Positions 1-64,000 of a stretch of 64,000 bases of DNA are shown piece after piece. Both the position numbers and the translations under genes were made by a program. Positions within the stretch are counted from its first letter, which is position 1. The number at the start of each line of letters is the position of its first letter. This DNA comes from Escherichia coli phage vB_EcoS_Ace. Under the pieces are notes generated by a model. The model did no database searches and had not been told where the DNA came from. It saw only the letters and a program-made list of their open reading frames with translations. The stretch lies in sequence record MT833283.1. One strand, given 5' to 3'.

Positions 1-68
1 CCTGGGATTCGAACCCAGAACTGACGGATTAAAGGTCCGCTACTCTTATCCAGTTGAGCTAGCAATCC
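1..68 (-). tRNA. tRNA, 3' acceptor end cut by window edge; anticodon loop read as CCTTTAA (possibly UUU, Lys)
   Basis: Minus-strand hand fold: D-arm GCTC/GAGT, anticodon stem GCGGA/TCCGT, T-arm CTGGG-TTCGAAT-CCCAG; the 3' acceptor strand lies outside the window. C at position 33 is atypical. Confidence 0.55.
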
Positions 69-700
69 AATTTTTCTACTAATAATTTAAAAGCATCTAG
101 TACAGGTACTTCAAACCACTCTCCAGATACTCTATAATCTTTAAGAAGATTATGTAATTCTTTCTCTGTACGTCTTTTATCCGACGAAAATCTGAAATGG
201 TATAGCTTGTAGTCTCTATTAGGTGAATAAGTTTGATAACTTGCTAACCTCTCATTCACATCTATAGTCATACCTATTTTATACATGCCTGGCCATGCTG
301 GATTACCAATTACATATATAAAACCTTCCGTTATAGGTATTTTATGCTCCCTTTTATACTTTAAGAGATTTAAGGCTGCCATTCGATAACAGAATCTAAA
401 CTCTGAAGTTTTTAACTTACCTTCTTTACCCGAAATTTCGTTATATTTGCTCATATAAGCTCTTATGAGCTTATCATCTATAATGAAGTTATCAGGAAGG
501 TTTAAGGCAGCTAAAACTTTATTAATTAGCATAGACTTCCTTAATAGAGTATCCTTAATAGAGTAGACTTTCAAGTAAGGATGATTGATTCCTAATTCCG
601 CCATCACTTCGTTTTTATCTTTACCGTAATGGGCTAGTGGATACTTCTTACGATCTTTGCTAGATCGTAGATCACTTACCTTTAAACGAAATAATTTCAT
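59..700 (-). CDS. GIY-YIG-like (T5orf172/MUG113-type) domain protein, homing-endonuclease-like
   Basis: 213 aa ORF; core FIYVIGNPAWPGMYKIGMT...NERLASYQTYSP resembles the GIY-(10 aa)-YIG motif; paralog of the 3847-4377 ORF; sits between tRNA genes. Confidence 0.7.
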   Translation of the reverse strand: MKLFRLKVSDLRSSKDRKKYPLAHYGKDKNEVMAELGINHPYLKVYSIKDTLLRKSMLINKVLAALNLPDNFIIDDKLIRAYMSKYNEISGKEGKLKTSEFRFCYRMAALNLLKYKREHKIPITEGFIYVIGNPAWPGMYKIGMTIDVNERLASYQTYSPNRDYKLYHFRFSSDKRRTEKELHNLLKDYRVSGEWFEVPVLDAFKLLVEKLDC

Positions 701-721
701 TTCGAAATCCTTCTATTAAAT

Positions 722-799
722 TGGAAGCGGGTGTAGGAATCGAACCTACCTCTTTCTAGCTTATGAGACTAGCGATCTCTACCAAAGATCTAACCCGCA
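722..799 (-). tRNA. tRNA with CAT anticodon (Met or lysidine-modified Ile2)
   Basis: Hand fold: anticodon stem CTAGT/GCTAG, loop CTCATAA, T-arm GTAGG-TTCGATT-CCTAC; CCA encoded (plus 722-724 tgg). Confidence 0.7.
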
Positions 800-805
800 A
801 TTGTT

Positions 806-882
806 TGGTCTCCAATGAAGGACTCGAACCTTCAACCCCACCGCCCCAAACGGTGTACTCTAGCCAATTGAGCTAATCGGAG
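806..882 (-). tRNA. tRNA-Pro (TGG)
   Basis: Acceptor CTCCGAT/ATTGGAG, D-arm GCTC/GAGT, anticodon stem CACCG/CGGTG with loop TTTGGGG, T-arm GAAGG-TTCGAGT-CCTTC, CCA encoded. Confidence 0.8.
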
Positions 883-891
883 AATATTATT

Positions 892-1089
892 TTATTGTGG
901 TGGAATATTAATATTCCGTCCATCTATGCAGTAAATGGTACTAGGAATTGTAGAGTGTATACTGAAGTTTTGTATTTTACTCTCTCCACCACAGAAATTT
1001 TTTGCAAATTCATACTCCTTGTTAATGGTTGAATCAAATTTAAAGCAACCAGTGAGTAAGAATACAGATAGTAACATAACTTTTTTCAT
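892..1089 (-). CDS. small lipoprotein (lipobox LLTGC), function unknown
   Basis: 65 aa ORF starting MKKVMLLSVFLLTGC (signal peptide plus lipobox Cys); a T5-type promoter lies directly upstream on the minus strand (about 1110-1165). Confidence 0.6.
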   Translation of the reverse strand: MKKVMLLSVFLLTGCFKFDSTINKEYEFAKNFCGGESKIQNFSIHSTIPSTIYCIDGRNINIPPQ

Positions 1090-1139
1090 TTTGCTTTCCT
1101 TCTCAACACTTTATAAGATATATTATACAGAGAATTAAG

Positions 1140-1408
1140 CAAAATAGCAAATGAATTTTTAATAAATTTACTTATTGCGTAGGCCACCTGGAGGGTTCAA
1201 GCCCCACGTCTGACAAAGAAGTTTGCGAGACTTCTCTTAAACGCCAGAATAGACCCGCCGATCTATCGGAACCTACTCAATAAGTAAACTTTCGTTTACC
1301 TACACCTACCTGGTCGGGAGGATTTTCAGCTACTAGAACCGGCCGGAAACTCATCGCCTTGTTTACCTTGTAGTCCCACTATAAGTGACGCGACCTACAA
1401 AGATTTTG
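1140..1408 (-). other. ORF-free GC-elevated segment with tRNA-like stem-loops that I could not fold into a canonical tRNA
   Basis: No ORF of 60 aa or more; hairpin GAAGT-CTCGCAA-ACTTC (minus strand, 1218-1234) looks like an anticodon arm; neighbouring TTCAAGC T-loop-like element has a poor stem. Confidence 0.3.
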
Positions 1409-1479
1409 TGCGGTCGGAGGGAATCGAACCCTCAACTTCTGGTTGGCAACCAAAAATTATACCTTTTAACTACGAACGC
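1409..1479 (-). tRNA. tRNA-Gly (GCC)
   Basis: Acceptor GCGTTCG/CGACCGC (one mismatch), anticodon stem TTTGG/CCAGA with loop TTGCCAA, T-arm GAGGG-TTCGATT-CCCTC; CCA not encoded. Confidence 0.7.
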
Positions 1480-1489
1480 ATAATGAGTC

Positions 1490-1690
1490 AATCTAGGTAG
1501 GACTTGAACCTACTATCACTTGTGCGGATTTACGAGAACCATTCTTTCACTCGAATCGAACGAGCTTCTACCCTCGGCAAGCTGGTGTCCCCTCTCCACC
1601 ACGCTAGAATGATAATTAATGCCTGCTCCTTTGAATCAAGAAGTCCACCCCGGACTTTGGGTCTTTGCAGTACATCACGCTGCTCTGATG
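1490..1690 (-). other. tRNA-like region with two T-arm-like elements, unresolved (tRNA pseudogenes or an atypical long tRNA-like RNA)
   Basis: T-arm-like GTAGG-TTCAAGT-CCTAC (plus 1497-1513) and GCTCG-TTCGATT-CGAGT (plus 1549-1565); candidate acceptor pairing 1490-1496 with 1604-1610 would give about 120 nt, too long for a standard tRNA. Confidence 0.3.
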
Positions 1691-1692
1691 TT

Positions 1693-1769
1693 TGGTACAC
1701 CCACTAGGACTTGAACCTAGAACCTACCGCTTAAGAGGCGGTAGCTCTAACCAATTGAGCTATGGATGT
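1693..1769 (-). tRNA. tRNA-Lys (CTT)
   Basis: Acceptor ACATCCA/TGGGTGT, D-arm GCTC/GAGC, anticodon stem ACCGC/GCGGT with loop CTCTTAA, T-arm CTAGG-TTCAAGT-CCTAG, CCA encoded. Confidence 0.8.
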
Positions 1770-1775
1770 ATAATT

Positions 1776-1850
1776 TGGCGGTACTAAGGGTAATCGAAAC
1801 CCTACCTCTCCCGTGACAGGGGAGTATCCTAACCGTTAGACTATAGTACC
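1776..1850 (-). tRNA. tRNA-Asp (GTC)
   Basis: Acceptor GGTACTA/TAGTACC perfect, anticodon stem CTCCC/GGGAG with loop CTGTCAC, T-arm AGGGT-TTCGATT-ACCCT, discriminator G then CCA encoded. Confidence 0.85.
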
Positions 1851-2371
1851 TTTAACTTTTTAAGTTCTTTAGGATTGCCTCCTAAAGAAGTGTATCTTTT
1901 ACGCAACCCATTATCTGAATAACTTAACTTTCTCCCTGCACCTGACCAGCCTAGCTCTCTTACTGTAACCTCGATTATTTCTTTAGTTATAGAGATATCT
2001 TTTGGTTTATGTGAAGAGCACTCCTGACATTTTTCAGCTTTTAAAGAAATAGCTTTACCACAATCCTTACAACAATTATCATGGTTTAGTTTACTAAATC
2101 CTTTATCTTTTAAAGTCTTTTCTAGATGCTGCTCTTTTGTGAGCACTTGTAAGTTATTAAGACCCCAATAAGTAATGTCTGTGTTAATATGGTCAACTTC
2201 TAGTTCAGAGTCTAGACTTGGTAATTTCTTAAATGCACATGCTAAAATCCTATGTACACCAGTATTTCTCTGTTGACCATTTTTATGGAGACGTATAGAT
2301 AAGTATCCGTAATTACTGGTTATTGGGGTTAGTATTTTGTTTGATTTGATACTAAATACTAACCCATCCAA
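1841..2371 (-). CDS. HNH homing endonuclease
   Basis: 176 aa; HNH core VHRILACAF...EVDHINTD...NNLQVL; C-terminal Cys-rich region; located within the tRNA island. Confidence 0.75.
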   Translation of the reverse strand: MDGLVFSIKSNKILTPITSNYGYLSIRLHKNGQQRNTGVHRILACAFKKLPSLDSELEVDHINTDITYWGLNNLQVLTKEQHLEKTLKDKGFSKLNHDNCCKDCGKAISLKAEKCQECSSHKPKDISITKEIIEVTVRELGWSGAGRKLSYSDNGLRKRYTSLGGNPKELKKLKVL

Positions 2372-2425
2372 ACTTACTAAGTACTTCTCAAACCCTGGAA
2401 TGGGTAAGGATATTCAGTGCATAAT

Positions 2426-2611
2426 TTACTCAGTTTTGAGTTTTTCGATAGCTTCCTCAACCTCTTTTAGAGCTTCACGACGCTCTACTTGACCTTGAAG
2501 TTCTTCAAGAAGTTCAGCTTTCAGAGCCTTAATAATATTACCACGAACCTTAATATTATTAATCAGATTATCACGATCAGCTTCTAGTCGAGCAATTGCA
2601 CGAGTTGTCAT
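2426..2611 (-). CDS. hypothetical small coiled-coil protein
   Basis: 61 aa ORF with RBS GAGGAAA upstream of the ATG on the minus strand. Confidence 0.5.
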   Translation of the reverse strand: MTTRAIARLEADRDNLINNIKVRGNIIKALKAELLEELQGQVERREALKEVEEAIEKLKTE

Positions 2612-2714
2612 ATCTATTTCCTCAGTTGTTAATGAAAAATGGTATCTGTGACTGAATTCGATATCAGCAATGATAGCTGGTTGGCTACCGGTTTACTTAA
2701 CTCTACACAGAATA

Positions 2715-2797
2715 TGGCGGGCCGTGTAGGATTCGAACCTACGTTGTCTTTCGACATGGATTAACAGTCCACCGCCAAACCGCTTGGCTAACGACCC
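2715..2797 (-). tRNA. tRNA, anticodon read as GTT (Asn) with an unusual 13-nt extra arm
   Basis: Acceptor GGGTCGT/ACGGCCC, D-arm GCCA/TGGC, anticodon stem GTGGA/TCCAT with loop CTGTTAA, extra arm GTC-GAAA-GAC, T-arm GTAGG-TTCGAAT-CCTAC, CCA encoded. Confidence 0.6.
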
Positions 2798-2804
2798 TAA
2801 AATT

Positions 2805-2880
2805 TGGACGACCGCATGAGATTCGAACTCACATAAGGAGGTTTTGCAGGCCTCCGCCTAAGCCATTCAGCCAACGGTCG
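2805..2880 (-). tRNA. tRNA, anticodon uncertain (apparent 9-nt anticodon loop CCTGCAAAA; GCA/Cys or TGC/Ala)
   Basis: Acceptor CGACCGT/GCGGTCG, T-arm GTGAG-TTCGAAT-CTCAT, CCA encoded; anticodon stem GGAGG/CCTCC encloses 9 nt. Confidence 0.55.
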
Positions 2881-3058
2881 ATTTATCTTGCTTTTCGAGA
2901 TTAGTAAACTCTAGATCTATAGAATGTCCTATAGATCTAGCATAATAGCCATCTCCAGCATCATAGCCTGACTTACCACACTCACACATCTTAAACTCTC
3001 TATAACGAGTGAAAATATGTTCAGAACCACAACACTTAAATTTAACTAACATTTTCAT
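2867..3058 (-). CDS. hypothetical small Cys-rich (zinc-ribbon-like) protein
   Basis: 63 aa ORF with CC...C.C pattern (KFKCCGSEH...CECGKSG); 3' end overlaps the tRNA 5' end by about 14 nt. Confidence 0.45.
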   Translation of the reverse strand: MKMLVKFKCCGSEHIFTRYREFKMCECGKSGYDAGDGYYARSIGHSIDLEFTNLEKQDKSTVG

Positions 3059-3297
3059 TTAACACGCTCCGGTAAATCTTCGAGTTTATATTGAGTAGCC
3101 ACATTAGCAGCATCTAGTAACAAACCCATATGTTTAAGAATCCTAGTGATAGCCTCGCCTTCTGCTTCTTCTACAAAAGTGCGTAGTTGAATGAAGTCAA
3201 TACCACCATCCATACCAGAGAAAATGTTAAGTAAGCGAAGCATTACCAGCTTACGTTCTTTCAGTTCTTGTTCTATCATGTTGCTTCTCCAGTTCAA
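3055..3297 (-). CDS. hypothetical protein
   Basis: 80 aa ORF, stop/start overlap with the downstream ORF; minus-strand promoter at about 3305-3350. Confidence 0.5.
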   Translation of the reverse strand: MNWRSNMIEQELKERKLVMLRLLNIFSGMDGGIDFIQLRTFVEEAEGEAITRILKHMGLLLDAANVATQYKLEDLPERVK

Positions 3298-3329
3298 TTT
3301 ATGTAATAATTATACAGAACTTTAAGGAT

Positions 3330-3668
3330 TTAAGCAACTACATTTTTCAGAAATTTGATGCCTTTCTTACACTTCTTATACCACCACGTCTTAGAGTTTT
3401 GTCGATTATGAACGCTTGAGATCTTCGCCTCATTAAAGTGCTTCAAAAGCATATAATCAGCCCCTAATTGCTCAAGTGGAATGTGATCTCCACTAGAATC
3501 ATAAACATAAGGCCGTTGATTAGCTCTGTAGTGATATACCTTATTAATCCGGCGTTTAAGCAAAGGACTAGTACAGTATATAAAGAAGTTTTTAGGATGC
3601 ATCAGCATCTCCTTCAAAATTGGTGCACCCCGTTGGTAACGATCCAACCTCTCAAGCTCTTCAGGCAA
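3330..3668 (-). CDS. hypothetical protein
   Basis: 112 aa ORF on the coding strand of this block. Confidence 0.5.
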   Translation of the reverse strand: MPEELERLDRYQRGAPILKEMLMHPKNFFIYCTSPLLKRRINKVYHYRANQRPYVYDSSGDHIPLEQLGADYMLLKHFNEAKISSVHNRQNSKTWWYKKCKKGIKFLKNVVA

Positions 3669-3701
3669 GCGCTAATCCATCTCAGCTAAAGGTGCAAATA
3701 T

Positions 3702-3777
3702 TGGCAAACCTACTAGGACTCGAACCTAGACCGTACGGTTTTGGAGACCGACATGCTGTCCAGTAACACTCTAGGAA
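3702..3777 (-). tRNA. tRNA-like, low confidence (anticodon read as CCA, Trp); acceptor pairing poor
   Basis: Good T-arm CTAGG-TTCGAGT-CCTAG and CCA encoded (plus 3702-3704), anticodon arm CGGT-CTCCAAA-ACCG; the 5' acceptor strand has two mismatches in my fold. Confidence 0.45.
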
Positions 3778-3786
3778 TGCAGAAAT

Positions 3787-3860
3787 TGGTATTCTCACAC
3801 GGATTCGAACCGAGATTTCTGGAGTGAAGTTCCAGTGACCTAACCATTAGTCGATGAGAA
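3787..3860 (-). tRNA. tRNA, anticodon read as TTC (Glu)
   Basis: Acceptor GTTCTCA/TGAGAAT, anticodon stem CTGGA/TCCAG perfect with loop ACTTCAC, T-arm CTCGG-TTCGAAT-CCGTG, CCA encoded. Confidence 0.6.
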
Positions 3861-4377
3861 CATTATATTCTTTTGCTTTCTCTAATTTTAGAAAAGACTT
3901 TAATTCTTCTAAGTTAATTATATTAAACCATTCACCTTCTAGTGCAAAAGGTTTAAGAAACTTATGTATTTTTGATTCTACCGCACGTCTATCGGAGTAG
4001 AATTGATAGTGCTCCAGAGTAAAATCTCTGTAAGGACTATATGTTTGATATGACCTCAGTCTTTCATGGACATTTACTGTCATACCTATTTTGTAACAAT
4101 TAGGCCATGCTTTATTGCCAATAACATATACCATACCTTCATACACAGGTAATTTATGCGCTTGTTTATACTGAATAAGATTTAAAGCAGAAATTCTATC
4201 ATACTGCATTATTCTTTTAGTATTCTTCTTTTCAGTACAAGTACCTTTTATCTCATTATAGATTTCTCGATATTTAGCAAGTAAATCTACATCAATAACA
4301 AAAGGTATAGTAGGAGAGATAATATCTCTTTCCTCCATAGCGCTAATTACTATTTTTGGTATATCTGGTATTGCCAT
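3847..4377 (-). CDS. GIY-YIG-like (T5orf172/MUG113-type) domain protein, paralog of 59-700
   Basis: 176 aa; shared core GMVYVIGNKAWPNCYKIGMTVNVHERLRSYQTYSPYRD with the 59-700 ORF. Confidence 0.7.
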   Translation of the reverse strand: MAIPDIPKIVISAMEERDIISPTIPFVIDVDLLAKYREIYNEIKGTCTEKKNTKRIMQYDRISALNLIQYKQAHKLPVYEGMVYVIGNKAWPNCYKIGMTVNVHERLRSYQTYSPYRDFTLEHYQFYSDRRAVESKIHKFLKPFALEGEWFNIINLEELKSFLKLEKAKEYNVLID

Positions 4378-4397
4378 TTTTAGACCTTAGTTAAATT

Positions 4398-4485
4398 TGG
4401 TGGGCGTTAATGGAGTCGAACCACTCGAGTCGCAATGACCAGGGATTTACAATCCCCTCCGCTACCACTTACGGAATAAACGCCC
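4398..4485 (-). tRNA. tRNA-Tyr (GTA), type II with long variable arm
   Basis: Acceptor GGGCGTT/AACGCCC, D-arm TCCG/CGGA, anticodon stem GGGGA/TCCCT with loop TTGTAAA, about 15-nt variable arm, T-arm AGTGG-TTCGACT-CCATT, CCA encoded; 88 nt. Confidence 0.75.
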
Positions 4486-4616
4486 ATATTTAGAAGTATT
4501 CAAAAAATTCTCATTTAAACACTTTTAAATATGTTTCCAAATTAGATAACTATTATATCAAGTTTTATGGCACTGAGCAAGTCAGATTTTAAAGAACTTG
4601 CTCAGTGCTGTATTAG

Positions 4617-4892
4617 TTAGTCGAACTTAGGAGTGACAGTTAAGGAGAACGGAAGTTCAAAAACTTCTTCACCCTCATCACTAACAGTGATTACCCGACC
4701 CTCTAACTTATTCATGCTAATCTCAACATCAGCCGTAGCATCTGGAGCCATGCCAGCTTCAACACATTTAGCTTTAATTTCCGGCAGAAGTTCTACATCA
4801 TAGAAATAAAGCCATTCAATCTCACCTTCCCAGCCTTCCCAGGATTTACAGATTGCACTTTCAATACCAGTTGTTATAACACGATTTTGCAT
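4617..4892 (-). CDS. hypothetical protein
   Basis: 91 aa ORF; strong hairpin (4570-4610) just downstream on the minus strand. Confidence 0.5.
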   Translation of the reverse strand: MQNRVITTGIESAICKSWEGWEGEIEWLYFYDVELLPEIKAKCVEAGMAPDATADVEISMNKLEGRVITVSDEGEEVFELPFSLTVTPKFD

Positions 4893-4982
4893 TCGTTAAC
4901 TCCTTCATCAATTTATATAACTATTATAACAGAAATCTTAAGTAAAAAGCAAGTACATTTTTAAAATTTCTGCTTGGAGGAG

Positions 4983-5255
4983 TTAAACTCCTGATTCTTC
5001 AGCCAGATCAAGCCCAACCAACGTGATTGCCATAATAGCCGCGCCATGTTCCTTCTCTCCTAGCTCTTTAGCTTGAGTGAGAATATTGAGGAATTGCTTT
5101 TGAAAATCTGTAACTTCTTCTGTCATGCCTGCTTCAGCAATAATTCCTTTCAGCATAAAGCGTTGTGCCGTAATTTCAGGATTAGCCATTTGTTTTCTCC
5201 AGTTATTTAGAATGTAAGCCAAACTTAGGATCATAGCGATCATAAGTCGTACCAT
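4983..5255 (-). CDS. hypothetical protein
   Basis: 90 aa ORF. Confidence 0.5.
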   Translation of the reverse strand: MVRLMIAMILSLAYILNNWRKQMANPEITAQRFMLKGIIAEAGMTEEVTDFQKQFLNILTQAKELGEKEHGAAIMAITLVGLDLAEESGV

Positions 5256-5341
5256 TAGTTGAAGCCTTGATGCTATGAAAACGACAGTACATAAATTTAC
5301 GTAGTGCTTTATTAATAGCTTTCATTTTATTTCCTTTTATT

Positions 5342-5418
5342 TGGTAGGGGTGGTGGGATTCGAACCCACAAAACCTGAATTTTAAGTCCAGTACCTATGC
5401 CAATTCGATTACACCCCC
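5342..5418 (-). tRNA. tRNA, anticodon read as TAA (Leu) with short variable arm
   Basis: Acceptor GGGGGTG/CACCCCT, anticodon stem CTGGA/TTCAG with loop CTTAAAA, T-arm GTGGG-TTCGAAT-CCCAC, CCA encoded. Confidence 0.6.
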
Positions 5419-5426
5419 ATGTAATC

Positions 5427-5765
5427 TTAGCGAATCTCTAAACCCTGGAAATATCGAGGGAATGGAGAGCCAACTTCAAAATTAATACCCCAATTAAGTT
5501 CAACGAGTTCAGATTTATTAAGATCCAGACCATTACCTTCAAAGATATAGCCGTAAACCGCAGGGAACATAGCTGCTAGATCTTCCATATCGGAATGAGC
5601 ATTGTGTTCTTCACGAAACTGCTCAAACTCTTCAAAGAACTTTTCTAGGAAGAACTCTGGTACAATGAACGTTACTACATCTGTGGTATCATCAATACGA
5701 TAGATGGTAGCTTGGAATAGACCTACACCTAAAAGGTTGACTGCCGGAGTTGTAAAAATATCCAT
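5427..5765 (-). CDS. hypothetical protein (start moved to internal ATG)
   Basis: The ORF track starts at 5876, but the ATG at 5765 has RBS GAGG and follows the stop of the upstream ORF (TAA-A-ATG), avoiding a 110-nt overlap. Confidence 0.5.
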   Translation of the reverse strand: MDIFTTPAVNLLGVGLFQATIYRIDDTTDVVTFIVPEFFLEKFFEEFEQFREEHNAHSDMEDLAAMFPAVYGYIFEGNGLDLNKSELVELNWGINFEVGSPFPRYFQGLEIR

Positions 5766-5766
5766 T

Positions 5767-5952
5767 TTAGCCTCGCTCAATATCAAAAGAAATTGCATAA
5801 TTAGGGTTAATGCCAGAACCTTTACAGGTAGGACATTCCCATTCGTTATAGAAAATGTCCCCAGGTTCAGCATCATTTTGAGTGCCAGAACCCCAACATT
5901 CAGTACACATACATTCTTCTAGCTCTTGAGCAATTTCTCGAAAGCGTGACAT
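5767..5952 (-). CDS. small zinc-finger-like protein
   Basis: 61 aa with CxxCxGSG...CPTCKGSG motifs; RBS AGGAGA upstream. Confidence 0.55.
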   Translation of the reverse strand: MSRFREIAQELEECMCTECWGSGTQNDAEPGDIFYNEWECPTCKGSGINPNYAISFDIERG

Positions 5953-5969
5953 ATAGTCTCCTAATTAAT

Positions 5970-6047
5970 TGGTGGCTCCCGGAGGATTCGAACCTACCTA
6001 CCTTTCGCTTATGAGGCGACGGCTCATACCAAATGAGCTTGAGAACC
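5970..6047 (-). tRNA. tRNA with CAT anticodon (second copy; Met or Ile2)
   Basis: Acceptor GGTTCTC/GGGAGCC, D-arm GCTC/GAGC, anticodon loop CTCATAA, T-loop TTCGAAT, CCA encoded. Confidence 0.7.
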
Positions 6048-6052
6048 AAATC

Positions 6053-6146
6053 TGGAGGAAGATGCCAGATTCGAACTGGCACACCGTGTTTCCACAGCTA
6101 CTGGCTGTTTAGCAAACAGCTCCCTTACCATTAGGGTTAATCTTCC
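6053..6146 (-). tRNA. tRNA-Ser (GCT), type II
   Basis: Acceptor GGAAGAT/ATCTTCC perfect, anticodon stem GCTGT/ACAGC with loop TTGCTAA, long variable arm, T-arm GCCAG-TTCGAAT-CTGGC, CCA encoded; 94 nt. Confidence 0.8.
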
Positions 6147-6197
6147 GAATTTATGAATATATTATACAGAAAATTTCGACATTAAGCAAGTGAAATT

Positions 6198-6494
6198 TTA
6201 CTGAACCTTGCACTGATATACTTGTTTGATACGTGTCACTGACTTCTTAGTTGGATTGATAGAAGAACCCTGCCACCAACGTGATTCTGAGCTGAGAACA
6301 GTACCAGGAACAGCTTGTTCTTTTGGCAGAACAATATCAAAACACTGTTCACCCATATTATCTTTAATGTGCGACCAAATGTCTAGAGTAAATCGTTCTA
6401 GCTTATTACAAACTTGAACTTGACAAAGTTCCTGTTGTGGAGCAGCAAATACAGAAGTAGATACTAGAGTCAATGCAAGTACAATGCGTTTCAT
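6198..6494 (-). CDS. secreted protein with signal peptide
   Basis: Start at ATG 6494 (MKRIVLALTLVSTSVFA) preceded by the T5-type leader TTTGAGAGAGGAATCAAAT and a promoter at about 6515-6570. Confidence 0.65.
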   Translation of the reverse strand: MKRIVLALTLVSTSVFAAPQQELCQVQVCNKLERFTLDIWSHIKDNMGEQCFDIVLPKEQAVPGTVLSSESRWWQGSSINPTKKSVTRIKQVYQCKVQ

Positions 6495-6600
6495 ATTTGA
6501 TTCCTCTCTCAAATTTATAAATATATTATACAGAAATTTTCTATATTAAGCAAGTGAAAATTTCTGTATAATAGCCCTCGCTTAGAGGGCTATAGCTACT

Positions 6601-7293
6601 TTATTTGTTAACGCGTACAAAGTATCCTTTATATGCCCCAAGAATAGAGTTACCTAAAAATACTAGCCACATTGCTAGGATTGCATAAGATGCACCTGTA
6701 GATTGAGCAGTTACAAGCCAAATGTATACAGTACCAATGTTAATAGCAATCCAGATCAGCCACTGCTCGGCATACTGCTTAACCATAAGCCACATAGCGA
6801 TCACACTACCTACCGCAGTAAATGCATCCAACATTGGGAATGGATCAGCCGTAGTAGTTAAGAAACTACCATACCCTAACGTGGCTACTGCTAGAATCCC
6901 TAGAGTCAGCAGAGCTTGGACTTTAGTCAGAATCTTAGTTGGAACATCTGGCAGATTACTTGGCTTATTTTTATGCCATAAGTACATTCCATAAAACTGC
7001 ATAGGAACGTAGTATAGCAGGTTTAGTGCAGCGTTACCATAAAGATCTTCGTTTAAAGCTGTAATACCATAGGTAAGAACACCAACTAAGCCCCAAATAT
7101 AGTTAGAAACACGTCCTTTAGCAACCAAAATAACACAAACTACGTTGGTTATCGCAGTAGCCCAATCTAGAGGTGTACCATTATAGTTAGCTAAACTAAT
7201 GAAGGCAACCGCTATGAACAGCCACAGATATTCCAGAGGTTTCCAGTTTTTAAAGTCATTTACGAGATAGTTAGTCATATTAAAACTCTCCAA
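6601..7293 (-). CDS. pnuC: nicotinamide riboside transporter PnuC
   Basis: 230 aa multi-pass membrane protein; segments PMLDAF and VIAMWLMVKQYAEQWLIWIAINI match PnuC family signatures as I recall them from E. coli PnuC. Confidence 0.8.
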   Translation of the reverse strand: MESFNMTNYLVNDFKNWKPLEYLWLFIAVAFISLANYNGTPLDWATAITNVVCVILVAKGRVSNYIWGLVGVLTYGITALNEDLYGNAALNLLYYVPMQFYGMYLWHKNKPSNLPDVPTKILTKVQALLTLGILAVATLGYGSFLTTTADPFPMLDAFTAVGSVIAMWLMVKQYAEQWLIWIAINIGTVYIWLVTAQSTGASYAILAMWLVFLGNSILGAYKGYFVRVNK

Positions 7294-7903
7294 CGTTAAA
7301 GTGATGAATCAGCCAGTCTACTGCGTTTACTGCTTCGTCCATACGAACTTTGTAGTCCGGGGAGTCGATGTACACAGTACGCCCTTCAGGGAACTGATTT
7401 GGAAATTCTTTCTTCATCTGCTCGAACAGTTCAGAAGTAATTGAACGATCGGAGTTAATACGTAAACCATCATCTACCCACTTGACAGTGGGCGCTAGAA
7501 CAATTACTAAATCGTAATGTTCTTCTTTTGCAATTGCTGTAACCACAGGGTTCTTACGATGTTCATAAAGTCTGTGGTAGAACTCAGTAATAAAAGCATT
7601 TGTATCCACAAACATGATCTTATTTGCAGTACGTTCTGCCTCAAACTCTAGCTCTTTGTGTCTGAACGCAATTTTACTATAATCTTCGCTGGTAAGCAGA
7701 TTTTCGTTACCAACTAGATCAACTTCACAATACGTTCGACCATATTCTTCTACCCACGAAGTGTTGTATAGCTTCGCAAGGTATTTTGTTAAAGTAGTCT
7801 TTCCTGAGCTTTCAGTCCCAATGATTACAACCCTACGCACGTAATCTTTACGAACTACGCTAGGAAGAAACTCCCAATACTTCATAAGATCATTACGAAT
7901 CAT
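7280..7903 (-). CDS. nadR: NadR-like ribosylnicotinamide kinase domain (downstream part of a nadR-like gene interrupted by an in-frame TAG)
   Basis: Walker A IIGTESSGKTTL; translation of the same frame upstream back to the TAG at 8114-8116 gives ...RVPISATMIRNDL (nucleotidyltransferase ISxTxIR motif) with no further stop. Confidence 0.75.
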   Translation of the reverse strand: MIRNDLMKYWEFLPSVVRKDYVRRVVIIGTESSGKTTLTKYLAKLYNTSWVEEYGRTYCEVDLVGNENLLTSEDYSKIAFRHKELEFEAERTANKIMFVDTNAFITEFYHRLYEHRKNPVVTAIAKEEHYDLVIVLAPTVKWVDDGLRINSDRSITSELFEQMKKEFPNQFPEGRTVYIDSPDYKVRMDEAVNAVDWLIHHFNVGEF

Positions 7904-8113
7904 TGTAGCTGAGATTGGAACACGAGTCCGATCAGAATCTACAATATAATGACCAAACTTCGGCAGATATTTCTTATATTCTGCATCATAGTCTAGTTCG
8001 CTAGAGAAAATGGTGATCTCAGGTAAATGTCCGTAATTTTCATTAAGGATTCTAGCATATTCCGGCCAACCATTCGGATATTCAGGAATATCATCTTCAA
8101 TAATATACTCTAC

Positions 8114-8335
8114 CTAAACGTGCTCAATATCCGCGTAAGTTTGTTCTAACCAACGAAGACGATTCTTTAACTGTAATACTTCCTGATCACGTGTGTTCTG
8201 CTTATCCAGCCAACGATTATCATGACTAACTACAATAATAACTCGTTCACACATAGTTGCTGCTGTATTTATTAGGTTAATATGGCCACGCGTTAAGGGT
8301 GCGAACTTACCAATTACTAGACCAGTCTTAATCAT
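8114..8335 (-). CDS. nadR: NadR-like NMN adenylyltransferase N-terminal fragment, ending at in-frame TAG
   Basis: MIKTGLVIGKFAPLTRGHINL carries the (H/T)xGH nucleotidyltransferase motif; same frame as 7280-7903; start ATG 8335 has RBS AGAGAGG and a T5-type promoter. Confidence 0.7.
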   Translation of the reverse strand: MIKTGLVIGKFAPLTRGHINLINTAATMCERVIIVVSHDNRWLDKQNTRDQEVLQLKNRLRWLEQTYADIEHV

Positions 8336-8365
8336 GTTTGATTCCTCTCTCAAATTTATAAATAT

Positions 8366-8394
8366 ATTATACAGAGAATTTAGCATTCAAGCAA
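8366..8394 (-). promoter_or_regulatory. sigma70-type T5 early promoter (-35 TTGCTT, 17-nt spacer, -10 TATAAT) for nadR
   Basis: rc of 8366-8394 gives TTGCTT-N17-TATAAT followed by leader AAATTTGAGAGAGG. Confidence 0.7.
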
Positions 8395-8547
8395 ACGAAT
8401 TTTTAAACTTTTTAGTGGAAAAATCTCAGGGCATTTAATGGTAGCACGTTGTTGCAGCAACAATAGTATGCGATTCTAAAGAATTAAATACTAAAGACCT
8501 TAGTTGAATAACTTATGGGCTTTTCTTTTGCCTTAAATACAGAAAAG

Positions 8548-8578
8548 CCCGCGCTCTCGGAGGGAACGCGGGCTTGGT
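8548..8578 (-). terminator. rho-independent terminator downstream of the SPFH gene
   Basis: Inverted repeat GCCCGCG...CGCGGGC followed by a T-run on the minus strand. Confidence 0.6.
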
Positions 8579-8598
8579 TCGAAGATTACGTGTAACTA

Positions 8599-9543
8599 TT
8601 ACTTGTTACGCATATCCATGATCATTTGACCATCGTAGCCAGTACCAACAACAGTCTGCGGTACACCACCTTGGTATTTTTCAGCACGAAGCATTTCAAC
8701 TTCCAGCTGCTTCCAACGAATCATTTCAGGAGTAATGGTACGTTGCAGCGCGGCGTTAGCTTCAGCTTCTTTCTTAGCTGCGTACAGTTTAGCATCTGCG
8801 TCACGTTCGTTAGCTACTGCCATGTTTTCACGAGCAGAACGATCAGCTTCAGCTTGCTTAACTTTCTGCTGTGCTTCTTGTTCAACACGAGCCAATTCAG
8901 CTTTTGCAGCGTTAACTTGTTCTTCACGAACTTTAGTGTTCTGTACCTGTTCCATGATTACCGGTGGCAGAGTAATATCCTGAAGGAATACTTGCTTAAC
9001 CGTGTAACCATAAGGACGCGCGTACTCTTCTACCTCTTGCTGAATAGCAGTTTGCAGTTGAGCCTGAATCTTAGCGTCGAACAGATCTTGTGCTTTTGGT
9101 ACGGACTTACCAAACTCACGAATCGTAGACAGCATCTTCTCTTCAACGTACTTGTTCAGAGCTTGATCCTGAGTACCTGCGTTAACACGGTTCATAGGAG
9201 CTTTAGCACCATCAAACTGCAACATAACGGTAATGTCAACAGTAGACTTAAACTTATCCTGGCTAGGAACCTGAAGTTTATCCAGTTTCATGGAAATATC
9301 TTTCGTACTAAAAGTATCAAAAGAAGCAAATGGGTTAACAATATGGAAGCCTGGCAGTACAGGGTTCGGGCTAACTTTACCCAGGAAGGTCTGAGTCTTT
9401 ACAGTACCATCCTGAACAACTGTGTAGGAATTGAGAGCCAGAATAAGAGCACCAAGACCAACTACAGCACCAACACCCCAACGTTTAATAGTACGAATTA
9501 CTTTTTGCTCAGAAGTCAGTTCTTTAGTGTTTTTAGTAAACAT
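8599..9543 (-). CDS. SPFH/band-7 (stomatin/prohibitin/HflK-like) membrane protein
   Basis: 314 aa; N-terminal TM helix (WGVGAVVGLGALILAL), SPFH-like core, long charged coiled-coil C-terminus (EQVNAAKAELARVEQEAQQK...). Confidence 0.65.
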   Translation of the reverse strand: MFTKNTKELTSEQKVIRTIKRWGVGAVVGLGALILALNSYTVVQDGTVKTQTFLGKVSPNPVLPGFHIVNPFASFDTFSTKDISMKLDKLQVPSQDKFKSTVDITVMLQFDGAKAPMNRVNAGTQDQALNKYVEEKMLSTIREFGKSVPKAQDLFDAKIQAQLQTAIQQEVEEYARPYGYTVKQVFLQDITLPPVIMEQVQNTKVREEQVNAAKAELARVEQEAQQKVKQAEADRSARENMAVANERDADAKLYAAKKEAEANAALQRTITPEMIRWKQLEVEMLRAEKYQGGVPQTVVGTGYDGQMIMDMRNK

Positions 9544-9554
9544 ATATTTCCTTA

Positions 9555-9755
9555 TTATTTAGAAGAGTTAGCTACTACAGTTACTTTAGTTGCAGAAATA
9601 AACAGGCCAGCATCCACAGCAAATTCAGGAGCTTTGATATCTCCATTATGAAATATGACTATACCGGAGATTACCTCAAATGCTAGTGCTGTAACATCGG
9701 TGGTATTTACTTGTGAATGTTCACCTACTACTTTTACTATATATCGTGTTTTCAT
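9555..9755 (-). CDS. hypothetical protein
   Basis: 66 aa ORF immediately downstream of the SPFH gene. Confidence 0.45.
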   Translation of the reverse strand: MKTRYIVKVVGEHSQVNTTDVTALAFEVISGIVIFHNGDIKAPEFAVDAGLFISATKVTVVANSSK

Positions 9756-9781
9756 TTTATTTTCCTAACAGTTAATAAAAT

Positions 9782-9856
9782 TGGCCGAGGTGACAGGATT
9801 TGAACCTGCATAAAGGAATTTAGAAGACTCCTGCCTATCCCTTAGACTACACCCCG
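9782..9856 (-). tRNA. tRNA-Arg (TCT)
   Basis: Acceptor CGGGGTG/CACCTCG, anticodon stem GGAGT/ATTCC with loop CTTCTAA, T-arm GCAGG-TTCAAAT-CCTGT, CCA encoded. Confidence 0.75.
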
Positions 9857-9864
9857 AAAGTTAA

Positions 9865-10374
9865 TCATTTAATGACTTTATTCAATTTAGTTTGACTTTC
9901 AACAGCTTCTTTAGCAGATTTCTCAGCATTTTTAGCTGCACGTTGTGCTTTAGAGTCAATCAATAGCTTGTCATACTTGATATTAACGAACTCTTTAATA
10001 TCGTGGTAGAAACGTTGATGTGCCATGTATTCTTGTGCATCTGCGTCATAACAGCGCATATAGAAGTAATCACTAGGCTCTCCGCGAAGTGTACTCTCTA
10101 GAATCTGCGGGCGATAACGACGTAATGTATCTTTCGCCATTTTTACTTCATCAGTTTCTTCACCAAGCTGAACTAGGTGATAAAGACGAGTATTGTCGAT
10201 GTAATCCAAAGCTACGCTAAAGTATTCACCTTCTCGAAGATTATATCCTGTAATCTCACTCATTTTCTCGCGAGCTTGATCAAGTGTCAATCGTTCAGAG
10301 AAATGTGCTATATGCAGAATACGAGGGCAACACATTTCTTGAAGATCAAAGATACAAGTTGTTCCTAGATTCAT
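9865..10374 (-). CDS. hypothetical protein
   Basis: 169 aa ORF; RBS AAGGA upstream; lies at the 3' end of the ORF-free transcribed block. Confidence 0.55.
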   Translation of the reverse strand: MNLGTTCIFDLQEMCCPRILHIAHFSERLTLDQAREKMSEITGYNLREGEYFSVALDYIDNTRLYHLVQLGEETDEVKMAKDTLRRYRPQILESTLRGEPSDYFYMRCYDADAQEYMAHQRFYHDIKEFVNIKYDKLLIDSKAQRAAKNAEKSAKEAVESQTKLNKVIK

Positions 10375-11247
10375 ATTGATTCCTTTTGTTAGGTATTTTT
10401 AAGAACTCTCGAAAAAGCTCTTAAAGATACCCGGCGGTAGGTAGGGTCAGCCCCCTCAGATTAAGCTCTGCAGCCCTTCCGTCAGACAATATCCTCCAGT
10501 TTAAGTCAGGGTGACTTTGTGGTTATGTTCTCCGTATGTGAAGAACTCGGTTAGGCTTAGGTCATGACTCCCAGCCTACTGCTGCCACTCAACAGGAATT
10601 ATCGCGAATTACCTGTACTATTGGGCACCATTAGTGACATCTCTCATGCCAGCATTTCCCACTCTCATATTCACGCGGTCTGGTAGAATCACACCTCCGA
10701 TTTTCGATGCGAAGCTGGATGCCTAGTCTCTATGTTAAACGGGGCACACACTAGGCAGTGATCCCGAGTTCCGAGTTTGGTTGAGGCCGTCAGGTTTCCT
10801 CGTGGTTTAGCTGTTTCGATTCTAACCTAATACTGATCAGGCGGCGTACCTCCTGAACCGTCATAGTATGTACTCCAGCAGCGAATGCTTATCCGGTATA
10901 AGCCCGAGTTATCCGATTCTTTCCGACCGCAGGATTCGAACCTGCATCTTCCACCAGTTACGGTTTAATATTACCGTTTATACTAGGACGGCAGTGTTAT
11001 CACATAAGTCAGTTCGACACCCCACTAACATAAACTAGAGAAGAGTTTACGAGATTTCGGGACAGCTCCCGTGTTTTCCGCAGATTTTCAGTTCCCTATC
11101 AATAGCAATAAGCGTTAGCTCGTAGCCTCTCTCAGAGTACTTACTAGTCTCCAACTCACCGACTCTATTCAGTGGAATAGCTATCCTAGTAGGAATCACT
11201 AAACTCACTCAGCGTAATCGGCTCGCTGTTCTCTACTTTATGAATTT
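10375..11247 (-). ncRNA. candidate long structured non-coding RNA or very long leader (ORF-free, GC-elevated, promoter-driven)
   Basis: About 870 nt with no ORF of 60 aa or more in the track; visibly more GC-rich than flanking DNA; strong T5-type promoter at 11248-11276 reads into it; contains canonical T-arm GCAGG-TTCGAAT-CCTGC (plus 10928-10944) without a foldable tRNA body. Confidence 0.4.
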
Positions 11248-11276
11248 ATTATACAGAATTTTGAAGCGTTTAGCAA
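11248..11276 (-). promoter_or_regulatory. sigma70-type T5 early promoter (-35 TTGCTA, 17 nt, -10 TATAAT) firing into the ORF-free block
   Basis: rc of 11248-11276 gives TTGCTA-N17-TATAAT, then TAAATTCATAAAGTAGAGAACAG resembling the conserved leader but without an ATG. Confidence 0.65.
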
Positions 11277-11284
11277 ACCAATTT

Positions 11285-11728
11285 TTAATTAAATTCGCCA
11301 GCAACCTGAGCAGCAATGCCACCGTCGTAACGACCAGGAAACTCTTCCTTAATCGCTTTCATCAGCATACCCTTTGTAATCCCAGGATTCAGCTTAACTA
11401 ATTCTGCGAAGTATTTGCGAATCTCAGTAGGAGATAACTGAGGCGGCAGATACTGCTGTAGCCATTTGTTCAGTATATACTCATACTGAGCAGACTGCAA
11501 GCTATAATTATCGAGGTCTTGACCGTGAAGTTTAGCTTTCGTATGATTAATGCTTTTCAGTTGAGCTTTTAGATAAGATACAAACTGTTCAGAAGTTATG
11601 AAGTCTTTATCAATACGCTGAAGATCTCCGATTATGGTCTGGTAGCTTTTAGCTACTTCTTTATCAGAACCATCAACCTTAGATTCCTGCAAAACTCTAC
11701 GCAAAACAGATAGAATATTCTCTTCCAT
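11285..11728 (-). CDS. GatB/YqeY-like domain protein
   Basis: 147 aa; C-terminal region (GITKGMLMKAIKEEFPGRYDGGIAAQVAGEF) resembles the YqeY/GatB C-terminal domain; assignment by motif memory only. Confidence 0.5.
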   Translation of the reverse strand: MEENILSVLRRVLQESKVDGSDKEVAKSYQTIIGDLQRIDKDFITSEQFVSYLKAQLKSINHTKAKLHGQDLDNYSLQSAQYEYILNKWLQQYLPPQLSPTEIRKYFAELVKLNPGITKGMLMKAIKEEFPGRYDGGIAAQVAGEFN

Positions 11729-11898
11729 TATTTAATTTCCAGTGCTTGGTTAAAAGATTGTTCTGTCATAACTGCTGAGACTTTGGCGAAATCAAACTTC
11801 TTAGGGTTTGTAGTAATTTCAGCAACGTTAGTAGTTTTAACTGTTTTCGTAGTACGGATACCACGAGTATTAACACCAATAATTACAACTGATTTCAT
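11728..11898 (-). CDS. small hypothetical protein (56 aa), absent from the ORF track
   Basis: ATG at 11898 preceded by RBS GAGAGGAAG and a T5-type promoter (11920-11980); stop TAA overlaps the ATG of the GatB/YqeY-like gene (TAATG). Confidence 0.55.
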   Translation of the reverse strand: MKSVVIIGVNTRGIRTTKTVKTTNVAEITTNPKKFDFAKVSAVMTEQSFNQALEIK

Positions 11899-11966
11899 AT
11901 TTCGCTTCCTCTCATTAATTTATGAAAGTATTATACAGAAATTTAAGGCTTTAAGCAATCGAATTT

Positions 11967-12419
11967 TTAAGTTTTCTTAACCACAGGCTTGTAGAACGTA
12001 TGGCCTTGAATCTTCGTTGTTTTCTTAAACTTCTTTGTCCAGTACGGTTTATCTTTACCACTATGGAAGTATAACGCTCCATGTGTTGGATCTTGTGGTA
12101 AATCAACGTAGTATATCACTCTAGCTAAATTCTTAGCAACTTGCCAAGCCTCATCGGTTTTATCAACTTTTGGTCTCTTGGCCACCCAAGAGAACTGGTT
12201 AGACTGATATACTACTTTACAGTAAGAATCAGGAAAAGTACCAGAGTTAACACGATTTTTAGTAACCTGTGCAACTGCGATCATTCCTTTAGTGCCCTCA
12301 CCACGACTCTCAAAATAGATGTTTTTTGCAATACAGTCTATCTCTTTAGCATCATGTGTGGCATAAGCAGGTAAGCTACTTATAGTAGTGGCCAGCAGGA
12401 GTAATACTTTCAACATAGT
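11967..12419 (-). CDS. secreted SleB/CwlJ-like cell-wall hydrolase
   Basis: Start moved to internal ATG (MLKVLLLLATTISSLPAYA signal peptide), just downstream of the HNH gene stop; hydrolase core NIYFESRGEGTKGMIAVAQVTKNRV...QSNQFSW. Confidence 0.7.
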   Translation of the reverse strand, partial: TMLKVLLLLATTISSLPAYATHDAKEIDCIAKNIYFESRGEGTKGMIAVAQVTKNRVNSGTFPDSYCKVVYQSNQFSWVAKRPKVDKTDEAWQVAKNLARVIYYVDLPQDPTHGALYFHSGKDKPYWTKKFKKTTKIQGHTFYKPVVKKT

Positions 12420-12420
12420 A

Positions 12421-12945
12421 TCACTCCTTATACGGCTGGTATAGGGCAAATTCACCGAATAGGTCAAACCTTAAATCATTTGCTACATCTACCGCTTCTT
12501 TTAGACTAAGAAAGGTTCCGCCCTCTATAGGCTTTTTATCTTTCTTTACAATAACCCTCCACCCTTGAGGTGTTTTATACACATTTTTATAGCCAGAAGT
12601 ATTGGCCTTCCCAATATCTTTATTAGCATTATTTTGTGAATGAGTGGCGTCTCTGAGATTTTCTATTTTATCGCAGAAAGGATTAGTGTCATGCCTAGTC
12701 CTATCTTTATGATCAACTTGTACTGGTAAGTATCCTTTATGATATAAAAATACTAATCTATGGTGTCTGTATGATTTATTATCAATGGACACTACTATTG
12801 ATTTCCCATCTTTAGCCCCAGCAGGCTTATCCGCCCATTTGGCATTCCATGCAGGGGCTTTATTGGGATTAGCTTTCCAGTACAATCTACCTTCCTCACT
12901 ATTGTAGTGAAATAAGGATAATAGGTTTTCCTGGGTTATTTCCAT
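12421..12945 (-). CDS. HNH endonuclease with AP2-like DNA-binding domain
   Basis: 174 aa; HNH region HHRLVFLYHKGYLPVQVDHKDRTRHDTN...ENLRDATHSQN; AP2-like SGYKNVYKTPQGWRV. Confidence 0.7.
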   Translation of the reverse strand: MEITQENLLSLFHYNSEEGRLYWKANPNKAPAWNAKWADKPAGAKDGKSIVVSIDNKSYRHHRLVFLYHKGYLPVQVDHKDRTRHDTNPFCDKIENLRDATHSQNNANKDIGKANTSGYKNVYKTPQGWRVIVKKDKKPIEGGTFLSLKEAVDVANDLRFDLFGEFALYQPYKE

Positions 12946-12949
12946 TTAT

Positions 12950-13267
12950 TTACTCCTGCCAATCGTACTCAATACGATTGGGGTTTTCTTGATAACCAGC
13001 TGTTTTTAACTGTTGGCGCATATTTTCTGCAGCAACAGAATTGCTGGTGACTAAAACCACCTTTTTAGGGTACAAATCTTTATCTTCTAGGATACGACTT
13101 AACAAATGGTGGCCTTCTACTTTACTACCCATGTCATTATCTAAATAAAGATAATTACCCTGGAGTTGTAACTGATAGAGCATTTCGTACGCTACATCAG
13201 GGTTTCTGATGATGATATCCATTCCATTTAAGTCACGTACATCATCAAACAAAATATGTAAAGTCAT
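12950..13267 (-). CDS. hypothetical protein
   Basis: 105 aa ORF; minus-strand promoter TTGCAA-N17-TATAAT at about 13285-13320. Confidence 0.5.
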   Translation of the reverse strand: MTLHILFDDVRDLNGMDIIIRNPDVAYEMLYQLQLQGNYLYLDNDMGSKVEGHHLLSRILEDKDLYPKKVVLVTSNSVAAENMRQQLKTAGYQENPNRIEYDWQE

Positions 13268-13711
13268 AGGAGCCTCGTCTCATCAATTTAAAAATATATT
13301 ATACAGATAATTAAACTGTTTTGCAAATACATTTTTAGATTGAGAGAACTAGTAAACCGATAAACAGCCTAGAGGCGCCACAGGCCATATCTTATGAGCC
13401 ATGTACCTTTGATCTAGGGTTTGAATCATCAACGAATACTTTGCATCTTTTAGCTTTAGAAGGTTAGAAGTTTGAGTGCTTTTAACTTTTCAGCTTTCAT
13501 ACTTGAGCGTTGATCTTTGAAGTTGTGTTGGTACTACCAACGACCTTTTGTTTTTACGTGTCAGATTAAATGTCTGATGTAATAAACATAATCTCCAATA
13601 GATTATACTTTATAGTATGGTCAGCGGTCTTATTTAACCTCGTATTTCAACCGCTGCTGCGAGGTAAGATGCTTGGGCTTTCGTCTACCGATTTACTAGT
13701 CTTTTAAATTA

Positions 13712-14350
13712 TTACTCTACTTCGATAAAAGTAGAGGCGTTGGACTCAGACAGAACAAAGTCAACGTTAGTTGCAAAGTCCTGGTACTCTTCGTCGTGTT
13801 GCTTGATCAGCTTTTCCAGCTCCAGCGGATCGATCAGGAACGGAGTGTTCTTGAGTTCCAGCAGGTTAAGCTGCATCTTAACTTCATCCTCGGAAGTCTT
13901 CTTGTCGCGGGTAGCCATGGTATCCTGCAAACGCTCATACTTAGCATCAAACTGAGCTTTCTGAGTGTTAAACTTAACAGTAGCAGCATGGAACTGCTTA
14001 CGCATGTTAGCCAGCAACTGAGCTTTGAGTTCCATAGAACGCTTAGCTTCGATTGCTTCCGCAACAGTCATAGAGCGAGAACCGATCTCTACAACAGTTT
14101 CAGCATTGCTCTTGATCAGCGCAGCTTTCAGACTATCACGCTGGGACATCATATCCAACAGAGACTGGAAATCAGTCTTAATACGAGTAGACAGAGCATC
14201 TACTTCGATTGCAGCGCCAACTACAACTTGGTTCTTATCCTTACCTTCACCAACAGCAATCAAAAGCTGTTGTTCAGTAGCTTTACGGATTTTAGCTTCT
14301 AGAGACTTGATAGTTGCCAGAGCACGAGTTTTAGAGATACGAGTAGTCAT
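13712..14350 (-). CDS. hypothetical coiled-coil protein
   Basis: 212 aa, predicted coiled-coil throughout. Confidence 0.55.
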   Translation of the reverse strand: MTTRISKTRALATIKSLEAKIRKATEQQLLIAVGEGKDKNQVVVGAAIEVDALSTRIKTDFQSLLDMMSQRDSLKAALIKSNAETVVEIGSRSMTVAEAIEAKRSMELKAQLLANMRKQFHAATVKFNTQKAQFDAKYERLQDTMATRDKKTSEDEVKMQLNLLELKNTPFLIDPLELEKLIKQHDEEYQDFATNVDFVLSESNASTFIEVE

Positions 14351-14403
14351 TATTTCTTCCTTATATGAAGTTTGAGATTTGAATTTGTTTTAAAAATGGT
14401 CTA

Positions 14404-14586
14404 TTACAGACCGATTGCCAGCAGAGTGCGCAGAACAGTATCAGAACTGTTATCAATATTCGGGTTGGCGCGATTCAGCACATTAAAGATTTTCTGGATG
14501 CCGGACTGACGCTCAGCCATACGACGCAGACCCAGGTTACGTTTTGCTACTTTACCATTTTTACGGACGTTTTTAGATACTGGCAT
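14404..14586 (-). CDS. small basic protein
   Basis: 60 aa Lys/Arg-rich ORF directly downstream of a T5-type promoter/leader (14600-14656). Confidence 0.5.
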   Translation of the reverse strand: MPVSKNVRKNGKVAKRNLGLRRMAERQSGIQKIFNVLNRANPNIDNSSDTVLRTLLAIGL

Positions 14587-14656
14587 AATTATTTTCCTTT
14601 TGTTGTTCTCTCAAATTTATGAATATATTATACAGAATTTTGGAGCTGAAAGCAAA

Positions 14657-15358
14657 TCAAATTTTGATTTTTTTGATCATGACGGCTACACAATAACTTT
14701 CAACTAAAGCATCAAATGCTGGATCATGCTTCACAGGATAGATTCCATAACGAATGGTGTCCATCTTTTCCATTTTAGCTTTTGCCCAGCTAGCACCTTC
14801 GGCTTCTAGATCTTTATAGCTATAACCAGCTTGCATCCACTGATTACGGAAAGATCGAACGTTACCTAAGTTCCAGAATTTCCACGGAACTATTTCTTCA
14901 TGGGTTCCGGCATGGAACGTATTTGCAGAGTAGATTGTCATATCAAACTCTGGGCCATTGCCGTAATACAGAGCATTATCTCCTAGAGACAATTCCATAA
15001 TGTTCTGAGCCATAGAGAAGGCAGCATAATTAGAGCCTACGTCATTAGTGCAGTGATGCTTACCATCACGGAAGGCAATTAGTTTAGGATTACGACCATT
15101 TAGAGCCTCCATAATATGGAGCGCAGATGGACTGTTTTTAGCTTGATCCATCCAGAATGCAATAGTAGAGGCAGTTACCTTAGCACCCGCATTAAGCTGA
15201 TCTTGAACGTCTAGAGTAACGAATACCAGATCAGGATCTTTATCAATTCCGTGCATCGCTACAAAAGCGAAAGAAGGCATTGCAATATGAGTAGTACCGC
15301 AATTTCCTGGAGTACCTAGAGATTCAATGTCCAGCATACCAAAGGGCTTGAATTTCAT
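14657..15358 (-). CDS. DEDDh-type 3'-5' exonuclease (DnaQ/oligoribonuclease-like)
   Basis: 233 aa; Exo I-like GMLDIESLG and Exo III-like YPVKHDPAFDA motifs. Confidence 0.6.
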   Translation of the reverse strand: MKFKPFGMLDIESLGTPGNCGTTHIAMPSFAFVAMHGIDKDPDLVFVTLDVQDQLNAGAKVTASTIAFWMDQAKNSPSALHIMEALNGRNPKLIAFRDGKHHCTNDVGSNYAAFSMAQNIMELSLGDNALYYGNGPEFDMTIYSANTFHAGTHEEIVPWKFWNLGNVRSFRNQWMQAGYSYKDLEAEGASWAKAKMEKMDTIRYGIYPVKHDPAFDALVESYCVAVMIKKIKI

Positions 15359-15388
15359 AATTATGTCCTTTATTGTTGTAGAAAACTA

Positions 15389-15601
15389 TTAAAGAGCTGT
15401 CTCTTTAATAGACTCCCACTGTTTGGGGTCTTTCAGAGGAAGTTCCTCTTCTTCAAACAGGTCTGTTCCATTTTCACTAACATCCCAGTTTTCTTCCATG
15501 ATTTCTTCTAGAAGCTCATGTTTAGAAAGACGAGTGTAGTCTCTAGCAGACTTGTGAGTGCTAGCACGGTTAAAATCATTCTTTGCAACGAAGTTACGCA
15601 T
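15389..15601 (-). CDS. hypothetical acidic protein
   Basis: 70 aa ORF. Confidence 0.45.
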   Translation of the reverse strand: MRNFVAKNDFNRASTHKSARDYTRLSKHELLEEIMEENWDVSENGTDLFEEEELPLKDPKQWESIKETAL

Positions 15602-15611
15602 AGTTTCTCCA

Positions 15612-15634
15612 AATAAGAGGGGCTTTCGCCCCCT
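15612..15634 (-). terminator. hairpin terminator (GGGGCTTTCGCCCC family)
   Basis: GC hairpin then T-run on the minus strand; a near-identical hairpin occurs at 15896-15918. Confidence 0.5.
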
Positions 15635-15642
15635 GATTTAAA

Positions 15643-15858
15643 TTACTTGCCCAGCAGTTTAAGGATATTTTCCTTAATAGTTTGAGCAGATTTTTCACTC
15701 TTATTGGTTTCAGCCAGTTTCAGAGCGAGTTCTTCCTGCTGTTTCTGAATATCAGCAGCAGTTTTCTGGTCAGCTTCAATACGAGCTTGAAGTTCATCAG
15801 TAATAGTGGTAAAGGAAGCAACGATTTCAGTAACGGAACGTGGTTTCTTAGAGAACAT
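15643..15858 (-). CDS. hypothetical coiled-coil protein
   Basis: 71 aa ORF. Confidence 0.45.
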   Translation of the reverse strand: MFSKKPRSVTEIVASFTTITDELQARIEADQKTAADIQKQQEELALKLAETNKSEKSAQTIKENILKLLGK

Positions 15859-15919
15859 AAAAATATCCTTGATTAGTCAGAGAAAGAGTTAGTATATGGG
15901 GCTTTCGCCCCCTCAATCA

Positions 15920-16435
15920 TTACTTCGCTTTACGCTTACGAGTAGGTTTAGCGGATTTACGATCAGAAGCACCAGTAAACTTAATACCGATACCGTAGCA
16001 CAGAGCGCGAACGTTGTCACGGCTATACTCTACACCTAAAATATTCGGTTTAACGGAGCCAAACTGTCCACGGGATTCACGCATTACGTCAGCCATTGGC
16101 TTACGCTTCTGATTGACTGCTTTTTCGTAGTCTTTCAGAGCCATACCGTTGCGGGCGAACATCTCAGCACCGCCGTTAAAGCTCAGAGTTACAGGTACAG
16201 ACTTATGACCTTCACCCTTGATGAACACAACCTGCTTAGCAGTTGCGCGAGTAGAGTTCTTGGCCTTCGGCTTCTGGCGAACCGGAGCCGCAGACTTCAG
16301 GGCAGTCTGAGCCTGAGCATCAGTAGGATGCTTACGCAGATGACGTTCCAGACGAGCCTTACGATTGGCCTCGGTCTGAGCGAAAGTTTTAACTGCCGGA
16401 GCTGCCTGAGTTTTTGCGTTTTTCTGCTTAGCCAT
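15920..16435 (-). CDS. Lys/Ala-rich basic protein (possible nucleic-acid-binding)
   Basis: 171 aa; basic low-complexity N-terminus; host-like high-expression codon choices; T5-type promoter upstream (16440-16518). Confidence 0.55.
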   Translation of the reverse strand: MAKQKNAKTQAAPAVKTFAQTEANRKARLERHLRKHPTDAQAQTALKSAAPVRQKPKAKNSTRATAKQVVFIKGEGHKSVPVTLSFNGGAEMFARNGMALKDYEKAVNQKRKPMADVMRESRGQFGSVKPNILGVEYSRDNVRALCYGIGIKFTGASDRKSAKPTRKRKAK

Positions 16436-16518
16436 TATTTGTTTTCCTTTTTGTTGATCAATTTATGAGATATATTATACGAAATTTTGAAGCGTTTAGC
16501 AAATGAATTTTTTAAAAA

Positions 16519-16797
16519 TTATCTGCCGATCATCTTAGCTTGTTCCTCACTGGAAACGTACTGATAACCACCCTTGTTATATGCAGGAGCAGTACACAGT
16601 TTCTTGCGCTCAATTTCTTCTTGAGCTTTGCGTTCCCTTTCGGCTAATTCTTCATCTAGATAAACTAGACGCTGCTCCGGAGGTGGTGGAAGCCTAGTTT
16701 CTGGCTCACCAATATTTGCCTTTCTGATCTGACGCGGAGATTGTGCGCGTTTTCTCAAAGGTTTAAATCCTAATGAATTTGAGTTGTAAATTCGCAT
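16519..16797 (-). CDS. hypothetical protein
   Basis: 92 aa ORF with promoter at about 16800-16870. Confidence 0.5.
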   Translation of the reverse strand: MRIYNSNSLGFKPLRKRAQSPRQIRKANIGEPETRLPPPPEQRLVYLDEELAERERKAQEEIERKKLCTAPAYNKGGYQYVSSEEQAKMIGR

Positions 16798-16873
16798 AAA
16801 GCCCTCCTCACTTTCAATACGAATATTATACTAAATTCGAGGGCTTTAAGCAAGTGAATTTTTAAATTATTTA

Positions 16874-17362
16874 TTACATCTCAGCAAGTTCTTGCTCAGT
16901 AATTACAGTATTGCATAGAGCATCAACTTCTTCATTACCACGAATACCTGAGTGACCTTTAACCTTAACAAAGGTTGGATTGGTATCATGGAAGTTAATA
17001 TACTGTTGAGTTAGTTTAAATGCTTCTTGCCAGAGTTCTAGATTAAGAGGAGTTTCACCATCTCCCTTCTTCCAGCCTTTCTTCTGCCAAGACCACATCC
17101 AGCTTTCCATACCATTTTTGCAGTAAGCAGAATCAGTGTAGATAATTACTGGACGATTATCTTTCTTAGTAGACCAACGAAGAACTTCTACAATTGCAGT
17201 AAGTTCCATTTCGTTATTAGTAGTTTTAGGGCTGAAGCCAGATTTAGAGCCAATACGATCATCATTATCATTATAGACAACGAATCCCCACGCACCTAAA
17301 CCAGGATTGCCTTTACATGCACCATCTGTATATATGTGGAAAACCGACATTATTTGCTCCAA
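16874..17362 (-). CDS. rnhA: ribonuclease H
   Basis: 162 aa; RNase HI motifs YTDGACKGNPG...ELTAI...YTDSAY...GH. Confidence 0.85.
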   Translation of the reverse strand: MEQIMSVFHIYTDGACKGNPGLGAWGFVVYNDNDDRIGSKSGFSPKTTNNEMELTAIVEVLRWSTKKDNRPVIIYTDSAYCKNGMESWMWSWQKKGWKKGDGETPLNLELWQEAFKLTQQYINFHDTNPTFVKVKGHSGIRGNEEVDALCNTVITEQELAEM

Positions 17363-17619
17363 TCAATTTCAAGCCAAAAACCTTCACGTTGCTCATACTT
17401 AGCTTCCACAACATAACCTAGTTTGCTAAGTTTTTGCATGACGCTATTTCTAGCGTTTTCTGAGTATTCAGTTAATCCCTGGATGTGACAATTAAATTCT
17501 TTATCTTTAATAGCTTTGTCAATCTCTACGGCAATAAGTGATTCTAGGTCAATTACTTCCTTTTTAATGCTAGCAATAGTATTTTGTTTTGCTTCTAGAG
17601 CAGATAAAAGAATAGACAT
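17350..17619 (-). CDS. hypothetical protein
   Basis: 89 aa ORF overlapping the RNase H start by 13 nt. Confidence 0.5.
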   Translation of the reverse strand: MSILLSALEAKQNTIASIKKEVIDLESLIAVEIDKAIKDKEFNCHIQGLTEYSENARNSVMQKLSKLGYVVEAKYEQREGFWLEIDWSK

Positions 17620-17621
17620 AT

Positions 17622-18200
17622 TTATTCTCCAATTACTAAAACATCATGTTGAGAAGATACACCACACATATAATCTGCACAATGCGTAAAAGCCAGATCA
17701 ATGATTTCAAATATATCATCTACATCTAAATCTGTGGCTCGACAATACGCAATAGCTAAACCTGTACGAATACTGGAAAGTACATCTTCTCCTCCACAGC
17801 CTACACCGGCATATTCAACTTCTAGAATAGAAGCATTAGATTGGAAAATAAAGATTCTTCCTTTGTAGAGCATAATAAATTGTCCCAGATTAGGTTCAGC
17901 ATATTTTTCATTTTTCTTTTCGCCAAAATCTTTCTGGTTAAACATATCACGTAATTTAGGTACTATTTCCGTGTATAAATATTTATCATCAGAAATATCT
18001 GCTAAACGTGGTGGTACAGTAAAGCTATGCTCTAGTAATTGTCCCATGTAGAAGGAACTAGTGTATCCGAAGTACAAATCATCAGAGATTTTGAATACTT
18101 TCGGATTTTTAACCAGCAGTTTCGTATAGCCATTAGAACCCATACGATCACCAGCTAAGTATACTTTATCTTTATATTTAAATGCTACTATGGCTGTCAT
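17622..18200 (-). CDS. Ntn-hydrolase, HslV/proteasome-beta-like
   Basis: 192 aa; Thr immediately after iMet (MTAIVAFKYKDKVYLAGD) like the HslV N-terminal nucleophile; Gly-rich AGVGCGGEDV segment. Confidence 0.55.
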   Translation of the reverse strand: MTAIVAFKYKDKVYLAGDRMGSNGYTKLLVKNPKVFKISDDLYFGYTSSFYMGQLLEHSFTVPPRLADISDDKYLYTEIVPKLRDMFNQKDFGEKKNEKYAEPNLGQFIMLYKGRIFIFQSNASILEVEYAGVGCGGEDVLSSIRTGLAIAYCRATDLDVDDIFEIIDLAFTHCADYMCGVSSQHDVLVIGE

Positions 18201-18298
18201 TATTAAATCCTTCTGTCAAATTAGAAGTATATTATATTTAAATTTCACTCAGTAAGCAAATGAAATTTAAATATAATAGCCCCGAAGGGCTATTTGAA

Positions 18299-18652
18299 TT
18301 AGATTATAATCAAGATTATTAGGGCGTATGTCAGATAATGCAGTAACTGATCAAATCCTAAAGCTATCCAAAACTTAGCATCGCTTATAGCGTATTTACA
18401 GCGTTGTGCTTTCCAATAATCTATAATAAAGTGTAGAATTAATTCCATAATAGCTAAAGCTATAGACATTCCTGGTGATGTGAATAGGATTAGAATTGCA
18501 AATGTTAATCCAGCATGTACTAGCGAATGGGTTAATAATGGAAGTTTCCACCCTATTTTATGCGTCTTTCTTAGCATATATGGTGTTTGGAGTGGATAAT
18601 CGGCCATAAAATGTTTTAGAAATAATATGACAAATAATAGTATAATTAACAT
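18299..18652 (-). CDS. small integral membrane protein
   Basis: 117 aa, strongly hydrophobic with three or four predicted TM segments. Confidence 0.55.
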   Translation of the reverse strand: MLIILLFVILFLKHFMADYPLQTPYMLRKTHKIGWKLPLLTHSLVHAGLTFAILILFTSPGMSIALAIMELILHFIIDYWKAQRCKYAISDAKFWIALGFDQLLHYLTYALIILIII

Positions 18653-18655
18653 ATG

Positions 18656-19510
18656 TTACACCGTAAATGGATATGCAATAGCAGGATGGTGTTCATAGCC
18701 ACGAACAGTAAAATCATCCTTACTTACCCACGTTAATACATCATCCAAAGTTCTAATATTTGGATTGATTTCTAAAGTAGGAGGTGCAAAAGGTTCACGA
18801 TCGAATTGCTTGTGCTCCATCAGAACATTATACTGATCTTCATAGATATGAAGATTAATAATCTTTTGACGAGCAATACCTGGCTTAAGACCTGTAATCT
18901 GTGCCATAATAGCTAGAAGTGCATAGCATTGCACCATATTAAATACTTGGCCCAGCAAGAAATCATTAGACCTCTGGAAAGAGTTTAGGTATAGTGTATC
19001 ACCTAAAATAGAGAATTGATGGGTATGCATACACGGACGTAGGCATCCTTTACGAAATTCCCCAGGGTTCCAAAAAGTTAAAATTTCTCCACGATCGTCA
19101 ATCCCTCTTTTCAAATTATGATAGACTTTGGCTAACTGATCAAATACCATACCATCAGAATTAGTCCAATGACGTCCTTGAACACCATAAACTCGTCCCA
19201 TATCATCCTCGCCTTTACGGAATGGATTACCTAGCCAGGCAATATTTTCATTTGCATTAGCATTCCATGTATTAACACCAATAGCGCGGAATTGTGCTGC
19301 TGAGTCGTACCCACGGAGATATCCGATCATTTCCATTATTGCTTGTTTAGCAAATGCTTTACGAGTAGTTACTAGCGGCAGTTCTCCTGCTCCTACGTTA
19401 AAGGTAAAGTCTGCATCAATAATGGTTAGGCAACGAACCCCTGTTCTAGGATTCGTTACCCATACACCCTCTTCAAGAATACGTTTTCCAGTTTCAATAT
19501 ATTGCTTCAT
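18656..19510 (-). CDS. thyA: thymidylate synthase
   Basis: 284 aa; ThyA-like region [43 protein letters not shown] aligns with the ThyA active-site region by eye. Confidence 0.85.
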
Positions 19511-20037
19511 TTAAATATCACCAATTCTTGTAAGAATGAAAGCGTTTTATCTGCATTCTGTCCTGCCACATAGTCCATTCTAGTTGCCATTGAATTAGTT
19601 AAAGTAATATGATGATGCAGATGTACATCAGCAGATAATGGTGTGGCTGAAGTAATAGTAGAGATATACGCCATATCTAGATGATTTTTGACATACATTT
19701 CAAGAAGCAGAGTTGCTCCCCCTAATACTACAGTTACCTCTTCCTTGAGAAAATCAGGCAGACGGTATCCAATGTTGCTTATGCGTGTAGCTGATCCTAC
19801 AGAGTTAGGTAGTGGTCTATTTGCATAAATAAATAGGTCAGAATCTCCTAGTATTCTTTTTTGCAGAGTCTCAGGGAAGGCTAACCAAGTTCCTGCTCCT
19901 ACAATAATATTATCAGGTGCTAGAGAATCCAAAGTAGCATAGAAAGTATTTAGTTCTTCTTTGAAAGAACCCCAAGGGAGTTTACCATTGAGGCCGAACT
20001 CCCCATTCGGCCCAGTTGCATAGATTGCTGCTATCAT
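19507..20037 (-). CDS. folA: dihydrofolate reductase
   Basis: 176 aa; N-terminal [21 protein letters not shown] and VLGGATL resemble DHFR signatures; stop/start overlap with thyA. Confidence 0.7.
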
Positions 20038-21182
20038 TAGAACATGCCCTCAAATTCGTTACCCAGATCTTTCAGGGTATCAGCAGAAGTTTCAGTTACC
20101 TGACCCACACGATATGCTGCACCAATCTGGATTTCTTGTGGGGCAGGCTGTAAGGAAGTAGTATCCAGCCAGTTCATAATCCACGGAATAGGGTTCTTAG
20201 TAATTACAGGTAAGTGGCTTGGCCATTCTACACCAATGTGCATAAATGCGTTACGTCCTACAAAGTAAAGGTATTCTTCAAGCAGTTCTGCGTTCAAACC
20301 AATCAGACTACGGCCTTTAAAGATAAAGTGACCCCATTCAATCTCAGTTTTCAGAGTTTTTAGGAGTTGTGTTGGTGCTTTAGCTAATGCTTCATCTACC
20401 AGATCTTTATCAAACTGCTGGAACATAATCTGGATGATAGCTTTAGACATTTGAGTATGTAGAGCTTCATCTTTAGCGATTAATTGCAGGTTCTTAGCAA
20501 TACCTTGCAGAATATCGTTCTCTGCTAGAGCAAAGGTACATGCAAAGGATGCGTAGAACTGCATTGCTTCTAGACCGTAGATTGCAAAGTAAGCGTCTAA
20601 CAGTTTAGCCTGAGTTTCACGTTTAACTTCAGGGAACTCAGTTTCTGGATAAGTATTATCACCACGATGATCACGTACTGCAAGGAAATACTGGCCTAAC
20701 AGATACAATTCATCAAACAGTTCAACAGAATCTGCGATACGTGCAAATGCTTCTTGGTTTTTAGTTACAGAATCAATAAATTCTGCTGGATCAGTCAGAA
20801 CGTTACGAATAATGTTACTATATGCACGGCTATGCAGATCTTCGAAGTAGCTCCACTGCTTGAGCATACCCTCCAATTCAGGACGGCTTACAAGCGGCAT
20901 AATAGCTGCTTCAGGAGCACGGCTAATGAAAGAATCTGTTTGGGTCTGCCATGCTAAGTTCAGGAGAGTAATTTCCTGAATATCACGCGGAAGGTTTGGC
21001 CATTGTTTCTTATCAGCTTCCAGACTGATTTCAGTTTCAGTCCAAAATTGAGAACGTTGCAGAAGTGCTAGACGCTCAAGTTCAGGATGTGCTACACGAA
21101 CGTAATCTGCGATACCAAGAGAATCGCCCAGGAAAAGGTCAGCGTTAGTATGATCCCAATTCAGGTTTAGTAAAGTAGTCAT
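20037..21182 (-). CDS. nrdB: ribonucleotide reductase class Ia small subunit
   Basis: 381 aa ferritin-like protein placed directly downstream of nrdA. Confidence 0.85.
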   Translation of the reverse strand: MTTLLNLNWDHTNADLFLGDSLGIADYVRVAHPELERLALLQRSQFWTETEISLEADKKQWPNLPRDIQEITLLNLAWQTQTDSFISRAPEAAIMPLVSRPELEGMLKQWSYFEDLHSRAYSNIIRNVLTDPAEFIDSVTKNQEAFARIADSVELFDELYLLGQYFLAVRDHRGDNTYPETEFPEVKRETQAKLLDAYFAIYGLEAMQFYASFACTFALAENDILQGIAKNLQLIAKDEALHTQMSKAIIQIMFQQFDKDLVDEALAKAPTQLLKTLKTEIEWGHFIFKGRSLIGLNAELLEEYLYFVGRNAFMHIGVEWPSHLPVITKNPIPWIMNWLDTTSLQPAPQEIQIGAAYRVGQVTETSADTLKDLGNEFEGMF

Positions 21183-21254
21183 TGATTTTCCTCTTTCTCA
21201 CTATTTCAGGAATATTATAGCAAATCTGGTAGCGATTAGCAAGTAAAATTTCAA

Positions 21255-21284
21255 AGAAAAAGGAGACCCGAAGATCTCCTTGTT
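21255..21284 (-). terminator. hairpin terminator after nrdA
   Basis: Inverted repeat GGAGATCTTCGGGTCTCC then TTTTCTTTG on the minus strand. Confidence 0.55.
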
Positions 21285-21288
21285 TTTA

Positions 21289-23724
21289 TTATAGGTTACA
21301 ACCACCGGATGCACAACCTGCTGCTTCTTCACCAGCTCCACCACCATTTTCAGTGTTGAAGTTAGCGTAGTACCAAGTTTTCCAACCGTACTTAACAGCA
21401 GTCATGAAATCACGAACTACTACTGGACCAGGAATGATTTCATTCTCAAACTTGGTGTAGTCATAGTACATATTCGTACTGATAGACTGACTGAAAAATT
21501 TCTGCATGGTTGCTACCCATTTGATCCACTCGATACGATCTACATCATAAGCCAGTTTATAGCTCATTAATATATCCCAATCGGTTGCACCTGGAGCAAT
21601 TGCAATTACTTTATTCACTGCACTACCCTTGATAGATACAATCTTACGAGGTGGTTCAATAGAGTTAGTAACACCTAGCAGTACAGAGGAACTTTCACCC
21701 GGCATCTGAGCAGTCAGAACAGAGTTACGCATACCGTATTTCAGGATATCTGCACGCAGAGATTCCCAATCCATTTCTAGACCTACGGTTACCAGTTCAT
21801 CAACAGTTTTCTTGTACGTGTCGATTACCAGAGTTCCTTTGGATGGCTTAGTACGATTAAACCAGTCACATGCACCTTGTTCTTTAGCCAGACGTACAGA
21901 TGCTTTGTGCAGGAAGTAAGACAGTTTTTCAGCTTCACGGTGAATCCAGTTACGAGCTTCAACACCTTCGTAAGCCAAACCTTCTGCTGCCATTGCACCT
22001 GCTGCGTTCATCAGGCCAATACCAACGTTTCGACGTTTCTTAGCCGTGTATTCCATAGTTGGGAATGGGTAATCCTGAATCTCGATGATTGTATCAACTA
22101 ATTTCAGAAGGATGTAGCAAGTTTTCTCCCATTCAGCCAGAGATTCCATGCGGCCTAGTACAACACCACCTAAGTTACACAGAGATACTTCACCAATATC
22201 TTCTGGACGCATATCGTCTAACTGATCTTGGGTTTTATACAGTTCCGTAATGTGATGGAATGGACGGGTTGGCTGAGTAATTTCAACACAAAGGTTGGTC
22301 ATACGAATCGGGTCAAGGAAGTTACCATGACGGTTAGATTCACCAATGTGATGAGCATACATACGCCCTGTTTCCATACGGATACGTAACCAAGTATCTA
22401 GGATTTCTTTTGCAGAGATTCTAGGAGCTGCTGGAATTGTTTTTCCTTCGTGGTCGGTCTTTGTAAGAGATGCCACACGTTTCTCCGCTGCCACGTAGAT
22501 TTCTTCAAACTTAGCCTCATCTTCACCATAAAACGCTTCATGAACTTCTGGTGCGTAGAAGTAGGACATTAGCGTAATATCTTCGTTTTTCAGGTAACGT
22601 TTTAACAGAAGGTTGTTAAAGCTCAGAGAATAATCCATCTTATCGATTTTATTCTCGTCTGTAGCACGTTGCTGCTTAACCTGCATCAACTGAATGATTT
22701 CAGGATCGAAGTATGGATAAGACACAGTAGCAGAACCGCCACGGGTTTGCTGAGTGTTAGCTTTTACTGAACGGTCAATGTGTCTATAATATGGCAGTTT
22801 TCCGGAATGCGGGAATGCCCCATTTCGCACCGGATCAGCAATTGATCGGCTTTCAAGATGATACCCGATTCCCGCTCTGGCTGCGACCATTTTGAAGACG
22901 ATATGCTCGGCTGTGTCGATTGAATCGAGGGTATCAGTACTATCAACAAGACAACAAGAAGCAAAACCGCGGTCGCTGCTCCTAAGACCCACGAGAGGTG
23001 GAGTAGGAACGTTGATTTTGTGGAGCGACATTGCATTGTAGAGGTCGATTGCATCTAGAATTGTCCAGTTAGGTTGAGATAACATCGCCATTGCCATACC
23101 CATGTAAGCAAACTGCGGGGTTTCATAAATTTCACCAGTTGCAATATTACGACGGGAATACTTGTCGAAGAACTGTTTCAGCCCACCACTGGTGAATAAA
23201 CGATCGCGATCATGATCAATAACTTGATTCAGAGCATCAAACTGATCATCGCTAATCCATGCACTCATGTCTTCCCAAGCTCCAACACTAACCATATGAT
23301 CGTGGAAGAAACGCAGAGAAGGAGGCTCGAAGGAGTCATATAGACGTTTACGCATCTGCGCAAGACGTAATTCCTTAGCTGGCACATCATATGCTGGGTT
23401 ATCTTTGATAAGACCTTCAGCGGCTTTAATTAACGCATCCATTAGGGTGTCGGAGTCTACAACACCTTTAGGTAGAGTTTTTTGAGCAGCCATAGTGATG
23501 GATGACCAGCTTACATCAACTGTTTTGCAGCCATACACTGCCCAACCATTGAGTTTTTCAGGAGCAAAGTCTTCTACAGTACCGTCACGTTTGATTACTT
23601 TTTCTATGCGATGGCTCATTTGGCTTTCCTTTTTGTAGTTATCAGGATTTAGGAAATAGTTTACTTTATTCTCAGTCATTTGGCAAATAAAATTTTCTGA
23701 TAGAAAAGGCCCGAGTATTTTCAT
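21289..23724 (-). CDS. nrdA: ribonucleotide reductase class Ia large subunit
   Basis: 811 aa; active-site NLCVEI, C-terminal Cys pair GCASGGCNL; an alternative start at ATG 23619 (MSHRIEK, RBS AAAGGAAAG) would give 776 aa. Confidence 0.9.
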   Translation of the reverse strand: MKILGPFLSENFICQMTENKVNYFLNPDNYKKESQMSHRIEKVIKRDGTVEDFAPEKLNGWAVYGCKTVDVSWSSITMAAQKTLPKGVVDSDTLMDALIKAAEGLIKDNPAYDVPAKELRLAQMRKRLYDSFEPPSLRFFHDHMVSVGAWEDMSAWISDDQFDALNQVIDHDRDRLFTSGGLKQFFDKYSRRNIATGEIYETPQFAYMGMAMAMLSQPNWTILDAIDLYNAMSLHKINVPTPPLVGLRSSDRGFASCCLVDSTDTLDSIDTAEHIVFKMVAARAGIGYHLESRSIADPVRNGAFPHSGKLPYYRHIDRSVKANTQQTRGGSATVSYPYFDPEIIQLMQVKQQRATDENKIDKMDYSLSFNNLLLKRYLKNEDITLMSYFYAPEVHEAFYGEDEAKFEEIYVAAEKRVASLTKTDHEGKTIPAAPRISAKEILDTWLRIRMETGRMYAHHIGESNRHGNFLDPIRMTNLCVEITQPTRPFHHITELYKTQDQLDDMRPEDIGEVSLCNLGGVVLGRMESLAEWEKTCYILLKLVDTIIEIQDYPFPTMEYTAKKRRNVGIGLMNAAGAMAAEGLAYEGVEARNWIHREAEKLSYFLHKASVRLAKEQGACDWFNRTKPSKGTLVIDTYKKTVDELVTVGLEMDWESLRADILKYGMRNSVLTAQMPGESSSVLLGVTNSIEPPRKIVSIKGSAVNKVIAIAPGATDWDILMSYKLAYDVDRIEWIKWVATMQKFFSQSISTNMYYDYTKFENEIIPGPVVVRDFMTAVKYGWKTWYYANFNTENGGGAGEEAAGCASGGCNL

Positions 23725-23740
23725 ACCCAGGCCTTCTATA

Positions 23741-23983
23741 TTACCAGTCTAGTTTTTCGGCTTGATTAATTACTTTTGCTTTCGCATTCGCCCTCAGAAG
23801 AATATCTACTGATGTTGAAAGTTCATTATAATTAAAAGGCCGATTTGGATTAGAGGCTACAATTTTCCACGCTAGGGTAGTCTTAGGACTTTCTTCCCCT
23901 TCCTTACGTGTAATCATATTAGCAGCACTCAGTGAAGTACGGTGGATCTTAGTTTTGCGGTGCAGATGTACGACGTTTCCCAT
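23741..23983 (-). CDS. hypothetical protein
   Basis: 80 aa ORF between phoH and nrdA. Confidence 0.5.
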   Translation of the reverse strand: MGNVVHLHRKTKIHRTSLSAANMITRKEGEESPKTTLAWKIVASNPNRPFNYNELSTSVDILLRANAKAKVINQAEKLDW

Positions 23984-23984
23984 A

Positions 23985-24746
23985 TTACACCTTCCCCATA
24001 TCCTTAAAGATATCGTAGAATGCTTTAGACTCTGGTGAGCGAACGTTGTCGATCAGTTCGATCATAGAGAAAGGAGAGTTTTCATACTTCTCATAGACTT
24101 CCATAAGAAGTGCTAGACCTGAATCACCCTTGATGTCTTTCTGAGCTATATCTCCACAGATAATTAAACGACAATCTTGTCCTACACGAGTCAAAAGACA
24201 GATCATTGCTTCAACGGAGATATTCTGAGCTTCATCGACAATTACATAGGAGTTGTTGAAAGTTCGGCCACGGGCATGTTCGATAGCCAGGAATTTGATT
24301 TTCTGACGTTCGACATATCCTTTGTAGGCATGATCACCGATTGCCCATTTCATACCATCGGCTATTGGTTCCAACCAAGGCTCTAGCTTTTCTGCTAGAT
24401 CACCTGGGAGCATACCAAGAGATTTACCTAGAGGTTCGTTCGGACGCACGAGGATCACTTGCTCAATATCTGAGTGAATGTCTACGAGTTCCTGAGCTGC
24501 AAGAACGGATGGAATAAAGGTTTTACCAGTACCTGGTTCACCTATACCCACAGTCACTGTGTTGTTCTTGATCATATTGATATATGATTTTTGCTCACGG
24601 TTTTTACCAACTAGGGATTTAGCAACTGGATTGGCGTAATCACCAGAGAAATCTGCTTGAATTACGTTACTCTCGTACTTGTTGCCACGCTTTCTTGAAC
24701 CATTGCGGTTCTCTCTTTTTTGACGTGCTTTTCCCATAAATAACAC
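23985..24746 (-). CDS. phoH: PhoH-like ATPase
   Basis: 253 aa; Walker A GEPGTGKTF, Walker B VIVDEAQN. Confidence 0.85.
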   Translation of the reverse strand: MLFMGKARQKRENRNGSRKRGNKYESNVIQADFSGDYANPVAKSLVGKNREQKSYINMIKNNTVTVGIGEPGTGKTFIPSVLAAQELVDIHSDIEQVILVRPNEPLGKSLGMLPGDLAEKLEPWLEPIADGMKWAIGDHAYKGYVERQKIKFLAIEHARGRTFNNSYVIVDEAQNISVEAMICLLTRVGQDCRLIICGDIAQKDIKGDSGLALLMEVYEKYENSPFSMIELIDNVRSPESKAFYDIFKDMGKV

Positions 24747-25031
24747 TCCTATAGTGTACTTCGCTAACAGAGGATCAACAAAAAGATCTTGTTTATCAAC
24801 TTACAAATATATTATACCAATATATACGGGAGAAAGCAACTACAATTTTAAATAAGCCTATGATATTGCATTTAAATAAAAAATTTGCTTGCTTTTATTG
24901 GGAAATGTATGGTACTAGATAATCATTTTATATCGCGTACACGGGTGCGTGATTATACTATTTTTAGTAGAGGTTGGCAAATAAAATTTTTTGACTCAGA
25001 TCAATTTACAGAATGTTATAGTAAAATATTG

Positions 25032-25060
25032 TTGACATCCGCCTTCGAATGAGTTATAAT
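25032..25060 (+). promoter_or_regulatory. consensus sigma70 promoter (TTGACA-17-TATAAT) upstream of nrdD
   Basis: ttgaca 25032-25037, tataat 25055-25060, then RBS GAGAAGGAGAG before the ATG at 25090. Confidence 0.7.
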
Positions 25061-25089
25061 AGTAGTCTTAGTTAGAGAAGGAGAGTATA

Positions 25090-26964
25090 ATGAATCGCAA
25101 TGAAGAACTAAAGTATAAAGGAATGCAGTCCTTGATTCGAAACTGCAAAGAAATTATCGAAGGTTCAGCAGATGAAGAGCTGCTGTTTAATAATGCCAAT
25201 AAGCCCTCAGAACGTTTCCCTACACAAAGGGATATGCTTGCAGGGGAATTGAGTAAATATCTGATTCTGGAAGAAATGCCAATCCAGATTCGAAATGCTC
25301 ACATGATTGGTGATATTCACTTCCATGATGCTGATTACGCTGCATTAGGTATGACTAACTGTTGCCTGGTTGCTTTGGAAGATATGTTGAAAAACGGTAT
25401 GAAGGTTGGTAATGCTGAAATCAGTACGCCAAACTCCATTACTACTGCGGCTGCTATTACAGCTCAGATTATTACTCAGGTTAGCTCCCATCAATATGGT
25501 GGTACTTCTGTAGACCGATTAGATGAAGTACTGGCTCCTTATGTTCGTAAGTCTTATGATAAGAATCATGCGTTTGCAAAACGTTGGACTAAGGATGAAG
25601 CCAAAGCATCTGTAATGGCTACGGAAATGACTGAGAAAGAAGTTTACGATGCCTGTCAGGGCCTGGAGTATGAAATCAATACGATGTTCAACTCTAATGG
25701 TCAAAGTCCGTTTATTACCTTTGGGTTTGGTCTAGGAACTTCTTGGGAAGCACGTCTTGTACAGAAAGCAATCCTAGAAGTGCGTATGGATGGTTTGGGT
25801 ATCAATAAACGTACAGCTATCTTCCCTAAACTGGTATTTGTTTTGCGTGATGGCGTAAACATGAAACCTGGTGATGTTAACTATGATATCAAGAAGTTAG
25901 CTATGAAATGTACTGCTGAACGTATGTATCCTGACTACATCAGTTATGATAAGGTTGTAGAAGTTACGGGAGACTACAAAGTCTCTATGGGCTGTCGTTC
26001 ATTCCTGGCTGCTGCGGAAGATGGTGAAACTTCTGGTCGTAACAACTTAGGCGTTGTTTCCGTAAACCTTCCTCGAATCGCTATCGAAGCGGAAGGAAAT
26101 ATTGATCTATTCTTCGATCTACTTGAGCTGCGTGTGGATACCGCGTTAAAAGCATTGGAGTGGAGGGTTGATCGCTTAAAATACATTCAAGCTAAAGCTG
26201 CGCCCATCCTCTATATGTCAGGAGCCTTTGGATTACGTCTGGGGCCAGATGAATATGTATTTGATCATTTCTACAAGCGTGCTTCCGTATCTCTAGGATA
26301 TATTGGTTGCCACGAAATGTTGCAGCTCATGTTTGGTAAAGATGTAGATACAATGTCTGAGTCTTGTATCAAGTTCGTTCAACGTGTGCTACAATATATG
26401 CGTGATCGTGCTGATCAGAAGAAGGAAGAGACTCAGTTAGGTTATAGTCTGTATGCTACACCATCTGAATCTCTGTGTGATCGCTTCTGTCGTCTAGACC
26501 GTGAGTACTTCCCAGAGCATGAGGATATTCTGGCTAAAGGATATTACACTAACTCCCATCACCTTGATGTAGAACGTAAGGTTGCTCCAAATGTGAAATT
26601 TGATTATGAGTCTAACTTTACTCCTATTGCTTCTGGTGGGTGCATTTCCTACGTGGAATTACCTGACATGAAGAAATTCCCAGATGCCCTAGAATGGGTA
26701 ATTAACTATGCTGCAAGTAAAGTTCACTACTTTGGTATTAATACTCCAGTTGATTCTTGTGGTGAGTGTGGATTCTTAGGCGAAACAATTGCTTCTGAAG
26801 ATGGATTTAAATGCCCAATTTGTGGCAACCATGATCCTGAGACTCTTGAGGTAACACGTCGTGTTTGTGGGTACCTTGGTAATCCAGGTGCACGCCCATT
26901 TAACCCAGGTAAACAGCATGAGGTTATGGGACGAATCAAGCATGCAGATGTAAGAGCTAAATAA
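25090..26964 (+). CDS. nrdD: anaerobic ribonucleoside-triphosphate reductase (class III)
   Basis: 624 aa; glycyl-radical motif RVCGYLG near the C-terminus; Zn-ribbon CGECG...CPICG. Confidence 0.9.
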   Translation: MNRNEELKYKGMQSLIRNCKEIIEGSADEELLFNNANKPSERFPTQRDMLAGELSKYLILEEMPIQIRNAHMIGDIHFHDADYAALGMTNCCLVALEDMLKNGMKVGNAEISTPNSITTAAAITAQIITQVSSHQYGGTSVDRLDEVLAPYVRKSYDKNHAFAKRWTKDEAKASVMATEMTEKEVYDACQGLEYEINTMFNSNGQSPFITFGFGLGTSWEARLVQKAILEVRMDGLGINKRTAIFPKLVFVLRDGVNMKPGDVNYDIKKLAMKCTAERMYPDYISYDKVVEVTGDYKVSMGCRSFLAAAEDGETSGRNNLGVVSVNLPRIAIEAEGNIDLFFDLLELRVDTALKALEWRVDRLKYIQAKAAPILYMSGAFGLRLGPDEYVFDHFYKRASVSLGYIGCHEMLQLMFGKDVDTMSESCIKFVQRVLQYMRDRADQKKEETQLGYSLYATPSESLCDRFCRLDREYFPEHEDILAKGYYTNSHHLDVERKVAPNVKFDYESNFTPIASGGCISYVELPDMKKFPDALEWVINYAASKVHYFGINTPVDSCGECGFLGETIASEDGFKCPICGNHDPETLEVTRRVCGYLGNPGARPFNPGKQHEVMGRIKHADVRAK

Positions 26965-26969
26965 TGAAT

Positions 26970-27003
26970 CAGCCAGGTCGCTAGTCGATCTGGCTTTTAT
27001 TTT
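26970..27003 (+). terminator. rho-independent terminator after nrdD
   Basis: Hairpin AGCCAG...CTGGCT followed by TTTTATTTTAC. Confidence 0.55.
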
Positions 27004-27005
27004 AC

Positions 27006-27034
27006 TTGCTTTCTAGCTAAAACTTATGTATAAT
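27006..27034 (+). promoter_or_regulatory. T5-type early promoter (TTGCTT-17-TATAAT) with conserved leader
   Basis: ttgctt 27006-27011, tataat 27029-27034, leader ATAAATTTGAGAGGAG. Confidence 0.7.
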
Positions 27035-27063
27035 TGATTTATAAATTTGAGAGGAGAAAACGA

Positions 27064-27282
27064 ATGGCAAAAGTACCACAAGAATTTACGGATGGAATTA
27101 AGGCAGATCTAGATGTAATGCTAATGGCCCAATGGGAGTCTGGCTTCCGAGATGGAATTGATTGTTGTGTGGCCGTGCTCGATACTATTAGTTGGCAGCT
27201 TATTCAATCTGGAAATGATGCAGAAGGCAACCTTCTAGCTAACCTTTCTAAACAAATTAGGGAAATGAAATGCGCAGATTAA
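27064..27282 (+). CDS. hypothetical protein
   Basis: Start at ATG 27064 (MAKVPQEF) with RBS GAGAGGAGAAAA; the upstream ATG at 27034 lies inside the promoter. Confidence 0.5.
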   Translation: MAKVPQEFTDGIKADLDVMLMAQWESGFRDGIDCCVAVLDTISWQLIQSGNDAEGNLLANLSKQIREMKCAD

Positions 27283-28112
27283 TTATTGTTAGTGGTGCAG
27301 GTTTGAGTGTAGATAGTGGTGTTCGTGCTTTCCGTACTGATACTGCTAGTGGGAAATCCTTGTGGGATGAGTACGATCTAGAGGAAGTATGTAGCTTGCC
27401 TAACTTTGAAGCTGGCTTCCGTCGCTTCTGTGGTGAAGATGATCCTAACTACTTCAGTGCTCGTTTCCCTGGCATTGATGAAGATGGTAACGATCTGTAT
27501 CTCAAGACTCATGAGTTCTACAACATGCGTCGTCAGGAATTACAGACTGTTGAGCCTAACATTGCCCATCTGCGAATTGCAGAATGGTTCCAGCGTTATG
27601 ATGCGGATAGCGTGAAGAACTTCACTACTAACGTTGATGACCTTCTGGAACGTGCTGGTATCCCTCGTGATGAAATCATTCACGCTCACGGGTACTTGAA
27701 AGAGGTGATCTATCGTCAGGGTCGCAATCAAATCATCGAAGATGTTGGGTATACTGCGATTGCCCCTGAAGATTACGAATGGGTAAAACCAAACGTAACA
27801 TTCTTTGGTGAGACGGCTCCGTGGTATATGGGTCAGATTAACCTGTTTGATACGCTTACTAGCAATGATATGGTTATTGTGGTAGGTTGTAGCAACCAAG
27901 TGATTGACTTCAACTGGGAACTATTCCCTGCTGTATGTCGTGGAACTAAGATGATGGTTGTTAACCCTCAAGTTCGCTATGATGAACAGCTTGAATATGA
28001 GAAACGTGGTGTTACTGTATGGCGGGCTGGAGCTGCCGAAGTTTTTGGTAACAAGCATTTCATTGGTCAAGTAGAAGCCTTTATGGAAGGAACTATTTAT
28101 GTCGCATCCTAA
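27270..28112 (+). CDS. Sir2-family (sirtuin-like) NAD-dependent protein, no obvious Zn-ribbon
   Basis: 280 aa; Sir2 motifs GAGLSVDSGVRAFR, TTNVDDLLERAG, HAHG, PNVTFFGE, IVVGCS. Confidence 0.7.
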   Translation: MRRLIIVSGAGLSVDSGVRAFRTDTASGKSLWDEYDLEEVCSLPNFEAGFRRFCGEDDPNYFSARFPGIDEDGNDLYLKTHEFYNMRRQELQTVEPNIAHLRIAEWFQRYDADSVKNFTTNVDDLLERAGIPRDEIIHAHGYLKEVIYRQGRNQIIEDVGYTAIAPEDYEWVKPNVTFFGETAPWYMGQINLFDTLTSNDMVIVVGCSNQVIDFNWELFPAVCRGTKMMVVNPQVRYDEQLEYEKRGVTVWRAGAAEVFGNKHFIGQVEAFMEGTIYVAS

Positions 28113-28314
28113 TAAGGGTAAAATGGGAGATATGGGATCAGACCCCCGATTTTACAAATCGCCTAAAAGACACCCTGATGATATAATTGTATGGCCAGAT
28201 AAAACATGGTGCTATCGTGAAGAGTTGTGGGAAATGGATTATATGTCAGATGATTTCTGTGTAATCTATATCGACACACCGGAACATAAAGCGTTCCTAG
28301 AGGAGAACGAATGA
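28099..28314 (+). CDS. hypothetical protein
   Basis: 71 aa ORF overlapping neighbours. Confidence 0.45.
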   Translation: MSHPNKGKMGDMGSDPRFYKSPKRHPDDIIVWPDKTWCYREELWEMDYMSDDFCVIYIDTPEHKAFLEENE

Positions 28315-28496
28315 TAAAGAAGATTTTTAAGGGTATCTGGAAAGGTCTAGTATGGTTTGTCAACCTAATCGGTATGATTACCATTTATTCTCTGTTCCTA
28401 TCTGTTATGTGGGGTAAAGGTGAATTGAAGGTTCCGGTTCCTTTTACTGAGGAAGTTAAAGTCTGGACGTGGGATGCTACTGGTGGAAATAAGTAA
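28311..28496 (+). CDS. small membrane protein
   Basis: 61 aa with one hydrophobic helix (GLVWFVNLIGMITIYSLFLSVMW). Confidence 0.45.
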   Translation: MIKKIFKGIWKGLVWFVNLIGMITIYSLFLSVMWGKGELKVPVPFTEEVKVWTWDATGGNK

Positions 28497-28989
28497 TACT
28501 CCTGTGATTTTCCTGGATATTGATGGGGTGCTCAATTCGAGCATCTCTCACCATCATGCTCCAGACAGTGAAAAGCTGTTCTTTGGCAGTGATTGGGTTT
28601 ATAAGCCATTACTCCAGGCTTTTCAGAACTTTCTTAAACCCTCCCCAATAATGATTGTTGGGGTCTCTTCATGGTTTTCTGTACGAAATGAAATGGAGAA
28701 CGTTCAGATTATGACCGGACTCGGTTTGATCGATCGTTTCCTTGGTACAACAGATTTTACTGGAGGTGGTTTATCTCGGGGTAATTCTGTTTTACGTTTC
28801 GTCGAAAAATATAAGCTCAAGCATTGGTGTGTCCTAGATGATGCTGGTGCTATGATGTACCAATTCCCTACTGTTATTGTAAATGGCAGGACTGGAATAA
28901 ACCTTCAAGATTTAAATGCTATCAGCTATATGCTGGAGTTTAGTCCAGATCTTGAAATGTGTAAGGCTCTTCAGAAACTTAAGGTGTAA
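28474..28989 (+). CDS. HAD-like phosphatase (putative)
   Basis: 171 aa; N-terminal VIFLDIDGVLNSS resembles HAD motif I; weak assignment. Confidence 0.45.
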   Translation: MLLVEISNTPVIFLDIDGVLNSSISHHHAPDSEKLFFGSDWVYKPLLQAFQNFLKPSPIMIVGVSSWFSVRNEMENVQIMTGLGLIDRFLGTTDFTGGGLSRGNSVLRFVEKYKLKHWCVLDDAGAMMYQFPTVIVNGRTGINLQDLNAISYMLEFSPDLEMCKALQKLKV

Positions 28990-28991
28990 AT

Positions 28992-29420
28992 ATGTTCGAT
29001 AATCTTTTCATGAAAGAGGTAAACCCTATGCTCCTCAACTTCTGGCGTTCTCTCCCTAATGGTATGTATAATGAAACCATCAATCTGCTTAAGATTTGGT
29101 GTGAGAATAACGATATCTTCCTATCCTTTAAAGGCCCACTAGAGGAAGCTCCATGTATTGGAGTTAGCGTGGATTTAGGTGAGGGAGTAGAAGAAATTGT
29201 AGACTGGAAAGAACTCGATGAAATGGGTCTGGTTTTTGCCTTGAACCATAAGCTGTTTATGCCTGCAAATCACCGTCTTATTGTAAACTATCGCACTGGT
29301 GAAGCTCCTGCTTTCCAGGTAAATGAACGTGAGGGCTGGTCATATTCGCCCAAAGAAGTAAATGAGGGGATTCAGAAACTTCGTCGTTTCGGGTATATGA
29401 TCCCAGGTTTAACTGCTTAA
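28992..29420 (+). CDS. hypothetical protein, tandem paralog A
   Basis: 142 aa; shares ELDEMGLVFALN...YRTGEAP...RRFGYMIPGL pattern with the next ORF. Confidence 0.5.
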   Translation: MFDNLFMKEVNPMLLNFWRSLPNGMYNETINLLKIWCENNDIFLSFKGPLEEAPCIGVSVDLGEGVEEIVDWKELDEMGLVFALNHKLFMPANHRLIVNYRTGEAPAFQVNEREGWSYSPKEVNEGIQKLRRFGYMIPGLTA

Positions 29421-29429
29421 GGAGGCAGA

Positions 29430-29825
29430 ATGGAACAAGTATTTTGGCGTCAGATAGATCCTAGTTTGGTAGAGCGTGCTGAAGGGCTCCTTGCACGTTG
29501 GTTGGGGGTTGACAAGGTTAGTGTAACATTTCCGTTTACTTCTGTAACAGACCCTAGTGTAGGTGTCTTTGTGGACGAAGATGAAGATGATGGTTGGGAA
29601 GCTGACTGGAATGAATTGTCCAGTATGGGCTTGATTGTTGCCCTCAACTTCTCTATATTCCATCCACGTGGCTTAGCCATTACACGTGACCCCGAAACTG
29701 GTGAATCCCCTTATCTTTTGCAAGTAGAAGATGATATTTGGGAGTACACCGAAGATATTCTCGAAGAAGCTAAAGGTCAATTAAATCGCATTGGGATCTA
29801 TGTTCCAGGCCTAAATGATGATTGA
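29430..29825 (+). CDS. hypothetical protein, tandem paralog B
   Basis: 131 aa; ELSSMGLIVALN...PETGESP...NRIGIYVPGL parallels the previous ORF. Confidence 0.5.
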   Translation: MEQVFWRQIDPSLVERAEGLLARWLGVDKVSVTFPFTSVTDPSVGVFVDEDEDDGWEADWNELSSMGLIVALNFSIFHPRGLAITRDPETGESPYLLQVEDDIWEYTEDILEEAKGQLNRIGIYVPGLNDD

Positions 29826-30438
29826 TTTTCATTAGTCCAATCCTGATTACCGAGTCATTTTGGCTCGGTTTTCTCTGTGCTCAAAGACACTGATAGCACC
29901 TTCGGAAAAATTTTACTTGCAGGATGCTCAAAATCTTGATATAATATTTATATTGAATTGAGAGACATTAGTAAAAATTGATTTTGCTAATTTTTCTTGT
30001 TTACAATCCGCAATACGGAACAGTTAGGCTGCCCCATTAAGGGTTGTTTTAACTATTACTAGTGTTTATACTGCATTAGTTAATTATCAATTAAGTGATC
30101 TGCGTACCCTGAATTCGGAAAGGTAAATCCAAACCGTGCATATTTAGCTCGTTATATAGGCAGAGCTTTATATGGGGGTGCGAACGAAAAGAGCAGCGAA
30201 TGGTGACACGTCCAGTAGCCACCTACCAATAGGATAGTGAGGGCAATCAGAATAGGCTTAGCGGCCAATGACCTAGGTTCTGATCTGGATAAGAGTTAAG
30301 AGAGCGCAGCACTGAGGTATGATAACTTATTCATACTGCTTGATGATTAATGTTTGTGTAAATGGTAGTAATAGTTGTTCTATTCTTTTGAATAGTCCTA
30401 AAGAAAGATATCCGAATAACCAACATAGGAGTATTGTT

Positions 30439-33228
30439 GTGTTCTCAATCCTACAAGGTCACGCAGGATTTTCCAGAGATAAAGCCACTGGCATCTGGAA
30501 AGAGATCAAAGTGGAAGATTACACCTTTGCAAAGCGATTCTCTAAAGAGCATCCAGAAGGTAAACCAGCTTCCATGCCCTTCAAATTTGATGTACTTGAA
30601 GAACTTGACCCGCAAAACCTTGCTGAAATGTTACCTATCATGCGTCGTCTTACCAAAGACCCGCATATTGTAGCTATTCGTGGTAAATGTCTAGCTCCAA
30701 AAGATAATGTGCGTCGTACCAGAGGAAACTTTAACGTATCCAATCCTAGTCATATTATCGCTATGGACGTGGATGGTATTGTAGATACTGGTGGCTATGA
30801 CAAGTTTAATCTTGTTGGCATGGCACGTCATATTATTAAGATGTTGAATAGTATTAGTGAGGATATGTTTCCTCTTGATGCAGGGTTTATTGCTCATGCA
30901 TCGTCTTCGGCTGGATTAAAACCAGGTATCCGAATGCACTTAATGCTAGAATCTAATGTCAAGGTAACGCAGGGGCAATTAAAATTCTTATTTACATCCA
31001 TCAATGACAGTAGTAAGCAAAAGTATGGCTTTGATATTGCTGACTTAGCTTATTATTCTTCTGTTCAGCTTCACTATTTCGCAGATCCCTTATTTGATGA
31101 TGGTATAGTCGATCCGTTTAAAGCGGAGAATAAACCACGTCTTGTGTATGTTAAGGGTTCGAAAGTGAATCTACCCAATAACCTAGTTGACTTTGAAACA
31201 ACTAGAGGTGAGTTTAAAGAAGAATTCTACTCCTTACTTGACCAAATTAAAGGCAAGAAGGCTGCATCTGATAAAGTGGAAGAAACCATCAGCGAACTAG
31301 AAGAAGCTGAGGATGGGGTGTACCTGCGTATTATCCCAAAACTTTATCACAGAGCGTTAGAAGATGGTGTTGACTTTACGTGGTTAGAACGTGAGATTAA
31401 ACCAGCTTTATCTGAATATATTGCAACTAAAGATAATAGTCGTAATATTCAAGATTACTTTAATAACGGTCGTAAGCAGGCTCTAAAAGCCTTTGTGAAT
31501 AACTCCAAACGTGAGATTCCACCCAACTTAAAAGGTGTACCACTAAAGCGTCTGGACACAGATTCACCGCCAGAAGTTCCATACTTGAAGATTAACATTG
31601 TACCCCCAAAAGGACATTTAACATTTGTTAAGGCAAGTCTTGGTACAGGTAAAACCACAGCAGTAACTAAGTGGCTAGATGCAGGTGTTCTTCCAGGAAA
31701 CTTTATTGCAATCACGAATACTAGGGCACTTGTATCTTCAAACGCGAAGAAATTCGGTGCTGGTCAGTATGATAAGTCAGTTGATATGCTGAACTTCAAA
31801 CGTGGTGCTATTGATCGTATGTCTTCAACTATTCACTCTATCCATAAGTTCAAGAGCTTTGTGGGTCAGATTGATACGATCTTTATTGATGAATGTGACG
31901 CAGTAATGAATGATCTGTTATTCGCCCCGGTTGTTAAAAACCGTCGTGAATGTATTCAGGTTCTTCGCGATATTCTTATTACTGCAAAAACGGTTATCTT
32001 ATCTGATGGTGATATCAGTGCAGAAACGATTGAAGCCTATGGTTCTTTGATTGATTTTGATAAACCGGTCGCGTTCTATAATCATCACCGTAAAATGCTG
32101 GCAAAAGCTCATGCATATGAGTTCCCTGATGAATCCAGTATTTGGGTCGCACTCCAGACTTCACTAGAGATGGGGGAGAAATCAATCCTAGTATCTGACT
32201 GTGGGCCAGATGAACTGAATGAAAAGGGGATGGCGTTACGTCGTAACACTGGTGCGTTAGTTAAAGAAATTCACTCAAACTCTACGTCTGATGTAGATAT
32301 CCGACGTATTCTGGATTACACTACTAATGAGCTAATTGATCAACAGATTGATTGTTTGTTATGTAGTCCATCTGTAACGAGTGGCGTTGACTTTAACTAT
32401 TTTGATAACGTATTTGTTATCACTAGAACCTCAAACCAAGCGCCAAACATGCGTTTTCAAGCAATCAGGCGCGACCGTGGTGCTCAGAACATTTATTATT
32501 TTATTGATAAATCTACGAGTGGATTTTCTGCGGGTTCCGAGCAATATAATATTGACGAAGGTTGGATTGAGTTAGCCCAACAACTGTACGCACGTCGTCG
32601 TGAGCTGGAATCTAGAAACTATACTAGTACTTTGCGTTATTATCTGCTTGATCAGGGTGCAACTATCGATATTTTCAGCGAAAGCTGGGGAACTATCGAA
32701 GGTGCAGGAAAAGAGTATACAGAAGAGCGAATCAAAGCTATTTTGCACTCAACTCCTGAATATTGTGCACCACGTCATGCAGATGCCTATGAAGCCAAGT
32801 TACTTCTGGTTCGCTATTATCATCTGGATTCTATTAAAGATGTAACAGTGGAACACGTTGAACAGTATATCAAGGATAAACCAAACGATAGAGCTGCATT
32901 CTTCCATAAGATGCACGACATGTTCTGGGAAGATATTAAAAAGTGTTCAAACGTAACAATCAAACCGTTTATCGAAGCTCTTAAGAATAAGAAGAAGGAT
33001 TTCTTCCTTAAGACAGGTCAGAGCGCTAACCCAAAATATGCTCGTATGTATCTTGGCATGATGGGTATCGGTAAAGATCTGGATACGGAAAAGATTGTGG
33101 ACTGGTACAGAACTTACTGTAAGATCGAATGTATGCCGATTCCAGTTAAGTTTATGACAGATGAAGAACGTCAGATGCATGAGGAAGCTCTTGCTGAATT
33201 GGGGGCTAGAAATGACAGCGAAGAATAA
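30439..33228 (+). CDS. origin-binding-type SF2 ATPase/helicase (replication initiator candidate)
   Basis: Walker A SLGTGKTTAVT and DExD-like IFIDECD; start reassigned to GTG 30439 with RBS AGGAG 7 nt upstream; the track's ATG at 30319 has no RBS. Confidence 0.6.
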   Translation: MFSILQGHAGFSRDKATGIWKEIKVEDYTFAKRFSKEHPEGKPASMPFKFDVLEELDPQNLAEMLPIMRRLTKDPHIVAIRGKCLAPKDNVRRTRGNFNVSNPSHIIAMDVDGIVDTGGYDKFNLVGMARHIIKMLNSISEDMFPLDAGFIAHASSSAGLKPGIRMHLMLESNVKVTQGQLKFLFTSINDSSKQKYGFDIADLAYYSSVQLHYFADPLFDDGIVDPFKAENKPRLVYVKGSKVNLPNNLVDFETTRGEFKEEFYSLLDQIKGKKAASDKVEETISELEEAEDGVYLRIIPKLYHRALEDGVDFTWLEREIKPALSEYIATKDNSRNIQDYFNNGRKQALKAFVNNSKREIPPNLKGVPLKRLDTDSPPEVPYLKINIVPPKGHLTFVKASLGTGKTTAVTKWLDAGVLPGNFIAITNTRALVSSNAKKFGAGQYDKSVDMLNFKRGAIDRMSSTIHSIHKFKSFVGQIDTIFIDECDAVMNDLLFAPVVKNRRECIQVLRDILITAKTVILSDGDISAETIEAYGSLIDFDKPVAFYNHHRKMLAKAHAYEFPDESSIWVALQTSLEMGEKSILVSDCGPDELNEKGMALRRNTGALVKEIHSNSTSDVDIRRILDYTTNELIDQQIDCLLCSPSVTSGVDFNYFDNVFVITRTSNQAPNMRFQAIRRDRGAQNIYYFIDKSTSGFSAGSEQYNIDEGWIELAQQLYARRRELESRNYTSTLRYYLLDQGATIDIFSESWGTIEGAGKEYTEERIKAILHSTPEYCAPRHADAYEAKLLLVRYYHLDSIKDVTVEHVEQYIKDKPNDRAAFFHKMHDMFWEDIKKCSNVTIKPFIEALKNKKKDFFLKTGQSANPKYARMYLGMMGIGKDLDTEKIVDWYRTYCKIECMPIPVKFMTDEERQMHEEALAELGARNDSEE

Positions 33229-33445
33229 AAAGTGGGAAACAAGGAAGTTTCCCGTAAAAGAACGTAAAACTTCTGTTTACGATACTGCGGAGAAACTATG
33301 TAGGGTTGTACCACCTCGTCTCGCTGGCATCCCTAACGTCTCCATATGGTTACTTAAACAACGGAAGACTCGTGTGTCTCTTCGTATTGGCTTTGAGTTA
33401 GATAAAGTCTATGCTGAACTTGCTTCTTTGCTCAAAGAATCGTAA
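33212..33445 (+). CDS. hypothetical basic protein
   Basis: Start moved to ATG 33212 (MTAKNKKW), overlapping the stop of the upstream gene. Confidence 0.45.
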   Translation: MTAKNKKWETRKFPVKERKTSVYDTAEKLCRVVPPRLAGIPNVSIWLLKQRKTRVSLRIGFELDKVYAELASLLKES

Positions 33446-33454
33446 AAATTTATT

Positions 33455-33482
33455 TGCTTTTAGGAAAATTTTTCTGTATAAT
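33455..33482 (+). promoter_or_regulatory. T5 P-N25-like early promoter with conserved leader and RBS
   Basis: TTATTTGCTTTTAGGAAAATTTTTCTGTATAATAGATTCATAAATTTGAGAGAGGAG matches the classic T5 N25 promoter-leader from memory. Confidence 0.8.
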
Positions 33483-33513
33483 AGATTCATAAATTTGAGA
33501 GAGGAGTTTAAAT

Positions 33514-34218
33514 ATGGCTGGTTCTCGTAGAAAGAAACTTATCCATGAAATCCCTGATGAAACCTTTAAAAAGGTTATTGAACATCTGGAGAATGGTGGT
33601 ACTAAGAAAGCAGCATGTGAAATGCTCGGCGTTTCTTCTAACCCAACTATGGAACGAATGATCGAGGAATGGAGAGATCGTCAGGTTCAAGTTGCGGAAA
33701 TGAAAAAGAAGAAGCGCGGAACACTGATTGAGGGGGTTGAGCTTGCAAACGTAATTGAACAGTATCTTTCTGGTGATTCTTTTGAAGAAATTGCTGATCG
33801 TAACTATCGTTCTGTAGCGATGATTAAATCTGTTCTGGAACGTTATGGTGCTCTGCTTCGTTTAAACGATATTGTTGATCCATTGAATCCTCCGTTGATT
33901 CCTGATGATGCAATGGCAGAAGAATTTGAAGTTGGTGAACTTGTTTGGGTTCCTGGCTATCAGTGTATTGGTGAAATCAAGAAAGCAATGACTAACCCAG
34001 TTGGCTGCTACCGTGTTTGGTTGTTATCAGAAGGTAAACAACAGAACGTTCACTATATGCACTACGAATTAGCTTCTGTTAAACATCTGGAAAAGCTGGG
34101 AGTTGATGTTAAGGCTCTGGGCTTTAAATGGAGTCGTGAAGAAGTTATCACGTTGGTTAATGAAGCTGTTAAAGCTGCCTTGAAACTCGATAAAGAGAAA
34201 GGAAAACGCCGTGAGTAA
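33514..34218 (+). CDS. putative HTH DNA-binding protein
   Basis: 234 aa; N-terminal HTH-like GGTKKAACEMLGVSSNPTMERMIEEWR. Confidence 0.5.
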   Translation: MAGSRRKKLIHEIPDETFKKVIEHLENGGTKKAACEMLGVSSNPTMERMIEEWRDRQVQVAEMKKKKRGTLIEGVELANVIEQYLSGDSFEEIADRNYRSVAMIKSVLERYGALLRLNDIVDPLNPPLIPDDAMAEEFEVGELVWVPGYQCIGEIKKAMTNPVGCYRVWLLSEGKQQNVHYMHYELASVKHLEKLGVDVKALGFKWSREEVITLVNEAVKAALKLDKEKGKRRE

Positions 34219-34474
34219 ACTAACTGATCTGTTAAAAGCTGGAGACGTAAAATATCTCCAGCGAGATAGTTGGGTTAACTGGGATGTTCGTAGCTGCTAC
34301 TCTACCATTATAAAGGTAGATGTTGATAATAATGATATTATCGAATTTACTTGGTGGCCTGATGTAGGTGGGTATACTAATCTCTCTTTTGAGAAAGCAT
34401 CGTGGAAAACCACTGAGCTGACTCTAGAAGAAGCTCTGGCCGACGATTGGGAGATCGTTGAACTAGATATGTAG
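34211..34474 (+). CDS. hypothetical protein
   Basis: 87 aa ORF overlapping the upstream stop. Confidence 0.45.
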   Translation: MSKLTDLLKAGDVKYLQRDSWVNWDVRSCYSTIIKVDVDNNDIIEFTWWPDVGGYTNLSFEKASWKTTELTLEEALADDWEIVELDM

Positions 34475-34581
34475 CAGTTACTGAAAAATTTCAGTTGCTT
34501 AATCCTGTAATTCTTGATATAATATTCTCATAGTTTGAAAAAACTATTCTGTTTAATTCTTAATTAAGGAAATCGAAAAAT

Positions 34582-34992
34582 ATGACTACTCCAACTCAGT
34601 GGACTGATGAACTGTTCGAAAAAATGTCTTCCGACTACGTTGCTCGTATGGAGCAAATCCCAGAAGATGAGCGTCCGGGCGTTAGCATGGAAATTGTTAG
34701 CGAAATTGCTCAGGAAAATGGTGTAACTCCGAACGGTTTTCGTATGAAGCTGACCAAAGCAGGTCTGTATATCAAGAAAGCTGCTGGCTCTACTTCTAAA
34801 TCAAGCGCATCTACTGGAGAAAAAGCTTCTGGTGGTTCTCGTACTTCCAAAGCTCAGGCTCACTCCGATCTTCGCTCTGCATTCTCTGATGCTGGCTTAG
34901 CACCGGACTTCCTGGACGACGCAATCATCGACAAGCTGACCGGTAAAGCAGCTGCTCATCTAGCAGAAGCTATCCGAGCTATCACTAAGTAA
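34582..34992 (+). CDS. hypothetical protein with host-like high-expression codon usage
   Basis: 136 aa; shares an AEIA...G-type motif with the 37909-38676 protein. Confidence 0.5.
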   Translation: MTTPTQWTDELFEKMSSDYVARMEQIPEDERPGVSMEIVSEIAQENGVTPNGFRMKLTKAGLYIKKAAGSTSKSSASTGEKASGGSRTSKAQAHSDLRSAFSDAGLAPDFLDDAIIDKLTGKAAAHLAEAIRAITK

Positions 34993-35028
34993 TTCTTAGA
35001 TAAATCCACCAACACAAGGAATACAGTT

Positions 35029-35325
35029 ATGAATAAAGCTGAAATTATTGCTCAATGCGAAAAATTTGGTGAGTTTTATCTTCATTACGAAAAACTTCGT
35101 CAGAAAGGAACCACGTACCTTCAGGGTACGATGGGATTTGATCCAGCTCAGGATAAATACCTGGCTGAGCGTATTAAACGTGAGCGCATCCGTAAGCCGA
35201 AAGAAGATGAAATCCTCGTTTTCTCTCGTACTAACGATAGCTTCCGTTTCATTCCTGTTGCGAAAGTTCGCCGTGTGACGAGCCTCCAGTCAGAGTTAGA
35301 TCGTGCTTCTCCAGTAGGCCGATAA
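35029..35325 (+). CDS. hypothetical protein
   Basis: 98 aa ORF with RBS AAGGAATACAGTT upstream. Confidence 0.5.
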   Translation: MNKAEIIAQCEKFGEFYLHYEKLRQKGTTYLQGTMGFDPAQDKYLAERIKRERIRKPKEDEILVFSRTNDSFRFIPVAKVRRVTSLQSELDRASPVGR

Positions 35326-35375
35326 GAAACCAATTAGCCCCTATATGGGGCTTTTTGTGTATTTGGGATATGTAA

Positions 35376-35684
35376 ATGAGCGATCAGGTAAATCAAAACT
35401 ATGAAGGACACGTTGACGACCAGTCCATCATGCTTTGGGAGAAGGAGGGAGAACAAGTAAGACTAACCGTATCTGAATTTCGTGGGAATCTATACATGGG
35501 AATTCGTTACTGGCTCCAAGATATTACTGGAGAGTGGTTTCCAACGAAATCCGGCTTCTCTTTTCCTTATACCCTAGAAACTACGTCACAGCTATTCTAC
35601 GCTTTTACGCAAATCCTCAGTGAATCCGAGGTCTTGCATGAAGTACAGAAACGAGCTGAAGAACTCAAAGCCAAGAATGCCTAG
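35376..35684 (+). CDS. hypothetical protein
   Basis: 102 aa ORF. Confidence 0.5.
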   Translation: MSDQVNQNYEGHVDDQSIMLWEKEGEQVRLTVSEFRGNLYMGIRYWLQDITGEWFPTKSGFSFPYTLETTSQLFYAFTQILSESEVLHEVQKRAEELKAKNA

Positions 35685-35751
35685 TTCTTGGCTTTTTCTT
35701 TATAAATGTACTTGCTTTCGACTCAGTTTTCATATATAATATTTATATAAA

Positions 35752-35970
35752 TTGATGAGAGGATCAATTATGGCAATGACAATAACACTTCCAAAGATTC
35801 AAGCAAAACTTAATTTGCTTTCCATAGCAAAGATCAATTATCAGGACAATATTGGCACTCCAAACCAGAAAGCGTACAAAGATGCGTGGTTAAAAGAAGC
35901 TGCTGATTTAGCTGGTATGGCTGCTCAGTATAATAAAGAACTCAAAATGGAAATCGCAGACGATGAATAA
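35752..35970 (+). CDS. hypothetical protein
   Basis: 72 aa ORF after a T5-type promoter/leader (35710-35765). Confidence 0.45.
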   Translation: MMRGSIMAMTITLPKIQAKLNLLSIAKINYQDNIGTPNQKAYKDAWLKEAADLAGMAAQYNKELKMEIADDE

Positions 35971-36934
35971 TGTAAAAGACTTTATCAAACGTTGTCAAGA
36001 AGCGTACTACCAGGGAATGAGTCTTATTTCCGATGAAGAATATGATCGTCTGATTAAAAGATTCCCACTAGAGGAAGAAATCGGACCGAAAGGTGATATT
36101 CCTCACTTGTATCGTATGTATTCTTTGCAGAAAGTCTATTACGGTCGTGGTGATAAAGCTCCATTCAATCCATTAGGTCAGGTTGAAACTGATAAGTTAG
36201 ATGGCTGTGCAATTTCTCTGTTATATATTAATGGTGAATTTGTTCAAGCGTTAACTCGTGGTAACGGTATTCTAGGGAATGATGTAACGCATAATGTTAA
36301 AATGCTAAACATCCCCAAAACTATTTCCCAAAAAGTACCAACTCAAATCACTGGTGAAGTTCTCATTACTAAAGAAGTAGAGAACAAACGTAACTACGCT
36401 TCGGGTGCTATTAACCTGAAAGACAGCGATGATTTCATGCAACGTATTGGTGAAGGTGGTTTAATCTTCGTTGCATATGGTATCCAGTGTTCAGCGGAAA
36501 CAGTCGGTATTACAGAAGCCTATTTAAAAGATATGCTTTGGCTAGAGAATGAGAACTTCTTGACAGTTGTTAATGTTCGTTCCTTCTTTAAGTGGATTCC
36601 GACGGATGGTAAAGTTGTTCGTATTAATGATAACAACAAATTCTTCCGTGAAGGTTGGACTAATAAATTTCCTCGCGGTGCATTTGCTATTAAAGAGGAT
36701 GAAGAAGGCGAAATTACCACACTTGTTAAAGTTGAATGGCAAGTAGGGGCTTCTGGTAAAGTAACTCCAGTTGGTTATTTCGAGCCGGTGATTATTGATG
36801 ATGCCACAATCGTTAAAGCAACTCTTAATAACGTTGATTATATTAACGCTCTCGATTTAGAGATCGGTTGCCAGATTCGAGTGATTCGTGCTGGTGGTGT
36901 AATCCCTTGTATAGTAGAGCGAGTATACGACTAA
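35963..36934 (+). CDS. ligA: NAD-dependent DNA ligase, adenylation/OB part (subunit A of a split ligase)
   Basis: 323 aa; KxDG adenylation motif (TDKLDGCAISLLY), TRGNG motif. Confidence 0.8.
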   Translation: MNNVKDFIKRCQEAYYQGMSLISDEEYDRLIKRFPLEEEIGPKGDIPHLYRMYSLQKVYYGRGDKAPFNPLGQVETDKLDGCAISLLYINGEFVQALTRGNGILGNDVTHNVKMLNIPKTISQKVPTQITGEVLITKEVENKRNYASGAINLKDSDDFMQRIGEGGLIFVAYGIQCSAETVGITEAYLKDMLWLENENFLTVVNVRSFFKWIPTDGKVVRINDNNKFFREGWTNKFPRGAFAIKEDEEGEITTLVKVEWQVGASGKVTPVGYFEPVIIDDATIVKATLNNVDYINALDLEIGCQIRVIRAGGVIPCIVERVYD

Positions 36935-37136
36935 TTCGTAACCCTTTGCTACCCGTTTACCATGTCGGAATTATAAAGTGGTTATTGACATTTTCGCCGC
37001 TTAGGTATATACTATTATCATTCAGTTGAGGGATAGAAAGTTATGGCGAGGGTAAGCAAAGTTAGTTAAAATTGTAGTTGCTAAATGCTTAAATACTTGC
37101 TATAATATTTATATAAATTGATAAGGAAGAAATTTG

Positions 37137-37916
37137 ATGAAAATCGAAATTCCAACACAATGTCCCTCTTGTGGTTCTAAGCTAGATCTTGTCAACGGGC
37201 AATTATTCTGTAGGAATAAGTCCAACTGTCCAGCGCAATCAAGTAAGTTAATCGAGAACTTCTGCACAAAAATGAAGTTAAAGGGCTTTGGCCCGAAAAC
37301 TATTGAGAAGCTGGAGCTGACTAAGATCTCAGAACTGTTTTACCTGACCGAAGAAGATTTGGTAGGAGCTGTGGGTAGCAAGGTTGCCGCTAAGTTGATT
37401 AGCGAGTTAAATACTAAGGTTCGCGGAGACATTGACTTTGGTTCAGTTCTCGGTTCTTTAGGAATTCCTCTTATTGGAGAGGTTGCAGCAAAGAAACTGT
37501 CCCAAAATTGCACTAGCTTCCACGATGTGAAGGCTGACGGCAAGGCTGGAGAAAATTACAAAACCTGGCTAAATTCCCCACAAGGCAAGGATGTTATTGA
37601 ACTACCGTGGAAATTCTCAACTGGTATTCGAGGTGCTAAAGCTGATATCATCATTACAGATGATTTAGTTGCCCAGCCAAATGGAATCACGGTCTGTATT
37701 ACCGGATCTTTGCAAGACTTTGCAAATCGAACGGATGCAACAAACTATTTAGAAAGTCTAGGATATACGGTCAAGAAGTCCGTTACCAAAGACGTCAAAT
37801 ACCTAATCTGTGAGGATGAATCAAAACGTTCTTCCTCATCTTATAAGAAAGCCGAAACGAATGGGATAGAAATCCTGTCGATTAAAGAACTATTGGAGAA
37901 AAATAATAATGTCTAA
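37137..37916 (+). CDS. ligB: NAD-dependent DNA ligase, Zn-finger/HhH/BRCT part (subunit B)
   Basis: CPSCGSKLD...CRNKSNCPAQ zinc finger, HhH-like GFGPKTIEKL, C-terminal BRCT-like region; ATG 37137 with RBS AAGGAAG. Confidence 0.75.
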   Translation: MKIEIPTQCPSCGSKLDLVNGQLFCRNKSNCPAQSSKLIENFCTKMKLKGFGPKTIEKLELTKISELFYLTEEDLVGAVGSKVAAKLISELNTKVRGDIDFGSVLGSLGIPLIGEVAAKKLSQNCTSFHDVKADGKAGENYKTWLNSPQGKDVIELPWKFSTGIRGAKADIIITDDLVAQPNGITVCITGSLQDFANRTDATNYLESLGYTVKKSVTKDVKYLICEDESKRSSSSYKKAETNGIEILSIKELLEKNNNV

Positions 37917-38676
37917 ACTGAACTGGAACGTAGAAGGTGTAACCGAGTCTCTGAAAGCAAAAGCCACTGCTCTGGGTGTTGCTGTAATCTCTCAAGAACA
38001 AGTAGCTGCTATCGCTGCTGAACTGGCTACCGAGACTGGCAAAGACGTTACCGCTCGCTCTGTTGGCTCTAAGCTGCGTAAAGAAGGTTTCGAAGTACAG
38101 AAAGCTAACGAAGTACAGAAATCCCCGTGGACTCCTGAGCAGGAAGCTGAACTAGTTGATTTCCTGAACGCTCATGCTGGTCAGTATACTTACGCTGAAA
38201 TCGCTGCTGCTGTAGCTGGTGGTCAGTTCGGTGCTAAGCAGGTACAGGGTAAGATCCTGAGTCTGGAAATGACCGCTTCTGTTAAGCCAACTGAAAAAGC
38301 TGCTGCTGTTCGTTCCTTCACTCCTGACGAAGAAACTGATTTCGTTAATCAGGTTGTTGCTGGTGCTACTATTGAAGCTATCGCTGCTCACTTCGGTCGC
38401 AATATTAAGCAGATTCGTGGTAAAGCTCTGAGCCTGCTTCGTGAAGGTCGTATCGCTGCTATGCCGGTACAGGAAACTTCAAGTGCTAAAACTCGTGAAG
38501 ATCTGTTAGAAGGTCTGGATCTGGCTAACATGACTGTTGCTGAGATCGCTGAGAAAACTGGTAAGTCTGAGCGCGGTGTTAAATCTATGCTGTCTCGTCG
38601 TGGTCTGGTTGCTAAGGACTATGATGGTGCCGCTAAGCGTGCTAAACTGGATGCAAAAGCTGCGGCTGCTGAATAA
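37909..38676 (+). CDS. Ala-rich protein with repeated HTH-like motifs (abundant early protein candidate)
   Basis: 255 aa; three or four repeats of the pattern AEIAxxxGxxxxxVxxKxLSL; codon usage enriched in ctg/ggt/cgt/gct unlike neighbours. Confidence 0.55.
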   Translation: MSKLNWNVEGVTESLKAKATALGVAVISQEQVAAIAAELATETGKDVTARSVGSKLRKEGFEVQKANEVQKSPWTPEQEAELVDFLNAHAGQYTYAEIAAAVAGGQFGAKQVQGKILSLEMTASVKPTEKAAAVRSFTPDEETDFVNQVVAGATIEAIAAHFGRNIKQIRGKALSLLREGRIAAMPVQETSSAKTREDLLEGLDLANMTVAEIAEKTGKSERGVKSMLSRRGLVAKDYDGAAKRAKLDAKAAAAE

Positions 38677-38692
38677 TCTGGTAAATTAAACC

Positions 38693-38728
38693 TAAGGGGA
38701 GGGGGCTATGCTCCTTCCCCTTTTTGCA
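38693..38728 (+). terminator. rho-independent terminator
   Basis: Hairpin AAGGGGAGG...CCTTCCCCTT followed by TTTTTG. Confidence 0.6.
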
Positions 38729-38758
38729 TTTAGAAGGCACGAAAGCGTGCAAAGGAGA

Positions 38759-40231
38759 ATGACCTTGTTTAACGTGCAAGCTGTAGTGTTGAAGATGCTT
38801 CTCGCTTCTGAACAGAAGCAAGTAGCATTGGAAACATTCTCAAAACTGCATAAAGATCATTTTAATGACGCTTTCTCCTCAATTTACCAAGCCGTCCAGA
38901 ATTATTATAAGAAATATAACGCAATGCCGTCCATTGACGCACTGATGCTTGAGGCCAATAGGAACGCCCGCCTTTCTCAAGCTCTTGTCGTCTTAGCTAA
39001 CACTCAAATTCCAGAAGTGAGCATGGAACAGGCACTTGAAGTCCTAGAAGCTGAATATACGCAGGATCTATTCCTGAAACTTCTAGAAACAGACGTGCTT
39101 CAAGATTTAACAATGCTGGATCAGGGAGAAATTCTCAACCGAGTTGCCTCCCTTCACTTAAAATTAGAAGAGAAAGTAACGAATACTGGAAAGGTATTCA
39201 ACGCAGACACAATGCGTATTTTCCAGAGAGAAGAAGATACCAAACTGAACTTGATCGCTCTTGGTATTTGTAATGAGTTCGACGCTCAAATTGGTTTAGC
39301 TCGCACAGAAACGTTACTGCTTGGTGGTTGGCGTGGTACTGGTAAATCCATTATCTGTTCAAACATACAGGTTCAGCAATATTTGAATGGAGACATTGCT
39401 CCATATTTCTCAATTGAGATGAAAGAGCACGAAGTGTTTAGACGTAATCTGGCTATGTTAGCTGGAGTATCTGCATTAGCAATGCGTAATAACACTCTTG
39501 AAGGTGCTGCTCTGTTGAGATTAGCCAGAACTAGGGCTAGGATGTTTAATGGTGGTGAAGAGCTTTTCGATAACTTCGTTAAGCAATACACTATGGCTAA
39601 AATGAGTGACTTCTATGATATGGAAAGTAAACTCCTTGAAGGCTATGAGCTTCACACTCCTATGATCATCGTTTACGATCCTGAACTGTCTATTACGACG
39701 GTTGATGTAGAATTAAATAAACTAGTTGCTAAGTATGGTGATAAGGTTACTGTAGCTCTTCTAGACTATATTAACCAAACAAGACTTCCAGATTCAAAGA
39801 CCATTGATATGTATGACTGGAAAGAACAGATGGTTGTTAGTTCATCTTTCAAATCTATCTGCCAGAAACATAACGTGGCTGGTGTTGCCCCTTACCAGAT
39901 TGACCAAGATGGTAGAACGCGTATGTCTAAAGGGATTCTTGATTCCGCAGATATGGCTGCTAATCTTAATGCTGCAAAAGCTGATAACGGTCAAGGTGCT
40001 ATTATGTTTGACTTCGTTAAGACTCGTTCCTCTGATAGTGTGAAGTTTATGCCTAAGATGAACTGGGAAACTCTGCGAATGGATAACACTACCAACCTAG
40101 CAATGGAAGATATTGCGCAAATGGAAGCTGAGTTCGTTATTCCTATTGAAAAGGATAAACCAGCTCAACCTAAACGTGCTAAGAAAGACAAAGCTGAAAA
40201 TTCAACAGGTGAACAGGCCAGCGATATATGA
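38759..40231 (+). CDS. DnaB-like replicative helicase
   Basis: Walker A GGWRGTGKSI; start moved to ATG 38759 (RBS AAAGGAGA) because the track's ATG at 38708 lies inside the terminator hairpin. Confidence 0.7.
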   Translation: MTLFNVQAVVLKMLLASEQKQVALETFSKLHKDHFNDAFSSIYQAVQNYYKKYNAMPSIDALMLEANRNARLSQALVVLANTQIPEVSMEQALEVLEAEYTQDLFLKLLETDVLQDLTMLDQGEILNRVASLHLKLEEKVTNTGKVFNADTMRIFQREEDTKLNLIALGICNEFDAQIGLARTETLLLGGWRGTGKSIICSNIQVQQYLNGDIAPYFSIEMKEHEVFRRNLAMLAGVSALAMRNNTLEGAALLRLARTRARMFNGGEELFDNFVKQYTMAKMSDFYDMESKLLEGYELHTPMIIVYDPELSITTVDVELNKLVAKYGDKVTVALLDYINQTRLPDSKTIDMYDWKEQMVVSSSFKSICQKHNVAGVAPYQIDQDGRTRMSKGILDSADMAANLNAAKADNGQGAIMFDFVKTRSSDSVKFMPKMNWETLRMDNTTNLAMEDIAQMEAEFVIPIEKDKPAQPKRAKKDKAENSTGEQASDI

Positions 40232-41118
40232 GTAGAATAACAGAACTACTTGATCTGAAAGGCATTGAATACAAAGACACAGGTGGGGATATCCTCATCT
40301 GTTGTCTCAATCCAGATCATGATGATAAACACCCAAGTTTGCGTATTGATCCTGAATCAGGAATTATGCATTGCTTGAGTTGTGGCTTCGGTAGAGGAAT
40401 ACCGAGCATTTACCATTATTTTAATGAGACTCAGTACAGACAGTCACCAAGATTGTCACAAGTACGTAAAAAGATTTCAGAGATTAGGAATGGATCTACG
40501 AATCTTGCAATTCCTGAATCTGCTTACCTTTTCGAAGGTGATTTCCGAGGTATCAGTTCTAAGACCTTGAAGAAATATTTTGCTTTCCAACATCAAGCAG
40601 ACTGGGAAGGCAGAATTGTATTCCCAATAACAGATGCTGTTGGACGCAATATCCTATTCCTGGGACGTTCTATAAACAGTTCTGCCCCTCCTAAATACTT
40701 AGTAAAACCAAAACAAGTTTCACCACCGATTTTCCCCGTACGATATAATACACCAGTTCTTGTTCTAGTTGAAGGTATCTTTGATATGTTAAATCTAGAA
40801 GATAACGGTGTGGATTATGCTTCTTGCTGCTTTGGTACACATCAGTTTACATCTGATAACATTGCTGATAAGTTCAGTCCTTACATTATTGCTGGAGTAA
40901 GAGTAGTTGTTATCTTGCTAGATAATGATGCCTCTGGTAATAAAGCTGCTCAAGCACTAGCGAAGCTAATTCGTACAAAAACACGTTTAACACCTGTAGT
41001 TGGTAACTTCCTTCTTCCAGAAGGTAAAGACCCAGGTGATTTAAATAAAGAAGAGATCGATATGTTGGCTCAACGTATTGAAATTTTAGTTGCCGAATCG
41101 CTCAAAGATTTGGTATAA
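40228..41118 (+). CDS. DNA primase (DnaG-like: zinc-binding plus TOPRIM)
   Basis: CLNPDHDDKHPSLRID...CLSCG zinc-binding motif, TOPRIM-like VLVEGIFD; ATGA overlap with the helicase stop. Confidence 0.75.
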   Translation: MSRITELLDLKGIEYKDTGGDILICCLNPDHDDKHPSLRIDPESGIMHCLSCGFGRGIPSIYHYFNETQYRQSPRLSQVRKKISEIRNGSTNLAIPESAYLFEGDFRGISSKTLKKYFAFQHQADWEGRIVFPITDAVGRNILFLGRSINSSAPPKYLVKPKQVSPPIFPVRYNTPVLVLVEGIFDMLNLEDNGVDYASCCFGTHQFTSDNIADKFSPYIIAGVRVVVILLDNDASGNKAAQALAKLIRTKTRLTPVVGNFLLPEGKDPGDLNKEEIDMLAQRIEILVAESLKDLV

Positions 41119-41180
41119 TATATTGGTAAGTTAGAGAAGAAACACTGAAGTTATACTTACTTACCAAAAGGAGACTAAAT

Positions 41181-43748
41181 TTGAAAATTGCAGTAGTTGA
41201 TAAAGCTCTAAATAACACTCGTTATGATAAACACTTCCAGCTTTATGGTGAGGAAGTTGATGTATTCCATATGTGTAACGAGAAGTTATCTGGTCGTTTG
41301 CTGAAAAAGCATATTACAATCGGAACTCCAGATAACCCGTTCGATCCGAACGATTACGATTTTGTTGTGCTAGTCGGTGCTGAACCTTTCCTGTATTTCG
41401 CAGGTAAGAAAGGTATCGGTGATTATACTGGTAAACGTGTAGAGCATGGTGGCTATGCCAACTGGATTGCAAGTATTAGTCCAGCTCAGCTACACTTTAA
41501 ACCTGAAATGAAACCAGTTTTCGATGCTACTGTTGAAAGTATTCACGACATTATTAATGGTCGTGAGAAGATTGCAAAAGCTGGTGATTATCGTCCTATT
41601 ACTGATCCAGACGAAGCTGAAGAATACATCAAGATGGTGTATAACATGGTTATCGGACCTATCGCATTCGACTCCGAAACCTCAGCTCTGTATGCTCGTG
41701 ATGGTTATCTTCTTGGTGTTTCTATGTCTCACCAAGAGTATCAGGGTGTCTATATTGACTCTGACAGCATCACCGAAGTAGCTGTACATTATCTCCAGAA
41801 AATTCTGGATAGCAAGAATCATCAGATCGTTTTTCATAACTTGAAGTTCGATATGCACTTTTATTCCTATCATCTAGGACTTTCCTTTGAGAAAGCGCAT
41901 AAAGAGCGTAGACTTCACGATACCATGTTACAACACTATGTTCTCGATGAACGTCGTGGTACTCACGGCTTGAAATCTCTGGCTATGAAGTACACTGACA
42001 TGGGTGACTATGACTTTGAACTGGATAAGTTCAAGGATGATTATTGCAAGGCACATAAGATCAAAAAAGAGGATTTCAGCTATGATCTGATTCCTTTTGA
42101 TATTATGTGGCCATATGCTGCAAAAGATACCGATGCTACTCTGCGTCTGCATAACTTCTTCTTACCAAAAATTGAGAAGAACGAAAAGCTTTGCAGTCTA
42201 TACTACGAAGTTCTGATGCCTGGTTGTGTATTCCTGCAACGTGTTGAAGATCGTGGTGTACCGATTTCCGTTGATCGCTTGAAAGAAGCTCAGTATCAGT
42301 TGACACATCGATTAAATATGGCTCGTGAGAAGCTGTATACTTATCCAGAAGTCGTTCAGCTGGAGAAGGATCAGAACGAAGCGTTTAACCCGAACTCTGT
42401 TAAGCAACTCCGTGTTCTTCTGTTTGATTATGTTGGTTTGACTCCAACTGGTAAACTGACGGATACAGGTGCAGATTCTACAAATGCAGAAGCTCTGAAT
42501 GAACTGGCTACTCAGCACCCGATTGCTAAAACTCTGCTAGAGATTCGTAAGCTGACTAAGCTGATTTCTACTTATGTTGAGAAGATTCTTCTGAGCATCG
42601 ATGCAGATGGTTGCATTCGTACAGGTTTCCACGAACACATGACTACTTCTGGTCGTCTGAGTTCTTCTGGTAAGCTGAACCTGCAACAGTTACCACGTGA
42701 TGAATCTATTATCAAGGGTTGTGTAGTAGCTCCTCCTGGATATCGTGTAATCGCATGGGACTTAACAACTGCGGAAGTTTACTATGCTGCTGTTCTATCT
42801 GGTGACAGAAATATGCAACAAGTATTTATCAACATGAAGAATGAGCCTGATAAATACCCTGACTTCCACTCAAACATCGCACACATGGTATTTAAACTGA
42901 CTTGTGAACCACGTGATGTTAAGAAGCTGTTCCCAGCTCTGCGTCAGGCTGCTAAGGCAATTACCTTCGGTATTCTGTATGGTTCTGGCCCAGCGAAAGT
43001 AGCTCATTCTGTTAACGAAGCTCTTCTGGAACAGGCTGCTAAGACAGGCGAACCGTTTGTTGAATGTACCGTTGCAGATGCGAAGGACTATATCGAAACT
43101 TACTTCGGTCAGTTCCCTCAGCTTAAGCGTTGGATTGATAAGTGCCACGATCAGATCAAGAACTTTGGATTCATCTATAGTCACTTTGGTCGTAAGCGTC
43201 GTCTGCACAATATCCACTCCGAAGATCGTGGTGTTCAGGGTGAAGAAATCCGTTCTGGATTTAACGCAATCATTCAGTCTGCATCTTCTGATAGCCTGTT
43301 GTTAGGTGCTATTGATGCTGATGAAGAAATCCTGTCCCTGGGTCTAGGAAAAGAGATGAAGATTGTCATGTTGGTTCACGACTCCGTGGTTGCTATTGTA
43401 CGTGAAGATCTGATTGATCAGTATAACGAGATTCTGATTCGTAACATCCAGAAGGATCGTGGTATTAGTATCCCTGGCTGCCCAATCGGTATTGATTCTG
43501 ATTCTGAGAAAGGTGGTTCTCGTGACTACTCTTGTGGTAAGATGAAGAAACAGCACCCATCAATCGCTTGTATTGATGATGATGAATATACTCGTTATGT
43601 TAAGGGTGTATTACTCGATGCAGATTTCGAGTATAAGAAGTTAGCTGCAATGGATAAAGAGCATCCAGACCACAGCAAGTACAAGGATGATAAGTTTATT
43701 GCTGTATGTAAAGATCTGGATAATGTGAAAAGGATTTTAGGTGCTTGA
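41181..43748 (+). CDS. DNA polymerase (family A, with 3'-5' exonuclease domain)
   Basis: 855 aa; exonuclease motif IAFDSETSAL; palm-like KAITFGILYG and HDSVV motifs; TTG start with RBS AAGGAG. Confidence 0.85.
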   Translation: MKIAVVDKALNNTRYDKHFQLYGEEVDVFHMCNEKLSGRLLKKHITIGTPDNPFDPNDYDFVVLVGAEPFLYFAGKKGIGDYTGKRVEHGGYANWIASISPAQLHFKPEMKPVFDATVESIHDIINGREKIAKAGDYRPITDPDEAEEYIKMVYNMVIGPIAFDSETSALYARDGYLLGVSMSHQEYQGVYIDSDSITEVAVHYLQKILDSKNHQIVFHNLKFDMHFYSYHLGLSFEKAHKERRLHDTMLQHYVLDERRGTHGLKSLAMKYTDMGDYDFELDKFKDDYCKAHKIKKEDFSYDLIPFDIMWPYAAKDTDATLRLHNFFLPKIEKNEKLCSLYYEVLMPGCVFLQRVEDRGVPISVDRLKEAQYQLTHRLNMAREKLYTYPEVVQLEKDQNEAFNPNSVKQLRVLLFDYVGLTPTGKLTDTGADSTNAEALNELATQHPIAKTLLEIRKLTKLISTYVEKILLSIDADGCIRTGFHEHMTTSGRLSSSGKLNLQQLPRDESIIKGCVVAPPGYRVIAWDLTTAEVYYAAVLSGDRNMQQVFINMKNEPDKYPDFHSNIAHMVFKLTCEPRDVKKLFPALRQAAKAITFGILYGSGPAKVAHSVNEALLEQAAKTGEPFVECTVADAKDYIETYFGQFPQLKRWIDKCHDQIKNFGFIYSHFGRKRRLHNIHSEDRGVQGEEIRSGFNAIIQSASSDSLLLGAIDADEEILSLGLGKEMKIVMLVHDSVVAIVREDLIDQYNEILIRNIQKDRGISIPGCPIGIDSDSEKGGSRDYSCGKMKKQHPSIACIDDDEYTRYVKGVLLDADFEYKKLAAMDKEHPDHSKYKDDKFIAVCKDLDNVKRILGA

Positions 43749-44238
43749 TTTCAAATTGCCCGTATATGCTTTACGGGCATTTGTATCAATTGAGCAGGAA
43801 GGTGATTATTCCGTAATTACAACAAGATATAATAAATATGTGCTAGATAACAGGGAGTTGCCTGGCACATTCTCTCAACGTAGGTTAGCCTTATTTGAGA
43901 AGCGGAAAGAATTACCTTATAAGCTCTATCCTATTCGTGGTAGAATATCAATGTTGTCCCAATTAGTTGGGTCAAAGCGTAGCCAGTTCATAGATTCTGA
44001 TGGAAATCTCATTAACTGGAAGAAAACTACGTTCTACGATGTTATCACGTCTAAAGTTCTGCATTCTGCAAGAATTTATAATGGAAAGTATCAATGCTAT
44101 GTGGCTAAAGTCCCATATCCATTCGTGCTATCCTATGTTCCAGCTTATATAAGCTATATTCTGGTAAATAATAGCCCTGTTATTTATCAAGTCCATCAAG
44201 AGGAGCCTGAAATTCCTAGACTTAGAATAAAATTATGA
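43741..44238 (+). CDS. hypothetical protein
   Basis: 165 aa ORF between the polymerase and helicase genes. Confidence 0.5.
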   Translation: MLDFKLPVYALRAFVSIEQEGDYSVITTRYNKYVLDNRELPGTFSQRRLALFEKRKELPYKLYPIRGRISMLSQLVGSKRSQFIDSDGNLINWKKTTFYDVITSKVLHSARIYNGKYQCYVAKVPYPFVLSYVPAYISYILVNNSPVIYQVHQEEPEIPRLRIKL

Positions 44239-45587
44239 AGGTTGTTATATCTAATAAAGCCTATTTCAAGCCCGATGATGAACTCTGGGATTATTGTAGT
44301 AAACAAACCACTTACCACATCGAGACAATGACTAGTAAATACCCTATTATGTATAAGAATAGTGGTGTTGTTGCTAAAGAGATTAAGTGGATTCCCATTA
44401 CGCGTCTGGATTTGCTAGATGCTAAGGGAGTAAAATACGAATTAGTTGATAAACGCACGTTAGCTCCGGTAAAAATACCAGAACCTCAGTTCAAGCTGCG
44501 TGAAGAAGATCAACTCCCTATATATGAAGAGTGTGATGATACTTGTATTATCAATGGTAAGCCCGGATTTGGTAAAACTATCCTAGCTTTAGCTCTTGCA
44601 TATAAGTTTGGCCAGAAAACTCTGGTAATCTGCACCAACACATCCATACGGGAAATGTGGGCTGCAGAAGTTCGTAAATGGTTTGGATTCGAGCCTGGTA
44701 TTATAGGTTCTGGAAAGTATAATATTGATCCACCAATCGTGGTCAGTAATATACAAACCGTGAATAAACATGCGAATAATCTTTCTAAGGTGTTCGGTAC
44801 TGTTATAGTTGATGAAGTTCACCACTGTGTGGCTACAACTTTCACTAATTTCTTAGAGATCTCGTGTGCTCGCTACAAGATTGGTTTATCGGGTACGTTA
44901 AAACGTAAAGATGGCCTACAAGTTATGTTCAAAGATTTCTTTGGATATAAGATCTTTAGTCCGCCTGTCAATAACACTGTTCCACCCACAATCCATAGGT
45001 ACTCCGTGCCTGTTGAGTTATCAGGAAACCAGAACGTACCGTGGGCATTACGTGCTAACGATGTGTATAACCATCCTGAATATCGAGAGACTATTATAAA
45101 TCTAGCTCATTTATATGTGTCTATGGGGCATAAGGTTCTCTTTGTAAGTGATAGAACAGAACTAATTCAAACAATACTAGAAGCTCTCGCACAACGTGGT
45201 GTTACAACCTATGAGATTATAGGTGCAACTCCTTTGGATGATCGATTGAGAATCCAGAAAGATGTAGCGGAGGGCGGACCTTGTGTACTTGCAGCAGCTC
45301 AGAGTATCTTCTCAGAAGGTATTTCTCTTAACGAGCTATCTTGTTTAATAATGGGGAGTCTCATTAATAATGAATCTCTCATAGAACAGTTAGCAGGCCG
45401 CGTTCAACGTATTGTTGACGGAAAGCTAGATCCGATTGTTGTAGATTTAATTATGAAAGGAGGTACTGGTTTAAGACAGGCTTCTGGACGTATGGCCGTG
45501 TATCGCAATAATGCGTGGAAAACTATTACTATGACTCCGGAGAAAGCAGTACAATTAGCTAAAATTGCATTTGGCAACTGCTCATAA
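44235..45587 (+). CDS. SF2 helicase (DExH-type)
   Basis: 450 aa; Walker A GKPGFGKT, Walker B VDEVHH. Confidence 0.75.
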   Translation: MKVVISNKAYFKPDDELWDYCSKQTTYHIETMTSKYPIMYKNSGVVAKEIKWIPITRLDLLDAKGVKYELVDKRTLAPVKIPEPQFKLREEDQLPIYEECDDTCIINGKPGFGKTILALALAYKFGQKTLVICTNTSIREMWAAEVRKWFGFEPGIIGSGKYNIDPPIVVSNIQTVNKHANNLSKVFGTVIVDEVHHCVATTFTNFLEISCARYKIGLSGTLKRKDGLQVMFKDFFGYKIFSPPVNNTVPPTIHRYSVPVELSGNQNVPWALRANDVYNHPEYRETIINLAHLYVSMGHKVLFVSDRTELIQTILEALAQRGVTTYEIIGATPLDDRLRIQKDVAEGGPCVLAAAQSIFSEGISLNELSCLIMGSLINNESLIEQLAGRVQRIVDGKLDPIVVDLIMKGGTGLRQASGRMAVYRNNAWKTITMTPEKAVQLAKIAFGNCS

Positions 45588-45727
45588 TTATTGTATAATA
45601 TACACATAAATTTGAGAGAGAAAGTTTCGGATTGATAAGAAAGTCCGAAGCAGAAAAATAAAAATTGTACTTGTCAAATCCTCCCGATTTAATGTATAAT
45701 ATATACATAAATTGATGAGAGACAAAA

Positions 45728-46090
45728 ATGAAATTCTTTGATTACGAGAGAATTTACCTCTTAGCTAGAGGAAACTCCGACCTGATTGTCAAGCTATTTA
45801 ATAGAATGCTTGCAGAGCCTGATGCTCACCAGTTACTGGTCGGTTCTTCATTCATCTTGAATGAATCAACTATTGTTGATAACCCTTACAAATTGTCTAA
45901 TAGACAACTGGCAGAATATCTAGGAATTCTAAGTCTACGAAATTATGCCGAATATAAGTTTACAAACGATCCGAGTTTGGACATGCAATATGTCCCCATA
46001 TGGATACCACGTTCTGTAATCGACACTAACCCACTAATTGCAATCAATAAATCGAAGATAATCTTTAAAGAGGAAATAAAATATGGCTAA
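45728..46090 (+). CDS. hypothetical protein
   Basis: 120 aa ORF downstream of T5-type promoters at 45590-45720. Confidence 0.5.
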   Translation: MKFFDYERIYLLARGNSDLIVKLFNRMLAEPDAHQLLVGSSFILNESTIVDNPYKLSNRQLAEYLGILSLRNYAEYKFTNDPSLDMQYVPIWIPRSVIDTNPLIAINKSKIIFKEEIKYG

Positions 46091-46856
46091 GTCTTGGGGC
46101 GAAACTACTGGCGGTTCTAACGATAAAATCGACTTCCTGAAATTCAACAACGGTGTAACTCGTGTTCGTATCGTTTCTGGTGTTCTTCCACGTTATGTCT
46201 ACTGGCTGACTAACAAAGATGGTAATGCAGCTCCGTTTGAGTGCCTGCGTTTCAACCGTACTAAAGAGAGCTTCGTTCGCGGTAAAGCTGACCCGATTCA
46301 CGAAATGGGCTTCTTCGAGAAAGAGCTGGACAAAGATGGTAATCGTGTTCCGCTGAAACCGAAGAAAAACTACATCGCTTTCGTTATCGACCGTTCTGAT
46401 AACAAACTGAAAGTTATGGAAGTTAAAGCTACGATCCTGAAAGGCATCCAGTCTATCATGAAGCAGCTGAAACTGTCCGACCCGTTCGATATCGATATTT
46501 CTATCGAGAAGAAAGGTAAAGGCTTCGATACTGAGTACGATGTACAGCAGATCGCAGCAATGCAGTTCCAGATGGCTCTGAAAGATCCTACTAGCGCAGA
46601 AGCTAAACTGCACGCCGCAGATGCCGATATCCTCGGTGAAGCTATGTGTGATGATACTGGTGAGTTCATCAAGTTTGAAAAAGTTCCTTCTCTGGAAGAA
46701 ACCTACCCGGTTCCGTCCTACGAAGAGCAGAAAGAAGCTATTCTCGCCTTCATGGAAGGTCGTGAGAAGCAAGACGGCGGTGACGCTAAGTCTGGTGGTG
46801 ATGCTGGTTCTCAGAAAGGCATCGACGCTGAAGCTGCTAGCGATCTGGACGACTAA
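46083..46856 (+). CDS. single-stranded DNA-binding protein-like (acidic C-terminal tail)
   Basis: 257 aa; acidic C-terminus ...EAASDLDD typical of SSB tails; high-expression codon usage; inference only. Confidence 0.5.
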   Translation: MAKSWGETTGGSNDKIDFLKFNNGVTRVRIVSGVLPRYVYWLTNKDGNAAPFECLRFNRTKESFVRGKADPIHEMGFFEKELDKDGNRVPLKPKKNYIAFVIDRSDNKLKVMEVKATILKGIQSIMKQLKLSDPFDIDISIEKKGKGFDTEYDVQQIAAMQFQMALKDPTSAEAKLHAADADILGEAMCDDTGEFIKFEKVPSLEETYPVPSYEEQKEAILAFMEGREKQDGGDAKSGGDAGSQKGIDAEAASDLDD

Positions 46857-46895
46857 TAAACCAAGTGGAGCTACGGCTCCCTTTCTTTTTAACTT

Positions 46896-47873
46896 ATGAG
46901 AATACTATTTAGTGCTGATCATCATATCAAATTAGGACAAGATAAAGTTCCAAAGGAATGGCAGAAGCGTCGCTTCCTGATGCTAGGAGAACGGTTAAAT
47001 GACATATTCCATAATCATAACTGTGATCTGCATATTGCTGGTGGTGATATTCTTGATGTTGCCGACCCATCGTCGGAAGAAATAGAACTTCTTGAACAGT
47101 TCATGTCAAGACTTGACCATTCAGGCAAGATCTTCACTGGGAACCATGAAATGTTAACTAAAACTATTTCATGTCTGTATCATTATGCAGGAGTTATTAA
47201 TAAAGTAACAAACGGAAATTGGGAAGTCATTACTAAACCATATCGTTCTCCTGAATTTGATATTATCCCTTATGATGAAATCCACAAACCAAAGTGGAAA
47301 CCATCTGAGTCAAAACTATGTTTCACGCATGTTCGTGGTGAAATCCCTCCACATGTAAAACCAGAGATTGATCTAACGAGGTATAACTGTTATGACACTG
47401 TAATTGCTGGCGATTTACATTCTTATACTAATAGTCAAACTGTTGGTTCTACTAGACTTCTTTATCCAGGATCTCCATTAACTACATCGTTCCATAGAGA
47501 ACGAACAAAAGGTACAAATGGTTGTTTTATCATTGATACCGACACATTAAAAGTAGAATGGATTGAACTTGGTGACTTACCACAACTGATTCGTAAAACA
47601 ATCGGAGTTGGTGAGGAAATGGAGCCTAGTGACTATGACCGTGTAATTTATGAAGTCACTGGTGACGTCGTTCAGTTAAAGTCTATTAAAGATTCTGATC
47701 TCTTAGATAAAAAGATTAACCATCGAGTTACTAAAGATGCTAAGTTAAATCTTGTTGATCTTGATATGTTAGGCGAGCTTGAGCTTTACTTCCGTGAAGT
47801 TGAAAAGCTGCCTCAAGACGACATTGATAGAATCTTGGCTAGAGCTGCTAAATATGTCAAAGATTATAATTAA
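46896..47873 (+). CDS. SbcD/Mre11-like metallophosphoesterase nuclease subunit
   Basis: 325 aa; phosphoesterase motifs ILFSADHH, GGD, GNHE. Confidence 0.8.
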   Translation: MRILFSADHHIKLGQDKVPKEWQKRRFLMLGERLNDIFHNHNCDLHIAGGDILDVADPSSEEIELLEQFMSRLDHSGKIFTGNHEMLTKTISCLYHYAGVINKVTNGNWEVITKPYRSPEFDIIPYDEIHKPKWKPSESKLCFTHVRGEIPPHVKPEIDLTRYNCYDTVIAGDLHSYTNSQTVGSTRLLYPGSPLTTSFHRERTKGTNGCFIIDTDTLKVEWIELGDLPQLIRKTIGVGEEMEPSDYDRVIYEVTGDVVQLKSIKDSDLLDKKINHRVTKDAKLNLVDLDMLGELELYFREVEKLPQDDIDRILARAAKYVKDYN

Positions 47874-49692
47874 GACACTAAAATTCAGCAACGTTATGTC
47901 TTACGGTAAGGATATCGTAATTCATTTCGATAAGAATCCAGTTACTCAGTTAATCGGAGGAAACGGTCTAGGGAAGTCCACTATTGCTACTGTTATTGAG
48001 GAATTGTTTTATAACAAGAACTCACGTGGTATCAAGAAGGACGCCCTATTCTCTTGGGGTTCTCCGAAGAAAGAGTATGATATGCATGCTTACTTCTCGA
48101 AAGATGAAGATGAGTATGAATTGCATAAAGTAGTTAAATCAACTGCTAAGGTTACACTGATTAAGAATGGAGAAGATATCAGTGGACACACAGCAACTCA
48201 AACGTACAAGATGATTGAAGAGATTATGGGTGGTGACTTCCAAACATTCACTAAACTAATCTATCAATCTGTTGGTTCCAATCTAGACTTCCTCAAAGCA
48301 ACTGATGCAACACGTAAAGCTTTTCTTGTTAATCTGTTCAATCAGGAACAGTATAAAGAGATGTCAGAAACTATTAAGGCTGATCGTAAAGAAGTGGCAA
48401 GTACGTTAAGTAACTTGCAAGGCCAGATGGCCGTAATTACGAAGATCCTCAATGGAAAAGGTAATCTCGGAAGTTTACAGGAGCCAGTTGAAGTTCCAGA
48501 ATTTGATGAAGAACCGTTAGCACAAGAACTTACTGAATCGAAAATTAAGGCGGCATTAGCCAAGTCACAAGAGGCTAATATTACTAAACTCCGTAATTTG
48601 GACAAAGCTGTACAAGTTGCCGAACAATCTTTCGAGCCTTTCAAAAATTTCCCTGCGCCCACTGACCAATCTGAAGAGATCTCAAGTGTTACGCGTGACT
48701 TAACGATTGTTACCTCACGTGCGGGAGAAGTCAAGAAACGTTATCAGAAGTTTAAGCAAGAGGCTTCAAATACTGAATGTCCTACTTGTGGCACTCACCT
48801 TGATACAACTGCTGCTCAAAAAGCAATGGATATGGCTAGAACAGAATATGATCCTCTGTTTAAAGAGAAACAATCTCTTGAAGCTACATTGGAGCAGTTG
48901 AAGAAAGAACAAGTCGAGTACACTGCGTATACTAGAGCTAAGGATGCTTTGGATAAGGCAATAGCAGCTAGGGGCGAGTTCAAAAATTCAATGAGTGATG
49001 CTTCTTTTGAAGAACTCAATGTGCAAATCCTACAGGTGCAAATCCGACAATTAGAACAGGAAATCGCAGATGGACGTTCTAAAGTTGCAATTGCCAAAGA
49101 GCATAATGCAAATGTCGAGTTAGCCAATGCAAAGTATAAAGTGAAACTAGAACAGATTGAGAAAGCTGAGGCAGAAATGTCTGAGATAACGTCCAAACTG
49201 GATGGAGTATCAGAAGCTGTCGCTGATCTTGATATTCTGATAGCTGCATTGAAAAATCTGGTAGGATATAAACTAGAGCATAGTGTGAAAGTATTTGAGG
49301 AATTGATTAATAAATATCTTTCTATTATGACTGGTGGTAAGTTCGCACTTGGATTTGAGCTTGATGAAACTAAATTACAAGTAGTAATCTTCAATGATGG
49401 AAACCGTACCAGTATGGAGAACTGCTCTACTGGTCAGCAGAGTAGAATTAACCTAGCAACTCTGTTGGCAATTCGAATGCTGTTAACATCTATCAGCAAA
49501 GTTAATATTAATCTTCTATTCCTTGACGAAGTTATTAGCTTTATTGATACGAAAGGACTTGATACTCTTGTTGAACTATTAAATGAGGAAGATAGTCTGA
49601 ACTCTATCATTGTTTCTCATGGGCATACGCATCCATTAGCCCATAAGATTACTGTCAAAAAAGATGCAGAAGGATTTTCCTACTTAGAATAA
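47854..49692 (+). CDS. SbcC/Rad50-like ATPase
   Basis: Walker A GGNGLGKST, long coiled coil with CPTCG zinc-hook-like motif, C-terminal LLFLDE; start at ATG 47854 (MSKIIIKTLKF). Confidence 0.8.
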   Translation: MSKIIIKTLKFSNVMSYGKDIVIHFDKNPVTQLIGGNGLGKSTIATVIEELFYNKNSRGIKKDALFSWGSPKKEYDMHAYFSKDEDEYELHKVVKSTAKVTLIKNGEDISGHTATQTYKMIEEIMGGDFQTFTKLIYQSVGSNLDFLKATDATRKAFLVNLFNQEQYKEMSETIKADRKEVASTLSNLQGQMAVITKILNGKGNLGSLQEPVEVPEFDEEPLAQELTESKIKAALAKSQEANITKLRNLDKAVQVAEQSFEPFKNFPAPTDQSEEISSVTRDLTIVTSRAGEVKKRYQKFKQEASNTECPTCGTHLDTTAAQKAMDMARTEYDPLFKEKQSLEATLEQLKKEQVEYTAYTRAKDALDKAIAARGEFKNSMSDASFEELNVQILQVQIRQLEQEIADGRSKVAIAKEHNANVELANAKYKVKLEQIEKAEAEMSEITSKLDGVSEAVADLDILIAALKNLVGYKLEHSVKVFEELINKYLSIMTGGKFALGFELDETKLQVVIFNDGNRTSMENCSTGQQSRINLATLLAIRMLLTSISKVNINLLFLDEVISFIDTKGLDTLVELLNEEDSLNSIIVSHGHTHPLAHKITVKKDAEGFSYLE

Positions 49693-49695
49693 AAC

Positions 49696-50178
49696 ATGGC
49701 CGTAGATAGTAGAGAGAAAGGTAAACGTGGTGAATATCAGGTAAGAGATATACTGCGTGAACGTACAGGTCTTGAGTGGGAACGTGTTCCAGGCTCTGGT
49801 GCTTTTGGCCAGAGCCATGGACTGAAGGGTGACATCTACCTTCCACCACAAAGCGGACACATTAGTAAATACTGCTTCGAAGTTAAGTGGTATAAAGATG
49901 ATAACATATCAAGTAATTTATTTAACGTTGGTGAATCCACTCTAGAGAAGTGGTGGCAGCAGTGTTCCCGTGAAGGTGAACAGATGAACTCCAAACCAGC
50001 CTTAATATTCAAGAAAGACAGAGGACAGTGGTTAATTGCTTTGGATAGCTCAGACCCGATGGTTGACAACTTAATGAGTCGCACCCATATGGTGTTAAAT
50101 AAGAAAGACATGGAAATCGTAATCGGGTTATTCGAACCGTGGTTACATCACGCATCTGTTGAGGACTTAATTAAATAA
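49696..50178 (+). CDS. putative PD-(D/E)xK nuclease (Holliday-junction-resolvase-like)
   Basis: 160 aa; E...GDIY...FEVKWYK consistent with a PD-(D/E)xK core; tentative. Confidence 0.5.
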   Translation: MAVDSREKGKRGEYQVRDILRERTGLEWERVPGSGAFGQSHGLKGDIYLPPQSGHISKYCFEVKWYKDDNISSNLFNVGESTLEKWWQQCSREGEQMNSKPALIFKKDRGQWLIALDSSDPMVDNLMSRTHMVLNKKDMEIVIGLFEPWLHHASVEDLIK

Positions 50179-51053
50179 TGAGTAAATCCTGGGGAAAATT
50201 TATTGAAGAGGAAGAAGCTGAGCTGGCTTCTCGTCGCAACCTAATGATTGTTGATGGAACTAACTTGGGCTTCCGCTTCAAACATAATAATAGTAAGAAA
50301 CCATTCGCATCAAGTTATGTTTCTACAATTCAATCTCTCGCAAAATCCTATTCAGCTAGAACCACAATCGTTCTCGGTGATAAAGGAAAGTCTGTATTCC
50401 GTTTAGAGCATCTTCCTGATTACAAAGGGAACCGTGATGAAAAGTATGCTCAACGTACAGAAGAAGAGAAAGCACTAGATGAACAGTTCTTCGAGTATCT
50501 TCGTGATGCTTTCGAGTTGTGTGAAACCACATTCCCAACTTTCACTATTCGTGGTGTAGAAGCAGACGATATGGCAGCTTATATTGTTAAGCTCATTGGT
50601 CATTTATATGATCACGTTTGGCTGATCTCTACTGATGGTGACTGGGATACTCTATTAACTGATCGAGTTTCTCGCTTCTCCTTCACCACACGTCGTGAGT
50701 ACCATCTTCGTGATATGTATGAACACCATAACGTTGATGATGTTGACCAATTTATCTCTCTGAAAGCAATTATGGGAGATCTCGGTGATAACATCCGTGG
50801 TGTTGAGGGCATTGGTGCAAAACGTGGTTATAACATTATCCGTGAATTTGGTAATGTTCTGGATATTATTGATCAACTCCCTCTGCCTGGAAAACAGAAG
50901 TATATACAGAATCTGAACGCATCGGAGGAGTTGCTTTTCCGAAACTTGATTCTGGTTGATTTGCCGACCTATTGTGTAGATGCTATTGCTGCTGTGGGTC
51001 AAGACGTATTAGATAAGTTTACGAAAGATATTTTGGAGATCGCAGGACAATGA
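50178..51053 (+). CDS. flap endonuclease / 5'-3' exonuclease (T5 D15-like)
   Basis: 291 aa; FEN N-terminal motif LMIVDGTNLGFRF, acidic active-site residues, HhH-like GIGAKRG. Confidence 0.85.
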   Translation: MSKSWGKFIEEEEAELASRRNLMIVDGTNLGFRFKHNNSKKPFASSYVSTIQSLAKSYSARTTIVLGDKGKSVFRLEHLPDYKGNRDEKYAQRTEEEKALDEQFFEYLRDAFELCETTFPTFTIRGVEADDMAAYIVKLIGHLYDHVWLISTDGDWDTLLTDRVSRFSFTTRREYHLRDMYEHHNVDDVDQFISLKAIMGDLGDNIRGVEGIGAKRGYNIIREFGNVLDIIDQLPLPGKQKYIQNLNASEELLFRNLILVDLPTYCVDAIAAVGQDVLDKFTKDILEIAGQ

Positions 51054-51496
51054 TTAAAATTAAACTAACTCATCCAGATTGCATGCCGAAGATTGGTTCT
51101 GATGATGCCGCAGGTATGGATCTGCGTGCATTCTTTGGTACTAACCTTGCAGCAGATTTACGTGCTATTGCACCAGGCAAATCCCTTATGATCGACACCG
51201 GTGTCGCGGTGGAAATTCCGCGAGGTTGGTTTGGTCTGGTAGTTCCTCGCAGCTCTTTAGGTAAGCGTAAACTAATGATCGCAAATACCGCAGGAGTGAT
51301 CGACTCAGACTACCGTGGTACTATTAAGATGAACCTGTTTAACTACGGTTCTGAAATGCAAACTCTGGAGAATTTCGAGAGACTTTGTCAGCTAGTAGTA
51401 CTACCACACTACTCAACTCATCATTTTGAAATCGTTGACGAACTAGAGGAGACTGATCGTGGAGAAGGCGGCTTTGGAAGCTCAGGAAGTAAATAA
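51050..51496 (+). CDS. dut: dUTPase
   Basis: 148 aa; dUTPase motifs AGMDLRA, GVIDSDYRG, C-terminal RGEGGFGSSG. Confidence 0.85.
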   Translation: MIKIKLTHPDCMPKIGSDDAAGMDLRAFFGTNLAADLRAIAPGKSLMIDTGVAVEIPRGWFGLVVPRSSLGKRKLMIANTAGVIDSDYRGTIKMNLFNYGSEMQTLENFERLCQLVVLPHYSTHHFEIVDELEETDRGEGGFGSSGSK

Positions 51497-51722
51497 TTAT
51501 TCAGATCTTAATATGGTAGGTAATTTTGAGCAGTCAAATACTTATCATGTAGCAGTTGCTGAACCTAATCTGAATAACGTGGTTCTTAAAGTAGACCGTG
51601 AAGGTAATGTAATCCATTGGGATGAAGACGCTTTTGTCGAATTGTGTAGTAAGTCTGAAGATCCTACACTCAGAGCTATGTTAGCAGTATTTAATTTAGG
51701 TGTTATTGCCGGAAGTAGATAA
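51459..51722 (+). CDS. hypothetical protein (start uncertain)
   Basis: 87 aa ORF overlapping the dut 3' end; last plus-strand ORF before the terminator. Confidence 0.4.
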   Translation: MEKAALEAQEVNNYSDLNMVGNFEQSNTYHVAVAEPNLNNVVLKVDREGNVIHWDEDAFVELCSKSEDPTLRAMLAVFNLGVIAGSR

Positions 51723-51726
51723 TAAT

Positions 51727-51757
51727 AAACCCCAGTGGACAATCCACTGGGGTTTTC
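51727..51757. terminator. bidirectional rho-independent terminator at the early/late strand switch
   Basis: Perfect hairpin AAACCCCAGTGG-ACAA-TCCACTGGGGTTTT with T/A runs on both sides, between convergent gene blocks. Confidence 0.7.
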
Positions 51758-51759
51758 TT

Positions 51760-53526
51760 TTACTTAGTGAGTAGTTGTTTTACTAATTCCTTGAGTTCAT
51801 CAATTTCTTGCCTCTGTTGCTCAACAATCCCATTAAGTTCGTTAACAGCGCTAACTAGAAGAGCAGAAACACCACCATAACTAACACCAAGATAACCGTC
51901 TTGGCTTACTTGGTATACAGCTTCAGGTAATACTTTCTGGAGATCCTGAGCAATAATACCTGCTTCCATAGAATAATCTTTGCTTTCAGGGTCATCAATA
52001 TTAGTTCGTTTCTGGTAAGTATAGCCGCATAACAGCTTAACCTTACTTAGAGAATCTTCGATCTTAGTAAGATTAGACTTAGTTCTAATATCAGAAACGT
52101 TAATCCAGTTAGATGCTCTAGCTCCCCCATCACTATGGAAATAGAATCTGGAAGCACCTGTCATTATATCCAGTTCAGAAGTGCCATCCCCCCATAGGAT
52201 ACCATCAACGTTACAAGCGTATCCCTTTCCAGGAATAGTTACTTTGGCAATACCTACAGCTACATCAGTAGTGTTACCATCTACGCTAACAGCTACAGGC
52301 CTATAAGACCAACTAGATAGAGCACCCCCATTAATTTTACAACCATAACCATACGACCAATCCCCTCCTTTATAGTCAGGCAGGTATACTGAGTCGAAAA
52401 TTACTTGCTGACGTGTGCCAAGAGATAAGTTATTACGGGCAGTATTAACATCTGTACCTCCTGTACCTCCCGAAGCAATAGGTAGAGGTTTTCTAATAGC
52501 AGCAGACTTATCGTAGACACCCCAATCTCCTGCAGCATATACAAAGAAATAGGTATCTTTATCCGGAGCCCAAAGCATTGATTGTTCCCCCGCTCTATCT
52601 ACCTGGTCTACTAAGAGATTCTCTCTTGCCTTAGCCACTGTAGTAGCTCCTGTCCCTCCATTTGTAATAGGAACGGTAGACTGACCGTTAAATTGTTTTT
52701 GCCACGGCAACCAGTTACCAGTACCGTTTAGTATAGTAAGCCATGAGCTTCCAGATTTTCCTACCGCCTTCAATATACCGTATTGGGCGAAGCCATCAAT
52801 ATCTGTACTATGACAGTGAAAATTAAAAGTCCACCAATCCTCGTCTACTGGAGGACCAAAGGTAATTAGGTTACCTGAAGAGTAGTAACCACTTTGCCCG
52901 GTAGCACCAATAAAACCAAGAACATTACTGTTAGGAGGAATAGGTACAGCAGTAGCCCCTACAGGAACATCTAGATTTTTTCTTGCTGTTTTAGCATCAG
53001 AAGCCCCTGTTCCACCGAACTGCACTTTCATGGCCTGGACGGCAGCGGTAGAACTATTGATTAATCCAAAGTCTCCGCTATTATAAACGAATAAAGAATA
53101 TTTTCCATCAGGAGACGTAATAAAGGTACCATTATCCTGCTGTCTTAAACGATCTATTTGTAAAGCTGTTTTTGCCTCTAATAAGGTGCTAGCACCTGTA
53201 CCACCCTGAGCAATAGTAATAGCCTTAGTCAGTGCGTTTAATTCTGTAATATCGTTATTAGCACCTTTTGCCGCCTTCGTACCTAGGTTAGTGTTAATAC
53301 CGCCAATAGCAGTATTGATATTACCTATTGATTCGTTAATACTATTAATATATGCGTCAGTAGCAGTCTTATCAGTAGTATATTTTGTAAGCTGTAGATA
53401 TTTAGAGGTTAGTACAACAGCACCAGCCTCCCCATCAACAGAGAAAACACCAGCAACCGCCGCATCTCTGTTAACAACAACATAGGGGGCCATAGCCCCA
53501 CTTTTTGGCATTAATTGTCTAGACAT
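51760..53526 (-). CDS. tail fibre protein with C-terminal intramolecular chaperone (S74-type) domain, LtfB-like
   Basis: 588 aa; repeated GGTGAS/GGTGAT motifs; C-terminal SDIRTKSN...GIIAQDLQKVLPEAV plus terminal coiled coil. Confidence 0.7.
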   Translation of the reverse strand: MSRQLMPKSGAMAPYVVVNRDAAVAGVFSVDGEAGAVVLTSKYLQLTKYTTDKTATDAYINSINESIGNINTAIGGINTNLGTKAAKGANNDITELNALTKAITIAQGGTGASTLLEAKTALQIDRLRQQDNGTFITSPDGKYSLFVYNSGDFGLINSSTAAVQAMKVQFGGTGASDAKTARKNLDVPVGATAVPIPPNSNVLGFIGATGQSGYYSSGNLITFGPPVDEDWWTFNFHCHSTDIDGFAQYGILKAVGKSGSSWLTILNGTGNWLPWQKQFNGQSTVPITNGGTGATTVAKARENLLVDQVDRAGEQSMLWAPDKDTYFFVYAAGDWGVYDKSAAIRKPLPIASGGTGGTDVNTARNNLSLGTRQQVIFDSVYLPDYKGGDWSYGYGCKINGGALSSWSYRPVAVSVDGNTTDVAVGIAKVTIPGKGYACNVDGILWGDGTSELDIMTGASRFYFHSDGGARASNWINVSDIRTKSNLTKIEDSLSKVKLLCGYTYQKRTNIDDPESKDYSMEAGIIAQDLQKVLPEAVYQVSQDGYLGVSYGGVSALLVSAVNELNGIVEQQRQEIDELKELVKQLLTK

Positions 53527-53573
53527 TTTATTACCTTTATAGGGGCTTTCATAAGCCCCCTATTATACTTTTT

Positions 53574-56500
53574 TTATACTGGAGTTAAGGCAGCTACAAC
53601 TTGTTTGAGTTGTTCTAACTCTTGTTCTAAAGTATTCATTTTATTACCCATGTACACCATAGCACAAGCCATATCCGTTAGAATAACGTTACTATCAAGA
53701 GCAAGTGTGTCATCAGCTCTATCGGTTTCAATTTGACGATCCACATATTCGTTACCATCCGTGTCAACTCCAATTACGTCTTCAAAAACTGGAGAGCCAG
53801 GTACGATTTTTACATATTGAAGATCTATTTTTGCAAGATCCTGGGCTATAAGACCATAACGTTGAGTATCGCCCCACTTATATTTAAACATAGTAGGCAA
53901 CCACTGCATAACACGGTCATAACTTTCCTTTCCATCTGTGTAAATAATTTCTTTCTTTAAGTCACGGTCTGAAGTTGGGTTTTTTGCAAAATCATAACCA
54001 ACTCCCCACATATCCCCGGGCGCGTTTGCCCATGTTCCTAAACTACCATCTACGTTAAATTCAAATCCTCTATGTTTATCGTTATCACCTAGCAGCTTGA
54101 GTATTGTCCTGGACCATCCAGCGGCGCCCGGGGACAACATACCAATTGCGAAACGTATGTTATAACCGTTTGGAGTTGAAGTGCCTCCCGCGACTACCGG
54201 ACTGAATGATGCGTTATTGTTAGTTGTACTCACTGAATTGAATGGAATTCCATTACCACTATCGTACTGCTCAATACCCCAACCATGAATGTTACCCACA
54301 GTGCCAGCATTAAATGCACGCGCTTTATGGTAGCCTGTTGGATAGAAATCAAAGTCCGCCACATCAATACTAGGACTATAAACTCTTAAACGATGACATT
54401 TAATCTTGTCTGAACCAGATCTAACAGCACCGGATATTGACATATCATTATACCAGTTATACCTAGTAAAGTTAGCCCAATCATCCAAAGGAACACTAGC
54501 CCCGGCATAAAGCTCAAGATTGTTTCGCTCACCTCCTTCCATTGTAAAAGCGTAGTTAGCACCAATTTTTATTTTCTGAGCACTAAATTGACCATTTTCG
54601 TCAAACTGGTAGAAGGCTGTTTTATCGGTGGTTGAGTTTGTAGTCCTTATTGTTGTTTTCGCTACACCAGATTGAAGTTCGTTGTAAATAGAGGAATAAG
54701 AAATTAAGTTTCTAGAAGCATCGTGATTCCTCATATATAACAGACCAGAATTGAATCCATTATATAAGCTAGCAGCAACTTCGGCAAAGCTAGGTGTATT
54801 AGTTTCTCCTAATTCTATGTTAGCCCTTGCACCTGCTGCATTCGTCGCCCCTGTACCTCCATTATTAATAGCTAGAATTCCCTGGGTATCATTATTTAAA
54901 TCAGGCTTATTTGCTGAACCGTATAGAATATTAGTATGGATAGTAGGATTTTCACTATCTAATTGATTATCATTTATAGTCCCGACAAAAACAATACCAC
55001 TAGAGTATTGGGGGCAAATAAATGAGTGAGTATCTGCAGTTTTAGAGTAAAATCCTGCAGAATACGCCGGTAGCCCACCTATTCCTATGTCGTTTCTATA
55101 GTAGCCAGAACCAAAAGCTCTCATAGCTTTAAAAAGAGATACTAAATCAGGCTCGTTTAAAGTGAGTCCTGCACCACCTAAGCCAAAAGCACCACGAAGT
55201 AAAACCTCACCATTAATGCCATCCCAAACATTCTTAGTAACAACGTTACCTAGAGAAATATTACCACTCTCGTCTGGGCGAATAGTTCCGTTAACCATTG
55301 CTACATAAGGAAGTTTAATAGCTCCGGTATCATCAGCAGGACCAATTCCATTCACAGTAGTGATATAAGGAATCTGTTCCTTAATAGCACCGCCGTCTTC
55401 TTCTCCCTTAGTAGGTGCACGAAAAGCCTGCCCTTGCATCATATCTGGTAGGCGGAATGTGGTAGAACCGTCACCAGTGGAGAAGTAGAGAGTTGCACCG
55501 GCTTGCCATTCAGCTTCTGAAACAGAAGGAATTAGACCAGCTTCGATGGCTTCCCAAGTATCAGGATAGTCAACACGAAGTACTTCACGGCCATCAGCAG
55601 GTAGAACACCAGGGTAACCAACACCTGAATCCTTGTTATAAGGGAACCAAGTAACTTCACCCAACCATAGAGAAGGGTTACCACCCGGAAGTGTAATCTG
55701 TACGTTACCTGCATCATCTGCATGAACGTTGTTGATTGATACGAGTTTTTGCTCGGTTTCTACTAACTCTAGGACAGGAGCTTCAGCAGTACCAGCAACT
55801 TTATACCAACCGTACTTTGAATCAGTTTGATTCCAGACTAGAACCTTTTCGTCTAGAACACGGTTTGCAACATCAGCATCAGCTTCTGCTTTCGTCTTAT
55901 AAACTTTGATAAAACCAGAAATATCTACTTTATCAAGTTTACCATCAACAACCTGAGTAGCACGATCTGCCTCAGCTTTAGCACGATCTGCCTCAGTAGT
56001 AGCATCGATAGCTTTATCGCCAGCTTCAGTAGCAGAACCAGCAGCATTAGTTTCAGAAATCTTAGCGTTTAGTTCTGATTGCTTAGCAGCAGCAGCATGC
56101 TCACCAGCAGTTGTTGCAGCAGCATCGGCTCCTTCTTTAGCAGTTTCTGCACCAGTTTGTGCAGTTTCAGCGGCTACTTGAGCTTGTTGAGCAGCAGTTT
56201 TAGCTTGTTCGGCTAGTTCTCTACTTCTTTCAGCATTTTGAGCAGCTAACTGAGCCGCATCTTTGTGTGTGCCGGCTTCTGTAGCAGATGCAGCGGATTC
56301 TTCAGCGCTAGCCTTAGATAATCCAGCTTGTCTCTCAGATTCCGTAGCAGAAGTAGCTGCTTGAGTAGCAGAAGCTTCAGAAGAATCAGCGTAAATAGCA
56401 GCTCTATTTTCTGAGTCTCTAGCGTTAGTTTCAGATAATTTTGCTGCAATTTCAGAATCTTTTGCTGCCGCAGCAGAAGCAGCAGAGGCTTCTACAGCAG

Positions 56501-56636
56501 CAGTTAATTCACCAGCAGTAATAGAACTAATAGAATTACCTAAAACTACTGTATATTTAGGATACTTACTAGCAGTAGTTGTAGTGTCATCTATGTTCAG
56601 AATCTGCTGTACAATAATTTTAGTTTTAAGTGCCAT
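53574..56636 (-). CDS. ltf: L-shaped tail fibre protein (pb1/LtfA-like) with C-terminal intramolecular chaperone domain
   Basis: 1020 aa; Ala-rich coiled-coil N-region, C-terminal SDRDLKKEI...GLIAQDLAKIDLQYV plus terminal coiled coil. Confidence 0.7.
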   Translation of the reverse strand: MALKTKIIVQQILNIDDTTTTASKYPKYTVVLGNSISSITAGELTAAVEASAASAAAAKDSEIAAKLSETNARDSENRAAIYADSSEASATQAATSATESERQAGLSKASAEESAASATEAGTHKDAAQLAAQNAERSRELAEQAKTAAQQAQVAAETAQTGAETAKEGADAAATTAGEHAAAAKQSELNAKISETNAAGSATEAGDKAIDATTEADRAKAEADRATQVVDGKLDKVDISGFIKVYKTKAEADADVANRVLDEKVLVWNQTDSKYGWYKVAGTAEAPVLELVETEQKLVSINNVHADDAGNVQITLPGGNPSLWLGEVTWFPYNKDSGVGYPGVLPADGREVLRVDYPDTWEAIEAGLIPSVSEAEWQAGATLYFSTGDGSTTFRLPDMMQGQAFRAPTKGEEDGGAIKEQIPYITTVNGIGPADDTGAIKLPYVAMVNGTIRPDESGNISLGNVVTKNVWDGINGEVLLRGAFGLGGAGLTLNEPDLVSLFKAMRAFGSGYYRNDIGIGGLPAYSAGFYSKTADTHSFICPQYSSGIVFVGTINDNQLDSENPTIHTNILYGSANKPDLNNDTQGILAINNGGTGATNAAGARANIELGETNTPSFAEVAASLYNGFNSGLLYMRNHDASRNLISYSSIYNELQSGVAKTTIRTTNSTTDKTAFYQFDENGQFSAQKIKIGANYAFTMEGGERNNLELYAGASVPLDDWANFTRYNWYNDMSISGAVRSGSDKIKCHRLRVYSPSIDVADFDFYPTGYHKARAFNAGTVGNIHGWGIEQYDSGNGIPFNSVSTTNNNASFSPVVAGGTSTPNGYNIRFAIGMLSPGAAGWSRTILKLLGDNDKHRGFEFNVDGSLGTWANAPGDMWGVGYDFAKNPTSDRDLKKEIIYTDGKESYDRVMQWLPTMFKYKWGDTQRYGLIAQDLAKIDLQYVKIVPGSPVFEDVIGVDTDGNEYVDRQIETDRADDTLALDSNVILTDMACAMVYMGNKMNTLEQELEQLKQVVAALTPV

Positions 56637-57058
56637 TATTGAGTTACTCCATCGCTGATGTATACTTTACCTTCCATAATACGGAAAGAACTGACTTCAG
56701 AGCCAATTACATCACGAGTCATTAGGATATCATAATAACCAGCAAAACGTTGTCTTGGGTTATACTTATCACGTTCTTTAGATGCTTTTTCACCAATATT
56801 AGTAACGTCTGCAACGGAAAGACTAATTGCAGCAGCACCTTGAGCAGCATCAATAACACGAGTTTTAAAGTTAGCTAGAACCTCGGCGTTCTCATCTAAA
56901 CTAGATTTAATAGTTCCTCGGAGTGAATACCCCGTCAAGTTAACAGGAACTTCTGTTGGTGGATATACACTATCATCAACATCCATAAATTGCATGATAA
57001 GACCATAAGGTACTTTTTCATCAACAACAATATCAATAACTCGGTTTTCTGTACTCAT
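56636..57058 (-). CDS. tail collar protein (T5 p132-like), tentative
   Basis: 140 aa ORF between the pb4-like and fibre genes; assignment by size and synteny with T5 only. Confidence 0.45.
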
Positions 57059-57063
57059 TATAA

Positions 57064-59121
57064 TTACCTTATATGGATATACCCACTATTTAGGTCTATC
57101 TTCATCTTGTAGTATGCTTCAGGGTTCCCTGATAATGCAGCATTTCTATCGTAGATTATATTAACACCGATTTGCGATAAGAAGGCATTTCCTGCCACAA
57201 TCTTATCCGCAGTAACAGTCCCATTAACAATCATATTGCCATGAAGAACCATTGCAGGGTTAATCCATCCAGCTCCGTTCCATTGACGGGTAAATGCTGT
57301 TTGCGGAGCATTACTGTTAAATTGTGTTAGAACATCATACTTAACCGGAGGTTTTCCAAAGTTATTTTGGAAGAATGCGTTAGCTTGTCCATCATCCCAA
57401 CCACCTAGTCCAGGAATACCCATGGAGTACATCCCAGGACCACGCTGTCCATCATGTCCTATAGTACCTTCAGTACCACTCCACTGAACTACATCAGACC
57501 AGCTAGTACCTTCAAGAAGTTTGTTAGTAACTGGATCAAGTGTACCTGTAGTCGCATAGATATTTTGTGTCATATCTGTACGGTTAGGTGGAGTTTTTGC
57601 CCAACCAGGAGGCGGATAATCTTGTTCTAGCGGTTTGGCCGGTAAAGATGTTGCTAACTTATAAACAAATACTGTTTGCTTACCTTGTAAACCAGTTCCA
57701 ATATCTACGTCACCATTTGGCGTTCCAATTACTACACCACTAGAGATGCGCAGAGTAGTACCATCATAACGTATCCATTGTGTAGCATTACCAATGTCTA
57801 GTTTCGCTTTGGCAGAGGTATTATCCATACCCATCCAAATACCAGAATTATTATCTCCCCAAGATTTACCTTGAGTGTAAATTGCTGGATTATCTTTACC
57901 AGACAAGTTAGTCATGATAAAGTTCGCAGCATTAATATCTCTAGTAATTACTTTACCATCAACGTTAACAACACGATTTATAGGGTCGAAAGAAATAGGT
58001 GCTTTTCCTTCTTCATCGAGCAGACCAATGTTAATAGCACCAGTAGCTGCATCAATTAAGAATGTCTGTCTCCAGATTTCCCCATCTTTCATACTACCCT
58101 TAATAAAGGCATAGTTAACATCAATACCCGTCTCATTGACAAAACTGTTATCTAGAGGAGTATCCTCATTCAGAATAAATGTTACAGGAGCTGATTCTGT
58201 TATATCTTGCTTATTTGGTCCCCAGGCAATTGATGAAACCTTAAAGGTATGTTCAACTTTCCATGGGAATGATATAATCGTTGCAGCTCTAGCAGCCCCC
58301 ACGTTTATCTTTTGAGCTTTAGCCCAGCCAGTCTTAGCGTATTCTTCGGAGTTTATATAAGTAACCAAGAACTCACGAACATTAGCACCAGCACCGCGTT
58401 CCCAATCCCACTCAATTCTAACATCATATCGTTCTTTACCATCAGCAATTCGTGCAGCTTTAAAAACAATATCGATAGGTGCAGTAGGAGGAACAAAATT
58501 ATAAGCTACAGTTAGAATACTAGGGAACTCATAGTAACCAGAAGAATCAACTGTAACACCATCAGGCATAGTTACTTGACCAGATATTCTGATCTTATAA
58601 TCTCCGATAGGAACTCCACCAAATTTAATAGTAGAACCTAAAGCCCCAATGTAATACTTAGTCCAAGGACTATCTTCCGTGGCTGTACTTTTTAACTCAA
58701 TAGTACAGTAACTTGCTTCACCAGTAGTTTCCACAACAACTATCGGTGCGCCCACCCCAACATCCACTGGTTCTGACTCAGACCTTGCTGTAACAATTAT
58801 TGGCTTCTCTTTTGTTTTAAAGTTAGTTTCATTAGAGAGGTTAATACCAATTTTTGCATTTAAAAGTTCTGAGTCAATAATTGAGTCATAAAAAGCTCCC
58901 TGAACCTGATAGGTAGTTGAGGGAGTTAAGTTATTGATCATAACAAAGAAAGTGTCGATTCCAGTGAAATCTCTTCTATCCACTTCTTCGCCAAGTTTAA
59001 GCCAGAATGATCTACCGATAACATCGTAGTCGGTATAGATAGAATGCTGGATATACGCCATAGTATATCCAGTCATAATACTATTTAAGACCATCTTGGC
59101 TGGTGCATTATTCGAAATCAT
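57064..59121 (-). CDS. baseplate/tail-tip protein (T5 pb4-like)
   Basis: 685 aa; position downstream of the hub gene and size match T5 pb4; beta-rich repeats. Confidence 0.55.
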
Positions 59122-61971
59122 TTAAATAGATGCCCAATCCACAGATTGCTCGCCATTATCACCTTCTGCTCTTATACGGAAGCGTAACTTCCTATTAATA
59201 CCTAGAGCATCCTCGTTATGAAGAGCATAGTCTGCCTTATTGTATATCAGTAGATAATCGTAGACATACTGATCTTCAATTCGTACACTTCTTAATAAAC
59301 GATCTAGGTTATCGTAGATTTCGAGAGTGTAGAAGATTCCATCAATGATATCTTCTTCTGGAATTCTATCCCAGGCCAACTTAACGTCTGGTCCTACAAA
59401 CTCCGATGCATCTCCTGAAGCTGTATTAGTAACCCTGAAATTACTAACGACGCTTAAGTTTTTAGCAGAGTTAAGTTCTACCGATAGTGTTACAGGAGAA
59501 CTTCGTCTACCATTAATATCTACAGCTCTAATCTCAAAGACTGCTAAACCAGCAGGTTCTCCAATAATTTCTTGGATCATTCGTAGATTTGGATTAGTTT
59601 CTAATTGCTGTACGATGTAAGGATCAGCATGTCCAGAATGAACAATGGAGTAGTAAACAACGTTATTAGTTAAGCTAGGAAGCCAAGATAACTCACCATT
59701 CTTACCAATAGATCCTACTTGTCCACCCGGTGTTGGTGTATACATAAAGTCTCTAGGAGGCAGTACATTATTACTAACATCAGGGATATCGTTACCACTA
59801 TTATCAACCTGCTCGGAGTTAATGAATACATCCTCACCATACTCTTGCAGTGTAATATTAATCTTACCTTCTCTAGAGTTTTCAACCTCATCAACTAGGA
59901 AGTATTTCTTATTCCAACCATAACGACCATATGTAAAAGCAATCGGATCGTTAGGCTCAATGCCTATGAAATGATATGGTAATGAGAATGTGAGAGTTCG
60001 TGAGTAACGAGACTTTTTCAGTTCTCTATCTGCAAAGCTACGTGCAGTATAGTAGTTAGTGATATTTGCAAAAGAAAGCTGAAGTTTTTTATCTAATCCT
60101 TTATCTTGTTCCTTAAATATAGAGTTAAAGAATGTAATGGAGTTAGTCTTCCAGCTTAATGCAGGATCTAATATGGAGGCTTGTACTGAGTTGAACTTAT
60201 TTCTACCTGTGGTATCTGATAGCTCCAAATCACCGTAGGTATCTAAGAAGTCAATCTCTAATGGGGTGTTTGAGAACTTCTCAACAGTTATTCTATATTG
60301 ACCAGATAAGTTGTTGATAGCACCACCATAAGACTCTATTAATCCCTGCACGTTTTTAAATACTGACTCAGAGGTATCGAGAATAGTGTTCATTTGAACT
60401 ATTTGTCTATTCTCTCCTACAGCATCAGTCCATCCAACGTATCTCCAATAGGGTTGCCAAGAAACCTGGTAGGATTCATCAATGATATCCAAAATAGCTG
60501 CTTCTTGAATAAGTTGCTGGAGTGGGAACTGATCGATAGTGATATTAGCACCGTAGCGATCAGAGGTTAGGTAGTCCAGAGTTTGCCATATACCATTTAA
60601 GCTGGTCTTATCAGCAGTTACTCTACCATCTGAATGATAGATCTTAATCTTCTTACCTTGAACTTCAGCACTAACTTCTGGAATTTCTGTTCTGTTTTCA
60701 TTAATAGTAAAGCGAACGATAGCATAAGCAGTATCTAACAGTTTATAACGAGAGTCCCAGTATTCCGGTCCATTCTCATTCATGTTCTGTAGATAGAAAC
60801 CTTTCTCTTTTGCAATGTTAACTAGAACATCAGCAGCAGATTGATCAGCCTTACCATGATAAGTCCAGATACGGATATCGCCATTACCATCATTATACTT
60901 ATATTCCTGTCCATGAATAGAAGGTTCAGAGCTTGGTTGACCAGAAGCAATACGTTGCATGGTATCACCAGCTACTTTCTTAGTACCAAAACAAGTACGA
61001 GACTTACTATCATTAGGATCAATACAGATCATTGGTACATCACCAAAGTAGAAATCTAGAAATCCATCAATCTCACCCTCACAGAAAGCGTATACTACAT
61101 ATACGATATTAGGGTTATGCAGTTCAGTATCTGCAAATACTGGGATTCCAGGAATTTTCTGAACTCCGTATACTACTGGAAGGAATTTAGCTGCTAAGTT
61201 AAAATCAAGATCTACTTCCTTAGTTACAGTCTCATAGTATTTCTTTAGGCTATAGCTTCTAGAAAGACCAAATAACTTTTTCTTAGATTGTAACTTATAA
61301 CGTTCTTCCTGAACCTGATACTTAGCAAGAATAGAAATACTCTTGTTAGCGTGGAAGAATCCGTAGTCCTCTTGATATTCAGGTCGTTTAGCACCATTAG
61401 ATGGAACTAATTGGCCAGCAACAATCTCAAGTCCCCTATGGTCAGCATCATCTGTGAAACGTCCGTTTACTCTATCAAAGTCATAGAATTGGTTTGAACA
61501 GTTCCATGTAATAACAGATGTACTAACTCCAGAAGTACCAATGTTATCCTTAATACCACCACCAGTGATTTTACCACGGAAGTAAAGTAAAGGACCATTA
61601 GTGTCTGGATCTACAGGAAGAATGTTACCTTCTTCATCAATAACCGCTTGATGGATTGAGATGGATCTATCTAGGAAGGATACACCATTTTGGACTAGTT
61701 TTAATACTTCATCTTCAGCAGTACCTGTGATAGTAAAAGAAAGGCTACCAATGGAAAGTTTTCTATTTTGTTTATGTGTTGTTATAGACTTAACTTTACC
61801 AGATGTGTAAAGAATACCATTATAAATTACATCCCTAAAATAGTCTGTAAGATAAATGTACGCAGAACTTGATCCGGTAGAGCTTGGCAATTCAAGAGTA
61901 ATAAGGCATGCAGTTTTTATTTTATTATTGGTTCTTAAATACTCTCTTGCACTGTCAAGAATTTTCTTCAT
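59122..61971 (-). CDS. baseplate hub protein (T5 pb3-like)
   Basis: 949 aa, the same length I recall for T5 pb3, following the Dit gene in conserved order. Confidence 0.65.
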   Translation of the reverse strand: MKKILDSAREYLRTNNKIKTACLITLELPSSTGSSSAYIYLTDYFRDVIYNGILYTSGKVKSITTHKQNRKLSIGSLSFTITGTAEDEVLKLVQNGVSFLDRSISIHQAVIDEEGNILPVDPDTNGPLLYFRGKITGGGIKDNIGTSGVSTSVITWNCSNQFYDFDRVNGRFTDDADHRGLEIVAGQLVPSNGAKRPEYQEDYGFFHANKSISILAKYQVQEERYKLQSKKKLFGLSRSYSLKKYYETVTKEVDLDFNLAAKFLPVVYGVQKIPGIPVFADTELHNPNIVYVVYAFCEGEIDGFLDFYFGDVPMICIDPNDSKSRTCFGTKKVAGDTMQRIASGQPSSEPSIHGQEYKYNDGNGDIRIWTYHGKADQSAADVLVNIAKEKGFYLQNMNENGPEYWDSRYKLLDTAYAIVRFTINENRTEIPEVSAEVQGKKIKIYHSDGRVTADKTSLNGIWQTLDYLTSDRYGANITIDQFPLQQLIQEAAILDIIDESYQVSWQPYWRYVGWTDAVGENRQIVQMNTILDTSESVFKNVQGLIESYGGAINNLSGQYRITVEKFSNTPLEIDFLDTYGDLELSDTTGRNKFNSVQASILDPALSWKTNSITFFNSIFKEQDKGLDKKLQLSFANITNYYTARSFADRELKKSRYSRTLTFSLPYHFIGIEPNDPIAFTYGRYGWNKKYFLVDEVENSREGKINITLQEYGEDVFINSEQVDNSGNDIPDVSNNVLPPRDFMYTPTPGGQVGSIGKNGELSWLPSLTNNVVYYSIVHSGHADPYIVQQLETNPNLRMIQEIIGEPAGLAVFEIRAVDINGRRSSPVTLSVELNSAKNLSVVSNFRVTNTASGDASEFVGPDVKLAWDRIPEEDIIDGIFYTLEIYDNLDRLLRSVRIEDQYVYDYLLIYNKADYALHNEDALGINRKLRFRIRAEGDNGEQSVDWASI

Positions 61972-62582
61972 AGACTTTCCCTCAAGGAAAGTGAAATACC
62001 AGTATATGTACCATTACTATTTAACGTAGAGCCAAAACTGTCTCCGTTCATTAATTTAGTTCTAAACAGAATACCATTAAATACCGGTTTCTCACTACCC
62101 GTAGTAGTAATGAATAGATCAGGATAAACACTTATATTCCAAGTATTTCCTGCTGTGTTGATAGAAGTGATTTTATACACTTTTGGATGGTTGGACAATT
62201 TAAATAAATCGCCTGGTTTAGGCAGTCCACGAAGTGTACCTTTAGTGTCCATAATAACTGTTGAACCTTTTTGTCCAGCAGGAATATTTACAGCACTAGT
62301 ATCACCACGAACTCGGAAAGCTTCATATTGTGGTAATAACACATCAATATAGCTACCTGTTCTTTTATAATCTAGAATGAATGAGTCTAATTTAGCAAAT
62401 TCATCTGGGAATAATTCTGGATAAGAGATATTAATACCCCAATATTGAGCAGACACCTTAACCTCCCTAACTTTACCATTAGGTAATTCATCACGAATCA
62501 TAGGGTCATTGTCTACTAAGTTAACGCTTTCAAAACCTAACCCTGATAGCTCTGGGTTCGTGTATGGGTCTGGTAGTCTCAT
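61968..62582 (-). CDS. distal tail protein Dit (T5 pb9-like)
   Basis: 204 aa, directly downstream of the tape measure gene; size and synteny match; promoter-like TTGATA-17-TATAAT upstream. Confidence 0.6.
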   Translation of the reverse strand: MRLPDPYTNPELSGLGFESVNLVDNDPMIRDELPNGKVREVKVSAQYWGINISYPELFPDEFAKLDSFILDYKRTGSYIDVLLPQYEAFRVRGDTSAVNIPAGQKGSTVIMDTKGTLRGLPKPGDLFKLSNHPKVYKITSINTAGNTWNISVYPDLFITTTGSEKPVFNGILFRTKLMNGDSFGSTLNSNGTYTGISLSLRESL

Positions 62583-62661
62583 AGTTAATTTCTCCTCTTA
62601 ATAACAATATTATAATAGGATTGGAAAATTTTATCAAGAAATTTTTATTTTTCCATAAAGA

Positions 62662-62686
62662 AAAGGAGGACTTTATGTCCTCCTCC
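62662..62686 (-). terminator. hairpin terminator after the tape measure gene
   Basis: rc gives GGAGGAC-ATAAA-GTCCTCC followed by TTTTCTTTATGG. Confidence 0.55.
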
Positions 62687-62690
62687 AGTA

Positions 62691-64000
62691 TTAAGAATTA
62701 CCAAGTGATTTCAGGGTGGTTCCATTCTCATTAAGAGCCTGTTCCACGGCATCCCTGAAAGCAGCACTGTTGCTCGAAGCAAAGTCTCGGAAGCTAGCCG
62801 CATCCATCGTACTGATGTTCAGCACAATAGGTCTACCCGATGTACCCTTTGAAGATCCTTTGAGTTCATCAGTAGGAGTAGCCTTCATCGGAACCATAGG
62901 AGTGATTACTTCGGTACCATGCTCACCCATCTGGTAACTAACTCCAGGATACATATTACCACCTTCTGCACGAGGTACGAAAGAGTTAGCATTACCAATC
63001 CCTTGATCACCTCGAATATAAGAAAGTTCTCCTGCGTTAGCCGACATAGAAACGTCTACGTTCTTCTGGCGCTCTCCAAGAGTTAAGTAACCAGCTGTCT
63101 CAGCACCAGAGTCCCCAATAGAAGACATACCAGATGCAGAGGATGCTTGAGCAAGAGCCATAGCACCTGCTAAACCAGCCGCAACCATCAGAGGAATAGA
63201 GAATGGATACGGAACAGCTGTTGCTGCCTGCATCACCGCTACTGCCGTCTGGATAATGATTTGCTTCTTAGCCGCATCTTGCTGGATCTTGAGCTTTTCA
63301 GCCTCTAACTTCTTGATCTTAGCTTTGGATTGCTCAGATTTACCATCACGTTTCTGTTCTGCTGCAATAGCTGCATCAATAGCACTTACCTGTTGACCAA
63401 CACTATACTGAATCATTGAAGATACAGTTTGCATACCCGCCGCTACTAGAGAAGTGGTATCCAGAGATCCTTGAGAGAACTGGATCATAGCGTTAGTTAG
63501 GTTACCCATGCTTTGTGCTACAGCAGTTGCTTCGGAGTTCAGCTCAGACAGCTTAGAAATAGCCTGGTCGTAAGATGCCATTCTATTCTGCATATCTGCG
63601 AAGTTTTTATCTTCTCCAGTTAATCCAGTAGTAGGAGTATACGTAGCCCCTACAGCTGCACCTACAGAAGACTGCATTTCTGCATCACGCTGTACTCTTA
63701 GAGCCGCAAGCTGGGCTCTAGTTTCTGCTAGCTTTTTGTTATATTCTAGCTGAGCAGCAGCATTCCCTAAAGTTTTTTGCTTAAGGTCTTCGAATAACTG
63801 GATTTGCTCCTTGATACGTTCCGCAGCTCCCATTAAAGGATTTGCAGTAAATTTTCTTTGTTGCTCCTCCTCCCTGCCAGCAGCCATTTCCCTTTGCTGA
63901 TCCTGACGGAATTTCCATATTTCACGTTCAATTTGTGCCTGAGCACGTCTTGATTGTTCAGCTTCCTTATGCTTATCAACCTGTTTGGAGTACCATTCAT
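62691..64000 (-). CDS. tail tape measure protein (pb2-like), C-terminal part; 5' end beyond window
   Basis: Reading frame stays open upstream of the track's ATG at 63887 to the window end; coiled-coil and Ala/Gly-rich segments typical of tape measure proteins; the tentative pb2 identification rests on synteny with the adjacent Dit-like gene. Confidence 0.6.
   Translation of the reverse strand, partial: EWYSKQVDKHKEAEQSRRAQAQIEREIWKFRQDQQREMAAGREEEQQRKFTANPLMGAAERIKEQIQLFEDLKQKTLGNAAAQLEYNKKLAETRAQLAALRVQRDAEMQSSVGAAVGATYTPTTGLTGEDKNFADMQNRMASYDQAISKLSELNSEATAVAQSMGNLTNAMIQFSQGSLDTTSLVAAGMQTVSSMIQYSVGQQVSAIDAAIAAEQKRDGKSEQSKAKIKKLEAEKLKIQQDAAKKQIIIQTAVAVMQAATAVPYPFSIPLMVAAGLAGAMALAQASSASGMSSIGDSGAETAGYLTLGERQKNVDVSMSANAGELSYIRGDQGIGNANSFVPRAEGGNMYPGVSYQMGEHGTEVITPMVPMKATPTDELKGSSKGTSGRPIVLNISTMDAASFRDFASSNSAAFRDAVEQALNENGTTLKSLGNS

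What the first reader, a model, noticed from the sequence alone, without database searches (positions are those of the whole stretch)
27034..29825. Sir2-like protein lacking a zinc ribbon, embedded in a cluster of small early genes
The 280-aa ORF has the full set of sirtuin catalytic motifs (GAGLS..SG..FR, TTNVDDLLERAG, HG, FGE, VGCS) but no obvious CxxC zinc module. It is co-located with two tiny ORFs, a small membrane protein, a HAD-like phosphatase candidate and a tandem pair of paralogs. Zn-less Sir2 domains often act as NADases or ADP-ribosyltransferases rather than deacetylases. In an early-expressed phage block this could modify host proteins or interfere with host signalling or defence.
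Basis: partly seen in the sequence, partly recalled or inferred. Interest (0 to 1): 0.6.

Follow-up and report, generated by a model that had tools for sequence, protein, structure and literature searches.

The report
Zinc-less phage sirtuin, already described

Summary
Window 27270-28112 encodes a 280-aa Sir2-family protein (Pfam SIR2, 78 bits). All NAD+-binding and catalytic motifs are present. No zinc-binding cysteines are found in it or in 59 diverse relatives. It sits in a seven-gene unit bounded by a promoter and a terminator, together with a HAD phosphatase (HAD_SAK_2), two DUF7415 paralogs and three small ORFs.

It is not new. The window is a T5-like phage (Epseptimavirus) and the unit equals T5.100-T5.107. 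T5.102 was annotated "Sir2-like" in 2005. Loss of the zinc ligands in phage Sir2/CobB proteins was reported in 2016. The Sir2 + "Swiss-army-knife" HAD neighbourhood of T5-like phages was described in 2022 with a predicted Tpt1/KptA-like RNA-repair role.

Sequence and fold place the protein with class III deacylases (CobB, SIRT5), including their Tyr/Arg anion pocket, and not with defence NADases. I confirmed that orthologues in rV5-like and jumbo phages are flanked by RNA ligase, kinase, cREC, 2H, Nudix and MazG genes. Those are clean-up enzymes for ADP-ribose cyclic phosphate.

Best guess (about 0.4): phosphate-directed ADP-ribosyl transfer in RNA-end healing. Main rival (about 0.3): protein deacylase. 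I found no experiments. Interest is low to moderate.

The parts
26971..26995 (+). Terminator-like hairpin ending the upstream nrdD transcript. It marks the left boundary of the unit.
   Evidence: 10-bp stem, 6 GC pairs, T-run. T5 has an annotated terminator at the same place.
27006..27034 (+). Sigma-70-type promoter of the unit: TTGCTT, 17-nt spacer, TATAAT.
   Evidence: Read directly from the sequence. T5 annotates a promoter in the same position before T5.100. The consensus scan missed it because the -35 matches only 3 of 6 bases.
27064..27282 (+). ORF1, 72 aa, acidic, function unknown (phrog_5827). Its stop overlaps the Sir2 start by 13 nt. It is variable between T5-like phages.
   Evidence: Its only similarity is weak, to GreteKellenberger gp53.
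27270..28112 (+). Sir2-family protein, 280 aa: a class-III-derived, Zn-less phage sirtuin, homologue of T5.102.
   Evidence: Pfam SIR2 78 bits; phrog_2162; CobB 1s5p E 4e-16, and 1e-24 with the family profile; AF2 pLDDT 88.7; Foldseek top hit CobB, TM 0.83; no conserved ribbon Cys.
28099..28314 (+). ORF3, 71 aa, acidic (phrog_5116). It overlaps the Sir2 stop by 14 nt. It is conserved next to Sir2 in T5 (T5.104, 63% identity) and in Klebsiella phage Spivey (gp135, 40%).
28311..28496 (+). ORF4, 61 aa, basic, with one predicted transmembrane segment (phrog_11166). T5 and Spivey have no homologue.
28474..28989 (+). HAD-superfamily phosphatase, 171 aa (HAD_SAK_2, 'Swiss Army Knife RNA repair' HAD). 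It is 92% identical to T5.105.
   Evidence: Pfam PF18143 65.8 bits, full length. Motifs LDIDGVLN, VGxSSWF, GGG..R and LDD are invariant in the T5, Serratia ChuuTotoro and Aeromonas PX29 homologues. Found in 464 phage records.
28992..29420 (+). DUF7415 protein, paralog 1, 142 aa, with two DUF7415 repeats. Orthologue of T5.106 and Spivey gp136.
29430..29825 (+). DUF7415 protein, paralog 2, 131 aa. Orthologue of T5.107 and Spivey gp137. It is 32% identical to paralog 1.
   Evidence: Pfam PF24187 98 bits.
29849..29869 (+). Terminator-like hairpin ending the unit.
   Evidence: 9-bp stem, 5 GC pairs, T-run. T5 and Spivey annotate terminators at the same place.

Best explanation
The 280-aa protein is a catalytically competent NAD+-consuming sirtuin. 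It belongs to a phage-specific clade that descends from small class III (CobB/SIRT5-like) sirtuins and has lost the zinc ligands while keeping the ribbon as a plain beta-hairpin.

Most likely it does not deacylate lysines. Instead it uses the same two-step chemistry on a phosphate oxygen. In step one the nucleophile attacks NAD+ C1''. In step two the His-activated ribose 2''-OH attacks the adduct. That is a Tpt1/KptA-like removal of a 2'-phosphate (or a related terminal phosphate) from RNA damaged by host anticodon nucleases or RNase toxins. [quoted passage not shown]

The invariant Tyr84/Arg87 pair, which binds the succinyl carboxylate in SIRT5 and CobB, would hold the phosphate. The co-transcribed HAD phosphatase would dephosphorylate either the RNA 3' end or the ADPR-phosphate by-product.

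Shown: family, fold, intact motifs, Zn-ligand loss, operon structure, and the conserved neighbourhoods. Inferred: the substrate, the direction of the pathway and the role of the HAD. The roles of ORF3 and the two DUF7415 proteins, which travel with Sir2 across Demerecviridae, are unknown.
For: (1) Orthologues in three unrelated phage lineages sit next to RNA-end or cyclic-phosphate enzymes.
- T5-like phages: HAD_SAK_2.
- rV5-like EduardKellenberger: RNA_lig_T4_1, then cREC_REC, then sirtuin, then a MazG-like pyrophosphohydrolase. A P-loop kinase and a calcineurin-like phosphoesterase are transcribed divergently, beside a tRNA cluster.
- Jumbo Eneladusvirus: a 2H/'RNA ligase'-type gene, Sir2, and a Nudix-cREC fusion, preceded by NadM and NadV.
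This reproduces the three neighbourhood types and the KptA-like prediction of Iyer et al. 2022 (PMC9503650).

(2) Cyclic phosphodiesterases and phosphatases are the clean-up set for ADPR-1'',2''-cyclic phosphate or ADPR-1''P. They are not the set expected for O-acyl-ADPR. A full-length HAD homologue in Serratia phage ChuuTotoro sits immediately upstream of a Prs-like + NadV-like pair. That is the kind of operon in which an ADPR-1''P phosphatase (Adpp) was shown experimentally (bioRxiv 10.64898/2026.01.28.702374).

(3) The catalytic His140, N121/D123, GAGxS and FR are invariant, and the anion-binding Y84/R87 align with CobB Y92/R95.

(4) The HAD catalytic motifs are invariant.

(5) The unit is one transcription unit with overlapping genes.

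(6) T5-like phages are under known pressure from tRNA-cleaving defences (PMC11555353, listed) and carry at least 14 tRNA genes in this window.
Against: - No sirtuin has been shown to act on RNA or on a phosphate nucleophile, and I found no experiment on any member of this clade.
- Sequence and fold are closest to true protein deacylases.
- The T5-like window has no BLAST-detectable RNA ligase, polynucleotide kinase, cREC, 2H-type or Nudix gene. Any repair would therefore need host enzymes or be limited to 3'-end healing.
- E. coli already encodes KptA (my own knowledge).
- Klebsiella T5-like phages keep Sir2 but lack the HAD, so the Sir2-HAD link is not obligatory.
- Phage genes are densely packed, so adjacency is weaker evidence than it is in bacteria.
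- The function of HAD_SAK_2 is itself only a prediction.
Confidence: 0.4

Rival explanations
1. It is a protein lysine deacylase, a phage CobB. It removes acetyl, succinyl or malonyl groups from host or phage proteins early in infection to reset host metabolism or activate enzymes such as acetyl-CoA synthetase. Zinc loss is only a structural simplification.
For: - The best sequence and structure matches are deacylases: CobB E 1e-24 with the family profile (TM 0.83), then Sir2Af1, SIRT5, Hst2 and SIRT2.
- All catalytic residues are kept, together with the class III YxxR pocket and the hydrophobic acyl-tunnel positions (F179, V211, I212).
- The zinc site is structural, not catalytic, in sirtuins (established knowledge).
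- Skliros et al. 2016 proposed this for the Zn-less Vibrio phage homologues and named T5 as a carrier (PMC5107563).
- Sir2 is the fastest-diverging gene in the locus, with variable small-domain inserts. That would fit changing protein targets.
Against: - Neighbourhoods in three lineages are RNA-repair, cyclic-phosphate and phosphatase genes. None encodes an acyl-ADPR-handling or acetylation enzyme, and no Macro domain is adjacent.
- CobB equivalog models score far below their cut-offs (70 bits against 320).
- The clade deviates from deacylases in conserved motifs: TQNID becomes TTNVD, GTS becomes GCS, VxP becomes VI(N/D)F, and an invariant Cys41 lies in the acyl pocket at the CobB Ala76 position.
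- The host already has CobB.
Confidence: 0.3
2. Sir2 and the HAD work on small NAD+-derived molecules as part of the phage's NAD+-centred counter-defence. For example, they may process ADPR-1''-phosphate or other ADPR derivatives made by host NAD+-depleting or signalling systems, alongside the phage's NARP3 NAD+-rebuilding genes.
For: - A HAD homologue sits in a NARP1-like operon in ChuuTotoro.
- A phosphatase in that operon position has been proven to convert ADPR-1''P to ADPR, although it is a Macro-domain protein.
- The jumbo-phage orthologue sits between NadM/NadV and a Nudix gene.
- The window itself carries a NARP3-type PnuC-like + NadR-like pair.
Against: - No known sirtuin reaction uses free ADPR derivatives.
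- The catalytic machinery looks built for NAD+ cleavage with an incoming nucleophile.
- The Sir2 and NARP3 genes are about 19 kb apart, on opposite strands.
- In rV5-like phages the partners are a genuine RNA ligase and a kinase.
Confidence: 0.15
3. It is a free NADase or a protein mono-ADP-ribosyltransferase used for host takeover.
For: - Zn-less Sir2 domains of defence systems are NADases, and SirTM-type sirtuins ADP-ribosylate proteins (my own knowledge, and the text quoted).
- The NAD+-binding and catalytic residues are intact.
- The location between nucleotide-metabolism and replication genes suggests early expression.
Against: - There is no PADLOC hit and no SIR2_2 hit.
- No defence-type or SirTM structure appears among the top fold or sequence hits.
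- No Macro-domain partner is adjacent.
- The phage invests in rebuilding NAD+ (NARP3-type genes), and T5-group phages depend on an NAD+-dependent DNA ligase (my own knowledge). Bulk NAD+ destruction would therefore be self-defeating.
Confidence: 0.08

Closest known systems
Phage 'RNA-repair' sirtuin clade of Iyer, Burroughs, Anantharaman & Aravind 2022 (PMC9503650, section 3.7.3), neighbourhood type 3, typified by Escherichia phage SP15
   Same: It is the same gene family (SP15 Sir2 is hit H56). It has the same neighbour, a 'Swiss-army-knife' HAD phosphatase, and belongs to the same phage group (T5-like). The other two neighbourhood types were reproduced here.
   Different: Nothing essential differs. 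The window's allele is 52% identical by BLAST (63% in aligned columns) to the T5/SP15 allele and carries a small-domain insert in place of the C-terminal insert. The published function is a prediction only.
T5.102 'putative Sir2-like protein' and the T5.100-T5.107 unit of phage T5 (AY543070)
   Same: The position is the same (between nrdD and the origin-binding/primase gene), with the same promoter and terminator bracketing. The gene order is Sir2, small ORFs, HAD (T5.105, 92% identity), then DUF7415 x2 (T5.106/107, 72% and 69% identity).
   Different: The Sir2 allele is strongly diverged, and the upstream and inter-genic small ORFs differ (the TM ORF is absent from T5).
Class III sirtuins: E. 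coli CobB (1s5p, 6rx*) and human or zebrafish SIRT5
   Same: They share the Rossmann core, GAGxS, FR, NxD, the catalytic His, FGE, the Tyr-x-x-Arg anion pocket (Y84/R87 = CobB Y92/R95), and overall fold (Foldseek TM 0.83 to CobB).
   Different: The phage protein has no Zn ligands. It has Gln-to-Thr in TQNID, Thr-to-Cys in GTS and Pro-to-Asn/Asp in VxP, an invariant Cys41 at the CobB Ala76 position, and a 25-30-aa insert in the small domain. It scores far below the CobB equivalog thresholds.
Tpt1/KptA RNA 2'-phosphotransferase
   Same: The proposed reaction logic is shared: an oxygen nucleophile attacks NAD+ C1'', then the ribose 2''-OH attacks the adduct, releasing nicotinamide and a 1'',2''-linked ADPR product. 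Both are associated with RNA ligase, kinase and CPDase genes.
   Different: The fold is unrelated (Tpt1 belongs to the ART superfamily, according to the text quoted). There is no sequence relation. The activity of the phage sirtuin is untested.
Zn-less Sir2/CobB of Vibrio phages KVP40, phiSt2 and phiGrn1 (Skliros et al. 2016, PMC5107563)
   Same: They are phage-encoded Sir2/CobB proteins with no zinc ligand in the finger domain and conserved catalytic residues. That paper names T5 as a carrier of the homologue. Vibrio phage homologues appear at 33-36% identity.
   Different: They are distant (about 33% identity), come from large myoviruses that have NAD+ salvage genes, and were interpreted as deacetylases from modelling only.
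Defence-associated Sir2 NADases (ThsA, DSR1/2, Sir2-HerA, SIR2-APAZ, KomC; Pfam SIR2_2 PF13289)
   Same: They share the Sir2 superfamily, NAD+ cleavage chemistry and the absence of a canonical Zn ribbon (my own knowledge).
   Different: The phage protein has no PADLOC match, no SIR2_2 match, no fused sensor or partner domains, and defence-type structures are not among its fold hits. It is encoded by the phage, not the host.
Poa1p/Adpp ADPR-1''-phosphate phosphatases (for the HAD neighbour)
   Same: The HAD homologue occupies a position in a NARP1-like operon in one phage, comparable to that of the experimentally shown Adpp. It would serve the same step after a Tpt1-type reaction.
   Different: Adpp and Poa1p are Macro-domain proteins, whereas this is a HAD-fold phosphatase. 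Its substrate is untested.

Membership tests
Sir2/sirtuin superfamily (Pfam PF02146) | Profile match above the curated threshold | tested here: met
   78.1 bits against a gathering score of 24, E 1.1e-21.
Sir2/sirtuin superfamily (Pfam PF02146) | NAD+-binding and catalytic residues: GAGxS, S..G..FR, N-x-D, catalytic His-Gly, FGE, G-x-S, and the adenine-ribose Asn | tested here: met
   G9/A10/G11, S16/G17, F21/R22, N121/D123, H140/G141, F179/E181, G206/S208 and N232 are invariant in 59 sequences and align to CobB. The Gln of TQNID is Thr (T120, invariant).
Sir2/sirtuin superfamily (Pfam PF02146) | Rossmann fold plus a small domain inserted in it | tested here: met
   AF2 model with pLDDT 88.7 and pTM 0.87. 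Foldseek probability 1.00 to CobB, Sir2Af1, SIRT5, Hst2 and SIRT2.
Canonical deacylase sirtuins (classes I-IV and U) | Zn-binding module with Cys ligands (CxxC...CxxC; Cys-poor variant in CobB) | tested here: not met
   No Cys lies between H140 and K173, and none is conserved there in 59 relatives. The CobB Cys positions are substituted or deleted.
Class III sirtuins (CobB/SIRT5) | Tyr-x-x-Arg pair in the acyl pocket that recognises acidic acyl groups | tested here: met
   FYNxRR is invariant (Y84, R87, R88). It aligns to CobB Y92/R95, checked against the Y92A variant sequence 6rxs.
CobB orthologues (NCBIfam equivalogs NF040867, NF001755, NF001752) | Score above the equivalog cut-off | tested here: not met
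   70 bits against 320, 70 against 318, and 53 against 221.
Class III sirtuins (CobB/SIRT5) | NAD+-dependent lysine deacylase activity | not testable with these tools
   This needs enzyme assays. I found no published assay for any clade member.
Defence-type Sir2 NADases (Thoeris ThsA, DSR, Sir2-HerA, pAgo-associated) | Match to defence-system models or SIR2_2, with a fused or adjacent sensor or partner (SLOG, HerA, pAgo, and so on) | tested here: not met
   PADLOC gave 0 hits for all seven proteins. Pfam returned only PF02146. The neighbours are a HAD, DUF7415 proteins and small ORFs.
SirTM (macrodomain-linked ADP-ribosylating sirtuins) | Adjacent or fused Macro-domain gene | tested here: not met
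   No Macro domain was found in any ORF of the unit, nor in the neighbour ORFs of the rV5-like, phAPEC8-like and Klebsiella phages that I scanned.
Phage RNA-repair-associated sirtuin clade (Iyer et al. 2022) | Phage-encoded stand-alone sirtuin without a Macro partner, orthologous to the Escherichia phage SP15 / V5 / Serratia phage BF proteins | tested here: met
   SP15 (H56), T5 (H53), rV5-like (H65) and Eneladusvirus BF-species (H74) homologues were recovered with 98-100% coverage for the first three and 84% for the last. One alignable family with shared invariant residues.
Phage RNA-repair-associated sirtuin clade (Iyer et al. 2022) | Conserved neighbourhood with RNA-end or cyclic-phosphate processing genes (type 3: SAK-type HAD phosphatase) | tested here: met
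   HAD_SAK_2, 65.8 bits, lies two genes downstream in the same unit. Types 1 and 2 were verified in other phages. The HAD is absent in Sugarlandvirus.
Tpt1/KptA 2'-phosphotransferases (functional analogy only) | NAD+-dependent removal of an RNA 2'-phosphate, yielding ADPR-1'',2''-cyclic phosphate | not testable with these tools
   This needs a biochemical assay. The fold is unrelated, so membership is not claimed.
HAD superfamily phosphatases (for ORF 28474-28989) | Motif I DxD nucleophile, motif II Ser/Thr, motif III Lys/Arg, motif IV acidic pair | tested here: met
   LDIDGVLN, VGxSSWF, GGG..R and LDD are invariant in four homologues down to 33% identity. Full-length PF18143 match.

The most novel reading that the evidence does not exclude
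The sirtuin attacks phosphate rather than acyl-lysine. It ADP-ribosylates an RNA 2'-phosphate or terminal phosphate and resolves the adduct to 2'-OH RNA plus ADPR-1'',2''-cyclic phosphate, a Tpt1 reaction on a Sir2 fold, using the class III Tyr/Arg pocket for the phosphate. The HAD is a new ADPR-1''-phosphate (or RNA 3'-phosphate) phosphatase, analogous to Adpp/Poa1p. In T5-like phages, which have no RNA ligase in this window, the pair would give a ligase-independent healing route for tRNA ends cut by host defences. The idea was predicted in silico in 2022 but never tested. If shown, it would be the first nucleic-acid-directed sirtuin.
Probability: 0.35. Interest if true: 0.7.

Novelty: already known. 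Interest (0 to 1): 0.3.

Why it matters
The finding itself adds nothing new to what is published. The gene is annotated in hundreds of T5-like genomes. Its zinc-less state and its HAD neighbour have been noted in print.

What remains open is the biochemistry. This is one of the most widespread phage sirtuins (977 of 50,697 phage records) and no member has been assayed. If it proves to be a phosphate- or RNA-directed sirtuin, it would extend sirtuin chemistry beyond proteins. It would also add an NAD+-dependent step to phage RNA repair, at a time when NAD+ and tRNA cleavage are both recognised as central battlegrounds between phages and bacteria. If it is an ordinary deacylase, it would be a phage tool for rewriting host protein acylation. 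Either outcome can be tested with simple assays on a small soluble protein.

Tried and rejected
- PADLOC scan of all seven proteins: no hits. The defence-type Sir2 idea was dropped.
- NCBIfam: only sub-threshold CobB-type matches. The protein is not a CobB orthologue.
- The AFDB50 fold library was unavailable.
- tblastn of rV5-like, jumbo, ChuuTotoro and PX29 proteins (RNA ligase, cREC, kinase, phosphoesterase, MazG-like, Prs, NadV, NadM, Nudix) against the window: nothing below E 0.09 except Sir2 itself.
- Isoelectric point as a test for RNA binding: the Sir2 family is acidic (pI 4.6-6.05), but so are genuine phage RNA-repair enzymes, so the test is uninformative.
- Names and sources of the nearest Zn-less and Zn-containing relatives: almost all are unnamed metagenomic proteins. 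The origin of the clade is unresolved beyond the finding that the 18 closest representatives (E below 1e-30) have 0-2 Cys in the ribbon, while more distant ones are a mix of 4-Cys and 0-Cys forms sharing the IGY and KPNVVFFGE motifs.
- Rfam on the whole window: tRNAs only.
- Five literature searches for experimental work on phage-encoded sirtuins found none.
- The phAPEC8-like neighbourhood (tuntematon) gave only a calcineurin-like phosphoesterase 6 kb upstream and otherwise uncharacterised families, so it neither supports nor contradicts the RNA-repair theme.

Full report
**1. What the window is**

The 2.8-kb block is 97.9-99.8% identical to Epseptimavirus genomes such as Salmonella phage MET_P1_137_112 and Escherichia phage GreteKellenberger (Bas26), which belong to Demerecviridae, the T5 group. 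Upstream lies the anaerobic ribonucleotide reductase NrdD (Pfam NRDD, 574 bits). Downstream lies the primase/origin-binding helicase. Phage T5 has the same unit, T5.100-T5.107, with an annotated promoter before it and a terminator after it. T5.102 is annotated 'putative Sir2-like protein'.

**2. Check of the observation**

All seven ORFs exist on the + strand. They are tightly packed, overlapping by 4-23 nt or separated by 2-9 nt.

The 280-aa ORF passes Pfam SIR2 (78 bits against 24) and matches phrog_2162. In an alignment of 59 relatives down to about 55% identity, every classical NAD+-binding and catalytic position is invariant: G9-A10-G11, S16-G17, F21-R22, N121/D123, H140-G141, F179/E181, G206/S208 and N232.

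The protein has four cysteines and no CxxC. None of the 59 relatives has a conserved Cys between the catalytic His and the KPNxxFFGE strand. Against E. coli CobB, 'VRCSQ' has become 'VIYRQ' and 'KCHCCQFPAPL' is deleted. The AF2 model is confident (pLDDT 88.7, pTM 0.87). It predicts the former ribbon as a beta-hairpin, residues 141-158, with block-mean pLDDT of 94-95. The metal ligands are gone but the ribbon is not.

- a HAD phosphatase (HAD_SAK_2, 65.8 bits, full length) with invariant catalytic motifs;
- two DUF7415 proteins that are 32% identical to each other;
- a 61-aa basic ORF with one hydrophobic segment;
- two acidic ORFs of about 70 aa.

One correction is needed. The unit's promoter (TTGCTT 27006-27011, 17-nt spacer, TATAAT 27029-27034) follows the nrdD terminator (26971-26995). 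The first ORF therefore starts at ATG 27064, behind GAGAGGAG. A second terminator-like hairpin (29849-29869) closes the unit.

**3. Where the Sir2 belongs**

Single-sequence and profile searches of the PDB put E. coli CobB first (E 4e-16 and 1e-24), followed by Sir2Af1/Af2, SIRT5, Sir2Tm and SIRT2/3. Foldseek gives the same order, with CobB at TM 0.83. No defence-type Sir2 appears. PADLOC finds nothing, and Pfam returns only SIR2, not SIR2_2.

The class III signature Tyr-x-x-Arg is invariant (FYNxRR; Y84/R87 = CobB Y92/R95). I verified this against the Y92A variant sequence 6rxs.

The clade also deviates from CobB:
- Thr replaces the Gln of TQNID.
- GCS replaces GTS.
- VI(N/D)F replaces VxP.
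- The only invariant cysteine (C41) sits at the acyl-pocket position of CobB Ala76.
- CobB equivalog models score far below their thresholds.

An exhaustive search of 1.84 billion representatives found 1564 relatives. The 18 closest (E below 1e-30) have 0-2 Cys in the ribbon segment. More distant relatives are a mix of 4-Cys and Cys-less forms that share the IGY and KPNVVFFGE motifs. Zinc loss is therefore a secondary event inside a lineage of small CobB-like sirtuins. It is not a sign of kinship with Zn-less defence NADases.

**4. Distribution and context**

The protein family occurs in 977 of 50,697 phage records. These include T5-like phages, rV5-like and phAPEC8-like myoviruses, Klebsiella, Erwinia and Cronobacter phages and, more distantly, Vibrio and jumbo phages. 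The HAD occurs in 464 records, almost all of them Salmonella or Escherichia T5-like phages.

Within Demerecviridae the constant core is Sir2, an ORF3-type small protein (= T5.104 = Spivey gp135) and the two DUF7415 paralogs. The paralogs are orthologous between subfamilies, so the duplication is old. Klebsiella Sugarlandvirus lacks the HAD. The TM ORF and ORF1 are variable.

Sir2 is the most diverged gene of the locus. Window-versus-T5 protein identities are NrdD 97%, HAD 92%, DUF7415 72% and 69%, and Sir2 63% in aligned columns. That is no higher than identity to myovirus orthologues (55-60%). Two insert cassettes assort independently. In phage DT57C only short remnants of Sir2 and the HAD match, and they lie next to each other. 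This suggests a deletion and that the module is dispensable in the laboratory.

**5. Literature**

The finding is not new.
- T5.102 dates from the 2005 T5 annotation.
- Skliros et al. 2016 (PMC5107563) reported that the Sir2/CobB proteins of Vibrio phages phiSt2 and KVP40 lack the zinc ligand. They argued from modelling for a deacetylase and named T5 as a carrier.
- Iyer et al. 2022 (PMC9503650) defined most viral sirtuins as a distinct clade predicted to act in RNA repair 'in a manner analogous to KptA'. They described three neighbourhood types. [quoted passage not shown]
- Five searches found no experimental work on any phage-encoded member.

**6. Independent test of the neighbourhood claim**

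In the rV5-like phage EduardKellenberger the orthologue (46% identity) lies in the order RNA_lig_T4_1, cREC_REC (cyclic-phosphate-processing receiver domain), sirtuin, MazG-like pyrophosphohydrolase. A P-loop kinase and a calcineurin-like phosphoesterase are transcribed divergently, next to a tRNA cluster.

In a jumbo Eneladusvirus the sirtuin is followed by a Nudix domain fused to the same cREC family (phrog_1479). It is preceded by a phrog_755 'RNA ligase'-type protein, NadV and NadM.

These neighbours are cyclic phosphodiesterases, phosphatases and pyrophosphatases. They are what one expects for disposing of ADPR-1'',2''-cyclic phosphate, the by-product of a Tpt1-type reaction, rather than the O-acyl-ADPR of a deacylase.

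The HAD has a second association. In Serratia phage ChuuTotoro a full-length homologue (39% identity) sits immediately upstream of a Prs-like + NadV-like pair. This is the kind of NARP1 operon in which Osterman et al. 2026 showed a phosphatase (Adpp, a Macro-domain protein) converting ADPR-1''P to ADPR. In Aeromonas phage PX29 the HAD lies three genes from RNA ligase 1.

**7. Mechanism**

Putting this together, the best-supported reading (confidence about 0.4) is that the sirtuin performs phosphate-directed ADP-ribosyl transfer in RNA-end healing. The Tyr/Arg pocket would hold the phosphate. His140 would activate the ribose 2''-OH for the second step. The HAD would dephosphorylate either the RNA 3' end or the ADPR-phosphate by-product.

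Several points weigh against it:
- There is no precedent for such a sirtuin activity.
- The closest structural relatives are protein deacylases.
- This window has no RNA ligase, kinase, cREC, 2H or Nudix gene detectable by BLAST.
- Sugarlandvirus lacks the HAD.

The main rival (about 0.3) is a true lysine deacylase. The last conflicts with the lack of any defence-type or SirTM features, and with the phage's own investment in NAD+ rebuilding.

**8. Verdict**

The feature is already known and has already been interpreted in silico. Interest is low to moderate, because the enzymology of a very widespread phage sirtuin is still untested.

Noticed in passing
window 6601-8335 (- strand): A NARP3-type NAD+-rebuilding pair lies here: a PnuC-like transporter (6601-7293; NMN_transporter, 147 bits) and a NadR-like NMNAT + ribosylnicotinamide kinase (7280-8335). 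It is the homologue of the Bas30_86/87 system shown in 2026 to counter Sir2-HerA (PMC13464706). In this window the NadR-like ORF is cut by an in-frame TAG at 8116-8114 (codon 74). A relative that is 98.9% identical (phage mar003J3) has TCG (Ser) there and an intact 351-aa ORF. The cause could be an amber mutation, a pseudogene or a sequencing error. None of the 14 tRNA genes found has a CUA anticodon.
   Followed up: partly
window 27270-28112 versus L002 (T5) 5001-5819: Sir2 is far more diverged between T5-like phages than its neighbours are. Protein identities are Sir2 63% in aligned columns, NrdD 97% and HAD 92%. Sir2 is no closer to T5 than to myovirus orthologues (55-60%). Two insert cassettes (a small-domain insert at about residues 50-76 and a C-terminal insert after VVN) assort independently among lineages. 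This suggests allele exchange or fast evolution.
   Followed up: partly
L008 (Serratia phage ChuuTotoro) 5007-8223: A full-length homologue of the HAD (39% identity) sits immediately upstream of a 'ribose-phosphate pyrophosphokinase' + 'nicotinamide phosphoribosyltransferase' pair (NARP1-like). Macro-domain ADPR-1''P phosphatases were recently found associated with such operons. This raises the idea that this HAD family is an analogous ADPR-phosphate phosphatase.
   Followed up: partly
Escherichia phage DT57C NC_027356.1 46526-46762 (hits H80 and H140): Only Sir2 residues 197-250 and HAD residues 135-171 match, at adjacent and overlapping coordinates, under a single feature annotated 'sir2'. 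This looks like a deletion fusing remnants of the two genes, so the module seems dispensable for growth in the laboratory.
   Followed up: no
window 29870-30320: A non-coding stretch of about 450 nt (up to about 570 nt if the primase starts where GreteKellenberger annotates it) lies between the unit's terminator and the primase/origin-binding gene. It begins with a good promoter (TTGCAG 29917-29922, 17-nt spacer, TATAAT 29940-29945). Rfam finds nothing there. T5 has a similar gap.
   Followed up: partly
window 28099-28314: The 71-aa ORF3 (phrog_5116) contains the stretch WPDKTWCYREELWEMDYMSDDF. It is translationally coupled to the Sir2 stop and is conserved next to Sir2 in T5 (T5.104) and Klebsiella phage Spivey (gp135). 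It may be a partner or regulator of the sirtuin.
   Followed up: partly
window 14657-15358 (-), 17622-18200 (-), 8599-9543 (-): Other accessory genes lie on the opposite strand: an Rv2179c-like 3'-5' exoribonuclease domain protein, a proteasome-subunit (HslV-like) protein and an SPFH/Band 7 protein.
   Followed up: no
window 1-68, 3624-3695, 10921-10992 (- strand): Rfam tRNA matches where ARAGORN genes (tRNA-Tyr 4398-4485 is found by ARAGORN only). The three Rfam-only matches are one cut by the window edge and two weak ones (33.4 and 29.7 bits against a threshold of 29).
   Followed up: no
[not shown]
   Followed up: yes

What the first reader, a model, noticed from the sequence alone, without database searches (positions are those of the whole stretch)
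29826..30438. ~600-bp non-coding region with tandem promoters upstream of the origin-binding-type helicase
Two promoter-like elements (about 29915-29960 and 29975-30010) are followed by some 420 nt without a convincing ORF. The 969-aa SF2 ATPase then most plausibly starts at GTG 30439 (RBS AGGAG), not at the track's ATG. A long, relatively GC-rich leader next to a replication-initiator-like gene could be a replication origin (binding sites or DNA-unwinding element), a structured regulatory leader or a small RNA.
Basis: seen in the sequence. Interest (0 to 1): 0.55.

Follow-up and report, generated by a model that had tools for sequence, protein, structure and literature searches.

The report
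Large structured RNA leader before helicase
The 600-base gap upstream of the phage T5-type D2 "origin-binding" helicase gene is one strong early promoter followed by a roughly 490-base untranslated leader; the leader contains a conserved, intricately folded RNA of about 330 bases that matches no catalogued RNA family and whose function is unknown.

Summary
The window is a T5-like phage (99.5% identical to Salmonella phages beppo and Sw2). The non-coding gap is real and has no conserved ORF.

Its anatomy:
- terminator of the upstream operon (29849-29869)
- one genuine T5-type early promoter (-35 at 29915, extended -10 at 29937-45, start near 29952)
- a leader of about 487 nt
- Shine-Dalgarno AGGAG, then GTG at 30439

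The second "promoter" is a chance-level match and is not conserved. The GTG start is supported.

The new result is that the leader folds into a conserved RNA (30050-30377). It has a closing stem of about 43 bp, a multi-helix G+C-rich core and an invariant hairpin loop, CUUAGCGG.
- Covariation is strong. In one phage group, 47 of 95 pairs show compensatory changes against 13.6±2.7 in shuffles. Across three sequence types the figure is 33 of 53 against 19.4±2.1.
- G·U pairs outnumber A·C by more than 12 to 1, so the sense strand is the one that folds.
- The same architecture appears in Tequintavirus, Epseptimavirus, Sugarlandvirus, Myunavirus, Providencia and Proteus phages.
- Rfam 15 gives no match.

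There are no iterons and no skew shift here, so an origin is not supported. The best reading is a cis-acting structured leader or processing module for D2 mRNA, but the function is unproven.

The parts
29849..29876 (+). Intrinsic terminator of the upstream operon (9-bp stem ACCGAGTCA/TGGCTCGGT, then a T-run)
   Evidence: Found by the scan. T5 annotates a rho-independent terminator at the equivalent site, and Lindwurm does too. It is conserved.
29901..29951 (+). T5-type early promoter (equivalent to T5P32): A/T-rich upstream element, -35 TTGCAG at 29915-20, extended -10 TGATATAAT at 29937-45; inferred start near 29952
   Evidence: Annotated in T5. The TATAAT-N-TGAGAG family has 10 copies in the window against 0.14 expected. 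Conserved in T1, T2, L070, My1, Sugarland and Providencia. The start position is inferred by analogy with T5 PN25 (own knowledge) and was not measured.
29952..30438 (+). 5' leader of D2 mRNA, about 487 nt. The other eight T5-type promoter sites with a gene directly downstream have leaders of about 21-34 nt.
   Evidence: No conserved ORF. No terminator before D2.
29960..29998 (+). 5'-terminal stem-loop H0 (GAGAGA/UUUCUU plus AUUAGUAAAA/UUUUGCUAAU)
   Evidence: Minimum-free-energy fold. In L070 the hairpin is kept through changed pairs, read by eye.
29978..30007 (+). Promoter-like site 2 (TTGATT-18-TACAAT): probably not a promoter
   Evidence: 9-of-12 match, at chance frequency. Split by a 95-nt insertion in some phages and absent in other lineages.
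30021..30031 (+). Hairpin H1, CAGU-UAG-GCUG, inside the most sequence-conserved block of the leader (ACGGAACAGUUAGGCUGCC)
   Evidence: four pairs, 100% paired, with one A-U to G-C compensation in L095 and an invariant U·G closing pair.
30050..30377 (+). Core structured RNA element, closed by a long stem: 30050-69/30358-77 (19 bp), 30073-90/30340-53 (16 bp) and 30094-30103/30306-13 (8 bp)
   Evidence: Consensus fold of the T1 alignment. Pair counts: 99.5% paired, 6 compensated pairs, none in the slid controls. The closing stem is compensated across types (helices 3-6).
30104..30181 (+). Domain A: helix 30104-10/30175-81 enclosing hairpins 30116-36 and 30139-74
   Evidence: An analogous three-way junction in the T2-like group has compensatory changes (helices 6-10).
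30210..30290 (+). Domain B: P5 30210-15/30285-90, P5a 30218-44, P6 30246-54/30276-84
   Evidence: Compensated within T1: C-G to A-U in P5, C-G to U-A in P5a and two pairs in P6. Also compensated across types (helix 8; helices 12-14).
30255..30266 (+). Invariant capping hairpin GGCU-UAGC-GGCC. The octamer CUUAGCGG is identical in every enteric-host lineage examined.
   Evidence: The closing pair is compensated in My1 (G-C to A-U).
30316..30337 (+). P7 hairpin
   Evidence: G-C to A-U compensation within T1 (helix 17). A hairpin is kept at the same place with unrelated sequence in other types (helix 10; helix 15).
30380..30395 (+). Small 3' hairpin CUAUUC/GAAUAG with no U-tract, so not a terminator
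   Evidence: (helix 11).
30422..30443 (+). Weak hairpin that presents the Shine-Dalgarno AGGAG (30427-31) in its loop and includes the first bases of the GTG start (30439)
   Evidence: helix 19; one-sided C-G to U·G changes only.
30439..33228 (+). D2 / 'replication origin binding protein' gene, 929 aa from GTG
   Evidence: T5 D2 has been characterised as a bipolar helicase (PMC3632103).

Best explanation
A single strong T5-type early promoter fires near 29952 and makes D2 mRNA with an exceptionally long leader of about 487 nt.

The leader folds co-transcriptionally into:
- a 5' stem-loop
- a small, highly conserved hairpin
- a compact element of about 330 nt, made of a closing duplex of about 43 bp around a two-domain G+C-rich core capped by the invariant CUUAGCGG loop

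I propose that this element acts in cis on D2, the first gene downstream of this promoter. It would be a protein-recognised and/or RNase-processed leader that sets the stability and translation of the message.

The invariant loop is the likeliest recognition site for a conserved partner, possibly D2 itself or another phage replication protein. The long duplex is the likeliest entry point for double-strand-specific processing.

Shown here: the RNA structure, its conservation, its strand, its co-orientation with D2 and the absence of a terminator before D2. Inferred only: the partner, the processing and the regulatory outcome.
For: Structure under selection:
- T2-like group (A3): 95 pairs, 95.1% paired, 47 with compensatory change against 13.6±2.7 in shuffles (0 of 500); slid controls gave 6-15.
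- Three sequence types (A2): 53 shared pairs, 33 compensated against 19.4±2.1; slid controls gave 8-17.
- The window's own type (A6): 136 pairs, 99.5% paired, 6 compensated pairs and about 12 one-sided changes to G·U; slid controls gave 0-1.

Sense strand: G·U to A·C cells are 149:9, 187:15 and 289:9.

One transcription unit with D2:
- same orientation
- no intrinsic terminator between promoter and D2 in three lineages
- fixed distance from the CUUAGCGG loop to the start codon (-171 to -187) in most lineages

Exceptional leader: the other eight T5-type promoter sites with a gene directly downstream have leaders of about 21-34 nt.

Not coding.

Breadth:
- A covariance model built without Sugarland-type sequences finds them at E of about 1e-10.
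- A long closing stem, G+C-rich core and CUUAGCGG hairpin are also visible in Providencia and Proteus phages.
Against: - No regulatory switch was found. There is no conserved anti-Shine-Dalgarno pairing and no terminator or antiterminator.
- In Proteus phages a perfect 12-of-12 promoter lies between the element and D2. There D2 can be made without the leader, which fits an autonomous RNA or a DNA-level role better.
- A closing duplex of about 43 bp is unusual for regulatory leaders. It looks more like the processing stalk of an RNA that is excised.
- No transcript ends, processing sites or binding partner are known, and no T5 transcriptome was found in the literature searches.
Confidence: 0.42

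Rival explanations
1. The core is excised as a stable non-coding RNA that acts in trans, for example as a ribonucleoprotein scaffold, a host-takeover factor or an anti-defence RNA. Here the long closing duplex would work like the RNase III processing stalks that flank ribosomal RNAs, and D2 would simply share the promoter.
For: - The closing rod is about 43 bp with only small bulges, well beyond the roughly 20 bp that RNase III needs (own knowledge).
- A long A+U-rich closing stem is kept in seven lineages despite unrelated sequences.
- Proteus phages have a consensus promoter between the element and D2, which uncouples them.
- GNRA-like tetraloops and purine-rich conserved joining strands suggest a compact tertiary fold.
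Against: - Always directly upstream of D2, in the same orientation, with no terminator.
- Only one copy in the window.
- No evidence of processing or accumulation.
- The core sequence has diverged into unalignable types (T1, T2, Sugarland). That is hard to reconcile with a conserved host target, unless only the invariant loop matters.
Confidence: 0.27
2. The region is a replication origin at which the promoter transcript serves as a structured pre-primer or R-loop former, as with ColE1 RNA II or the T7 and T4 promoter-dependent origins. D2, encoded next door, would use it.
For: - It lies next to the gene of the presumed initiator helicase.
- A strong promoter fires into the region.
- The promoter-proximal 150 nt are A+T-rich (GC 0.25-0.33).
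- Selection on the sense strand would also fit the displaced non-template DNA strand of an R-loop.
- Divergent core types could act as specificity determinants, as in ColE1-family plasmids (own knowledge).
Against: - No iterons or repeated binding sites.
- No skew inflection at 30 kb.
- Recombitron strand bias indicates dominant unidirectional T5 replication from one genome end (PMC10055335).
- No T5 origin has been mapped to sequence in anything I could read. The 1976 electron-microscopy paper was not available.
Confidence: 0.15
3. The element is a metabolite-sensing riboswitch that controls D2 expression.
For: It is a structured 5' leader upstream of a gene tied to nucleotide and replication status, with conserved purine-rich junction strands in the T2-like group.
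Against: - The core sequence is not conserved between types. Only the CUUAGCGG loop and a few bases are invariant, whereas riboswitch pockets are highly conserved.
- At 330 nt it is larger than most known aptamers.
- No expression platform was found.
- No Rfam match.
Confidence: 0.06
4. The gap contains missed small protein genes, or D2 starts at the upstream ATG 30319.
For: Some GenBank records annotate a 33-aa ORF (29860-29961), or start D2 at the ATG (Sw2). Several records list 'hypothetical protein' under the region.
Against: - Every ORF of 25 aa or more differs in position, frame and sequence between lineages.
- The 33-aa ORF overlaps the terminator and promoter.
- The ATG extension meets a stop in T5 and overlaps compensated RNA helices.
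- D2 homologues align from the GTG/ATG Met1.
Confidence: 0.03

Closest known systems
RNase III processing stalks (ribosomal RNA precursors; the R1.1-type sites in phage T7 early mRNA)
   Same: A long duplex, formed by sequences flanking a structured core or lying between genes of an early phage transcript, sits just upstream of a replication-related gene.
   Different: Cleavage was not shown. T7 sites are simple hairpins of about 60 nt with no large conserved core; here the stalk encloses about 200 nt of conserved multi-helix RNA.
ColE1 RNA II pre-primer, and the promoter-dependent origins of T7 (tandem promoters 1.1A/1.1B) and T4 (oriF/oriG)
   Same: A promoter-driven, structured transcript lies next to replication functions. 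Sequence 'types' could encode specificity.
   Different: There is no evidence of initiation here, no antisense partner, only one credible promoter, and published T5 strand-bias data argue against a dominant internal origin (PMC10055335).
Autogenous translational operators of phage replication genes (T4 gene 32 pseudoknot, T4/RB69 gene 43 hairpin)
   Same: A structured 5' leader of a replication gene with a sequence-invariant loop that could be a protein site.
   Different: Those operators are 20-40 nt and overlap the ribosome-binding site. This element is about 330 nt and ends about 60 nt before the start codon.
Large 'ornate' phage-associated non-coding RNAs (GOLLD, ROOL, HEARO/omega RNA, OLE)
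   Same: Large, multi-helix, strongly covarying, phage-borne, function not obvious.
   Different: No Rfam family matches even at E up to 10. This element is smaller, is fixed in a 5' leader and is restricted, as far as tested, to Demerecviridae.
Processive antiterminator RNAs (HK022 put, EAR)
   Same: A cis-acting structured RNA immediately downstream of an early promoter at the head of a gene cluster.
   Different: put is two hairpins of about 70 nt. No similarity was tested or seen, and no downstream terminators were examined.

Membership tests
Any Rfam 15 RNA family | Covariance-model score at or above the gathering threshold (or at least a suggestive E-value) | tested here: not met
   The gathering scan of the window found only tRNAs. 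The permissive scan of 29750-30520 gave only E 0.32 and 2.1 chance hits, both outside the element. Six relatives gave nothing in their leaders.
T5-type early (sigma-70) promoter | -35 and extended -10 hexamers plus the T5-specific transcribed motif TTGAGAG, repeated through the genome and conserved in relatives | tested here: met
   Met for promoter 1. Promoter 2 fails: chance-level match and not conserved.
Iteron-type replication origin | Array of repeated initiator-binding sites | tested here: not met
   Only two-copy repeats of 9-19 nt with 74-100% identity, scattered without regular spacing.
Iteron-type replication origin | Compositional skew inflection at the site | tested here: not met
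   GC skew flips near 24.5 kb and 51.5 kb with gene orientation, and does not flip at 30 kb.
Iteron-type replication origin | Initiation of DNA synthesis at the site | not testable with these tools
   Needs marker-frequency or 2D-gel data. Indirect published evidence points to one genome end (PMC10055335).
Conserved structured RNA (generic) | Base pairs maintained by compensatory substitutions beyond controls | tested here: met
   (0 of 500 shuffles reach the observed values; slid controls are 3- to 8-fold lower, and 0-1 for the window's own type).
Conserved structured RNA (generic) | Strand specificity (G·U tolerated, A·C avoided) | tested here: met
   G·U to A·C is 149:9, 187:15 and 289:9. 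Caveat: the structures were predicted on the + strand, which favours G·U.
Riboswitch | Highly conserved ligand-pocket nucleotides across all members | tested here: not met
   The core is unalignable between the T1, T2 and Sugarland types. Only CUUAGCGG and scattered bases are invariant.
Riboswitch | Expression platform (terminator, or sequestration of the Shine-Dalgarno site) | tested here: inconclusive
   No terminator. Only a weak hairpin around the Shine-Dalgarno site (helix 19). A possible UCCUA/UAGGA pairing is not conserved outside close relatives (read).
RNase III substrate | At least about 20 bp of near-continuous duplex | tested here: met
   The outermost helix is 12 bp, a G·G mismatch, then 7 bp, followed by 16 bp and 8 bp segments. 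Actual cleavage is not testable here.
tRNA / tmRNA | ARAGORN or Rfam tRNA detection | tested here: not met
   All tRNA hits lie at 1-11 kb on the minus strand.
Protein-coding gene(s) | ORF conserved in frame and sequence among relatives | tested here: not met

The most novel reading that the evidence does not exclude
The leader RNA is a functional partner of the D2 initiator rather than a passive untranslated region. It would be an origin-specifying or priming RNA, comparable to ColE1 RNA II or a retron RNA sitting upstream of its enzyme gene. D2 or another replication protein would recognise it through the invariant CUUAGCGG loop.

The mutually unalignable core types (T1, T2, Sugarland) would then act as specificity determinants between co-infecting T5-like phages.

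One hint is unverified. The D2 N-terminal domain carries DxD (IIAMDVDG) and SxxGxxxGxxxH motifs, which I read as reminiscent of archaeo-eukaryotic primase-polymerases. This could not be confirmed: there was no Pfam or PDB sequence hit, and the single-sequence AlphaFold model was unusable.
Probability: 0.1. Interest if true: 0.9.

Novelty: new variant of a known kind. Interest (0 to 1): 0.62.

Why it matters
T5 has been a model phage for about 70 years, and its promoters are standard laboratory tools. Even so, neither Rfam 15 nor any paper found in the searches made here describes a structured RNA in front of D2.

A covarying RNA of about 330 nt, conserved across at least six genera of Demerecviridae, sits downstream of the promoter that drives D2. 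That gives a concrete handle on how T5-like phages control or initiate replication, which is still poorly understood.

It also adds a new large RNA family for structural study. On the practical side, it corrects widespread mis-annotation: D2 started at an upstream ATG, and small "hypothetical proteins" called inside a promoter or leader.

Tried and rejected
- **Rfam.** Gathering and permissive scans of the window region and of six relatives found nothing.
- **Iterons.** None found.
- **Skew.** No inflection at the site.
- **Covariance model R1.** It was built from the 3' half of the T2-like core. It recovered the Sugarland type (E about 1e-10) but not the window's own T1 type, nor Providencia or Proteus. 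MAFFT had misaligned the invariant loop by one column in the seed, so I did not spend a second model.
- **R1 hit at 18475-18558.** It matches only the P7-like hairpin, inside a minus-strand ORF, and is judged to be chance.
- **Pattern scan of IMG/VR** (AGAAGTG-N55-75-CTTAGCGG). It returned 120 or more stretches. Of the 80 loci returned, R1 confirmed only the two members already known.
- **D2 N-terminal domain.**
  - Pfam, even at E up to 10, a PDB profile search and PHROGs gave no informative fold.
  - The homologue search returned only 2 proteins.
  - The single-sequence model had pLDDT 35.6 and was discarded without a fold search.
- **Correlation of D2 with RNA type.** The only strongly diverged D2 segment between T1 and T2 phages is the linker at about residues 340-400, which is uninformative.
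- **Literature.** Seven searches found no T5 transcriptome and no description of this RNA. The 1976 origin-mapping paper was not held.
- **Anti-Shine-Dalgarno switch** (UUAGG / UCCUAA / UAGGAG). Rejected because it is not conserved outside close relatives.

Full report
**Source and context**

The window is a T5-like siphophage of the Demerecviridae.
- The stretch 29700-30560 is 99.5% identical to Salmonella phages beppo and Sw2 (Sw2 is classified in Epseptimavirus).
- The finding region itself (29826-30438) is 91.9% identical to phage T5, and 537 phage records match it.

The finding lies between a 131-aa DUF7415 gene (29430-29825) and the gene that T5 calls obp or D2. D2 has been characterised biochemically as an unusual bipolar helicase and is proposed to be a replication initiator (PMC3632103).

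**Checking the observation**

The gap is real and is not coding.
- In eight lineages, every ORF of 25 codons or more in the leader differs in position, frame and sequence.
- The 33-aa ORF that some records annotate (29860-29961) overlaps a terminator and a promoter.

The start of the gap is the intrinsic terminator of the upstream operon (29849-29869 plus a T-run).

Promoter 1 is a genuine member of the T5 early-promoter family.
- It has an A/T-rich upstream element, -35 TTGCAG (29915-20) and extended -10 TGATATAAT (29937-45).
- It carries the family's transcribed motif TTGAGAG.
- TATAAT-N6-16-TGAGAG occurs 10 times in the window against 0.14 expected, always in the direction of the local genes.
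- T5 annotates this copy as T5P32.
- It is conserved in the T1, T2, L070, My1, Sugarland and Providencia lineages.
- By analogy with T5 PN25 (my own knowledge), transcription should start near 29952.

Promoter 2 (29978-30007) is not credible.
- It is a 9-of-12 match in a scan that found 4 sites where 3.4 were expected.
- It lies inside a 5' RNA hairpin.
- A 95-nt insertion splits it in L020, L022 and L036.
- It is missing from L070, L071 and L068.

The GTG 30439 start is well supported.
- T5 annotates the equivalent base.
- D2 proteins from six genera align from residue 1.
- Sugarland, My1 and Proteus phages have ATG at exactly that position.
- The upstream ATG-30319 reading frame runs into a stop in T5.

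**How unusual the leader is**

Of the ten T5-type promoter sites in the window, eight have leaders of about 21-34 nt, in which the GAGAG motif runs straight into the ribosome-binding site. A ninth (45594) lies about 100 nt upstream of a second copy (45695), with only a small hairpin between them. Only the D2 promoter has a leader of about 487 nt.

**What the leader is**

Relatives fall into sequence types.
- In the "T2" phage group, the flanks of the leader are 82-95% identical to the window.
- The central 240 nt or so (30108-30345) shows no detectable similarity, yet its length is preserved to within 2 nt.
- The alignment showed compensatory changes at once. AACUAUUAC/GUAAUAGUU becomes AACUGUUAC/GUAACAGUU, and CUGCG/CGCAG becomes CUACA/UGUAG.

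I collected leaders from GenBank phages, IMG/VR and metagenomes. They resolve into these lineages:
- T1 (the window and T5)
- T2
- L095
- L070
- My1
- Sugarland

Providencia and Proteus phages were examined separately.

Formal covariation tests:

| Alignment | Sequences | Pairs | Paired | Pairs with changes on both sides | Shuffled expectation | Slid-register controls |
|---|---|---|---|---|---|---|
| A3, T2-like group | 12 (41-59% identity between sub-lineages) | 95 | 95.1% | 47 | 13.6±2.7 (0 of 500) | 6-15 |
| A2, T1 + T2-like + Sugarland | 18 | 53 shared | 94.2% | 33 | 19.4±2.1 | 8-17 |
| A6, the window's own type | 17 | 136 | 99.5% | 6 independent compensated pairs | not discriminating (5.4±0.8) | 0-1 |

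In A6 there are also about 12 one-sided changes, all to G·U.

The folded strand is the sense strand. G·U cells outnumber A·C cells 149:9, 187:15 and 289:9. One caveat applies: the structures were predicted on that strand.

A covariance model built only from T2-like sequences recovers the Sugarland-type element at E of about 1e-10.

**Architecture in window coordinates**

- 5' stem-loop H0: 29960-29998
- Hairpin H1, CAGU-UAG-GCUG: 30021-30031
- Closing rod: 30050-69/30358-77, 30073-90/30340-53 and 30094-30103/30306-13, about 43 bp in all
- Domain A: 30104-30181
- Domain B: 30210-30290, whose P6 helix is capped by the hairpin GGCU-UAGC-GGCC (30255-66)
- P7 hairpin: 30316-37
- A small hairpin: 30380-95
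- A weak hairpin displaying the Shine-Dalgarno site: 30422-43

The octamer CUUAGCGG is invariant in every enteric-host lineage.
- It sits 171-187 nt before the D2 start in most of them, 281-285 nt in Providencia phages and 410 nt in Proteus phages.
- In My1 its closing pair is compensated (G-C to A-U).

Providencia and Proteus phages show the same plan by eye and in a sub-threshold model alignment: a long A+U-rich closing stem, a G+C-rich core, and P5, P6 and the capped hairpin.

**What it is not**

- No Rfam 15 family matches, even at E up to 10.
- It is not a tRNA or tmRNA.
- It is not an iteron array.
- It is not at a skew inflection.
- It is probably not a riboswitch, because the core sequence differs completely between types and no expression platform is present.

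**Mechanism**

Established here:
- The element is an RNA-level, sense-strand structure.
- It is transcribed from the D2 promoter.
- No intrinsic terminator lies before D2 in three lineages.

Inferred:
- It acts in cis on D2 mRNA, affecting stability, processing or translation.
- The invariant loop is a recognition site.
- The duplex of about 43 bp is a likely substrate for double-strand-specific processing.

I give this reading 0.42.

The main rival (0.27) is that the closing rod is a processing stalk and the core is released as an autonomous RNA. Its best support is the Proteus arrangement. There, perfect 12-of-12 promoters lie both before the element (705-733) and between the element and D2 (1435-1464).

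The origin or primer-RNA model (0.15) keeps its attraction because of the neighbouring initiator gene, but it gained no support from the tests. Published strand-bias data also count against it, since they indicate dominant unidirectional T5 replication from one end (PMC10055335).

**Novelty**

Seven literature searches found no description of this RNA and no T5 transcriptome. I therefore regard it as an undescribed family of structured RNA. Its general kind, a structured phage leader or non-coding RNA, is known. Its size, its long closing rod, its family-wide conservation and its divergence into types are unusual.

Noticed in passing
L041 430-1531 (Vibrio phage JSF10); L040 806-1516 (Vibrio phage Athena); L078-L081, L084: Vibrio T5-like phages also have long regions upstream of D2 (about 700-1100 nt) with few or no plus-strand ORFs. 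In JSF10 the last 700 nt are 51% G+C. They share conserved blocks (GUGACUAACC, ACGUAGAGA, GUAAGAGUG, GUCGGUA) and hairpins that appear compensated. No Rfam match. Homology to the enteric element was not established.
   Followed up: partly
L072/L073 740-1470 (Proteus phages, Stubb-like): The leader is about 700 nt. It holds a full element (CUUAGCGG at 1091) and a degenerate second copy of the P6 and loop region (CUUAGCCG at 1415). Perfect consensus promoters lie at 705-733 and 1435-1464.
   Followed up: partly
L020, L022, L036: about 95 nt inserted at the equivalent of window ~29998: An optional insertion (AGTGAAGCTGACAAGGGATTTACGG...AAAAAGTTTTTTCTT) lies between the 5' stem-loop and hairpin H1 of the leader in some phages of both core types. 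It can form its own hairpin (AUUUACGG/CCUGUAAAU).
   Followed up: no
L004 1016-1468 (phage 8sent1748); L006 1640-2092 (phage S132); equivalent to window ~29826-29940: An HNH homing-endonuclease gene is inserted between the upstream terminator and the leader. A different T5-type promoter follows the HNH gene and joins the leader at GAGAGACATTAG, so the leader RNA stays intact.
   Followed up: partly
window 30319-30438 and 29860-29961; GenBank records such as Sw2 (L001): Many deposited T5-like genomes start D2 at the upstream ATG (969 aa), or annotate a 33-aa 'hypothetical protein' across the terminator and promoter. Both are probably annotation artefacts.
   Followed up: yes
window 45594-45721: Two T5-type promoters lie about 100 nt apart upstream of a 120-aa ORF (45728-46090). 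A small hairpin (UUUCGGA...UCCGAAG, about 45625-45651) follows the first promoter. This could be a very short transcript or an attenuator.
   Followed up: no
window 28474-29825: The genes just upstream encode a HAD domain of the 'Swiss Army Knife' RNA-repair type (171 aa) and two paralogous DUF7415 proteins (142 and 131 aa). In relatives they follow a Sir2-like gene.
   Followed up: no
window 18475-18558 (+): Model R1 scored 18.7 bits here (E 2.6e-4 over the full search). Only the P7-like hairpin GGAAGUUUCCACC matches, and the site is antisense to a 117-aa ORF. Judged to be chance.
   Followed up: yes
window 3624-3695 (-) and 10921-10992 (-): Rfam's tRNA model reports two weak extra tRNA-like hits (33.4 and 29.7 bits) that ARAGORN does not call. 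They lie beside the 14-gene tRNA cluster at 0.7-9.9 kb.
   Followed up: no
D2 residues ~340-400 (window ~31456-31638): The linker between the N-terminal domain and the helicase domain is by far the most diverged part of D2 between phages carrying the T1 and T2 RNA types (57-75% identity against more than 90% elsewhere).
   Followed up: partly
window ~24500 and ~51500: GC skew changes sign at both points. The 24.5-kb flip separates the minus-strand tRNA cluster and promoter sites on its left from the plus-strand ones on its right. Neither flip is near the finding.
   Followed up: no

What the first reader, a model, noticed from the sequence alone, without database searches (positions are those of the whole stretch)
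35963..37916. NAD-dependent DNA ligase encoded as two ORFs separated by a promoter-bearing spacer
The adenylation/OB portion (35963-36934) and the Zn-finger/HhH/BRCT portion (37137-37916) are separate ORFs about 200 nt apart. The spacer contains promoter-like TTGACA-17-TATACT and a T5-type promoter plus RBS. My recollection is that a split NAD-ligase is a T5-lineage trait, but the spacer with its own promoters implies independent expression of the second half.
Basis: partly seen in the sequence, partly recalled or inferred. Interest (0 to 1): 0.4.

Follow-up and report, generated by a model that had tools for sequence, protein, structure and literature searches.

The report
Two-piece NAD ligase of T5-like phage
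This T5-like phage encodes its NAD-dependent DNA ligase as two separate genes cut exactly between two protein domains, with promoters in the gap; the arrangement is real and very old in this phage family, but it is already annotated and a related two-chain enzyme has a solved structure, so it is ordinary.

Summary
The window is a T5-like phage, 99.9% identical to Escherichia phage GreteKellenberger. ORF 35963-36934 (323 aa) holds LigA domain Ia, the adenylation domain and the OB fold. ORF 37137-37916 (259 aa) holds the Cys4 zinc finger, HhH and BRCT domains. The cut falls at the OB/Zn linker (E. coli LigA ~393/400) and no residues are lost. The 202-nt spacer has stops in all frames, no Rfam match, and two sigma-70 promoters plus an SD.

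This is not an error, intron or intein:
- Hundreds of phage records annotate "ligase subunit A/B".
- The 120 best homologues of subunit A are all 310-337 aa.
- 52 divergent loci all keep the split.
- PDB 9HU3/9I5I holds a homologous two-chain ligase from a Providencia phage.

Small additions from this work:
- A promoter directly upstream of ligB recurs in 33 of 35 non-redundant relatives.
- The spacer is better conserved than either gene.
- The same -10/leader cassette precedes the ligA unit.
- In relatives the gap hosts a GIY-YIG endonuclease, NADAR or DprA-like genes.

There is no terminator after ligA here, so ligB is probably also on read-through transcripts. Expression was not measured. 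Verdict: already known, low interest.

The parts
35667..35695 (+). Intrinsic-terminator-like hairpin plus T-run that closes the upstream transcription unit
   Evidence: 12-pair stem followed by TTCTTT.
35712..35769 (+). T5-type early promoter cassette ahead of the orf66-ligA unit. -35 TTGCTT at 35712-35717, -10 TATAAT at 35735-35740, leader ATTTATATAAATTGATGAGAGGA. The -10/leader block is identical to that of P2.
   Evidence: Read. The 22-nt block TATAATATTTATATAAATTGAT occurs exactly twice in the 64 kb, at 35735 and 37101. In T5 the copy lies 31 nt before the ligA ATG.
35770..35970 (+). Small ORF (66 aa, phrog_8267, function unknown) whose end overlaps the ligA start. It is variable among relatives.
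   Evidence: Only about 6% identity in T5 at this position.
35963..36934 (+). Ligase subunit A: domain Ia, nucleotidyltransferase (K78 in KLDG) and OB fold.
   Evidence: Pfam. PDB 9hu3_A at 1.8e-106, and K78 aligns with E. coli LigA K115. phrog_3359 full length. TIGR00575 positions 63-378.
36935..37136 (+). Non-coding 202-nt spacer. Its length is fixed in 27 of 28 close relatives and it is 97% identical to T5, against 88% for ligA and 94% for ligB.
   Evidence: No Rfam match at E<=1.
36985..37013 (+). Promoter P1, TTGACA-17-TATACT. Predicted start near 37020.
   Evidence: Conserved with its -10 end 116-133 nt before the ligB ATG in enterobacterial, Proteus, Providencia and Vibrio members.
37053..37091 (+). 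Imperfect inverted repeat (TAAGCA/TGCTTA and TTAGT/GCTAA). Its loop is the A-tract and its 3' arm overlaps the -35 of P2. It is weak here (-7.3 kcal/mol).
   Evidence: A comparable stem recurs in relatives more often than in shuffles, and in distant relatives it is followed by a T-run.
37078..37106 (+). Promoter P2, a T5-type early promoter: TTGCTA-17-TATAAT with extended -10 TG at 37098-37099. Predicted start near 37113.
   Evidence: An equivalent promoter with its -10 end 22-41 nt before the ATG is present in 33 of 35 non-redundant relatives.
37123..37129 (+). Shine-Dalgarno AAGGAAG, 7 nt before the ligB ATG.
   Evidence: Read.
37137..37916 (+). Ligase subunit B: Cys4 zinc finger (C9, C12, C25, C31), HhH domain and BRCT domain.
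   Evidence: PDB 9hu3_B at 1.1e-79 and 2owo residues 402-529 and 585-666. Pfam BRCT. phrog_3498. TIGR00575 positions 388-651.
37909..38676 (+). D5-like DNA-binding protein / transcription regulator. Its start overlaps the ligB stop by 8 nt, so it is probably in the same P1/P2 unit.
   Evidence: The ligB-D5 adjacency is kept in all annotated relatives.
38694..38722 (+). Strong intrinsic-terminator-like hairpin that closes the ligB-D5 unit.
   Evidence: 13-pair stem with 8 GC pairs, followed by TTTTGC.

Best explanation
The locus encodes the two-subunit NAD+-dependent DNA ligase typical of T5-like phages (family Demerecviridae).

Subunit A (35963-36934) carries the NMN-binding domain Ia, the nucleotidyltransferase domain with the adenylated lysine (K78, KLDG), and the OB fold. 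Subunit B (37137-37916) carries the Cys4 zinc finger, the helix-hairpin-helix DNA-binding domain and the BRCT domain. Together they supply every domain of bacterial LigA. The cut is exactly in the OB/Zn linker. The two polypeptides are inferred to assemble non-covalently into the C-shaped clamp that LigA forms around nicked DNA, and to seal nicks and Okazaki fragments during phage replication.

The 202-nt gap is a regulatory intergenic region, not an intron, intein or bypass element. It carries two tandem sigma-70 promoters (P1 and P2) and an SD, which start a ligB-D5 transcription unit ending at the terminator at 38694-38722. The ligA unit is preceded by a copy of the same -10/leader cassette. 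Both halves are therefore predicted to be early genes under the same kind of control. ligB additionally receives read-through from ligA and input from P1.

Shown by sequence and homology: the domain content, the split point, the conservation of the split and of the promoters, and the existence of a solved two-chain homologue. Inferred: promoter activity, transcript structure, subunit stoichiometry, and assembly in this particular phage.
For: Identity of the window and annotation:
- The window is 99.9% identical to Escherichia phage GreteKellenberger. [quoted passage not shown]
- T5 ligA and ligB (AAU05253, AAU05254) are cited in PMC3632103. The A and B subunits are cited in PMC4319617.

Domain content and split point:
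- Pfam finds aden plus OB in A and BRCT plus HhH in B.
- A residues 78-136 align with E. coli LigA 115-177 (motifs I-III). A 214-320 aligns with LigA 284-390. B 3-122 aligns with LigA 402-529, and B 169-253 with LigA 585-666.
- TIGR00575 positions 63-378 (A) and 388-651 (B) abut. On the full-length phage ligase family phrog_3869, A covers 9-381 and B covers 388-654. The separate half-length families phrog_3359 and phrog_3498 also exist.

Solved homologue:
- PDB 9HU3/9I5I has chain A (339 aa, E=1.8e-106) and chain B (248 aa, E=1.1e-79). Chain B is 100% identical to Providencia phages PR1 and PSTCR5.

Conservation of the split:
- The 120 best homologues of A, down to 47% identity, are all 310-337 aa apart from one entry labelled partial (240 aa).
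- 52 divergent IMG/VR loci all have ligA followed by ligB on the same strand.
- Substitutions in both halves are concentrated at third codon positions: 124 of 175 variable columns in ligA and 101 of 203 in ligB.

Promoters:
- P1 and P2 were found by the scan.
- The module is conserved with fixed geometry from T5 to Vibrio phages.
- A ligB-proximal promoter is present in 33 of 35 non-redundant relatives.
- The spacer is 97% identical to T5, against 88% and 94% for the flanking genes.
- The identical 22-nt -10/leader block precedes the ligA unit.
- The sequence just after the -10 resembles the ATATT motif reported for T5 early promoters (PMC7472727).
Against: - No transcript, start-site or protein data for this locus were found, so promoter use is only predicted.
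- There is no terminator between ligA and ligB in this phage, so 'independent' expression is at most partial.
- The paper behind 9HU3/9I5I was not found in the library. The activity and interface of the heterodimer are therefore taken from the existence of the two-chain entry, not from read data.
- The Pfam HhH match in B is below the gathering score (21.6 against 27 bits).
- The middle of the adenylation domain (A residues 139-212) is shorter than in bacterial LigA and aligns poorly.
Confidence: 0.88

Rival explanations
1. The two ORFs are a sequencing or assembly error, or a recent pseudogene: a single ligA broken by a frameshift or nonsense mutation.
For: The two ORFs lie in different frames and together add up to one LigA. 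This is what a broken gene would also look like at first sight.
Against: - The gap is 202 nt of non-coding, AT-rich sequence with 16 stops across the three frames, and no LigA residues are missing that it could encode.
- ligB has its own SD and ATG.
- The same arrangement is in 429 independent records and in all 52 divergent loci.
- All 120 closest homologues of A are half-length.
- Both halves show mainly third-position variation.
- A homologous pair was solved as two chains.
Confidence: 0.01
2. The spacer is removed or skipped so that a single polypeptide is made. Candidates are a group I or II intron, an intein, or a T4 gene-60-type translational bypass.
For: Interrupted genes of these kinds occur in phage replication genes (PMC2988022). 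The P1 leader at 37020-37160 folds well on its own, at -32 kcal/mol with z=-4.1.
Against: - No Rfam family matches the region at E<=1.
- RNAalifold finds no consensus structure in ten orthologous spacers, and the single-sequence z-scores are unremarkable in most of them.
- The gap length varies from 50 to 1359 nt and can hold whole unrelated genes.
- No intein-like sequence is present, since A and B abut on the LigA profile.
- The gap's conserved features are promoter hexamers, an SD and an ATG.
- The PDB homologue has two separate chains.
Confidence: 0.02
3. The P1/P2 module exists mainly to drive the abundant D5 DNA-binding protein. Subunit B, made in excess over A, has a role of its own, for example binding nicks or recruiting partners through BRCT, in addition to or instead of completing the ligase.
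For: - ligB overlaps D5, and ligB-D5 adjacency is conserved throughout the family.
- ligB has two promoters plus read-through, whereas ligA has one.
- The unit ends at a strong terminator after D5.
Against: - There are no expression data.
- A and B co-occur in every genome examined, and a homologous pair is deposited together in one PDB entry, which fits an obligate complex.
- In bacterial LigA the Zn and HhH domains are needed for nick sealing (established knowledge of LigA, not tested here).
Confidence: 0.12
4. On origin: the split was created by insertion of a mobile element at the domain boundary. Candidates are a free-standing homing endonuclease gene or a promoter/terminator cassette. 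The present spacer would be what remains.
For: - The part of the gap upstream of P1 holds a GIY-YIG endonuclease gene in Salmonella phage SP3 and one other phage.
- It holds a NADAR gene in Proteus phage Stubb.
- It holds DprA-like and small ORFs in Vibrio and Proteus phages.
- The -10/leader cassette is repeated in the genome.
- Endonuclease-associated split genes, and a split gene 43 with an untranslated intercistronic sequence, are documented in T4-like phages (PMC2988022).
Against: - The endonuclease is in only 2 phages out of about 437 records and sits in an already split gene, so it may be a later visitor.
- The most distant relatives have short gaps of 50-137 nt containing only a promoter.
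- No unsplit close relative was found that would date the event.
Confidence: 0.3

Closest known systems
Bacteriophage T5 NAD-dependent DNA ligase subunits A and B (ligA AAU05253, ligB AAU05254), and the same pair annotated in hundreds of Tequintavirus and Epseptimavirus genomes
   Same: Same two genes in the same order and with the same neighbours (D5, then helicase and primase). The spacer is also 202 nt and differs from the T5 spacer at 5 positions. The proteins are about 95-97% identical.
   Different: Nothing essential differs. This phage has a 66-aa ORF between the upstream promoter cassette and ligA, whereas in T5 the cassette sits directly before ligA.
Two-chain NAD+ ligase of Providencia phage vB_PreS_PR1 / PSTCR5, PDB 9HU3 and 9I5I
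   Same: Chain A (339 aa) aligns end to end with the window's subunit A at E=1.8e-106. Chain B (248 aa) aligns with subunit B at E=1.1e-79. The split point is the same.
   Different: Only about 54-55% identical to the window's proteins. Its spacer is 192 nt but has the same P1/P2 layout. The associated publication was not found, so its biochemistry was not read.
Bacterial LigA (E. coli, PDB 2OWO; Thermus filiformis 1V9P)
   Same: All domains and the key motifs are present: the domain Ia SDxEYDRL motif, KxDG, OB fold, Cys4 zinc finger, HhH and BRCT.
   Different: LigA is a single polypeptide of 671 aa. The phage enzyme is cut at LigA ~393/400, and its adenylation domain is about 30 residues shorter.
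'Genes in pieces' of T4-like phages: Aeh1 nrdA split by mobE, gene 43 split into 43A/43B by an untranslated intercistronic sequence or a seg endonuclease, and T4 topoisomerase genes 39/60 (PMC2988022)
   Same: An essential replication enzyme is encoded as two polypeptides that reassemble. The gap is either an untranslated intercistronic sequence or hosts a homing endonuclease in some relatives.
   Different: The ligase split is fixed across a whole phage family rather than being sporadic, and in this window the gap holds no endonuclease.

Membership tests
NAD+-dependent DNA ligase (LigA) | Nucleotidyltransferase domain with the motif I lysine (KxDG) | tested here: met
   K78-L-D-G aligns with E. 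coli K115. Pfam PF01653 at 2.2e-23.
NAD+-dependent DNA ligase (LigA) | N-terminal domain Ia with the NMN-binding residues that confer NAD+ specificity | tested here: inconclusive
   A residues 21-34 (LISDEEYDRLIKRF) align with E. coli 29-42 (IPDAEYDRLMREL), but that stretch scores weakly on its own. The roles of the residues come from established LigA literature and were not tested here.
NAD+-dependent DNA ligase (LigA) | OB-fold domain following the NTase domain | tested here: met
   PF03120 at 9.4e-22. A 214-320 aligns with LigA 284-390.
NAD+-dependent DNA ligase (LigA) | Cys4 zinc finger, HhH domain and C-terminal BRCT domain | tested here: met
   B C9, C12, C25 and C31 align with the LigA Cys4 region, and B 3-122 and 169-253 align with LigA 402-529 and 585-666. 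BRCT scores 35.6 bits against a cut-off of 21.3. HhH is below its cut-off.
NAD+-dependent DNA ligase (LigA) | All domains on one polypeptide of about 650-700 aa | tested here: not met
   There are two ORFs of 323 and 259 aa separated by 202 nt with stops in all frames. Neither half reaches the TIGR00575 whole-protein cut-off: 173 and 107 bits against 444.
Two-subunit ligase of T5-like phages (Demerecviridae LigA/LigB; PDB 9HU3) | Subunit A of about 310-340 aa (Ia-NTase-OB) and subunit B of about 245-260 aa (Zn-HhH-BRCT), homologous end to end | tested here: met
   9hu3_A covers 4-323 at 1.8e-106 and 9hu3_B covers 1-255 at 1.1e-79. phrog_3359 and phrog_3498 match over their full length.
Two-subunit ligase of T5-like phages (Demerecviridae LigA/LigB; PDB 9HU3) | Gene order ligA, gap, ligB, D5, helicase on one strand within the early replication cluster | tested here: met
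   The same order is found in IME260, PM135, D239, Ceto, My1, JSF12 and VspSw_1.
Two-subunit ligase of T5-like phages (Demerecviridae LigA/LigB; PDB 9HU3) | The two polypeptides associate and ligate nicked DNA with NAD+ | not testable with these tools
   Inferred only from the co-deposited chains in 9HU3/9I5I. No biochemical paper was found.
Intron-, intein- or bypass-interrupted gene | A conserved self-splicing RNA structure, an intein domain, or take-off and landing codons that restore one polypeptide | tested here: not met
   No Rfam match. No consensus structure. A and B abut on the LigA profile, leaving no room for an intein. The gap length varies from 50 to 1359 nt.
Homing-endonuclease-split gene ('genes in pieces') | A homing endonuclease ORF between the two halves | tested here: not met
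   The window's spacer contains no ORF. A GIY-YIG ORF is present at this site only in Salmonella phage SP3 and one other phage.

The most novel reading that the evidence does not exclude
The stem-loop, promoter, leader and SD unit upstream of ligB may be a family-wide terminator/promoter cassette. It resembles the mobile promoter-early stem-loop cassettes recalled for T4-type phages; that resemblance is from memory and was not checked. Insertion of such a cassette at the OB/Zn linker would have created the split. It would now uncouple a ligB-D5 unit from ligA, so that subunit B is made in excess and has a separate nick-binding or recruiting role. That would be relevant to the naturally nicked T5 genome.
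Probability: 0.08. Interest if true: 0.45.

Novelty: already known. Interest (0 to 1): 0.15.

Why it matters
It matters little beyond good annotation. The two ORFs should be called ligase subunits A and B, not a broken ligA.

The locus is a clean natural example of an essential multidomain enzyme cut at a domain linker and kept that way across a whole phage family. That makes it useful as a textbook case and for split-enzyme engineering, but it is already recognised.

The extra observations made here are descriptive refinements that could guide a transcription study of T5-like early genes. They are the deeply conserved ligB promoter, the duplicated promoter/leader cassette in front of both halves, and the gap acting as a landing site for accessory genes.

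Tried and rejected
- **Rfam scan** of 36700-37400 at E<=1 gave no match. An intron or known RNA element is rejected.
- **P1 leader structure.** In this phage the leader pairs GUUAUGGCGAG with the P2 -10 region at -32 kcal/mol, z=-4.1. RNAalifold on ten orthologues gave no consensus pairs, and the single-sequence z-scores range from -4.6 to -0.07. It is not accepted as a conserved RNA.
- **Mini-ORF** of 7 codons in the spacer (ATG 37044, MARVSKVS). It is not conserved in Klebsiella, Proteus or Vibrio relatives and is rejected.
- **ORF 36868-37029** (53 aa, TTG start, overlapping the ligA end). It has no support and is treated as spurious.
- **Promoter scan statistics.** The tool's count for the 3.5-kb region is not above its shuffle expectation (6 found against 6.9 expected). 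The case for P1 and P2 therefore rests on their high scores, their placement and their conservation, not on that count.
- **Literature.** Searches for the 9HU3/9I5I paper and for T5 transcription-start data at this locus found nothing usable. The supplement of PMC7472727 holds no promoter sequences.
- **Inverted repeat at the P2 -35 as a protein operator.** This idea was considered, with D5 in mind because it has sigma region 4-like HTH matches. It was not pursued. The arms differ in sequence between lineages while staying complementary, which fits a hairpin better than a conserved protein site.
Full report
**What is in the sequence.** A TTG lies one codon upstream of the second ORF's ATG, at 37134. 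They are separated by 202 nt (36935-37136). The spacer is 32% GC and carries 5, 5 and 6 stop codons in the three frames. The second ORF is in a different frame from the first. The spacer holds TTGACA-17-TATACT at 36985-37013 and TTGCTA-17-TATAAT with an extended -10 TG at 37078-37106. An AAGGAAG Shine-Dalgarno lies 7 nt before the ATG at 37137. Only 13 promoter-like sites of this quality lie on the + strand of the whole 64-kb window, and two of them are in these 202 nt.

**Identity of the window.** The region is 99.9% identical to Escherichia phage GreteKellenberger (Epseptimavirus, Demerecviridae) and to Salmonella phages EH2, EH4 and EH5. It matches 456 phage records, 429 of them over at least 80% of the query. 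[quoted passage not shown]

**Domain content and split point.**
- The first ORF has the NAD-ligase adenylation and OB domains. The second has BRCT and a sub-threshold HhH match.
- Against E. coli LigA (2OWO), A residue K78 (KLDG) aligns with K115, A 21-34 with the domain Ia segment 29-42, and A 214-320 with 284-390.
- B 3-122 aligns with LigA 402-529, including the four zinc-finger cysteines, and B 169-253 aligns with 585-666.
- On the NCBIfam LigA profile, A covers positions 63-378 and B covers 388-651.
- On the full-length phage ligase family phrog_3869, A covers 9-381 and B covers 388-654. PHROGs also has separate half-length families, phrog_3359 and phrog_3498.

The cut is therefore in the OB/Zn linker, and nothing is missing that the spacer would have to encode.

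**Already known and already solved.**
- T5 ligA and ligB are cited as AAU05253 and AAU05254 in PMC3632103. The A and B subunits are discussed for phage Stitch in PMC4319617.
- PDB entries 9HU3 and 9I5I contain a 339-aa 'DNA ligase (NAD(+))' chain and a 248-aa 'DNA ligase subunit B' chain. They match the window's proteins end to end, at 1.8e-106 and 1.1e-79.
- Chain B is 100% identical to Providencia phages vB_PreS_PR1 and PSTCR5.
- I could not find the associated paper in the library.

**How old and how general the split is.**
- Every Demerecviridae genome I opened has ligA and ligB as separate genes on one strand, followed by D5 and the helicase. These were Klebsiella IME260, Proteus PM135, Vibrio D239, Ceto, JSF12 and VspSw_1, and Pectobacterium My1.
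- A phiKZ-like phage used as an outgroup has a single 680-aa ligase.
- The 120 best database homologues of subunit A, down to 47% identity, are all 310-337 aa, apart from one entry labelled partial (240 aa).
- 52 divergent IMG/VR loci, with ligB down to about 38% identity, all keep the split. Their gaps range from 50 to 1359 nt.
- Variation in both halves among close relatives is concentrated at third codon positions, so both are under purifying selection.

This excludes a sequencing error or pseudogene. Together with the lack of any Rfam match and of any consensus RNA structure, it also excludes an intron, intein or bypass element.

**The spacer as a regulatory region.**
- In 27 of 28 close relatives the spacer is exactly 202 nt. 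Only 17 of its 202 columns vary, against 175 of 600 and 203 of 600 in the adjacent coding sequence.
- Against T5 the spacer is 97.5% identical, compared with 88% for ligA and 94% for ligB.
- The tandem layout has fixed geometry. The P1 -10 ends 116-133 nt before the ligB ATG, and the P2 -10 ends about 30 nt before it. This is kept from T5 to Klebsiella, Pectobacterium, Providencia, Proteus and Vibrio phages.
- More distant environmental relatives have short gaps with a single promoter. Overall, 33 of 35 non-redundant loci carry TTGnnn-17-TATAAT ending 22-41 nt before the ATG, usually preceded by an A-tract.
- No terminator is predicted in the window's spacer. The next one lies after D5, at 38694-38722. 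ligB overlaps the D5 start by 8 nt.

The predicted unit is therefore P1/P2, ligB, D5, terminator, with additional read-through from ligA.

**Co-ordination with ligA.** After the terminator at 35667-35695 lies another T5-type promoter, with TTGCTT at 35712-35717 and TATAAT at 35735-35740 (read). Its -10 and leader block, TATAATATTTATATAAATTGAT, is identical to that of P2. It occurs nowhere else in the window as an exact copy. It is followed 29 nt later by the ATG of a 66-aa ORF that overlaps the ligA start. In T5 the copy sits 31 nt before ligA itself. Both halves therefore sit behind the same kind of early-promoter cassette. The sequence just after the -10 resembles the ATATT motif reported for T5 early promoters (PMC7472727). 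All of this is prediction, because no start-site data for the locus were found.

**The gap as a landing site.** The part of the gap upstream of P1 is variable.
- Salmonella phage SP3, and one other record out of about 437, carry a 218-aa GIY-YIG endonuclease ORF there. It replaces the first 24 nt of the spacer and leaves P1 and P2 intact.
- Proteus phage Stubb carries a NADAR-domain gene there.
- Vibrio phage Ceto carries a small ORF plus a gene annotated DprA-like there. JSF12 has two unnamed ORFs at the same place.
- PM135, D239 and VspSw_1 carry small ORFs.

This resembles the 'split gene' cases reviewed for T4-like phages: nrdA/mobE, gene 43A/43B with an untranslated intercistronic sequence, and genes 39/60 (PMC2988022). 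It makes an origin by insertion plausible but unproven.

**A weak extra feature.** An inverted repeat has the A-tract as its loop and a 3' arm that overlaps the -35 of the ligB promoter. It recurs in relatives with different arm sequences. In 34 loci its score exceeds shuffled controls (Wilcoxon p=3e-5), although the loci are not fully independent and the search was fitted to the model. In distant relatives the stem is followed by a T-run, which is terminator-like. In this window it is weak (37053-37091, -7.3 kcal/mol) and has no T-run.

**Verdict.** The feature is the well-known two-subunit NAD+ ligase of T5-like phages, with a solved homologue. What is added here is descriptive. Interest is low.

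Noticed in passing
window 35712-35769 and 37078-37136: The 22-nt -10/leader block TATAATATTTATATAAATTGAT occurs exactly twice in the 64 kb. One copy precedes the orf66-ligA unit and the other precedes ligB. The distance from the -10 to the ATG is nearly the same in both (29 and 30 nt). T5 has the first copy 31 nt before ligA.
   Followed up: yes
L031 1184-1840 (Salmonella phage SP3): A 218-aa GIY-YIG homing-endonuclease-like ORF is inserted directly after ligA, upstream of an intact P1/P2. It is present in only two phages among about 437 matching records.
   Followed up: yes
L037 1153-1809 (Proteus phage Stubb); L004 3469-4448 (Vibrio phage Ceto); L041 1571-2403 (Vibrio phage JSF12): Accessory genes sit in the ligA-ligB gap of relatives. 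Stubb has a NADAR-domain protein (1.8e-31). Ceto has a small ORF plus a gene annotated DprA-like (Pfam match only 0.0016, below cut-off). JSF12 has two unnamed ORFs at the same place.
   Followed up: partly
window 37053-37091, and the equivalent position in 34 loci: An inverted repeat has the A-tract as its loop and a 3' arm overlapping the -35 of the ligB promoter. The arms differ between lineages but stay complementary. In distant relatives a T-run follows, giving an overlapping terminator and promoter. The statistics are suggestive only.
   Followed up: partly
window 37020-37160: The predicted P1 leader folds at -32 kcal/mol (z=-4.1), pairing GUUAUGGCGAG with the P2 -10 region. The structure is not conserved in orthologues.
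   Followed up: yes
window 45571-45599 and 45671-45700 (+): A second pair of tandem T5-type promoters lies 100 nt apart, in the gap between the helicase ORF (44235-45587) and a 120-aa ORF (45728-46090). The window differs from GreteKellenberger here, where a 'putative homing endonuclease' is annotated.
   Followed up: partly
window 24952-25060: A divergent promoter pair lies between a minus-strand ORF (23985-24746, probably the PhoH-like gene annotated upstream of nrdD in GreteKellenberger) and the plus-strand nrdD gene (25090-26964). It includes a perfect consensus TTGACA-17-TATAAT at 25032-25060. The window has about 444 nt more than GreteKellenberger somewhere between nrdD and ligA.
   Followed up: partly
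window 16474-16502 (-): A promoter, TTGCTAAACGCTTCAAAATTTCGTATAAT followed by ATATCTCATAAATTGAT, closely resembles my recollection of the classic T5 early promoter PH207. This is from memory and was not checked against a source.
   Followed up: no
window 38694-38722 against ORF 38708-40231: The annotated start of the DnaB-like helicase lies inside the strong terminator hairpin after D5. The true start is probably further downstream.
   Followed up: no
window 37909-38676: The D5-like protein gives several weak helix-turn-helix matches. One is to sigma-70 region 4 (PF08281, 7.8e-07), the region that recognises -35 elements.
   Followed up: no
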